From a virus, in the IMG/VR virus record IMGVR_UViG_3300033489_000513: a stretch of DNA of 30,418 nt; one strand, given 5' to 3'. The position numbers were made by a program, and so were the translations under genes. The notes beneath the pieces are model-generated. The model saw nothing but the letters and a program-made list of their open reading frames with translations, did not search any database and was not told the origin of the DNA. Shown in pieces: positions 1 through 30,418 of the stretch; position 1 is the first letter of the stretch, and every line of letters starts with the position of its first letter.

Positions 1-343
1 TCAAGAAGAAAGCTCTAGTTCGAGCATTATGTTCTCGCGCCATTTCGATGAATTCTTGGCGGTTTTTGCGGGAAAGATTGCAAGCATCGAAAATACAATC
101 ATCGCAATTAGGATCTTCCAAACTTTCCTGAATTTTTATTCTAACTCTTTCCCAAACGATGGGTTCGATGGAGGAATCGAAAGAAATTCCAGATTTTGGG
201 AAATCCAACAGTTTAAAACGTATTTCATCTGAAGAAACTACAATTGTTCTCGGCTCCTTGTAAAGTTTTTGGACAAAGGTAGATTTTCCTGATGCAGGAA
301 GTCCAATCATTATTGTTAGAGTTTTTTGTTTTCGTTTTTTCAT
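1..343 (-). CDS. Polynucleotide kinase-like P-loop kinase (AAA_33/T4 Pnk kinase-domain type), 3' end runs off the window
   Basis: Not in the ORF track. Manual translation from ATG 343 gives MKKRKQKTLTIMIGLPASGKSTF...IVVSSDEIR...CIFDACNLSRKNRQEF, with Walker A GLPASGKST plus SxDxIR and DxxN..R motifs. Confidence 0.85.
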   Translation of the reverse strand, partial: MKKRKQKTLTIMIGLPASGKSTFVQKLYKEPRTIVVSSDEIRFKLLDFPKSGISFDSSIEPIVWERVRIKIQESLEDPNCDDCIFDACNLSRKNRQEFIEMAREHNARTRAFFL

Positions 344-477
344 AATATTCGCTTCTTTTTACTCTTTTTCGCTAACAACCGTCCACATATATTACAAGTG
401 GGTTGATACACGGGACGATTAAACACGTATTTAATGGATACCGCATGCCACACACACCACCACGTCTCACTTGCCAT
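340..477 (-). CDS. 45-aa putative metal-binding microprotein
   Basis: Manual translation MASETWWCVWH...PTCNICGRLLAKK. Its stop overlaps the kinase start (ATGA). Confidence 0.55.
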   Translation of the reverse strand: MASETWWCVWHAVSIKYVFNRPVYQPTCNICGRLLAKKSKKKRIL

Positions 478-507
478 AAATATCTCTCATAATTTTTTAT
501 TTCCTTT

Positions 508-654
508 TTAATTCTGATAGATTTTTCCTTTCGATTCGGTCGCTTGCTCCCAATGGGGCGTGAGCTTTTTTATTAAACACGGGCGCTCAAAATTCCGTCC
601 TTCTGGAAGGATGGCAATACATGGTGCTCCACAAACTTTACATGCATATAACAT
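508..654 (-). CDS. 48-aa Cys-rich microprotein
   Basis: MLYACKVCGAPC...; the start overlaps the upstream stop (TAATG). Confidence 0.55.
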   Translation of the reverse strand: MLYACKVCGAPCIAILPEGRNFERPCLIKKLTPHWEQATESKGKIYQN

Positions 655-767
655 TATTTTTCACATCCACAAACAGGACATTTTGATTTTTTAATATCAT
701 AATTACAATCACAATTCGAGCAACGGAAAAATTCCACTTCGATTGGGTCGATATATTGAATTTTCAT
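654..767 (-). CDS. 37-aa Zn-ribbon microprotein
   Basis: MKIQYIDPIEVEFFRCSNCDCNYDIKKSKCPVCGCEK, with two CxxC pairs. Confidence 0.6.
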   Translation of the reverse strand: MKIQYIDPIEVEFFRCSNCDCNYDIKKSKCPVCGCEK

Positions 768-940
768 AGGGGAGTCTTCTCCATTTCTTTCAAAATTGCT
801 TGCATTTCACAAAAATCTTGTAAAATTCGGTCTCTCCGCCCAGGCATATCACGAGGGAAGAATAACTCAATATCGCTCATATCAAGCGTTAATTTTCGGG
901 AAAGTTTGTTAATATGTTGTGTATTTTCGGACGTATGAAT

Positions 941-1135
941 TCACTCCGTCTTTTTATTAAGTAAATTTTGTTTACAAGACTCTGCTCGATTGAGAAGATT
1001 TTTTAAGTTATCCACAAGAATAATATTGGAATCTTTCTCTGCGAAGTTTAACAAATCTTGAATCATTCGTTTGCAATTTTCGGCATTTTCAAGTTGGGCT
1101 TGAATATTAACTATTTTTACTTCTTTTTTTAGCAA
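941..1135 (-). CDS. Hypothetical helical protein, 64 aa
   Basis: ORF track; GGAG upstream of the TTG start. Confidence 0.55.
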   Translation of the reverse strand: MLKKEVKIVNIQAQLENAENCKRMIQDLLNFAEKDSNIILVDNLKNLLNRAESCKQNLLNKKTE

Positions 1136-1216
1136 GATATCATCTCCAATTAAGAGGATCTTGTGAGAATACTCATATAAAGCTCACCCTACTTCTCACA
1201 ATATACCGTGTTTTTC

Positions 1217-1600
1217 CTAAAAATAAGACTTACTTTTACATCCAATTTGACATACTGGCCAGAAAACAATCTCGGGAACTTTATGAATTTCTTTCGCGTA
1301 TTTAATTTCCCATCGCGTTCCTGGTGATTTATTATCCCACCACGCGAGAATCTTTTTTGCAGGATCGAGGATATCTTTACTGCGGATATGCCCAGCCCCA
1401 CCCCCAAATTTATTCCATTCAGCTCTTATACTGCGGTAGGGAACTCCATGTTTTTCTGCATATCGAATCGCTAAAGAATTGGTCCCCCGTGCATCCCCCG
1501 TAATTATGAAATCTACGTTGGGATAAAAAAAGAGCATATATCGTTCAAAATATTCATATCTATCGAAATTGCGGCTCCCAATTATCGCGAGAATCTTCAT
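1217..1600 (-). CDS. SLOG-superfamily protein (DUF2493/YspA-like)
   Basis: Motifs IIGSRNF, IITGDARG, AEWNKFGGGAGHIR and AWWDNKSPGT. Confidence 0.85.
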   Translation of the reverse strand: MKILAIIGSRNFDRYEYFERYMLFFYPNVDFIITGDARGTNSLAIRYAEKHGVPYRSIRAEWNKFGGGAGHIRSKDILDPAKKILAWWDNKSPGTRWEIKYAKEIHKVPEIVFWPVCQIGCKSKSYF

Positions 1601-1818
1601 TATATTTCTTTCTCTTTTTTATTATAAAAATCTTCAAATCGTTTCCATCGCGCTTCTTCTTGTTCGGGCGTTAAATCCGCCAATTTATGGATAATTACCT
1701 TTCTACATTTCAAACATTCGTGACGGGTGGTTTTTTGCAATTTAGGATAAAACGTGACGGAGGATTGTTTACAATGTGGGCATATAGCGGTATAACGATG
1801 CATTTTATTGTTGTCCAT
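1600..1818 (-). CDS. Zn-ribbon protein, 72 aa
   Basis: CPHC...CLKC; ATG 1818 is preferred over TTG 1902; stop/start overlap with the SLOG gene. Confidence 0.65.
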   Translation of the reverse strand: MDNNKMHRYTAICPHCKQSSVTFYPKLQKTTRHECLKCRKVIIHKLADLTPEQEEARWKRFEDFYNKKEKEI

Positions 1819-2043
1819 ATGAATCACAATTGAAAGAAAGAGGGGACACCCCGCTTCCCCAACGAATAACAAATGAGGAAAGAGGGAGGAGGCGAAATCC
1901 AATGCAAATAAGAGGGGAGCGGGGGTTTAAGGTATTCCAAGATACAAACATAAATTCTTAGTCCCCACTTCCTATTGTGAGAACTTATATATAAATTTTT
2001 AGGGAACAAAAATGTTTTATAGTGAACGCTATAAAATATAATT

Positions 2044-2667
2044 ATGTTACAACAATTGTCAACCCCAACACCAAGAGATGTTGTGCGATATGTAGAAAAG
2101 GGGCCATATATCGCGGTTGTAGATGTAGAAACCGACAATAAAGAGGCTCGATTGGCGTATATTTTAGAGATTGCAATAGTTTGCCTCTCTCTCAAAACGG
2201 GAGAAATCGGAGTTGTTTATGATAGTATTGTTCGTTCGCGGGATTTTTTCCCGAAAGACAAAGATATATGGATACTTAAAAATAGTTCTCTCAAATTGTT
2301 TGATATCTATAAAGCCCCTACTTTAGAAAGTCAGAAAATCCAGATTCAGGCTATTCTCAATCAATATTATGTGACAGCGTTCAATGCGGCATATGATTTT
2401 ACGTGTTTAGAACGAGCGGGTTTTCGGATTCTCCACAAAGCTCCATGTATTATGCTCCAAGCAACGGATGTTTGTAAATTACATAGTAATTATGGATATA
2501 AGAGTTACAAGTGGCCCAAAGTAGAAGAAGCGTGGAATTTTCTATTTGGAAATCCATATAAAGAGGCTCACAGAGCATACGATGATGCTTATCATGAAGC
2601 CCAGATTTTATGGGAACTCATTCAAAGAAAAATATATGATCTATCATTTCTCACAAGAGAAACTTAA
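2044..2667 (+). CDS. DEDDh 3'-5' exonuclease (DnaQ-like)
   Basis: ExoI VVDVETD, ExoII AFNAAYDF, ExoIII HRAYDDA. Confidence 0.9.
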   Translation: MLQQLSTPTPRDVVRYVEKGPYIAVVDVETDNKEARLAYILEIAIVCLSLKTGEIGVVYDSIVRSRDFFPKDKDIWILKNSSLKLFDIYKAPTLESQKIQIQAILNQYYVTAFNAAYDFTCLERAGFRILHKAPCIMLQATDVCKLHSNYGYKSYKWPKVEEAWNFLFGNPYKEAHRAYDDAYHEAQILWELIQRKIYDLSFLTRET

Positions 2668-2781
2668 ACAATGTTCATTTTTTAGTAAATCTTTTAATAT
2701 GTGTTTTACACAAATTAATTTAAATAGTCCTTAAATAGGAAAAAAATCTAATGATGCCTCTCTTTTTTCACGGAAATATAA

Positions 2782-3816
2782 TTGCGCGATACGTTGAAGA
2801 TCGAATCCGAGGGGATAAAAATTCAAATTCCGCAACTTTTTGATCAGGACCCAAGGGAATTTCAAACTCCCCAAAAAAGTGGTAACAAAGCGAAGTTTGA
2901 CAATTCTAAATCAGATGGTAAAAATAATGATCTCGCCGAATATTATTGCTCGGAATGTGGTGGGCTGCTTTTAGAATATACTGGCGAATTGACGTGTTCT
3001 CAATGTGGACTCATATCAGGGCAAGTATATGGTCTTCCTCATACTCTTACTGGACGAAATCATCTTAACTACAAGGATTATTTCTGGGGGGAACCTCTTC
3101 AGAGCGCCAATCGTATGTTCTATTATCAGGAAGCAAAAACCCCCAAATTACGGTCTACTTTCTTCCGGATGGCAAAATTAAACCGCTTGCGGGATGACCA
3201 AGACTTGCGGGTCGGTAGTGCTTTCATATGCCTCCAAAAATTGGAAATTCAATTTCATTTTCCCTCTCTCTGGATTTATAATGCAATACATCTCACGAAA
3301 AAAGTACTCCAATCACAACCAAAACAGGAAGATATTCATTTTATTGCGGTTTGTGCGCTTTTCATCACGGCGCGTCAACATAATAACGCGATCACGAGCG
3401 TTACAATTCTCAAAGCGAGTGGAGTCCATGCCACCTTAAATCGAATGCACAAAGTTCTGGCGCAATATGCGCCCATTTGGGGTCATTTGAAGCATTGGGC
3501 TCCCACAGGTTTATTAAAAGAGAATCTCCAGAAAATAGCTGTTGCGTTTTTACCTGCTTTAAATAATCCCAAAGATATCCAAAAAGCATATGAAGAGTGT
3601 AAGGATTTATTTCTTCGCACAAGCAGGCTTCGAGGCAGCACTAATTCAATTATCGCGACAATTATTTATTTGCATTGGCAAAAATATTATTTGACCCAAA
3701 AACAAGTCGCCGAAGTTTGTGGTACAAATGATACGACTATCCGGGGAATTAAACGTCAAATACAATCACGATTAATTTTTCGTGGGGCTGGTATGTCTGA
3801 AACTTCCCGAGTCTGA
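2782..3816 (+). CDS. Transcription factor B (TFB/TFIIB)-like protein
   Basis: Zn ribbon CSECGG...GELTCSQCGLI, two cyclin-like helical regions, and a C-terminal HTH LTQKQVAEVCGTNDTTIR resembling TFB TQxEIAxxxGVTEVTIR. Confidence 0.8.
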   Translation: MRDTLKIESEGIKIQIPQLFDQDPREFQTPQKSGNKAKFDNSKSDGKNNDLAEYYCSECGGLLLEYTGELTCSQCGLISGQVYGLPHTLTGRNHLNYKDYFWGEPLQSANRMFYYQEAKTPKLRSTFFRMAKLNRLRDDQDLRVGSAFICLQKLEIQFHFPSLWIYNAIHLTKKVLQSQPKQEDIHFIAVCALFITARQHNNAITSVTILKASGVHATLNRMHKVLAQYAPIWGHLKHWAPTGLLKENLQKIAVAFLPALNNPKDIQKAYEECKDLFLRTSRLRGSTNSIIATIIYLHWQKYYLTQKQVAEVCGTNDTTIRGIKRQIQSRLIFRGAGMSETSRV

Positions 3817-4024
3817 AATTCATTCCCGAATTTTTACTGCTCTTTCTCTGACTACTAAAGAAAAAGGAATGGAACGCTTTGAAATTTGTAAATCTACACA
3901 TATCCCTTGGACCACACTCTACACTCATCTAACTGAATTGTGCGAAAAAGGAGATATAAGTTTCACTCATAGACGTATTCCCCGAAAAGGGCGACCAAAA
4001 ACAATGTGGTTTAGAGTGAGATAA
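3782..4024 (+). CDS. Winged-helix DNA-binding protein (regulator or possibly small terminase by position)
   Basis: EICKSTHIPWTTLYTHLTELCEKGDI helix-turn-helix with a KGRPK wing; the stop overlaps the terminase ATG. Confidence 0.7.
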   Translation: MGLVCLKLPESEIHSRIFTALSLTTKEKGMERFEICKSTHIPWTTLYTHLTELCEKGDISFTHRRIPRKGRPKTMWFRVR

Positions 4025-5880
4025 TGCCCAGAACTGTAACAGGAAGGAGATTGGATAAAGCGGTAAGAGCAGAAGAGGAAAAAGATTTTGATCCTTTTCC
4101 AGCTCCCACGGGATTTGATTCTCGTACATTAACGATTCGTTCACCCGAAGGAAAACGGATTCCCATATCTCATCCCGTTTTCAAAAACCCTCCTAACGAT
4201 GAAGAATGGGCTGCTTATTATTTACCTAACTCGATTTTGCCCACTAAAACTCAGGAATGGGATGAAAAAACTGGGCAGCCTCTGATCGATTCTCGCACGC
4301 GCCGGAAGGTAATGCGGGAAATTAAACCCCAGTTTTATAAAGTTCAACGAGATATCTCGGATTTTCTGGATGCTCATACGTGGGCAAAAGTGGAAATCTT
4401 TCGTGGGGCGGGGAAATCAATCGTTTCTCTCATCAAAATCCTGCGGAAAATCTGTGATAACCCTGAAGAACGCCTATTTTTTCAGTCAGAAGTGGAAGCA
4501 AAAACTGTCCAACGCATTCATTTGATTAAGATTCAATTACAAGTAAATCAAAGACTGATTAAGGATTATGGATATTTACCTTCTGACGAAAAAAGTGAAG
4601 AAGAAAAAGCAAATTTAATCTATGGAAAAGCAGGAAAGGGAAAATGGTCCCAACTCATTATTGATTTGAAACGCACATATATTGGTATTGAACCGACCAT
4701 TATGGGGTTTTCTTGGCAAAGTTCGGGAGGAGTGGGATACCATTTTACAGGGGGAATTCTCGATGATCCGTGGTCCGAGAAATCTCAAGGCGAGAAAAAT
4801 GCTTATGAAAAGTTCTGGAATTGGTGGGGTGAATTTGTCGGGAGTTTAGAACAAGTGACGTTTGTATGGGTTTTATGCACCAAGAAGGGCAAAAACGACA
4901 TCTACAAAGGAATGGATGACGAAAAACTTTTTGCCACTTACCGACAACCCCTTATCCTTGTAATGCCCAAAGAAGAGGATATTCAATATGTGGAGGATTC
5001 GGGGGGCGCGATTGTTGGGACTCGCATTCTTAACAAAGATCCCACTATTCAATATGTTTATGATGATTGTTTTGGGAAATATTCCATCGAGCGAGCTTGT
5101 CTCATTCGGAAAAGAGGCGGCAAAATCAAGTTTGAACGAGAATATAACCTGAAAATCATTCCTCCAGAAGGGAAATTCTTCCAATGGACAAATTTACGAT
5201 GGTGTAACCCCAGCGAAAATGCGTTGGATCCATATTCGCGGATTCCATATATCGATCTTGAGCGCCGGAGAATGCGATTAATCGGAATTTATGACCCGTC
5301 CTTTGGACAATCAGAACGAGCAGCTAATAATGCCCTTATAATAATGGGGGAATATCAAAATCGATATTATATCATTGATGCGTGGGTGGGGCATTGGAGC
5401 CGGCAAACACGTATAACTGCGTTTCAAGAATGCATTAAAAAATATCCAGGTCTCCCAATTTATATTGAAGAAGATTTTATGCAAGCAAAGATTGTGATAG
5501 ATCTATTAGGTTATTTTGCTAACCAGTTTACATTTCGGGGATATCGCGCACGTGGGCAAAATACTAAATATCGTGATTTTTTCGCGGGAGAAGGCGAAAA
5601 TGCAGGTAAAAAAGCGAAAATTGCGGATGCATTTGAACGACCATGGGACGGAAGCACATACTGTCTTCCAGATCTCCCTTATTTAGATGAGTTTGAAGAA
5701 GAAGTAAAAACCTTCCCTGATTGTGAACGTTTCGATATAATTGATGCCGTTGCGATGGGATTTCTCATTTTAATCAATCTCATAATTAGTTCAGAAGGAG
5801 GAGTTAGTTCTAAAAATGCAAGTCCTAACTTATTTATCCGCCCGCGCGTGATGGCAAAATTCCGCTTGGGAAATAATTAA
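4024..5880 (+). CDS. terL: Terminase large subunit
   Basis: Walker A FRGAGKS, Walker B GGILDDP, RNase H-like nuclease IGIYDPSFG, IYIEED, C-terminal FP...DIIDAVA; 618 aa. Confidence 0.88.
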   Translation: MPRTVTGRRLDKAVRAEEEKDFDPFPAPTGFDSRTLTIRSPEGKRIPISHPVFKNPPNDEEWAAYYLPNSILPTKTQEWDEKTGQPLIDSRTRRKVMREIKPQFYKVQRDISDFLDAHTWAKVEIFRGAGKSIVSLIKILRKICDNPEERLFFQSEVEAKTVQRIHLIKIQLQVNQRLIKDYGYLPSDEKSEEEKANLIYGKAGKGKWSQLIIDLKRTYIGIEPTIMGFSWQSSGGVGYHFTGGILDDPWSEKSQGEKNAYEKFWNWWGEFVGSLEQVTFVWVLCTKKGKNDIYKGMDDEKLFATYRQPLILVMPKEEDIQYVEDSGGAIVGTRILNKDPTIQYVYDDCFGKYSIERACLIRKRGGKIKFEREYNLKIIPPEGKFFQWTNLRWCNPSENALDPYSRIPYIDLERRRMRLIGIYDPSFGQSERAANNALIIMGEYQNRYYIIDAWVGHWSRQTRITAFQECIKKYPGLPIYIEEDFMQAKIVIDLLGYFANQFTFRGYRARGQNTKYRDFFAGEGENAGKKAKIADAFERPWDGSTYCLPDLPYLDEFEEEVKTFPDCERFDIIDAVAMGFLILINLIISSEGGVSSKNASPNLFIRPRVMAKFRLGNN

Positions 5881-5893
5881 TAGTTTCCTTTTA

Positions 5894-6088
5894 TTAACAC
5901 ATCATATCCGTTTCATTGCGTTTAAACAATAATTCTGGGAGATAGAAGGGATTTTTTTGGATTTGATGTCGATTTCTCTGCTTAACTCCTCTATTTAGAT
6001 GGCGCACTCTTCGTTTATAGGAACGTACTGTATATCCTGTGAAAGAATAACGGTTATCTTCTTCGGGGTGTCGTTTGGTATGAGTCAT
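5894..6088 (-). CDS. Small basic hypothetical protein, 64 aa
   Basis: ATG 6088 lies just downstream of the tRNA; the longer track start falls inside the tRNA. Confidence 0.5.
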   Translation of the reverse strand: MTHTKRHPEEDNRYSFTGYTVRSYKRRVRHLNRGVKQRNRHQIQKNPFYLPELLFKRNETDMMC

Positions 6089-6101
6089 AATTCTCACATT
6101 A

Positions 6102-6174
6102 TGGAGGCGGAGGGACTCGAACCCCCACCCAATTGGATGCAAACCAATCGCTCTGCCATTAGAGCTACGCCCCC
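6102..6174 (-). tRNA. tRNA-Ala(UGC), 73 nt, no intron, CCA not encoded
   Basis: GGGGGCG-TA-GCTC-TAATGGCA-GAGC-G-ATTGG-TTTGCAT-CCAAT-TGGGT-GGGGG-TTCGAGT-CCCTC-CGCCTCC-A. Full cloverleaf, anticodon TGC, G3:U70 alanine identity pair, A discriminator. Confidence 0.95.
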
Positions 6175-6539
6175 ACCAATATTGGTGTAGGATTATCTAA
6201 ATCTTTAGAAAAGGAAAATTTCCTCGCGAGGGTGCGGGGAAAGTGTCCAATTTGATCGTTCCAAATCGCATTACGTTTGAGTTTTTGTTTATGTTGAAAT
6301 CCACGTTCATCACGGCAGCCGCGGCATCGTCCCATACAAATTTGTTTGTGGGGACCAGGAGACCATTCCCAATCAATTTCAAATACTCTTCGTTTTTGTT
6401 GGGAATCAAAAATATAATTTATGAGAGGGAAATCAAACATCCGTTTTGCATTTCTTTCAACGTTATAAATACGTTTAGTGCGTGTCATAAGAAGCTCACA
6501 TTCTAATAATTCCTGAAAAATCTTTTTAAACTTTCCCAT
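6165..6539 (-). CDS. Basic hypothetical protein with CxxxCxxC motif
   Basis: ORF track, with probable ATG 6539; the stop codon lies inside the tRNA 5' end. Confidence 0.5.
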   Translation of the reverse strand: MGKFKKIFQELLECELLMTRTKRIYNVERNAKRMFDFPLINYIFDSQQKRRVFEIDWEWSPGPHKQICMGRCRGCRDERGFQHKQKLKRNAIWNDQIGHFPRTLARKFSFSKDLDNPTPILVGA

Positions 6540-6954
6540 CAAGCAATTCTTGCTTTTCAAGATTCAAACTTTTTATTTTTGCGTCAATTTCTATTAATCT
6601 TTCTTGTTTTCGTTTTTGCTTTCGTATTTCTCGATTCTTCTTTTCTCGTTTCAGAAGTAATTCAAGATTTAGTTCTGGTTTCAAACGGTTAGCATTTAGG
6701 AATATACCTTTGAAATTACAACATAAAGTTTGTTCATATAATTTTTGCGTTCTTTCATCAAATTTTAGATCTATATATTCGGGAGGGATTTCGAAGAGAT
6801 CACCAAAACCTCCTCCTCCCATCATCCAAACTGTGCCACATCCACAATAGAAAAGAGCTTTACCTTCACCTTCAACGAATCCATCTAAGTCGATGAGATT
6901 CCCACAAATATCACAATTTGCAATGGACATAATTTTCACTTTTCTATTTGACAA
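6526..6954 (-). CDS. Zn-finger plus coiled-coil protein
   Basis: CDICG...CGCG and a charged helical C-terminus. Confidence 0.65.
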   Translation of the reverse strand: MSNRKVKIMSIANCDICGNLIDLDGFVEGEGKALFYCGCGTVWMMGGGGFGDLFEIPPEYIDLKFDERTQKLYEQTLCCNFKGIFLNANRLKPELNLELLLKREKKNREIRKQKRKQERLIEIDAKIKSLNLEKQELLDGKV

Positions 6955-7355
6955 TTCTAAAAATTAACGTCTCTCCCATATTTAACTTCGCCACAATCTG
7001 GGCAATACCACCCACCTTTTTCATATAATGAATTGAAACAGTCTCTTTTTTCTGTCACAATTTCATCATTGAGTTTCACCAGAGGATTTCCACATTCGGG
7101 GCATCTTGGAGATAAAACCATAATCCATCACTATCATTTAAAAAGCATCCCATTCATCCAACATCTTTTTCATTTCGGGTGTAATCATTGATGGGTCATA
7201 TTTCTTTTTCGTTTTATAAATTGCATTAAGTATTGTGATATCATCAGTACTAGGATTTGCTTTCTTCATTAATTTAAACAAACGATCATCTAATATAGTA
7301 GGGTGAGATTGTTTCAATTGAGATACGGTAAGTAATTCAAGATTTAGTTCTGGTT
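6655..7355. repeat. 26-bp exact direct repeat AAGTAATTCAAGATTTAGTTCTGGTT at 6655-6680 and 7330-7355
   Basis: Read directly; both copies encode PELNLELL in two different ORFs. Confidence 0.9.
6957..7121 (-). CDS. 54-aa Zn-ribbon microprotein
   Basis: Manual translation MVLSPRCPECGNPLVK...GWYCPDCGEVKY. Confidence 0.7.
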   Translation of the reverse strand: MVLSPRCPECGNPLVKLNDEIVTEKRDCFNSLYEKGGWYCPDCGEVKYGRDVNF

Positions 7356-7383
7356 CCACGTTCGATTTACGTTTTGTTGTCAT
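7138..7383 (-). CDS. Hypothetical protein, 81 aa
   Basis: ORF track; fits the operon packing. Confidence 0.6.
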   Translation of the reverse strand: MTTKRKSNVEPELNLELLTVSQLKQSHPTILDDRLFKLMKKANPSTDDITILNAIYKTKKKYDPSMITPEMKKMLDEWDAF

Positions 7384-7390
7384 AAATTAT

Positions 7391-7966
7391 TCAAATCTTT
7401 AAACGATTCATTCTTTTGGGTTGTTTTCGATAATTTTCCTGATCTTCGATTCCTTCCATAAATTCCAGTGAAACTACTTTTCCAAAAAGTTGTTTGGGAT
7501 AGTTTTTAATTACAATACCTTCAATAGATGAGTTGGTTGCGAAAGCGGATTTGCGAGCAAGGTATTTGGGTAAATCCCTCTGAAATTCCTCTGGCGTCAT
7601 ACGAGGCCAGAGAAAGATGACGGGGATATGAGGTACCCCGAGAGGTTGTTTGATAAACGGATGTCCAAAGATTCTACCATTGATGGCATAATTCAAGAAA
7701 ACCTCGAAAGCAGGCAAGGCATCATAGAAGATGGAATGTCGCACTTTCAGGTTTTCATAAAAGGCATCTACTTTGAGAGATTTCATATCCCCCCACGAAA
7801 TCACTTCTTTTTTGTGGAGAAGTTGACCATCTATTTTCTCTTCAATCCATATTTCGCCAGTGAGTAAATCTTTCATTTCTTCTTCACTCATCATTGGGCG
7901 ATGCGTGTGAGGAATTTTGCCTATTGGAAGTCTCTTAATTTTGGCGTGATATTCGGTATCGTTCAT
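7391..7966 (-). CDS. Minimal ATP-dependent RNA-ligase-family nucleotidyltransferase (about 191 aa)
   Basis: Motif I EEKIDG, E..VRHSIFYDALP, motif IV IEGIVIK, motif V GKVV; ATG 7966 follows the upstream stop. Confidence 0.75.
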   Translation of the reverse strand: MNDTEYHAKIKRLPIGKIPHTHRPMMSEEEMKDLLTGEIWIEEKIDGQLLHKKEVISWGDMKSLKVDAFYENLKVRHSIFYDALPAFEVFLNYAINGRIFGHPFIKQPLGVPHIPVIFLWPRMTPEEFQRDLPKYLARKSAFATNSSIEGIVIKNYPKQLFGKVVSLEFMEGIEDQENYRKQPKRMNRLKI

Positions 7967-7967
7967 C

Positions 7968-8162
7968 TCATTTTTCCTCTTCAAAAGGAATTTCACCACA
8001 TTCTTTCTCATCTTCAGAGAAGACAAAGCGGGGTCGTCTAGCGCAGGACATCACATCTATGCCCATTCCATGATCTTTATATTTTTGCGTTAGTTCAAAA
8101 TGCTCCAAGAATCGCTTGAAGTCCTTCCACTTGAAGGTAATCTTGGTCTCGTCATCTTTCAA
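7968..8162 (-). CDS. Hypothetical protein, 64 aa
   Basis: ORF track; operon packing. Confidence 0.5.
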   Translation of the reverse strand: MKDDETKITFKWKDFKRFLEHFELTQKYKDHGMGIDVMSCARRPRFVFSEDEKECGEIPFEEEK

Positions 8163-8165
8163 CCT

Positions 8166-8471
8166 TCAGAGTTTTAATTGATGCCATTGGGGTTTTGGGG
8201 CAGGAAGCTGCCGCTTTTTGCAATATAATTGAAGGGCAAGTTCTTGGATTGCCAAATCATTTTCGTGTTCACGAATGATTTCGAGATCGTGTTTCAATTT
8301 TAATTCAAATTGCTGGCGTTGTTCAGGTTTCAAATCTTTTCGTTTGAGCATATCTTCGAGGTATTGTTTGCGAAATTCGGCATGCTGCCAAGCGGGGGTT
8401 TTATGACTGGGATTCAATTGGAATCTCCTCACTTGTTCTTGTAACCAATGGGAATTAAACAAATTTTTCAC
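8166..8471 (-). CDS. Hypothetical helical protein, 101 aa
   Basis: ORF track; GTGA overlap with the upstream gene. Confidence 0.6.
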   Translation of the reverse strand: MKNLFNSHWLQEQVRRFQLNPSHKTPAWQHAEFRKQYLEDMLKRKDLKPEQRQQFELKLKHDLEIIREHENDLAIQELALQLYCKKRQLPAPKPQWHQLKL

Positions 8472-8659
8472 TTTCGAGATTTATTTTGACAATTATTGCA
8501 AAGATAATCTTCCAGACTTACGAAATAAGGGGTTCCTTCCATTAGCATTGTGCGGATCCATCCCGAATGATGGAAGAATTGACCACACATCTTACAACGG
8601 GCGCGAAATCCTTTAGGAGGCGAATTTCCACCTTCGAGAGTTCCAATACGTTCATTCAT
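8468..8659 (-). CDS. Zn-finger microprotein, 63 aa
   Basis: CKMC...CNNC; ATGA overlap with pth2. Confidence 0.6.
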   Translation of the reverse strand: MNERIGTLEGGNSPPKGFRARCKMCGQFFHHSGWIRTMLMEGTPYFVSLEDYLCNNCQNKSRK

Positions 8660-9039
8660 AAAAGCTTTAGGTCTCCCGTTAATTCATCAAGTAAATAATT
8701 ATAAATGGGACCAATCGCAAAAGCGGTAGGGGTATCAGGCGCTATTTGGGTCAACCCCCAATCTACTTGAATACCTACAGGAAGACTTTTTTCATTTGCT
8801 TGTTTCACGATATTCCAAAAAGTTTCTTCCCTTGGTATTTTGAGAGCAATTTTTTTATAACCCGACTTCCACCATTCAGTTACCATATCGTGATCGAGGA
8901 CAACTGCTTCAATATACGCGAGAACTGAAGCATGAGCACCTTGAGCAACCATTTTCCCCTTGGACATTTCTAAGTCCGTTCTAATTCCAATGATTTGTTT
9001 TAATTGAATTTTTGGATTAGATTCTGGGTCAAGCCTCAT
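8656..9039 (-). CDS. pth2: Peptidyl-tRNA hydrolase 2 (archaeal/eukaryotic type)
   Basis: IRTDLEMSKGKMVAQGAHA, W...GYKKIALK, DWGLTQIAP.TPTAFAIGP, DELTGDLKLL. Confidence 0.95.
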   Translation of the reverse strand: MRLDPESNPKIQLKQIIGIRTDLEMSKGKMVAQGAHASVLAYIEAVVLDHDMVTEWWKSGYKKIALKIPREETFWNIVKQANEKSLPVGIQVDWGLTQIAPDTPTAFAIGPIYNYLLDELTGDLKLL

Positions 9040-9097
9040 ACTTTGTGAGAAGGTGAACAGAATATTTATACCTTCTCACTTCCTATTTTTATAAGTT
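9040..9097. promoter_or_regulatory. Divergent archaeal-type promoter with a shared TATA element inside a 10-bp inverted repeat
   Basis: GTGAGAAGGT (9045-9054) and ACCTTCTCAC (9070-9079) flank TATTTATA (9063-9070), which lies 23-27 nt from both ATGs. Confidence 0.65.
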
Positions 9098-9832
9098 ATG
9101 GTAATACATTTGGAAAATTGGACCAAAGAAACCCGAAAGCGAATGGGATATGGCAATGATCATACGAAAGATTCTCCAGGTCTTTCTCGCGAGTGGTTAT
9201 CTCGGTTCGCACATTATCGGGAGCATTTTCGAGAGTATAGTTTCACTCAGTTCAAAACCTTTTGTGAGGATTGCAGGGATGCTTTTCCGAATGTTTATTA
9301 TACGCTTGAACCAATAATTGCAATGTTGGGGGAGATTGCTAAATTCCTCCCCACAATTAAAATTTGTGAGTTAGGAGGCGCAGAAGGATTCCTTGCTTCG
9401 GATATCCTCCATCACACAGAGATTCCCATTAAATCCTGGAAAAATTGGGAAATCTCGGATCACGCACGAATGAATGATGTTTGTCACGATCTTCGCTATG
9501 TTTCATTACCTCTACTCGATTATGTCTGGCGCAAAGATCAATCTTTAGAATACTTTTTTAAGGATAATAATGTCTTTATTTCTACTCATGTTCTGGAACA
9601 TTTTACCCCAGATTATCTTGAAATCTTTTTTGAACATCTTCAAATTTCCCCTATCCAATTTTTGATTATTGAGATGCCACTGCCTCCCACAATTCACGAG
9701 ATTAAGTGGGAAGATGCTCACCTTTTACAAATCGGGTGGAAAGAAGTTTTGGAAATATTCACCCGATTTGGGTTTGAAGTATTTATGGAAACTCCAATGG
9801 TCAAATGTTTAAAAAGAGCAATATCAAAATAA
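9098..9832 (+). CDS. Class I SAM-dependent methyltransferase-like protein
   Basis: ICELGGAEGFLA (motif I), WEIS, STHVLEHF. Confidence 0.75.
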   Translation: MVIHLENWTKETRKRMGYGNDHTKDSPGLSREWLSRFAHYREHFREYSFTQFKTFCEDCRDAFPNVYYTLEPIIAMLGEIAKFLPTIKICELGGAEGFLASDILHHTEIPIKSWKNWEISDHARMNDVCHDLRYVSLPLLDYVWRKDQSLEYFFKDNNVFISTHVLEHFTPDYLEIFFEHLQISPIQFLIIEMPLPPTIHEIKWEDAHLLQIGWKEVLEIFTRFGFEVFMETPMVKCLKRAISK

Positions 9833-9843
9833 TCGGGGGTCAT

Positions 9844-10494
9844 TCATTCGCTCTTTTCTTTAATCCGATATTCATTATCCACACACTTAAAGCTTAACCG
9901 TCTCAAATGAAGATCTGGGTCTTGTCCTTCTCCGATGGAACGAACAACGATTCCTTCTCGCAAGACTGCGGGATTAATCTTGCTTTTCGCGTGGGCAAAA
10001 TGTTGGATATCTTCCACGTTTTCAGGTAAATGATAATCGGCATTTAAAATGGGAACAGTTTTCAATTGAAGGGCAATCGATAAACTAAATAAATCATAAT
10101 ACCCAAGATAGCAACCAAATTCGAGATCATAGGCATTAAATAAATAAAATTCATATGTGCCAGCGGGAAGCCTGTAGGGATTTCCACAGATCCCTTTTCC
10201 ATTTGGATGACACCCGATGATTTCGCCTTGGATGGCGATATCCCGCATAATTTCCCGCATATGTTGCTCGATGCCATATTTCTTTGCAACTGCCACAATG
10301 GGATTTTCCCCTTCGGGTTTTACTTCCAAGTTCCGAGAACAAAGACCAAAATTGCCTTCTTTAATATAATAAGTTGCGCTACAATTATGTACTAAAATTC
10401 CATTAGCAAAAAAACAATGATTTTCTGTTTCAATATCGTATTTTTTAGATTTTGTTTGAATCTTTTGGATTTTCTTAATATATATGGTTTGCAT
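9844..10494 (-). CDS. Split-intein C-half (37 aa) fused to the RNA ligase C-terminal extein (179 aa)
   Basis: KKYDIETENHCFFANGILVHN|C (intein blocks F/G; junction 10384/10383), then CSATYY..CSRN, IQGEIIG, FYLFNAY, EGIVVR, SFKCV. Confidence 0.92.
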   Translation of the reverse strand: MQTIYIKKIQKIQTKSKKYDIETENHCFFANGILVHNCSATYYIKEGNFGLCSRNLEVKPEGENPIVAVAKKYGIEQHMREIMRDIAIQGEIIGCHPNGKGICGNPYRLPAGTYEFYLFNAYDLEFGCYLGYYDLFSLSIALQLKTVPILNADYHLPENVEDIQHFAHAKSKINPAVLREGIVVRSIGEGQDPDLHLRRLSFKCVDNEYRIKEKSE

Positions 10495-11458
10495 CAATTT
10501 CCCTCAATTTTTGGATTATTAAACTTTTCAACTCTTTTTCATTTAATATTATCATTTCAGATTCCCAAATATAGATAACTAAAAATCCTTTTTGTTTAGC
10601 AATATCTGCTTTTTTCTTATCTTTATCCCAAATATTTTGAGCCGTTATCTTGGTACTAATATAATGTATTAAATCATCTGGATAATACATTGAAGGGTTG
10701 GCATGCCAATAATCACCTTGTATTTCTAAAATAATCTTAAATTCATTCAAGTAGAAATCGTACCAATAAGGATGAATAAAAAAAGGTTTTGTATAAACAA
10801 TTTTCGATCTATCTAAAATAGATTGAATACGTGTTTCTAATTTCGATGTAGAAGGGGTATTATTTCTGCGACTCTTTTCTCCATGAAGAGAAATGTTTAA
10901 CCAATGATTCTTTTCTTCATCTGTTAAATGGGACCAAATATATTTCATTTGTTTTTTCTTAAAATCTCCAAAATTTAAACCATATTTTTCAAGGTAATAT
11001 TTATCGGAATGAATTCTTTGGATAATTTCATCATATTGGAATATATTCTTTACGCCATATTTCTGTAAAACCGTTTGGTTTCGTTTATGATAAGGATCCG
11101 TATTTTTAGAGAGAGGATTTATTGCGCCATATTTTTTATAACAGGTTTTCTTAACCTTTTCCCGAGTTTTGAAAAGGTTCATACTTATTCTAATATCGCG
11201 AGAAGGAATTTTGAAATGTTTTATTAAGAATGCTATTGCGCGATAATCGAGCCCATATTTTCTCTTTAATTCAGGATAACTATATTGATTTGTAATATAT
11301 TTTTCGATAAAAATCTCTTTCTGTGCAATTTCGGGATAGTTGAAAAGAAGATGTTGATATCTTATTTCTTCATTAGAAAGAGTTTTATCTCTTTGTTTGC
11401 AAGCATAGATATGCCTCGAAGGATCAAATTCTTTTTTACAAAAAGGACAATATAACAT
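10475..11458 (-). CDS. Free-standing Vsr/DUF559-like (putative homing) endonuclease
   Basis: N-terminal CPFC..H..C finger, repeated KYG motifs, C-terminal SKLE..YDFYL..ILEIQGDYWH..DKKK..GFLVIYIWE; ATG 11458 (or 11482). Confidence 0.85.
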   Translation of the reverse strand: MLYCPFCKKEFDPSRHIYACKQRDKTLSNEEIRYQHLLFNYPEIAQKEIFIEKYITNQYSYPELKRKYGLDYRAIAFLIKHFKIPSRDIRISMNLFKTREKVKKTCYKKYGAINPLSKNTDPYHKRNQTVLQKYGVKNIFQYDEIIQRIHSDKYYLEKYGLNFGDFKKKQMKYIWSHLTDEEKNHWLNISLHGEKSRRNNTPSTSKLETRIQSILDRSKIVYTKPFFIHPYWYDFYLNEFKIILEIQGDYWHANPSMYYPDDLIHYISTKITAQNIWDKDKKKADIAKQKGFLVIYIWESEMIILNEKELKSLIIQKLREIDANHIY

Positions 11459-11500
11459 AAATATAAAAATGAAAAATACCATAAAAATACTTCGGAAAAG
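11459..11500 (-). promoter_or_regulatory. Putative leaderless archaeal promoter for the endonuclease
   Basis: TTCCGAAG-TA-TTTTTAT (BRE/TATA-like, 11497-11481), 22 nt upstream of ATG 11458. Confidence 0.5.
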
Positions 11501-11505
11501 GTGGA

Positions 11506-12360
11506 TTATTTTTCATTGTTCTCGCTAAGTAATAATACATCATCTTCTTGCAAATAATCTACTCTCCGCCAACATTTTTTAAGAGGAAGCCAGATTAAAT
11601 GATCACCCGTTATTTTTATCGATTTCCCGTTCGATAATTCAAGTTCAAACCATTGTGTGGATGGTTCATTTTCCCGAATTAAATAATTCCGAATTTTAGT
11701 CCAAATTTCTTTTGACTTAAATAAATCAAAACTTCGAATATTTCCTTTATATTGATTTTTATAGATTTCCCGAATAGTTTTAAAACCTAATTCGGTTTTG
11801 ATCAAGGTTTTTTCATCCAAACAACCATCTATCTTCTCGCTTGCATAGAACGTAAGTTCCTTAAATCGTTGGAGAAAAGAGGGAATATTCTCAATATCAA
11901 TTTCATCGGTTTTCGGGATGAAGGAAGGAAAATCCCCTAACGCATCCTGAGTCATTGGCAGGACTTTTTCATACTTGCGGATTCCTAAAATCTCTGTTAG
12001 ATTGAGCCCGACTGTAATTCGGAAGGATTTCTGAGAAAGTCTTAATTCTTTGTCAGCTAAACTCAACGGAAAGACGATTCCTGCGGAGACTTGTCCCCGC
12101 AAAGTTATGGCGCGGATGCGAAACCCTTGAAGACGGGGAACATAACACGATTTGCGGAGAAACTCAAACTCAGGTTTCTCGGGCAAAACAGAATCAGGTT
12201 CCACATAAATCACTAAATCCCCTTCTTTGTATCCTTCATCTTTCCGAACTACAATAGGCCATCCTTTATCTTTCAGCTTGAGCTTCAGGAGATTCTCCGC
12301 GGTGGGAATCGGCGTGAGACTCTCAATTTCCTGAATTGTTGCTAAAATAGATTCAACCAT
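11506..12360 (-). CDS. RNA ligase (DRB0094/DraRnl-like) N-terminal extein (179 aa) fused to the split-intein N-half (105 aa)
   Basis: LATIQEI..PIP.A, GDLVIYVEPDSVLP, RIRAITLRGQVSAGI, FPSFIPKTD, ASEKIDG|CLDEKTLI (intein block A; junction 11824/11823), block B IKITGDH. Confidence 0.92.
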   Translation of the reverse strand: MVESILATIQEIESLTPIPTAENLLKLKLKDKGWPIVVRKDEGYKEGDLVIYVEPDSVLPEKPEFEFLRKSCYVPRLQGFRIRAITLRGQVSAGIVFPLSLADKELRLSQKSFRITVGLNLTEILGIRKYEKVLPMTQDALGDFPSFIPKTDEIDIENIPSFLQRFKELTFYASEKIDGCLDEKTLIKTELGFKTIREIYKNQYKGNIRSFDLFKSKEIWTKIRNYLIRENEPSTQWFELELSNGKSIKITGDHLIWLPLKKCWRRVDYLQEDDVLLLSENNEK

Positions 12361-12763
12361 TTTTATTATCCTTCTTCATCACTTTCAAAAATTCACAATA
12401 TCCCTTTTCAACACAATATTTACAAAAACCACATTTTTGGACAGGCCAAGTATTTCTATTCCAAAGCGGGCGAATTGGATCCAATTCTTTTAAGAGATGC
12501 TTCCCACTACAAATATTACATTCAAAAAAGTCTTCTTTTACCTTTTCAGGGAATTTAACTGTTGTTATTGCATTTCTCCAATCTTGGTGAGCGAAACAAG
12601 GCTCATCTTCCCGCCAGACTTTTGTATCATATTCAATTTCCGATATCTCAATGGAATTATTTATGAGAAGTAAATGTTTCTCGGGAAAGACTTCAACGGA
12701 ATCTGCTGAAATAATTAAATCATAAGCAAATTCCCCATTATTTTGAGAGACTCGAAAGCGCAT
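12353..12763 (-). CDS. Hypothetical protein with Cys-rich C-terminus
   Basis: Probable ATG 12763; CNIC...CKYC. Confidence 0.6.
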   Translation of the reverse strand: MRFRVSQNNGEFAYDLIISADSVEVFPEKHLLLINNSIEISEIEYDTKVWREDEPCFAHQDWRNAITTVKFPEKVKEDFFECNICSGKHLLKELDPIRPLWNRNTWPVQKCGFCKYCVEKGYCEFLKVMKKDNKNG

Positions 12764-12773
12764 AAAATTCACT

Positions 12774-12968
12774 TCATAATAAAAAAGATTCACGCAGGCG
12801 TTCATCAAGCACCGCCGCTTTGTGGCATTTAATCTCATTCTCGATTCGCTCAATTTCGGCTTCTCGCAATCTAAAATCGAGAACTTTTTCATATACCTCC
12901 ATTTCTAAGGGAGTTTTCTTTCTGGTTTCTTCTTTCTTTGGTTCATTTTCATCGAGCATATTTTTCAT
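12774..12968 (-). CDS. Charged coiled-coil microprotein, 64 aa
   Basis: ORF track. Confidence 0.55.
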   Translation of the reverse strand: MKNMLDENEPKKEETRKKTPLEMEVYEKVLDFRLREAEIERIENEIKCHKAAVLDERLRESFLL

Positions 12969-13135
12969 CTCTTCTTTTTTTTATGTAACGAAATTTGAAT
13001 AAATCCTTCTTCATTCCCTTTTGATTCCAAGAGATATGCATTTTCCTCCATAAATTCTTGGAGAGCGTGAAGAAGAGAAGGAACCTCTTCATAGCATTTT
13101 TCCACGCCAAGGGAACAATAGATTTGCACGTCCAT
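12965..13135 (-). CDS. Hypothetical protein, 56 aa (MDVQIYCSLG...)
   Basis: Manual translation; GAGGA upstream, ATGA overlap downstream, TATA-like element further upstream. Confidence 0.55.
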   Translation of the reverse strand: MDVQIYCSLGVEKCYEEVPSLLHALQEFMEENAYLLESKGNEEGFIQISLHKKKKR

Positions 13136-13255
13136 AAACGTTCCTCAGTTAATATAGTTATTATTACAATATAAACATTCTCACAATATCCGACCCTAAA
13201 ATATTTTGAATGAGAGTTCCACATCGCTTGTAATGATAGTTTCATCAAATACCTT

Positions 13256-13438
13256 TTACTTAGACTTTAAAAAATAACATAATTCTTTTTTGAAGTTTGG
13301 AATATATGCTTCAGGACAAACCATTTCACGAGTTAAATCACATTCCCATCGTTGATTTCGGAACACACGATGGTCACATATCTTTTGTGTCGAAGATTTG
13401 AATATCACATTTTCCGCCATATTTGGAGTGTTCCCCAC
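13256..13438 (-). CDS. Cys-containing microprotein
   Basis: ORF track. Confidence 0.4.
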   Translation of the reverse strand: MGNTPNMAENVIFKSSTQKICDHRVFRNQRWECDLTREMVCPEAYIPNFKKELCYFLKSK

Positions 13439-13469
13439 AATATTCGATTACTGCTAAAACGCTTGTCAT

Positions 13470-13844
13470 TTAATCCCACACGATTTTTGGATAAATCTGG
13501 CGACAAGCTTTCCCATCGAAAACCCATCGCCAAATCTTTTCGCCTTGACAATCGATCTCAATATAACTGCCTTCTTTCACAAAAGGCGCAATTATTTTGA
13601 AGAATTCAAATTCATCCCCAAGATATGAGGCTTCGAGAGCGATTGATGTTATGTTTCCAGTTTCATCCCAATCAATCATATAACCCCACATTCTAAAAAG
13701 TTGATCGATACGAGTAGCATGTTTGTATTCATATTGGATATATTTATAACAAGCAGTCATCGCTTTTCCCGCAGCTAAAACATTTTTTATTTGAAAATTG
13801 GGAATAAAAAACATACTATCTCGCATTGAGATATCAGTTCCCAT
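13470..13844 (-). CDS. Hypothetical protein, 124 aa
   Basis: GGAGG upstream; globular composition (IAPFVKEGSYIE..GE.IWRWVF). Confidence 0.7.
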   Translation of the reverse strand: MGTDISMRDSMFFIPNFQIKNVLAAGKAMTACYKYIQYEYKHATRIDQLFRMWGYMIDWDETGNITSIALEASYLGDEFEFFKIIAPFVKEGSYIEIDCQGEKIWRWVFDGKACRQIYPKIVWD

Positions 13845-14348
13845 TCATTTGTCCTCCTTTGAATCTTCGATGATATGGATAGTTTTTCCGTCAAAGACAG
13901 TGGATTTTTCGGGGGTTGTAATCGTCCAAGGGCGATTTTCATACCATTCTTTCTGATGTTCCTTCCGACATTTGCAATCCGAATTATCAACGAGAAGAGA
14001 AAGTCCCTTCTGATAATATGCACAATCCGAAGAATTAAATTCGGGAGTATGTCGCACAATATATTCATCAGGAAGTCCTTTGTTCTCGACAATCCGCGCA
14101 TTACAATGAAATACGTGTCCCTTATCGATCCCATCAAACCACGCCAAATCCCCGAGGAATTTACAACCCACGCATCGAAATCCGCCATAGATTTGATATC
14201 CCAAATATTCAATGACCTTCTCCTTTGTGTAGGGACCATTACAAATATATCGTTCATAGGGATTTTCAGGGTTGTCCACGATATGGGGAACGTGCTCTAA
14301 TATAACTGGTTTCTCATGCATATGGAGAGAACAGAATTTCGGAGACAT
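13845..14348 (-). CDS. Cys-rich hypothetical protein, 167 aa
   Basis: ORF track; abuts its neighbours. Confidence 0.65.
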   Translation of the reverse strand: MSPKFCSLHMHEKPVILEHVPHIVDNPENPYERYICNGPYTKEKVIEYLGYQIYGGFRCVGCKFLGDLAWFDGIDKGHVFHCNARIVENKGLPDEYIVRHTPEFNSSDCAYYQKGLSLLVDNSDCKCRKEHQKEWYENRPWTITTPEKSTVFDGKTIHIIEDSKEDK

Positions 14349-14350
14349 TT

Positions 14351-14671
14351 TTATTCATCCTCATCAAACTCTTCAATATCTTCATCATCAACATCATATT
14401 CTTCATTATCTTCGAGATCCAAATCTTCTTGAAAGAAGTGCCAAACCGCTTGTAATTCCAGTGGGAGATTACGTATATTCGATTCAGAACCCCCATCGAT
14501 AGAATCAACGAGTAGAAGATTTCGTAATTCTCGCAATTCGTCTTTCAGGCGTAAAGCGGTAGTTTCAAGTTTGTCGAGAACAAACAAATATTCTTTCTCG
14601 GATTGAACGCGAATTTTCGCTTTTTTAACTCGTTCCAATAATAGTTGTCCTAAATCTTCATAATCTTGCAT
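14351..14671 (-). CDS. Hypothetical protein with highly acidic C-terminal tail
   Basis: Probable ATG 14671 just after the upstream stop; ends EDLDLEDNEEYDVDDEDIEEFDEDE. Confidence 0.65.
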   Translation of the reverse strand: MQDYEDLGQLLLERVKKAKIRVQSEKEYLFVLDKLETTALRLKDELRELRNLLLVDSIDGGSESNIRNLPLELQAVWHFFQEDLDLEDNEEYDVDDEDIEEFDEDE

Positions 14672-14672
14672 C

Positions 14673-15752
14673 TTAATTTTCCCCCCGCGCGCGTGAGCGA
14701 CAATCCCAGACAATTTCCCAACCATTGGGAATTGATTTTTTCCAAGACCCATGATGCCAAAACTTAGTTCCACAATTTTTACAAACTACATCACTAATAC
14801 CTTCCGAAGAACATTTCATTGTAAACTCTTTGTAGCCGCAACCACAATCCAATTCTTGCCATCGTTCCCGATCTGCCCCATCATTAAGTTTCCGGGCAAA
14901 TATTTCGTGGAAAAGCATCTTCGTTGTTTTTTGGATGAACTGAAGGCAAGTATCTTTTTCAAAATCGGAAGGAAAACGATCTGCCAACCAATCTAAATCT
15001 TCACAGATTTTAGCAAAGGGAGCTGTATTATCCACAAAAATTCGTTCAAAAAGTTTGGGCATAGAAATATGTTCGATGGGAGTCATTTCTTTAAACATTT
15101 TTATACGAATACAAAGTTGTTTTTCATCACCATCTAAAGTATCACTCACTGGAATATGATACGCACAATAATCTGATTCCAACCAATTTAGAATTGTTTT
15201 GGTTATTCTATGGAGAATAGAAGAAATTCTTCCCGCATAATCTTTAGGAGAGGGTTTTATTGATTGTTGAATCATTTTCTGATTGATGATATTGTTTTCT
15301 CCAATAAGATTATTCAGGATTTCTAAATTTACGAGATGATCATTACACGCCCCAATCTTTAATTGGTCACAATTAGGTTCGGAAGGGCGATAATCATGCC
15401 AAGCGGTAGTAAACCATAATCTCATAATATCTCCCTCTTCCTTATTTCTTACGAAGGCAGCAATATTATGGTTTACGCCATTCTTTTCACCCACCTTCCC
15501 ACATATGAAACACGGAACCCAATCCATTCCAATTCCCCGCGTATAAAGGGAGAGGTTTCCATCAATCTTTAATAATAAATCGTGATTTTCCTTTTTGAAG
15601 TCTTCAAGTTTTTCCCATAATGGTTGATTTCCTTTCACAATTTCCATACAGTGAGGACAAAGACAATATTCTTTACATCTTCCTAAATTCCGCTTTTTAA
15701 TTTCTTCATACATCTGGTTCATTTGCTCGCGGTTTGCTTCAACCTGATCCAT
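14673..15752 (-). CDS. Hypothetical multi-Zn-finger protein, 359 aa
   Basis: CPHC, CFIC, CGCG...CKNC. Confidence 0.7.
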   Translation of the reverse strand: MDQVEANREQMNQMYEEIKKRNLGRCKEYCLCPHCMEIVKGNQPLWEKLEDFKKENHDLLLKIDGNLSLYTRGIGMDWVPCFICGKVGEKNGVNHNIAAFVRNKEEGDIMRLWFTTAWHDYRPSEPNCDQLKIGACNDHLVNLEILNNLIGENNIINQKMIQQSIKPSPKDYAGRISSILHRITKTILNWLESDYCAYHIPVSDTLDGDEKQLCIRIKMFKEMTPIEHISMPKLFERIFVDNTAPFAKICEDLDWLADRFPSDFEKDTCLQFIQKTTKMLFHEIFARKLNDGADRERWQELDCGCGYKEFTMKCSSEGISDVVCKNCGTKFWHHGSWKKSIPNGWEIVWDCRSRARGEN

Positions 15753-16087
15753 ATTTCTCCCTCATAGGCGATATTATCGATTTTACTATGAATTTCCTCA
15801 AGCTGCTTGCGAAGATTTTCTTCTTCATATCTGAATTTTGTTAATTTTTCGAGCATTGAAGGTTTGAATTTCCGTAGGTTATCTTCATATCCATTTTCTA
15901 CTTTTCCCGTGAGTTCATCTTTGATTTTATAACAAACGTGGGGATATTCTCCAAGGGAATCAATATAACCTCCTACAATCTTTCCGTGAAATAAACGGCC
16001 ATAATCGTTGAGAACTACATCTTCTCCCATTTCAAACTTGAATTTAATCTCATTCAATACTTTCAACAATATTTCTTTTATGGACAT
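15719..16087 (-). CDS. Hypothetical protein (SH3-like beta region plus coiled coil)
   Basis: FKFEMGEDVV...GKIVG...YKIK...EDNLRK pattern. Confidence 0.6.
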   Translation of the reverse strand: MSIKEILLKVLNEIKFKFEMGEDVVLNDYGRLFHGKIVGGYIDSLGEYPHVCYKIKDELTGKVENGYEDNLRKFKPSMLEKLTKFRYEEENLRKQLEEIHSKIDNIAYEGEIWIRLKQTASK

Positions 16088-17703
16088 TTTCTCAATCCCT
16101 TCTTCATCGCTTTGATTTTTACAATTCGTTCATCATATAATTGCAAGACAAATTCTTGTATGAGTGGTTTTTTATCGGGCGCAGTTTGGAAATTACGGCA
16201 AGTCCAAAAACACCCATTTCCATCATTTTGTTTTTCAGTACGCCAATCGAGAGGACATTGGAGTTTCCCAAGACTCAGAGGCGCAACCCGTCCTTCTTTG
16301 AAGAAAGAATAGGGCCATCTATGTTCTGATGGTTCGGGCCACATTTTCGGATCCATCGAACACATTCCCCACGTACAGTAATTATATCTGCATCCAGGAA
16401 CATTACTATCTTCTGATTCGAGTTTCATTCCATTAGCAATAGCATCTCGAAACTGCTTTAAAACTTTAAGATAGTGAACTCGGGAAAAATTAAGATATAG
16501 GTGAAGCTTTTCCAAAGCATCGTGACAGAGCCTGCAATAAACCGTATATTCCACGGTTTCCATCTTTCCGCAATAAGAACAATGTTGATCATATGAAATC
16601 GCGGTTTTCTTCTTGCGATTATACTCCTCCCAATAAGCTTGTCTGCCTGACATACTCCCACCGCTAAAGCTCGTGGGTTCTGTTGTTAGCGGGATTCTCG
16701 CCAGAGCAACTATAGGGATATCAGTGTTCCCTTTGCAGGCATCTCTGTCTGTCTGCAATCGACCTACGTTTGGACGCTTTGCAATATTGAATCCTGCATT
16801 GCTGTCTGCGTGGTCAACGTGCCCGCAGGTCGGGCACTTGAACTCCTTTCTATTCCTAGTTCCTATTTGCCCGCACCGACTGCATTCCTTCGATGTATAT
16901 GCGGGATCAACATAGGCGACTTCCACGCCCCGCAGCTTGGCCTTATATTCTATCATTATTTGGAGCTGGTAGAACGACCAACTGTTCTTGGCATAGCGGA
17001 ATGACTTTACCTGTTTCGTATTCTGCCTAATATCCGTTAAATCTTCGAGCTTGATGCCTTTGCCAGATTCTTTGGCAACATCCACTATCTTTCTTGACAC
17101 GTTATGATTAATATTCTTGACTATACGCCTTTCCCGGTCTTTAATTTGTTTGACTTTGCCGTACTTACCTTTATGTTGAAGGTCTTTGCGTATATTTTTA
17201 TACTTTTGATGAATGTGGAGGGCGGTTTTTCCCAACTTCAAAACCTTACCTGTCTCGGGGTCAGAGACAACCGCTATGTGCCCCGTGGTATTCCTGTCCA
17301 CGCCTATCCAGCTTGATACTCTAACAAGATTAGGTTCAGGAATTGATATTGAGATATAGGCATACTCTTCGCCAACCTCTATTTGATTAACCTTTTCGAA
17401 AGTGTCAGGAAAGTCGTATCTCAAAGAGAGCGCGAGACATGGCGCAGAAATGATTCGAGTAGCGCGGTCAACCCTAATTCCTTGGTGAGGGATGGCGAGC
17501 TTGACGTGCTTGACTTGCTTGGCTCTTCCATCGTTGCTATACTTTCTAAGTATCTGGTTAGCGATCATCGACTTTAGACCGAGATGTTTCACATCTTTAG
17601 AGCTGCGACTACGTGTTAGGATAGCATAATGGGCTACTTTCTTAGCTTTTCTTAATTCCTCCGAGAAATCTTTCCCGTGCTTGATTTTGTAGGTTAGTAT
17701 CAT
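16078..17703 (-). CDS. tnpB: TnpB RNA-guided nuclease fused in frame to the C-terminal 189 aa of a Cys-rich viral protein (541 aa)
   Basis: RuvC-I IGVDRN, RuvC-II KLEDL, WSFYQLQIMIEYKA, Zn finger CSRCG..CPTCG, RuvC-III HADSNAGFNIA; no stop codon before the IS right end. Confidence 0.9.
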   Translation of the reverse strand: MILTYKIKHGKDFSEELRKAKKVAHYAILTRSRSSKDVKHLGLKSMIANQILRKYSNDGRAKQVKHVKLAIPHQGIRVDRATRIISAPCLALSLRYDFPDTFEKVNQIEVGEEYAYISISIPEPNLVRVSSWIGVDRNTTGHIAVVSDPETGKVLKLGKTALHIHQKYKNIRKDLQHKGKYGKVKQIKDRERRIVKNINHNVSRKIVDVAKESGKGIKLEDLTDIRQNTKQVKSFRYAKNSWSFYQLQIMIEYKAKLRGVEVAYVDPAYTSKECSRCGQIGTRNRKEFKCPTCGHVDHADSNAGFNIAKRPNVGRLQTDRDACKGNTDIPIVALARIPLTTEPTSFSGGSMSGRQAYWEEYNRKKKTAISYDQHCSYCGKMETVEYTVYCRLCHDALEKLHLYLNFSRVHYLKVLKQFRDAIANGMKLESEDSNVPGCRYNYCTWGMCSMDPKMWPEPSEHRWPYSFFKEGRVAPLSLGKLQCPLDWRTEKQNDGNGCFWTCRNFQTAPDKKPLIQEFVLQLYDERIVKIKAMKKGLRKCP

Positions 17704-17783
17704 TTCTTCTTCTGCTCCTCGATAATCTTTGGTAGACGGATTCATCCCACCACTAAAGTCGTAGGTTTTCTCCTACGTTCTCC
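16647..17783 (-). mobile_element. IS200/IS605-family, TnpB-only (IS1341-type) element, 1137 bp
   Basis: Related subterminal hairpins at 17746-17765 (left) and 16657-16677 (right); right end ...GGGAGTATGTCAG; TTAC immediately 5' of the left end; removal restores an intact ORF; no tnpA. Confidence 0.85.
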
Positions 17784-17844
17784 GTAATTCTTCGGGAGAA
17801 GGGGGTTCAGTTGATGCTTCGGATTTTTCATGATAAAATAACAT
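17784..17844 (-). pseudogene. 5' fragment (20 codons) of the viral gene interrupted by the IS
   Basis: GAGGT upstream of ATG 17844. MLFYHEKSEASTEPPSPEEL joins RRQAYWEEY... in frame on excision, giving 209 aa. Confidence 0.75.
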
Positions 17845-17910
17845 TAAACAACCTCAGAGAGTCTGTACGATTTTTTTTGAATAATAACGAATATATGTGA
17901 GAGGTTTCAT

Positions 17911-18249
17911 TTAAGGGTTTGTGAGAGGTTTATTCTGAATGCGATGGGTGAAATCTTTGTCTAGTGGGATTGGATCATTTAAATCATACATTTGGCATCG
18001 TTCACATTCCCTAACACACCACCTATTAGGGAAAAGGGAAACATTATCTGGTTTTAGGTGTCCCCCTTCCGAAGTTCCTGGATTTCTGGGAGCCCACGGG
18101 AGTTCTCCATCTGCCAAATATTCATAATCATCCTCATCAATACTTAATTGATTGCGCGGGCGATTATTAATGCCCCACGCTTTGTGGCATTTTCCATCAC
18201 ATTTGATGTTGACTTTTCGATAAAAGAAAATAATCTGGGCGGCTGGCAT
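17911..18249 (-). CDS. Cys-rich hypothetical protein, 112 aa
   Basis: CDGKCHKAWGINNRP...PGTSEGGHLKP...NRWCVRECERC. Confidence 0.7.
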   Translation of the reverse strand: MPAAQIIFFYRKVNIKCDGKCHKAWGINNRPRNQLSIDEDDYEYLADGELPWAPRNPGTSEGGHLKPDNVSLFPNRWCVRECERCQMYDLNDPIPLDKDFTHRIQNKPLTNP

Positions 18250-18482
18250 TAGATTTCATCTTCCCAATCTTGGATTTCATCTGGGAGTAATCGTTTGATT
18301 TCCCCCTTTTTATTGGGAGGATAAACCCACATTTGGAAGTCGCATTGCGTGCAAGCCACGCTAGCGCGCCCCCAATCAGGTTCAACATAAAAAAGGTCAC
18401 TATTACAAAGATCGCACGTTTCATCTGGAATATCAAAGGGAACCTTTTCATCGGTTTTGGGATTAATGTAATAACATCGCAT
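18249..18482 (-). CDS. Zn-ribbon protein, 77 aa
   Basis: CDLC...CTQC; TAATG overlaps. Confidence 0.65.
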   Translation of the reverse strand: MRCYYINPKTDEKVPFDIPDETCDLCNSDLFYVEPDWGRASVACTQCDFQMWVYPPNKKGEIKRLLPDEIQDWEDEI

Positions 18483-18694
18483 TATTTATAACTTCCATAA
18501 AAATCCTTATTATATTCTTTCAGAAATTCTATTTTCCTTTGATTGATTTTTGCAAGTTCTTCTGGCGTTTGATCCACTTTCAAGGATTCGAAATAATCAC
18601 AACAAGAACATTCATTTCCGATTTTGACGGGATTGTAAACCATATACCCGTCCCCACATTTTGAACAAACTTTTAATTTCACATTAATCACCAA
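18482..18694 (-). CDS. Zn-ribbon protein, 70 aa
   Basis: CSKC...CSCC. Confidence 0.65.
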   Translation of the reverse strand: MVINVKLKVCSKCGDGYMVYNPVKIGNECSCCDYFESLKVDQTPEELAKINQRKIEFLKEYNKDFYGSYK

Positions 18695-18889
18695 CTTACC
18701 TTGTGAGAAGAGATTAATAAAGATTTAGGAGAAAACCGAGGAAGACGAGAAAAAAAGGGGTAAATTGATCAAATCATCAACACTTGTAAAGAAGTTGCAG
18801 CGGTTCTGATCAATATTTAGGGTTATTTAATCCCAATCTTCACGATTACTTTTGAGGTCTCGGAAAATTGTACAGAATTGAGAAAAACA

Positions 18890-18941
18890 GTCGCGAAACG
18901 GTCGCGAAACGGTCGCGAAACGGTCGCGAAGGTCGCGAAAC
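18890..18941 (+). repeat. Tandem repeat of GTCGCGAAACG (three perfect 11-mers plus two shortened copies)
   Basis: Copies start at 18890, 18901, 18912, 18923 and 18932; each contains the palindrome TCGCGA. Confidence 0.95.
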
Positions 18942-18970
18942 CTTAAATACTCACAAACCATCTCATTCAT
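18934..18970 (+). promoter_or_regulatory. Putative archaeal promoter (BRE-TATA) for the rightward operon
   Basis: CGCGAAA-CCTTAAATA, then 21 nt to ATG 18971 (leaderless spacing). Confidence 0.6.
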
Positions 18971-19189
18971 ATGAATAAAAAAGACGATCCCGAATATCAT
19001 AAAAATTGGCGCAAGGAACAAAAACAGAAAGTTCTAACGATTATTTCTACAGTGGAACAAGTACTTGAAATTTTCAGAAAATCCGCGAGAGATTATAATT
19101 ATTTATTGGCGGATGATACAATCAATACCGTTGCAAAAATCGAAGAAAATGTAAAAGAGTGGAGAATTCGATATGAACCCCGAAAATAA
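18971..19189 (+). CDS. Hypothetical protein, 72 aa
   Basis: ORF track; promoter upstream. Confidence 0.65.
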   Translation: MNKKDDPEYHKNWRKEQKQKVLTIISTVEQVLEIFRKSARDYNYLLADDTINTVAKIEENVKEWRIRYEPRK

Positions 19190-19616
19190 ACAATTAAGCG
19201 TTGCAGAAGAGCTTAGACAAGCGAAAGAACGATTAAAGAATCAAACCAAACAGATAATCGATGAAATAAATATTGATATCGAACAAGAGAAAACTAAATC
19301 CAATTCTCGAAGATCTCAGAATGAAATTATTCAAGAAAAAATAGAGAAATTCCGTCAAGAAATAAATACAGATATTGAAGAGAGATTTGCAAAAAAGCTT
19401 GAAGAGATAGAAGAGATAAAACAACAAGCATCTTTTATAGTAAAAAAGTTATCTCTTTACCGGGCTATGCGGGGACGTATTATCGCAAAGGAAATTAAAT
19501 TGCTTGGAAATATGTGCGGGGTTTCCTTTGAAACTTTAGAACAATACGATCTACCGCGTGGATATGGAAATCATAACCTTTATTATAATGATTCAAAAAA
19601 GACTATCTCAAAATAG
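19173..19616 (+). CDS. Coiled-coil protein, 147 aa
   Basis: E/K/Q-rich heptads; GGAG upstream. Confidence 0.7.
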   Translation: MNPENKQLSVAEELRQAKERLKNQTKQIIDEINIDIEQEKTKSNSRRSQNEIIQEKIEKFRQEINTDIEERFAKKLEEIEEIKQQASFIVKKLSLYRAMRGRIIAKEIKLLGNMCGVSFETLEQYDLPRGYGNHNLYYNDSKKTISK

Positions 19617-19672
19617 TCAATTTTTATATATTCTCTTTACTATATTATTTGTGAGAATTAGTGTTGAGGATT

Positions 19673-20389
19673 ATGAAAAAAACTCTGAGAAACTTCCTTA
19701 AAATTCCGCGATATACTGCAAAAGTAATTCGAAAGGTTAAAAATCGACCAGGAGAATGGGATTCTCTAAAGGTAGGCATTTTCCAAGATAAAAAACAAAT
19801 TGGATCCTATGTGCGAAATTATCATAATTTAAGTAAAACATTCTTCCCCTTCGAACATAAAGGGAAATGGTACGCTCTTTTTTCCCGAGAATATACCCGA
19901 ACCGAGATTATGGTATTACCTACTTGTGAGATTATCGGGAGCGAGCCTCCTGTGAAAGGGGAAGGTTTCTGTCCCGTGGAATTTTATGTCCCAAATTATA
20001 TCCAAGTCAAATTCGCGGATGGCACTGGCAAGAGGGAATGGTGTTATGACCCCTTGATTGATGTTGATAAATGGAAACTCGATCCTGCAAAAGGAAATGA
20101 ATATGAATTTCACTATTTTGATGTGGGATTCGTTGCAGGATGCATTTGGGGGGATGATTGGAGCTGGAAAGTGCAACATCTTGATCTCTCACAAATTGAA
20201 AAAGGGGTTATTACTCGGAGTGAAAAGTTCGGGTACGTATCGTTGGGGCGGAATTGTTCCCTCGAAAATTCAGTGGATATGATTATGTTCGATCCCAATG
20301 CTTATCGAATTTTATTAGCTATTTCTAAATGTTATTATGTGAATCCTGATGAAGCAAAAGATTATTCAAAATATACTACTGATGACTAA
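19673..20389 (+). CDS. Hypothetical protein, about 238 aa
   Basis: GAGGA upstream of ATG 19673; globular (GFCPVEFYVP, GFVAGCIWGDDWSWKVQHLDLS). Confidence 0.75.
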   Translation: MKKTLRNFLKIPRYTAKVIRKVKNRPGEWDSLKVGIFQDKKQIGSYVRNYHNLSKTFFPFEHKGKWYALFSREYTRTEIMVLPTCEIIGSEPPVKGEGFCPVEFYVPNYIQVKFADGTGKREWCYDPLIDVDKWKLDPAKGNEYEFHYFDVGFVAGCIWGDDWSWKVQHLDLSQIEKGVITRSEKFGYVSLGRNCSLENSVDMIMFDPNAYRILLAISKCYYVNPDEAKDYSKYTTDD

Positions 20390-20428
20390 ACCTTATATAT
20401 CCCTTTTTCCATATTACTTGTGAGAATC

Positions 20429-20902
20429 ATGAAAAATACCATCCAAAAAACATTATTTGATGGAAAAAAGTCCCCTATACAAGGAAAGATGAAAATATCA
20501 TCTAGCTTTTGTCATAGATGTGAGCACAATTTGACAAATAAAACATCCATCGGGCGCGGGTATGGTCCTGTTTGCTGGCGGAAATTGGGGTCAAGCGAGA
20601 TGGAACGGGAATTTATGAAGGCAGGAATCAAACGGGTTCCCCAAGCAACGGCAGGAGAAATCTTCGCTCAGCTCAAAATAAAAAAATGTTGGTGTGGAGA
20701 AGAACTCATTCCCGAAATTTGGGCGGATACCCACCAAAATAATGGATGGACTATTCCAGGATTCGAAGGAAAACCGTGGTTATTTATTCGTTGTTCTAAA
20801 TGTCATAAAGATATCGCTCTCTGGAAACTAGGTTATGTTGGCTCAAAAGAAGAGGAGGGAAAAGTATCACATCTCAATGTCCCCACTGTGGAACAACATT
20901 AA
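20429..20902 (+). CDS. DUF6011-like Zn-binding protein
   Basis: CHRCEHNLTNKTSIGRGYGPVCWRK fits the CxxC..LT...S..RG.GP.C pattern; second CWCG...CSKC. Confidence 0.7.
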   Translation: MKNTIQKTLFDGKKSPIQGKMKISSSFCHRCEHNLTNKTSIGRGYGPVCWRKLGSSEMEREFMKAGIKRVPQATAGEIFAQLKIKKCWCGEELIPEIWADTHQNNGWTIPGFEGKPWLFIRCSKCHKDIALWKLGYVGSKEEEGKVSHLNVPTVEQH

Positions 20903-21117
20903 GGCCCTTTGCCTATCGAAGATTACGGGAGGTGGGACAAATTGGTTTTATCTGCCCTTCTTGCAAAGTAGGGATAATTACTGCTGGCAGTCCGGCGCTT
21001 ATAAAACTTGCAGAATATGAGGGGCGGGATCTTGAAATAGAATGGATGGATGAAATAGAGATCGATGCCACCAAATTGAAAATAAATAATGAGTTGACAA
21101 ATAATGACAAAACTTGA
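20866..21117 (+). CDS. Zn-ribbon ORF lacking a canonical start before its first CxxC
   Basis: The frame reads ITSQCPHCGTTLRP...GFICPSCKVG; the first GTG (20932) lies downstream of CPHC. Confidence 0.5.
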   Translation: MTSQCPHCGTTLRPFAYRRLREVGQIGFICPSCKVGIITAGSPALIKLAEYEGRDLEIEWMDEIEIDATKLKINNELTNNDKT

Positions 21118-21718
21118 AACTTATAAAAAACACCGGATGGAGTGGATAACGAACGCTGTTCAACAAGTGTTAGATGCATATGGAAAACCACTTCCCGAAC
21201 GCGATAACGTGAAAAAGATTATGGAAGAAATGATAAATGAATATCAAATGCCAGGAAGCTATGAAGATTATGCCCGAAAACTGCTCCATATGATTTTGTT
21301 ATTATTACATCGGGAAGGTCCCCAAAAAATTAGAGGTTTATTTTGGAAAAATCTTCCCATTTTACGAAGAAAATTGTCCGAAGCAGAACTCATACCCACT
21401 ATCGATGAAGATATCATTAGTTCTTTAACTCTCCTTAAGATTCCACTAGATTTACACCAAAATCTCATTCCGAAAGTAAGGAAAATATATCATTATGCGA
21501 GGAAAACTCGAAATGGATTGTTAACGGCGATCTTTCTCGCCCATCAGACCTTAGAAGGGGAGAATGAACGATTTATTTTATCTCAAACTAAATTCACTCA
21601 TATCGCGGGATTAACTGACGTAACATTACGTAATAACATTCAATATGTCGAATCTCACTTCCAAAAGGATACTAATTCTGAAGTTTGTGAGAGTTTAAAT
21701 GGTCTTGATACTAAATAA
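21104..21718 (+). CDS. TFB-like cyclin-fold protein without Zn ribbon
   Basis: GLLTAIFLA..LSQTKFTHIAGLTDVTLRNN resembles the TFB C-terminal cyclin/HTH. Confidence 0.6.
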   Translation: MTKLETYKKHRMEWITNAVQQVLDAYGKPLPERDNVKKIMEEMINEYQMPGSYEDYARKLLHMILLLLHREGPQKIRGLFWKNLPILRRKLSEAELIPTIDEDIISSLTLLKIPLDLHQNLIPKVRKIYHYARKTRNGLLTAIFLAHQTLEGENERFILSQTKFTHIAGLTDVTLRNNIQYVESHFQKDTNSEVCESLNGLDTK

Positions 21719-21732
21719 TAGAATGTGAGAAT

Positions 21733-23364
21733 ATGTCCGATGATTATGTCGAATTGGTTGTAAAAATCATAAAAAAATACGAATCTGGAAAAGCAGTACA
21801 AGTCCAAACCCCCAGCGGAAAGAAATTTAATGCTCCAAATGCTACTATCAAGGGAAATCTCGATCAATTAAATGTGTGGCAAAAAGTGGAAATTGTTCAG
21901 AGTATTTTAGAGGATCCTCAGAAAAATCTTAGTGAAGGAGATATTGTTCAAGAAATACCAAATGATTCCGCTTCTCAAAAAGAACAACAAAAGAATGAAA
22001 CTATTTCCGCTTCAGATTTACTCAAGAAATCAATCGATAAACCCGAAGATAAAAATGAAAAACCACATGTAAAATCTCCCGCAAAATCAATCTTCGCTAA
22101 AAAATTAGAAAAAGTAGCCCCTTCTTCTTTAACTGCATTAGTAGATCCTTTCCAAAAAAATAATGATCTAACGAAATATGAAAAAATGAACAAGTGGCAA
22201 CTTTATGATATGGAACGTTCCCAGATCCAGCCATGTGCTTCCTTAAATCAATGGTTGATGTTTGTGAAATATTGTCAAGAACAAAATATCAAGTACGCAG
22301 CACGCGAAGTATATTTGGCGATTCAAGGGGGACTTTTCCGAATGCGGGATCAATTAGGGAATGAATTTATCGGACCATACAAAGGCAGTTATTATAAAGA
22401 AGATACAAAAGAATATGTAAGTTTAAAAGTAATCGATATTGTTGAGGAAGGAAAACCCCAGATTATGGAATCAATTCAATACAAACGTAAAAATACTGCT
22501 CGTTCCAAAAAACAAGCGTCCCCTCTCACCATCGAGTTCAGCGATGATGGGGAGAAGTGGAGTAAATATTGGGTCAAAGATACCCATCCAAAAATGGGGC
22601 GCGCCCGAGGTTATTCGACCGATTATCCTGATAAAGAACTTGAAATCGTGCGATGGTTTTCAGAATGCTATAAGGATAGATCCGATTCTTGGACACATAT
22701 GCCTAATCAAATGTTTAAGAAATCATTGGAAGCCGAATGGCATGACAAAGCGGCGGCAGAACACGCCCACGCGCAAGCGTATGAACCGGGCGTTTTAGGA
22801 TTCGTAATAAATAAACAAGGTATCCCTGAAGAAGATCAACTTCCTCCTTCCCAACGGAGGGAACCACTTGAAATAGTAACTGAAGCTTGTGAAAAAAAAG
22901 AAGAAGCTATTGAAAAAATGGAAGAAGCAAAAAAAGCTGAACAAAGAGGAGATTTGATAAAAGTTAATACTTTGAAAAAGGAAATAGCCGAATTAAACCC
23001 TGCCAAGAGAGCAGAAGAAGCTAAACAGTGGGAACAATTTATCACAAAGATTTATGGGGATAACCTCCCCATCATAAACGATCTCCTCCATAGCCAAGTC
23101 GGAGATGACCTTTTCGTGATTTCTCACGCCTTTACTGATTTCAAGGAAGAGGATGCGAAAGAACTCCTCAAACAACTTATCCGAATTGATGATGTGTATT
23201 TCTTCGAAACATTACGTTCTATCGTGGAAGAACGACAACACGATGCAGGAGACAAATCTTTTGGCATTAAGGCTCTTCCCCGTTTCATAAAAGAAGCGAT
23301 AAATACAAATACTTCAAGTAATATTCCAGATATAGATAAGGACGAGGAAAATTTCGATAAATGA
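21733..23364 (+). CDS. Bet/RecT-family single-strand annealing protein with long extensions
   Basis: MFVKYCQEQNIKYAAREVY, DDGEKWSKYW...PKMGRA, SWTHMPNQMFKKSLEA (Bet W..MP..M..K..E motif). Confidence 0.7.
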   Translation: MSDDYVELVVKIIKKYESGKAVQVQTPSGKKFNAPNATIKGNLDQLNVWQKVEIVQSILEDPQKNLSEGDIVQEIPNDSASQKEQQKNETISASDLLKKSIDKPEDKNEKPHVKSPAKSIFAKKLEKVAPSSLTALVDPFQKNNDLTKYEKMNKWQLYDMERSQIQPCASLNQWLMFVKYCQEQNIKYAAREVYLAIQGGLFRMRDQLGNEFIGPYKGSYYKEDTKEYVSLKVIDIVEEGKPQIMESIQYKRKNTARSKKQASPLTIEFSDDGEKWSKYWVKDTHPKMGRARGYSTDYPDKELEIVRWFSECYKDRSDSWTHMPNQMFKKSLEAEWHDKAAAEHAHAQAYEPGVLGFVINKQGIPEEDQLPPSQRREPLEIVTEACEKKEEAIEKMEEAKKAEQRGDLIKVNTLKKEIAELNPAKRAEEAKQWEQFITKIYGDNLPIINDLLHSQVGDDLFVISHAFTDFKEEDAKELLKQLIRIDDVYFFETLRSIVEERQHDAGDKSFGIKALPRFIKEAINTNTSSNIPDIDKDEENFDK

Positions 23365-24125
23365 GTGTGTGTTCTTTGGCGAAAGTGGAATTAATTAATG
23401 AAGCTTGCCCGTTCTGCGGCAGTTTCCAAGTTGGGAATTTAACGGGAGAAGAAACATGTTATCATTGTGGATCTATTTTAGGACCACGGATGGAAGTTAG
23501 ATGGGAACAACGGGATATTGTTAATTGCTATGACAAACGAATCCGAGTCCCATCCAATTTTAAACAGCATTATCCTAAAGAAATTAATGATTATCAAAAT
23601 CTCTTTTTCTGGTCCACGTCAGCGACTTATTCAGGAATTTCCGTACGAACAAGATCGCGAGCCGATTATCTATTTGCGAAAGCAAGCAAGACCCCCGTAT
23701 TTGAGCGATGGCAAGCAGAAGTCACATCAAAAAGAGCGCATACTTGCCGTTTTTCAAGACTTTATTTCTTGGCAATTGAAATGGCATCCCGCGAATATAA
23801 AGAAACTCTCCCCGAAATTTGGCAAAAACAAGCTCGTATCTCGGTAGAAACACGGAGAAAAATTATGCCTGCCTTTCTTCCCCATATGAACAAACGAAGA
23901 TTAATTGGTGTCTGCAAGAATTACAGGAATTTAGCGATAAAGAAAATCTGGGAAGAATATCAATTGACGGGGATAGGATATGGTTTAGTTAGCAAATATG
24001 CGAGAATTTTCAATTCTACTTATTCTAAAGTTCACTATTATCTACACCTTTATCACCCAGAATTTAATGGTAACAGACCAAAACTTGGTGAAAAAAATGT
24101 TGTTAATCAAAAAAGGAACGTTTAG
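23361..24125 (+). CDS. TFIIB-type Zn-ribbon protein (divergent TFB-like)
   Basis: CPFCGS...TGEETCYHCGSIL; helical remainder. Confidence 0.55.
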   Translation: MSVCSLAKVELINEACPFCGSFQVGNLTGEETCYHCGSILGPRMEVRWEQRDIVNCYDKRIRVPSNFKQHYPKEINDYQNLFFWSTSATYSGISVRTRSRADYLFAKASKTPVFERWQAEVTSKRAHTCRFSRLYFLAIEMASREYKETLPEIWQKQARISVETRRKIMPAFLPHMNKRRLIGVCKNYRNLAIKKIWEEYQLTGIGYGLVSKYARIFNSTYSKVHYYLHLYHPEFNGNRPKLGEKNVVNQKRNV

Positions 24126-24525
24126 CGCAGCTCATTTCCTGCCGAATTACAATGGAAAGTGTAGTAATATTCACGGACATACGTGGATATATGAAGTTCG
24201 ATTGAAAGGACATTTTCATTATACTGACCCTCAAAATTATGATGGAATTTGGTTAGATTTTGAAGGTGTTAAAAATATAATGGAACAATATGATCATTTA
24301 AATCTGAATGATTTCTTCACGAATCCCACTTGCGAAATAATTGCTTTAACATTAGGTAGAGAAATAGTGGAACTATTCCCCCAAGTTAAGGATATTACAC
24401 TCGCGCTTTTGGAATCTAATAAAGCGGGAGTGATAGTGGATTGGAAGGATATTCAATCTTTTTCCCAAGATTTATATGTAGAAAAGAAAAAAGAGAATGA
24501 AATTGAACAGAAAAAGGAAGGTTAA
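24097..24525 (+). CDS. queD: 6-carboxy-5,6,7,8-tetrahydropterin synthase
   Basis: FSAAHFL, CSNIHGHTW, LDF, DHLNLND, NPTCE; GGTGA upstream of ATG 24097. Confidence 0.92.
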   Translation: MLLIKKGTFSAAHFLPNYNGKCSNIHGHTWIYEVRLKGHFHYTDPQNYDGIWLDFEGVKNIMEQYDHLNLNDFFTNPTCEIIALTLGREIVELFPQVKDITLALLESNKAGVIVDWKDIQSFSQDLYVEKKKENEIEQKKEG

Positions 24526-24967
24526 TTTTTTGTATCAATTAGTTCCACGTAAGAAAAATCTTCCTTCCTTTGCAATTCAGGATTATTTTTATATAAAAAT
24601 GTTTGAATTAGGGGTTGGTTTCCCAATTGCAGCAGGGTCTGGGCTCCAGCGAGGATCCCTTGCATATGCCCATGATAATGCAAACCGAAATCCTTTCCAA
24701 CATGAAGGATATTATATTACACAATCCCAATCTCAAGCAATGGCGCTTGTAGCGGAAGGAATTCGCATTCTAAGATATGGTATGAAAGAACAATGGGACC
24801 ATTTTACAGACCAAGAAAAAGGGAAAATTACTTCTGATTGGATTGACGTTCCTTATCTATGGCGTGGACTGATTATTTTAAATGAATCTTTGCAAAATGA
24901 ATTTCTGAATTTATTACAACGATTTTATGATTTTGCAATGAAATCGGGGGGGTTTTGGATACGTTAA
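24497..24967 (+). CDS. Hypothetical protein, 156 aa
   Basis: ORF track; ends F...SGGFWIR. Confidence 0.65.
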   Translation: MKLNRKRKVNFLYQLVPRKKNLPSFAIQDYFYIKMFELGVGFPIAAGSGLQRGSLAYAHDNANRNPFQHEGYYITQSQSQAMALVAEGIRILRYGMKEQWDHFTDQEKGKITSDWIDVPYLWRGLIILNESLQNEFLNLLQRFYDFAMKSGGFWIR

Positions 24968-25509
24968 TCGATATTGATATAGACGGAGTTTTATTGGATT
25001 CGATGGGAGCATTCTTACGAGAGACTTCATTGGGCAGAGTGAAAGATTGCACAGATTATGATCTCGATAAAGTTTTTGGAAAGGGAACTTTTCTCGCATT
25101 CAAAAAATTCATTAAAGATTATTCAGAGCGGATATTTCCTTATCCAAAAGCGATGGAATCTCTTGCCAGATTGAGCGAGAAATATCAAATTCAAGTTTGC
25201 TCCACGCGAGATGAAGAAGAACAAAAACTCTTTGAAAAACAATATCATTATCCTGTTATTTCCAAACATTCGTTGACTAAATGTTATTACGAAGCAATTC
25301 TCATTGATGATTATCCTCCGCGAAATTTACTTTTTGCATTTCGTGAAACTTATATTATTGAACATCCATGGAATCAAAAGGTAATTTATCCTTCTTTCAA
25401 TGGTTCGACAAAATATTGGAATTCATTTAAAGAAGTAACGAAATATCTTCTCGAAATTGATGAAAATTATTGGATGGAATTAAAATGGGTTGGTTCAAAG
25501 AATTTATAA
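24955..25509 (+). CDS. HAD-superfamily phosphatase (5'(3')-nucleotidase-like)
   Basis: IDIDGVLLD, CSTR, LIDDYP, PWN. Confidence 0.85.
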   Translation: MDTLIDIDIDGVLLDSMGAFLRETSLGRVKDCTDYDLDKVFGKGTFLAFKKFIKDYSERIFPYPKAMESLARLSEKYQIQVCSTRDEEEQKLFEKQYHYPVISKHSLTKCYYEAILIDDYPPRNLLFAFRETYIIEHPWNQKVIYPSFNGSTKYWNSFKEVTKYLLEIDENYWMELKWVGSKNL

Positions 25510-25754
25510 AAAACTGGAAATTAGGCAACAATGTTAGAAAACAATTTGGGCAATCGCGATGGGAATGGTATTGCGAATGGTTGTTTCGGCGCAAATTCTT
25601 TCAGGGATATATGAATCTTCCTCCAGAAATACAAAATCAAATAAAGATTCTTGTCCACAAAATTAATCCCGAAGAGTCGGAAGATGTTACTCAAAAGGTC
25701 GATACAGCGGCGAAAATTACCGAAATGAAGAAAATGAAGATAAAGTGGGATTAA
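25485..25754 (+). CDS. Hypothetical protein, about 89 aa
   Basis: ORF track; GGA upstream of ATG 25485. Confidence 0.55.
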   Translation: MGWFKEFIKNWKLGNNVRKQFGQSRWEWYCEWLFRRKFFQGYMNLPPEIQNQIKILVHKINPEESEDVTQKVDTAAKITEMKKMKIKWD

Positions 25755-25885
25755 TGATTTGCCTTGTGTGTGGTTATATGGGTCCCGCATCCCCTCTTTA
25801 TATCAAGGAAAAGGAAAAACGTTGTCCAAAATGTCATTGTCTTCTTAGTTCTGAATTTCGAAATTTAGAAGAAAAAAAGGAATAA
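25754..25885 (+). CDS. 43-aa Zn-ribbon microprotein
   Basis: MICLVCGYMG...RCPKCHC; TAATG overlap. Confidence 0.6.
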   Translation: MICLVCGYMGPASPLYIKEKEKRCPKCHCLLSSEFRNLEEKKE

Positions 25886-25889
25886 TTAT

Positions 25890-26423
25890 TTACTTGGGCT
25901 CTGAAGTCTCAATTTTTACCTTATTAATTGCTACTAACCGTTCCACGAGACTTGTATTGAAGTTCTCGGTAAGATTGGTTTTCTGCGTGTTGAGATCGAG
26001 TTTGTGTTTTAATTCGGTAATTTCTTTTTCTTTCTCTTTTGCGTCCGTACCCGCCATTTTCTGATATGCGGTAAAACCGATGACTACTAATCCACCGAAT
26101 AACATCATCAAAAATGTCTTCAACTCGTTCATCATTTCAATTCCTCCAATGCCAGTATAAATGAGTTGAAGGAGTGGGGCTTGGATGAGAGCAAATAATG
26201 ATGCAAATACACCAATTATGATCTTCCAGTCCCGCTTGCGGTTATAATAATTGAGGCAGTCTGGGCAATGGTGTAAGTTATCATATTGCTCGAATTCCTT
26301 TCCGCAGAATTCGCAGAGAGTTTTGGTCTTGGGAGGGTCTTTAGCCGCATTAATTTCTTCTGGCGCGGTTGCAGCCTTCTCTAATTCTTTCGCTTCAGCA
26401 TTGACGGTTTGGGGTGTGCTCAT
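25890..26423 (-). CDS. Membrane protein with Zn finger, two hydrophobic helices and coiled coil (lysis/holin-like by position only)
   Basis: CEFC...CPDC; IIIGVFASLFALI and FLMMLFGGLVVIGF segments. Confidence 0.65.
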   Translation of the reverse strand: MSTPQTVNAEAKELEKAATAPEEINAAKDPPKTKTLCEFCGKEFEQYDNLHHCPDCLNYYNRKRDWKIIIGVFASLFALIQAPLLQLIYTGIGGIEMMNELKTFLMMLFGGLVVIGFTAYQKMAGTDAKEKEKEITELKHKLDLNTQKTNLTENFNTSLVERLVAINKVKIETSEPK

Positions 26424-26620
26424 TCTGAATCACAACTATATATTTCTTTTTGGATTTTAACTAAACGAGTGTGAGTTTTCAGAATCTGTTTCTCGATATC
26501 CTTGAGAAATCCTTCGCCTTCGTGAATCTTCTGTTGGATGAGAAGTAAATGTTCCTGAGCTCCTAAAATGCGTTTCTCGATATTTCCCAAGTCTCCAATT
26601 TGTGGTTTTTCTGTGGTCAT
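26420..26620 (-). CDS. Coiled-coil microprotein, 66 aa
   Basis: ORF track; ATGA overlap. Confidence 0.6.
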   Translation of the reverse strand: MTTEKPQIGDLGNIEKRILGAQEHLLLIQQKIHEGEGFLKDIEKQILKTHTRLVKIQKEIYSCDSE

Positions 26621-26628
26621 ATTAACTA

Positions 26629-26874
26629 TTACCTCTTTTTCCGTTCGGCCTTAAGAGTTTTGCTTAATGACTTGAAAATTTTACCAAATGCTTTCAATTC
26701 TTCTATTTTCTCCACTGTCTCAAGGATAGCGTTGGCTTCCTCTCGGGTTTTTGCGATCACGCGAATACATGCCTCTATCGCCATCACGAGGAGTTCCATA
26801 TTGTGTTCTACCTCGCCAAGGCGATTGTCGATTTTTGTAATTTCAGGCGTGGGGATTTCATTCATACATTTCAA
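26629..26874 (-). CDS. Coiled-coil protein, 81 aa
   Basis: ORF track; overlaps the upstream stop. Confidence 0.6.
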   Translation of the reverse strand: MKCMNEIPTPEITKIDNRLGEVEHNMELLVMAIEACIRVIAKTREEANAILETVEKIEELKAFGKIFKSLSKTLKAERKKR

Positions 26875-27422
26875 CCTACTTTGACCACGAACATCGCCAG
26901 GATCGCAAGACTCCCTGTTCCGTTGGAACTATCCGTCTTGCGGACGGTAACCCGTAATAACGTATCTGGATTGGGGAGGACGAGTTGCGCCGGGTGTTCT
27001 CTGACATATGGAGCCTTCACCACGGTTATGTTATCGATAAATGTCGCCGTGGATGGCCCCACGATAGTCTCTGTGTTGCCATTCGTGGAGAATCCCGCTT
27101 TCAGGGACGTGTTGATTATCCCACCCGTGGGAAGTGCACTACATGCCACTGCCACGCGCAGGACATACGTACCAGCGTGGCGAATGATGAACATCGCGCC
27201 CACGGCTGCGACCGTGTTCGAGAGCGGGCACGCCATCGCGGGTAATCCATCAGCATCGAGAGCCCACGCGAATCCAGCGGCCGGGGCAGGTGCGGGCACT
27301 AATCCGCTGTCTGGAAAGATGACAGCAATTCGTTCTTCGGCTGTATAGAGACGAGCTACGTGTAGATCATCAGGTTCCACGACAAATCCAGGCGGATTAG
27401 GTCGAATCAAATCTTCGCTCAC
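26871..27422 (-). CDS. Putative virion/tail-associated beta-rich protein (about 183 aa)
   Basis: GTGA overlap with the tail gene; A/G/T/V-rich. Confidence 0.55.
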   Translation of the reverse strand: MSEDLIRPNPPGFVVEPDDLHVARLYTAEERIAVIFPDSGLVPAPAPAAGFAWALDADGLPAMACPLSNTVAAVGAMFIIRHAGTYVLRVAVACSALPTGGIINTSLKAGFSTNGNTETIVGPSTATFIDNITVVKAPYVREHPAQLVLPNPDTLLRVTVRKTDSSNGTGSLAILAMFVVKVG

Positions 27423-30418
27423 GCGGCTGCGCCTCCAGTTGATAAGCGAATGCACCACAACCTATTTGACGTGGCATTTACGTAGCCCCCTGACGAATGG
27501 TAGGCAAGCAATTCAACATAATCGTTCACCCCATCAAAATATACTACGTCAATACAAGTAGACTGCCCTTGGGAAGTTGGAGCGGCAGTCCAGGAACGCC
27601 CACGATATCCTGCTGGAGTCGTGCCATCAAACAACAAGTGCCCACCCAGCTCACCTGTGGTTGCGCCCCACGTTATTTGACCAATCACCAGATAATATCC
27701 CGCTTTGGTCGGCGTGATACGTGTATTATTACTATCTGGATTGTGCCACCCGAGCAAGTCCGAAATTTCATCCCCTGCCGCGAATGCGATTGCTGTCCAA
27801 TAACTCGATGTTATGGCTTGGGCGGCATCCTTTTCTAGTAAACACATGGGAAGCGTGAAGTCAAACCGTGCTCCGCCAGAAATCACCTGCGCTCCCATCG
27901 CAATGGGACCGCTCATCGTCCCGCCCGCGAGCGCGAGTTTCAGCGCGAGGGCATCAAAAACCGCGTTTCCCGAGGGGGCGATGGTAGTATGTCCATCAAC
28001 GATGGCATCTTCCACCAGACCAACCTTAGTATCCACGTATCCTTTGGAGGCAGCATGGAGATCATCTGTGGGGGAAGAATCTTTCAGTTTTTGGTGTCCT
28101 GTGAAATCATGTGATCCGTCCGTTTGTATTGCAGTAGTATGGACTTGTTTCAACGCCAAAGCATCAAATACAGCGTTTCCAGTTGGCGCGTGAGTTAAAT
28201 CAGAATCCGTTATAGCATCTACAAGAGTGGGATATAACATCGACCGGGAAATTATCTGTATAGCTCCAGCACCCACACTCTTAACTAACACCGTACCTAT
28301 TTCTTGCGCGAAGTTCGGGTACGATGGTAATGTTGCCGTTAGTCCTCCTGCTACTGCAGGATCCACGTATAACACGTTACCTTCTGTAAATGCGTTAGTG
28401 TCGAAATTCTCCAGCAATCCTACCTGCATTACCCGCCCGAAATTACCATCGGCGATGGCCTCGATGGTGACCCCAATTGCTGGCATCGTGCCAACTGCGT
28501 TTGCCTTTGCAAGTGCAATCGTGGGAACGTTGCCCGAGCTGCCCGATGCGTATACGGCATTACCAAGAGGAATGGCTACCCCAGTCACGTTTTTAGCCAC
28601 GAACACGGAATCCCGGACAATTTTCCGGACCATTCCAGTATCATCCTTGAAGGAGAAAAACGAGAAACCCTTAAAATCTTCCACAAACAAACGTAAGTTA
28701 TTGGGTGCGGGTGTCGCAGGGATGGCGATCTCTGTCACATCCAAGTATCCTGTTATGGGATGCGATCCATCCGTTTGTACTGCTGTGAGGTGATCTTGTT
28801 TCAGTGCCAAGGCATCGAATACGGCATTTCCCGAAGGCGCTATTGTAGTATGAGCATCTACAATTGCATCTTCGATATTGGCGGCATTTAAGAAATAAGC
28901 CGCATGAAAACCATCCACCGTATCTGCATCACCCACGAAGGTAATACCTAGTACGTGGAGAGCGCCTTCTGAATCCACCCAGAGCTTGGCACTATGAGTG
29001 GCATCATATACAAACGTCCACGCTTGGGCTTCGGAAATGGCATGCCGAAGAATACGACTTTTCAAATCATCTAAAGTCTCGGCGGGAATTTGAGCAGAAC
29101 CGACAGAAGTATTATCTTGAGTGGAAGATTGCCATTCCCCTTCGAGAGAAGTTCTTGCTTCTGCCTCTTGTTTACCCCAATCGCCAACGCTGATAGACGT
29201 ATTATTGAGGGTAAGGGTTGAAATTCCCGCTTCATGATGAATATGTTGAATGACATAAGTACCCGTTGTTATACCAATCGAATCCCATCCTTCCACATAT
29301 ATTGTTGTACCAGGTTGGATCGTATCGTCATAATTGACATCCAATGTAATAATGTCGGACCATTCTTTTCTATCTAAGAGTATTTGATCTGCATATGCCT
29401 TACAGCGATCGTAATCCCATTCTGGGTGGAATTCTTTAACGGGAATAATTCCATTTAAAGTCTGGGAATCGACATCATCTGCCTGATAGAGGACGGGACC
29501 ATTTATTTCCACGCGCCCTTTGATAATAATACGATTGGCGATTCTCCGTCCTTCATTATCAATTCTCGGTATAGAGGTATCGGTAGTTCCCTTAATACAA
29601 CTTATACCTGAAGTAGTTGTCATATCATCAAGGACGAGACGGAGATCCCCCGTATACCACCACTGATAATTTTGGAAACGATCCAACGTATTGAAAATAG
29701 AAGCAAGAGATTGATCGCCTTTATATTCAATATTATATGTAGTAGATTCCGAACTTAGGGAAGAGGTTGTAGTATAACAGTAGCTACAATAATCATTAAT
29801 AAGTGAATAAATAATATTTGTGATAGTTTTGCTAACGAAAATGTCCGTAGGTCTAATATTCTCCAATTCTTCGGTTAATCCAGCGAAATTGATTTTAATT
29901 TGATCTCCATCTTGAGATGCTCCTGAAAATCTACCCGTAAAAAGGGGATCTCCATTTGTATTTCTGATGCAAATGACAAAACCTGAAGGAATTACATTGA
30001 AATGTGTGCGATCCGTTACCGCGCTAAATGAAGCTTCATCATTTCGTATACCGAAATCTAATGATTCTTGAACAAACCAATCTCCCCAAATAGTTTCTTC
30101 GAAGGTATAAAACTTTCCCCCGTCAAACCCGCCGAATCCCCAGTCGGAATCCGTGATTTCAATGCCTCCTTCCCACGTTGAATTCACGAGGGCATCTACC
30201 GAACTATAGGCATTGTAGGTAACAGCAAAGAAATTCTTCCCATTATTATGAGATAAATATATTTTGTTTGAATCTAAAATAAATCCCCACACGCGAAAAG
30301 AAGTGCCGTTAATCGGAATGATTCGTTCTTTAGCGACCTCCGTCCACCCACTCACGATGTCCACATCGTCATTCTTGAGGAGGCACGGTTCTACGAGCAC
30401 CCCAGCGTCCGTGTAGAG
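27419..30418 (-). CDS. Large tail/baseplate protein with fibre and C-terminal receptor-binding-like domain; 5' end beyond the window
   Basis: Frame open to the window edge. Hub-like region (ANRIIIKG, DSQTLNG, IQPGTTI..YVIQHIHH), fibre repeats, and C-terminal RITPTKAGYYLV..DYVEL. Confidence 0.8.
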   Translation of the reverse strand, partial: LYTDAGVLVEPCLLKNDDVDIVSGWTEVAKERIIPINGTSFRVWGFILDSNKIYLSHNNGKNFFAVTYNAYSSVDALVNSTWEGGIEITDSDWGFGGFDGGKFYTFEETIWGDWFVQESLDFGIRNDEASFSAVTDRTHFNVIPSGFVICIRNTNGDPLFTGRFSGASQDGDQIKINFAGLTEELENIRPTDIFVSKTITNIIYSLINDYCSYCYTTTSSLSSESTTYNIEYKGDQSLASIFNTLDRFQNYQWWYTGDLRLVLDDMTTTSGISCIKGTTDTSIPRIDNEGRRIANRIIIKGRVEINGPVLYQADDVDSQTLNGIIPVKEFHPEWDYDRCKAYADQILLDRKEWSDIITLDVNYDDTIQPGTTIYVEGWDSIGITTGTYVIQHIHHEAGISTLTLNNTSISVGDWGKQEAEARTSLEGEWQSSTQDNTSVGSAQIPAETLDDLKSRILRHAISEAQAWTFVYDATHSAKLWVDSEGALHVLGITFVGDADTVDGFHAAYFLNAANIEDAIVDAHTTIAPSGNAVFDALALKQDHLTAVQTDGSHPITGYLDVTEIAIPATPAPNNLRLFVEDFKGFSFFSFKDDTGMVRKIVRDSVFVAKNVTGVAIPLGNAVYASGSSGNVPTIALAKANAVGTMPAIGVTIEAIADGNFGRVMQVGLLENFDTNAFTEGNVLYVDPAVAGGLTATLPSYPNFAQEIGTVLVKSVGAGAIQIISRSMLYPTLVDAITDSDLTHAPTGNAVFDALALKQVHTTAIQTDGSHDFTGHQKLKDSSPTDDLHAASKGYVDTKVGLVEDAIVDGHTTIAPSGNAVFDALALKLALAGGTMSGPIAMGAQVISGGARFDFTLPMCLLEKDAAQAITSSYWTAIAFAAGDEISDLLGWHNPDSNNTRITPTKAGYYLVIGQITWGATTGELGGHLLFDGTTPAGYRGRSWTAAPTSQGQSTCIDVVYFDGVNDYVELLAYHSSGGYVNATSNRLWCIRLSTGGAAA
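27938..28873 (-). repeat. Three internal protein repeats DAI.D..T.AP.GNAVFDALALK (two extended by QTDGSH..TG)
   Basis: Copies at about 28748-28873, 28097-28222 and 27938-28012. Confidence 0.85.

Follow-up and report, generated by a model that had tools for sequence, protein, structure and literature searches.

How can an RNA ligase gene that is broken directly behind its catalytic lysine motif still provide a ligase, and what kind of element broke it? This question is raised by three minus-strand open reading frames, at 12360–11506 (284 amino acids, gene 1), 11482–10475 (335 amino acids, gene 2) and 10497/10494–9844 (217/216 amino acids, gene 3), in a viral stretch of 30,418 nucleotides (IMG/VR record IMGVR_UViG_3300033489_000513), hereafter the window. 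An earlier description made from the letters alone (the sequence-only reading) had taken genes 1 and 3 for the two halves of one RNA ligase, separated by a naturally split intein with an endonuclease gene between its parts. We consider it likely that the locus carries a selfish cassette, a class-1 intein broken by a free-standing EDxHD homing-endonuclease gene and lodged in an Rnl5 nick-sealing ligase directly after motif I, which would splice in trans and spread by homing.

The window comes from a 145-kb soil contig that resembles an archaeal virus. An archaeal-type Pth2 scores above its curated cut-off and the best cellular relative is a Micrarchaeota MAG, and on these grounds the archaeal-virus context that the sequence-only reading had thought probable is plausible.

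Organization of the locus

Genes 1 and 3 share a reading frame and gene 2 lies in a different one. The N-extein (ligase residues 1–179; 11824–12360, minus strand, as are all features below), delimited by PF21189, TIGR02306 and alignment to NgrRnl, is followed by the 105-residue IntN (11509–11823; TIGR01445), and gene 1 closes with ENNEK and a TAA stop at 11508–11506. The endonuclease gene (10475–11482), identified through TIGR00632, phrog_3339, 3r3p and 1cw0, precedes the 37-residue IntC (10384–10494; TIGR01443 and invariant splicing residues) and the C-extein (179 residues from the +1 Cys; 9844–10383, stop codon included), assigned by PF09414 and the NgrRnl alignment. The IntC reading frame opens 20 nt before the endonuclease gene ends, and its ATG is preceded, at a distance of 6 nt, by GAGGG.

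The whole cassette, from the IntN coding part through the spacer and the endonuclease gene to the IntC coding part (10384–11823, 1,440 bp), is inserted exactly between ligase Gly179 and the next residue (EKIDG, then C). Its composition is foreign and low in GC, about 27% for the insert against 0.385 for the window, with values of 0.43 and 0.40 in the N- and C-exteins versus 0.30 in IntN, 0.27 in the endonuclease and 0.22 in IntC. The arrangement thus agrees with the fractured-gene architecture recognized earlier: the halves abut after motif I (KIDG), IntN and IntC stand where they are expected and an out-of-frame endonuclease separates them. No hairpin was seen upstream of the endonuclease gene, where the segment 11560–11440 folds at −13.7 kcal/mol (z 0.25 versus shuffles), and a promoter scan, a terminator scan and a repeat search returned nothing above chance.

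The ligase exteins and the predicted spliced product

The ligase part of gene 1 matches the OB fold PF21189 (91.4 bits) and TIGR02306 (positions 1–170), and that of gene 3 matches PF09414 RNA_ligase (52.5 bits); when the halves are scored separately with TIGR02306 they reach 84.8 and 19.8 bits, each below the cut-off of 151.15. The N-extein comprises the OB-fold module and the start of the nucleotidyltransferase domain and ends on motif I (EKIDG, in which Lys176 is the adenylylated residue), and the C-extein starts with CSATY and contains motif III (QGE233), motif IV (E322-G) and motif V (SFK345). Since the N-extein aligns to NgrRnl residues 7–174 (E 6e-18) and the C-extein to residues 176–336 (E 2e-10), the halves abut on this enzyme and no ligase sequence has been lost. 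Joined, they give a predicted spliced product of 358 amino acids and 40.7 kDa, in which Lys176, Asp178, Glu233, Glu322 and Lys345 are kept, at columns that are 99–100% conserved. The conserved columns and the NgrRnl alignment therefore uphold the claim of the sequence-only reading that joining yields a 358-residue ligase with the residues of motifs I, III, IV and V intact.

The predicted host enzyme is an Rnl5/DRB0094-type RNA ligase, with an N-terminal OB domain, a nucleotidyltransferase domain and no C-terminal OB domain. It shares with the Rnl5 ligases DraRnl and NgrRnl (PMC1807946; PMC7261155; PDB 5cot) the order of OB and nucleotidyltransferase domains, being collinear with NgrRnl 7–336, as well as the lysines of motifs I and V and the glutamates of motifs III and IV. 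Unlike them, the viral ligase is encoded in two pieces, has Ser and Asp in place of Arg4 and Arg149, and contains a 5-residue insertion (GCHPNGKG), which is also found in its nearest relative, P0003.

The spliced sequence departs from 13 of the 88 columns with a conservation of 85% or more among 151 intein-free homologues, and eight of these departures fall in the N-extein (for the spliced product of allele L003 such a count is not valid, its N-terminus having been trimmed off). When seven further alleles (spliced or excised) and three homologues without an intein were compared, five departures proved unique to this copy (Ser4 for Arg, Glu22 for Asp, Ala84 for Thr, Ala93 for Gln and Asp155 for Arg). 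Arginine occupies the positions of Ser4 and Asp155 in 93% and 97% of the 151 homologues, respectively, and these positions correspond to Arg4 and Arg149 of NgrRnl, which hold the ATP γ-phosphate; the R149A mutant of NgrRnl kept only 15% of nick sealing (PMC7261155). The enzyme had been described as a ligase with a normal motif I, and it is normal in its core motif residues but not in the γ-phosphate arginines; because two conserved ATP-contacting arginines are replaced, in this copy alone, its ligase activity is uncertain.

A weak RNA_ligase match elsewhere in the window, at 7391–8026, was discarded, as its likeness to the C-extein is not genuine (E 0.15) and it lacks a solved relative.

The split intein

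Both intein halves exceed the cut-offs of their profiles: IntN matches TIGR01445 intein_Nterm with 35.7 bits (cut-off 24.5) over gene 1 residues 180–256, and IntC matches TIGR01443 intein_Cterm with 28.3 bits (cut-off 15.6) over gene 3 residues 20–39. In IntN, Cys1 corresponds to Cys180 of gene 1 and block B to Thr251-x-x-His254, and these three residues (Cys180, Thr251 and His254) are invariant across 7 split alleles that are 39–46% identical. IntC contains the block F Asp20 and the block G His36-Asn37, which, together with Tyr19, are invariant in its relatives, and is followed by the +1 residue, Cys38 of gene 3. Every split allele compared has Cys or Ser at +1, and in the intein-free homologues seen this position is mostly Ser, Thr or Cys, with Val in P0125. 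On the basis of Cys1, TxxH, the block F Asp, the terminal His-Asn and the +1 Cys, the element is classified as a class-1 intein (HINT), and the domain scores and invariant splicing residues bear out the earlier proposal of a naturally split intein at KxDG, before C. An acidic tail had also been ascribed to IntN; the last 14 residues are indeed acidic (net charge −4), but IntN as a whole carries a net charge of +2. IntC has a net charge of +3 and 6 Lys residues.

A structural model of the complex between IntN (gene 1 residues 172–284) and IntC (gene 3 residues 1–46) reached an ipSAE of 0.83, against 0.00 for the best control, a mark that solved complexes attained in 58 of 80 cases and mismatched pairs in 2 of 110. 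Three runs of the model agreed in at least 90% of contacts, with partner pLDDT values of at least 74. The model supports the pairing of IntN with IntC, as distinct from the splicing chemistry, and, since split inteins with solved structures exist, its score may reflect likeness to them. When IntN itself was compared with the PDB sequences, no solved intein matched at E < 0.1.

The endonuclease

Gene 2 matches the phrog_3339 family 'homing endonuclease' (E 7.8e-13) and the Vsr model TIGR00632 (E 1.3e-6), and its best solved relatives are 3r3p (I-Bth0305I) and 1cw0 (Vsr), with the match to 3r3p being weak in a single-sequence search (E 0.014). An identity as the Vsr mismatch-repair enzyme was rejected, the TIGR00632 score of 28.7 bits falling below the curated cut-off of 97.85, so that only the fold family is shared; the DUF559 score is 16.7 bits (cut-off 20.6). 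The longest open reading frame begins at 11482, and a second ATG at 11458, from which 327 residues are encoded, is probably the true start, judging from the relatives.

The nuclease fold (Vsr) is at the C-terminus of the protein, which also has a CxxC...H...C zinc finger at the N-terminus and KYG repeats (DUF7487); the N-terminal region reaches 27.5 bits with DUF7487 (cut-off 27) and has a weak HTH_28 match (E 0.16). Asp234, Glu245, Asp249, His252 and Asp280 (327-residue numbering) do not vary among 4 cassette endonucleases and align to the catalytic segment of Vsr, and 202 full-length relatives were found at E ≤ 1e-30. The gene 2 product is thus a full-length EDxHD/Vsr-like nuclease with its catalytic Asp/Glu/His/Asp residues intact and is predicted to be active, and the TIGR00632, phrog_3339 and 3r3p matches confirm the free-standing Vsr-like endonuclease that the sequence-only reading had placed, in another frame, between the halves. 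With the EDxHD family member I-Bth0305I (Taylor et al., 2011; PMC3239194; 3r3p) it has in common the C-terminal Vsr-fold nuclease with conserved Glu/Asp/His/Asp residues, and it may also share the N-terminal DNA-binding region. It differs in its zinc finger and DUF7487 repeats and in being free-standing between intein halves, whereas I-Bth0305I is intron-encoded.

Proposed mechanism

We propose that genes 1, 2 and 3 are transcribed together and that translation would yield a 33.1-kDa N-extein-IntN protein and a 24.7-kDa IntC-C-extein protein. The halves may pair through β-strands of alternating charge (FELEL of IntN and IKKIQKI of IntC) and so build a HINT domain, in which an acyl shift at Cys1, trans-thioesterification to the +1 Cys and cyclization of Asn37 would release the 358-residue, 40.7-kDa ligase with motif I restored. 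The endonuclease would cut the intein-free alleles of co-infecting relatives, and repair would then copy the cassette into them (homing). Trans-splicing, RNA sealing and DNA cleavage are predicted activities.

Alternative explanations

Could a ligase gene with a contiguous intein have been given this appearance by faulty assembly or sequencing? The sequence of the window was assembled from a metagenome, and it was compared with contigs from a single sample, which leaves some room for this explanation. However, 28 stop codons occur in the host frame between the ligase halves and the endonuclease is encoded in another frame, so that no single error accounts for the layout. The Logan assembly of the probable source run covers 9500–12900 at 32x with 0 differences, and contigs of a second run from the same sample span both junctions (11333–11538 and 10033–10507), again with 0 differences. 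The same layout also recurs in independent metagenomes. We therefore regard an artefact as extremely improbable, and the statement of the sequence-only reading that a single sequencing error cannot explain the locus stands. Among the contigs matched to the locus there was no joint or intein-free allele, but rare variants are dropped from contigs, so that these do not establish the absence of an intein-free allele.

Two further explanations accept the cassette as real. In one, the locus is in decay in this genome: ligase function or splicing has been lost, and the two halves are turning into pseudogenes. The concentration of departures in the N-extein (8 of 13) and the loss, in this copy alone, of the γ-phosphate arginines and of three other near-universal N-extein residues point in that direction; nevertheless, the three open reading frames are intact, all splicing and core ligase residues are kept, the overall divergence matches that of the closest intein-free relatives (13 departures versus 12 and 16) and R149A causes only a partial loss in NgrRnl, so we judge decay to be rather unlikely. 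In the other, the halves work without covalent joining and the intein parts serve only as a dimerization clamp, for which there is a precedent of a kind: Dassa et al. (PMC2677866) reported an SbcD-like gene that is split and accompanied by a Vsr-like ORF but lacks an intein. A phage RNR is also reportedly fragmented by a mobile element. Here, the break lies three residues past the catalytic Lys, and an unspliced HINT domain of 142 residues would therefore occupy the active site; moreover, Cys1, Asn37 and the nucleophile at +1 are conserved in divergent alleles, and selection for anything but splicing would not maintain them. A mere clamp thus seems very unlikely to us, and a cassette that is removed by trans-splicing remains our preferred explanation.

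Relation to known fractured genes and to other alleles

Fractured genes have been known since 2009 from the work of Dassa, London, Stoddard, Schueler-Furman and Pietrokovski (PMC2677866), who described gp41-1 to gp41-8, NrdJ-1, NrdA-2, IMPDH-1, DnaE, DNA ligase and terminase loci. Those genes are likewise split at a conserved site into IntN and IntC ORFs on the same strand, with a free-standing Vsr-like endonuclease between them, and share overlapping coding frames and a viral context with the present locus. The differences are that an Rnl5/DRB0094 RNA ligase is absent from their list of hosts, that the context here is archaeal-virus-like rather than phage, and that the upstream hairpin was not found, a feature which Dassa et al. 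reported to be frequent but not strictly defining (PMC2677866). No paper returned by a literature search describes an intein within Rnl5 ligases or one inserted at KxDG; the layout is known, and the Rnl5 RNA ligase as its host appears unreported.

In metagenomes, we identified at least 15 split alleles of Rnl5 ligases, at two sites located 25 residues apart (EKIDG before C and KTDExR before C), and the three-gene layout in which the endonuclease stop overlaps the IntC start was observed in five IMG/VR loci (L001, L002, L004, L049 and L086). Both intein-free alleles (P0003 and P0125) and contiguous-intein alleles were found. The latter (P0121, P0122 and P0123) carry LAGLIDADG inteins at the two sites named above, P0121 and P0122 at the motif I site, and also have a +1 Cys; unlike the split cassette, they are encoded by one uninterrupted ORF each, in which the LAGLIDADG domain is in frame, and their splicing domains form a clade apart from all split ones (support 98/99; 23–33% identity).

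The cassette belongs to one split-intein family, which occupies the two Rnl5 sites and, with endonucleases of the same family, motif I of several other polynucleotide-ligase families (Rnl1-like, other PF09414, ATP-dependent DNA and NAD-dependent DNA ligases). The chances seem to us evenly balanced that a single undescribed lineage of split intein and EDxHD endonuclease colonized the KxDG motif I of at least five ligase families, these four and Rnl5, in bacterial and archaeal viruses, moving between non-orthologous genes by way of the shared active-site motif and between the two sites in Rnl5. The locus had been presented as a new instance, and this holds in so far as the Rnl5 host seems unreported, but it is not a rare one, given the many split alleles and the presence of the cassette in other ligase families.

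Searches of 50,697 phage records with the locus (blastn), with the terminase and with IntN (both tblastn) gave no matches. A tblastn search with gene 1 did return 45 records of T4-like phages of Aeromonas and Stenotrophomonas, with 88% query cover that seemingly included IntN; this extension is spurious, since the gene annotated there is a 361-residue intein-free ligase.

Significance

With this locus, an Rnl5 nick-sealing RNA ligase joins the list of intein hosts, and the fractured-gene layout appears to be extended to an archaeal-type virus. The compact split intein (105 + 37 residues), with its natural Cys +1 junction, is a candidate for protein-ligation toolkits, as IntN is distant in sequence from inteins of known structure. 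Present annotations list halves of this kind as plain 'RNA ligase family protein' or 'hypothetical protein'. One split-intein family on motif I of several ligase families, two sites within one ligase and unrelated LAGLIDADG inteins at both of these sites together provide a tractable data set on how inteins and endonucleases change host genes and target sites.

The fractured ligase gene

Three consecutive genes, all on the minus strand, make up the locus: gene 1 (12360–11506, 284 aa) encodes the ligase N-part followed by IntN, the N-terminal intein half, gene 2 (11482 or 11458 to 10475) an endonuclease, and gene 3 (ATG at 10494, to 9844) the C-terminal half IntC followed by the ligase C-part. 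In profile searches, gene 1 matched the PHA02142 OB fold (PF21189, 91.4 bits), covered positions 1–170 of TIGR02306 (DRB0094 RNA ligase) and carried, in residues 180–256, the intein N-terminal splicing region TIGR01445 (35.7 bits, cut-off 24.5), with the junction EKIDG/CLDEKT and a TAA stop at 11508–11506. Gene 3 begins with a 37-residue stretch ending in GILVHN (TIGR01443, 28.3 bits, cut-off 15.6), followed by CSATY and the RNA_ligase domain PF09414 (52.5 bits). The fractured three-ORF layout proposed in the sequence-only reading was thus recovered, with its intein, ligase and endonuclease domains.

The N-extein aligns with residues 7–174 of the Naegleria RNA ligase NgrRnl (PDB 5cot), ending at its KLDG, and the C-extein with residues 176–336, so that the insert immediately follows Gly179 and no ligase residue is lost or duplicated. 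The joined halves would form a ligase of 358 aa (computed mass 40.7 kDa) from precursors of 33.1 kDa (gene 1) and 24.7 kDa (gene 3). The whole insert (10384–11823, minus strand, 1,440 bp) is foreign by composition: its GC content is 0.30 in IntN, 0.27 in the endonuclease and 0.22 in IntC, whereas the N- and C-exteins have 0.43 and 0.40 and the window averages 0.385. The end of the endonuclease gene overlaps the start of IntC by 20 nt, with GAGGG 6 nt ahead of the IntC ATG; overlaps of 7–17 nt occur likewise in three IMG/VR loci (L001, L004 and L049). No significant hairpin was found upstream of the endonuclease gene.

As the sequence comes from a soil metagenome, we considered whether this arrangement could be an assembly or sequencing artefact. 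Genes 1 and 3 share a frame, gene 2 lies in another, and 28 stop codons interrupt the host frame between the ligase halves, which agrees with the earlier argument that no single sequencing error accounts for the break. In the Logan assembly of the probable source run, one 32x contig spans 9500–12900 with 0 differences, and low-depth contigs of a second run cover the junctions (11333–11538 and 10033–10507), again with 0 differences, this junction support consisting of contigs from one sample. The three-gene layout was also found again in unrelated metagenomes, and an artefact is excluded for practical purposes.

Intein halves and predicted splicing

Cys1 (C180) and the block B threonine (T251) and histidine (H254) are invariant in seven split N-halves sharing 39–46% identity, and the block F aspartate (D20) and terminal His-Asn pair (H36, N37) in five C-halves. 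The 12 IntC-bearing halves seen all have Cys or Ser at +1, the first residue after IntC; in the intein-free homologues seen, this position is occupied by Ser, Thr or Cys in most and by Val in P0125. A complex model of gene 1 residues 172–284 with gene 3 residues 1–46 scored 0.83 (best of three controls, 0.00). Solved complexes attained this mark in 58 of 80 cases and mismatched pairs in 2 of 110; since split inteins with solved structures exist, the score denotes likeness to these and not proof of binding. At least 90% of contacts agree among runs, with a partner pLDDT of at least 74. The lowest-error contacts pair FELEL of IntN (238–242) with IKKIQKI of IntC (6–12), the kind of pairing between strands of alternating charge that has been reported for gp41-1 (PMC2677866). 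The acidic tail ascribed to IntN is present, but IntN overall is not acidic (net +2).

Ligase core

The motif I residues Lys176 and Asp178, Glu233 (motif III), Glu322 (motif IV) and Lys345 (motif V) are all present, in columns 99–100% conserved among 151 intein-free homologues. The spliced product, joined in silico, differs at 13 of 88 conserved columns, an overall divergence equal to that of its nearest relatives P0003 and P0125 (12 and 16 departures). Five changes (Ser4 for Arg, Glu22 for Asp, Ala84 for Thr, Ala93 for Gln and Asp155 for Arg) are private to the window ligase when compared with ten others, including four split alleles, two excised contiguous-intein alleles, P0003, P0125 and P0145. 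Ser4 and Asp155 stand in place of NgrRnl Arg4 and Arg149, the residues that contact the gamma-phosphate of ATP, and the R149A mutant keeps 15% of nick sealing (PMC7261155). The joined ligase keeps the motif residues noted in the sequence-only reading, but not these two arginines, and because of their replacement its RNA ligase activity is uncertain.

Endonuclease

The gene 2 product was recognised by the Vsr profile (TIGR00632, E 1.3e-6), by PHROG 3339 "homing endonuclease" (E 7.8e-13) and by DUF7487; its Vsr score lies far under the cut-off set for the repair enzyme. It is full-length and belongs to a very large family: 7,109 related cluster representatives were found at E<=1e-3, of which 202 reached E<=1e-30, and those with the best scores mostly align along almost the entire protein. 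Among proteins of solved structure it is closest to E. coli Vsr and to I-Bth0305I (3r3p), the EDxHD prototype (PMC3239194). Four cassette endonucleases with 27–31% identity all have Asp234, Glu245, Asp249, His252 and Asp280. Each of them starts with a CxxC zinc finger, which makes the second ATG (11458) the likely start.

Genome context

Among the genes of the window are those for a large terminase (phrog_38, E 2e-22) and for a structural protein. Within 10 kb of the ligase lie genes for a DEDDh/RNase T-like exonuclease (2044–2667, plus strand), tRNA-Ala(TGC) (6101–6175, minus) and the archaeal-type peptidyl-tRNA hydrolase Pth2 (8656–9039, minus; TIGR00283, 105 bits, cut-off 82). These could constitute a viral RNA or tRNA maintenance module, and their proximity suggests that the ligase may act in RNA or tRNA repair. 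The sole cellular relative of Pth2 found belongs to a Micrarchaeota MAG (46% identity), which supports a virus of archaeal type, as had been suggested, but no specific host.

A 211-aa ORF (7391–8026, minus) gave a sub-threshold PF09414 match (E 0.005, residues 91–175). This ORF, which does not truly resemble the C-extein (E 0.15) and matched no protein of solved structure, may be a further ligase-like gene of strong divergence, or the match may be due to chance. We also observed a 555-aa TnpB-like ORF (16078–17745, minus) with a Cas12f1-like TNB domain of TnpB type (residues 258–321), and a QueD-like 6-pyruvoyl-tetrahydropterin synthase (23998–24525, plus; PF01242, E 2e-19), of a family that in viruses often belongs to 7-deazaguanine base-modification pathways. 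Between 27000 and 29000, within a 993-aa ORF (27419–30400, minus), GC content climbs to 0.48–0.54 (window, 0.385). The sole match of this ORF is a short one to a PHROG virion structural protein, and an Rfam search found no rRNA.

Relatives, known systems and the wider family

This layout is that of the fractured genes described by Dassa et al. (2009), whose hosts were gp41, IMPDH, DnaE, NrdA, NrdJ, a DNA ligase, a terminase and one unknown protein, an RNA ligase being absent. The RtcB-type and tRNA-splicing ligases listed in a 2025 actinophage intein survey are of another enzyme superfamily than Rnl5 (the DRB0094-type nick-sealing RNA ligases). A full-text literature search, with most subscription journals outside its reach, returned no intein in an Rnl5 ligase or at KxDG and no split intein in an archaeal virus. 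The locus is thus a real, clean fractured gene of already known layout in an apparently unreported host, in line with the proposed new instance.

The locus did not prove rare or exceptional. Searches for other alleles returned intein-free ones (P0125, 54% identity to the C-half; P0003, 57% to the N-extein) and contiguous LAGLIDADG inteins at the same site (P0121 and P0122, EKIDG/C...HN/CSGT) and at a second site 25 residues upstream (P0123, KTDEVR/C...HN/CQN). Split alleles are numerous at both sites: N-halves (P0002, P0004–P0007 and P0009) and C-halves (P0126, P0127, P0133, P0134, P0138, P0150 and P0152) at KxDG, and L001/L002, L004, L049, P0083 and P0109 upstream, where L001/L002, L004 and L049 show the three-gene layout of the window with a related endonuclease. 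P0133 is labelled "RNA ligase family protein [Patescibacteria group bacterium]" at NCBI. In the IntN tree, the split inteins of both sites form one clade (98/99) apart from the three LAGLIDADG inteins and are not resolved from each other by site; P0004 is the nearest relative of the window IntN (48% identity). The 275 cultured-phage records with Rnl5 held intein-free genes only.

Some alleles depart from the common form. P0002 (394 aa) has an HNH domain fused ahead of its N-extein and IntN, and the N-extein of P0009 (296 aa) ends in KVD before Cys1, without the Gly of KxDG. The KxDG-site halves of L003 (L003:5956-6846 and L003:12068-12682, +1 Ser) are separated by 5.2 kb with about ten unrelated ORFs and no endonuclease; this looks like a domesticated, dispersed split gene.

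Among 80 IMG/VR loci chosen solely by endonuclease similarity, so that host proportions are not a census, about 25 had flanking ORFs with IntN and IntC matching HMMs built on the Rnl5 split inteins (IntN E-values of 1e-22 to 1e-43 in ligase-hosted loci; a weaker 4e-12 in the ribonucleotide reductase locus L149). By Pfam, the hosts are PF09414 RNA ligases (L087, L088, L136, L139 and L148), Rnl1-type PF09511 ligases (L102, L112 and L134), an NAD-dependent DNA ligase (L090) and an ATP-dependent DNA ligase (L110, with L117 a close relative by junction sequence only), the others being KxDG proteins without Pfam assignment. The break falls almost always at motif I (KxDG/C, KxDGxN/C, KxHG/C and once K/TDG). 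In L084 (L084:337-2148 and L084:3108-4322), an intein of the split family directly follows the lysine, between K and xDG (AQEK/C...HN/TDGQ), in a 500-aa protein with a cytidylyltransferase-like domain upstream and a C-half without Pfam name. In a tree of 36 IntN sequences, all these inteins group within the split clade (99/98) and are interspersed among those of Rnl5; as most internal branches lack support, the tree reveals neither the order nor the number of host switches. This ligase-wide cassette family is the point that may be new.
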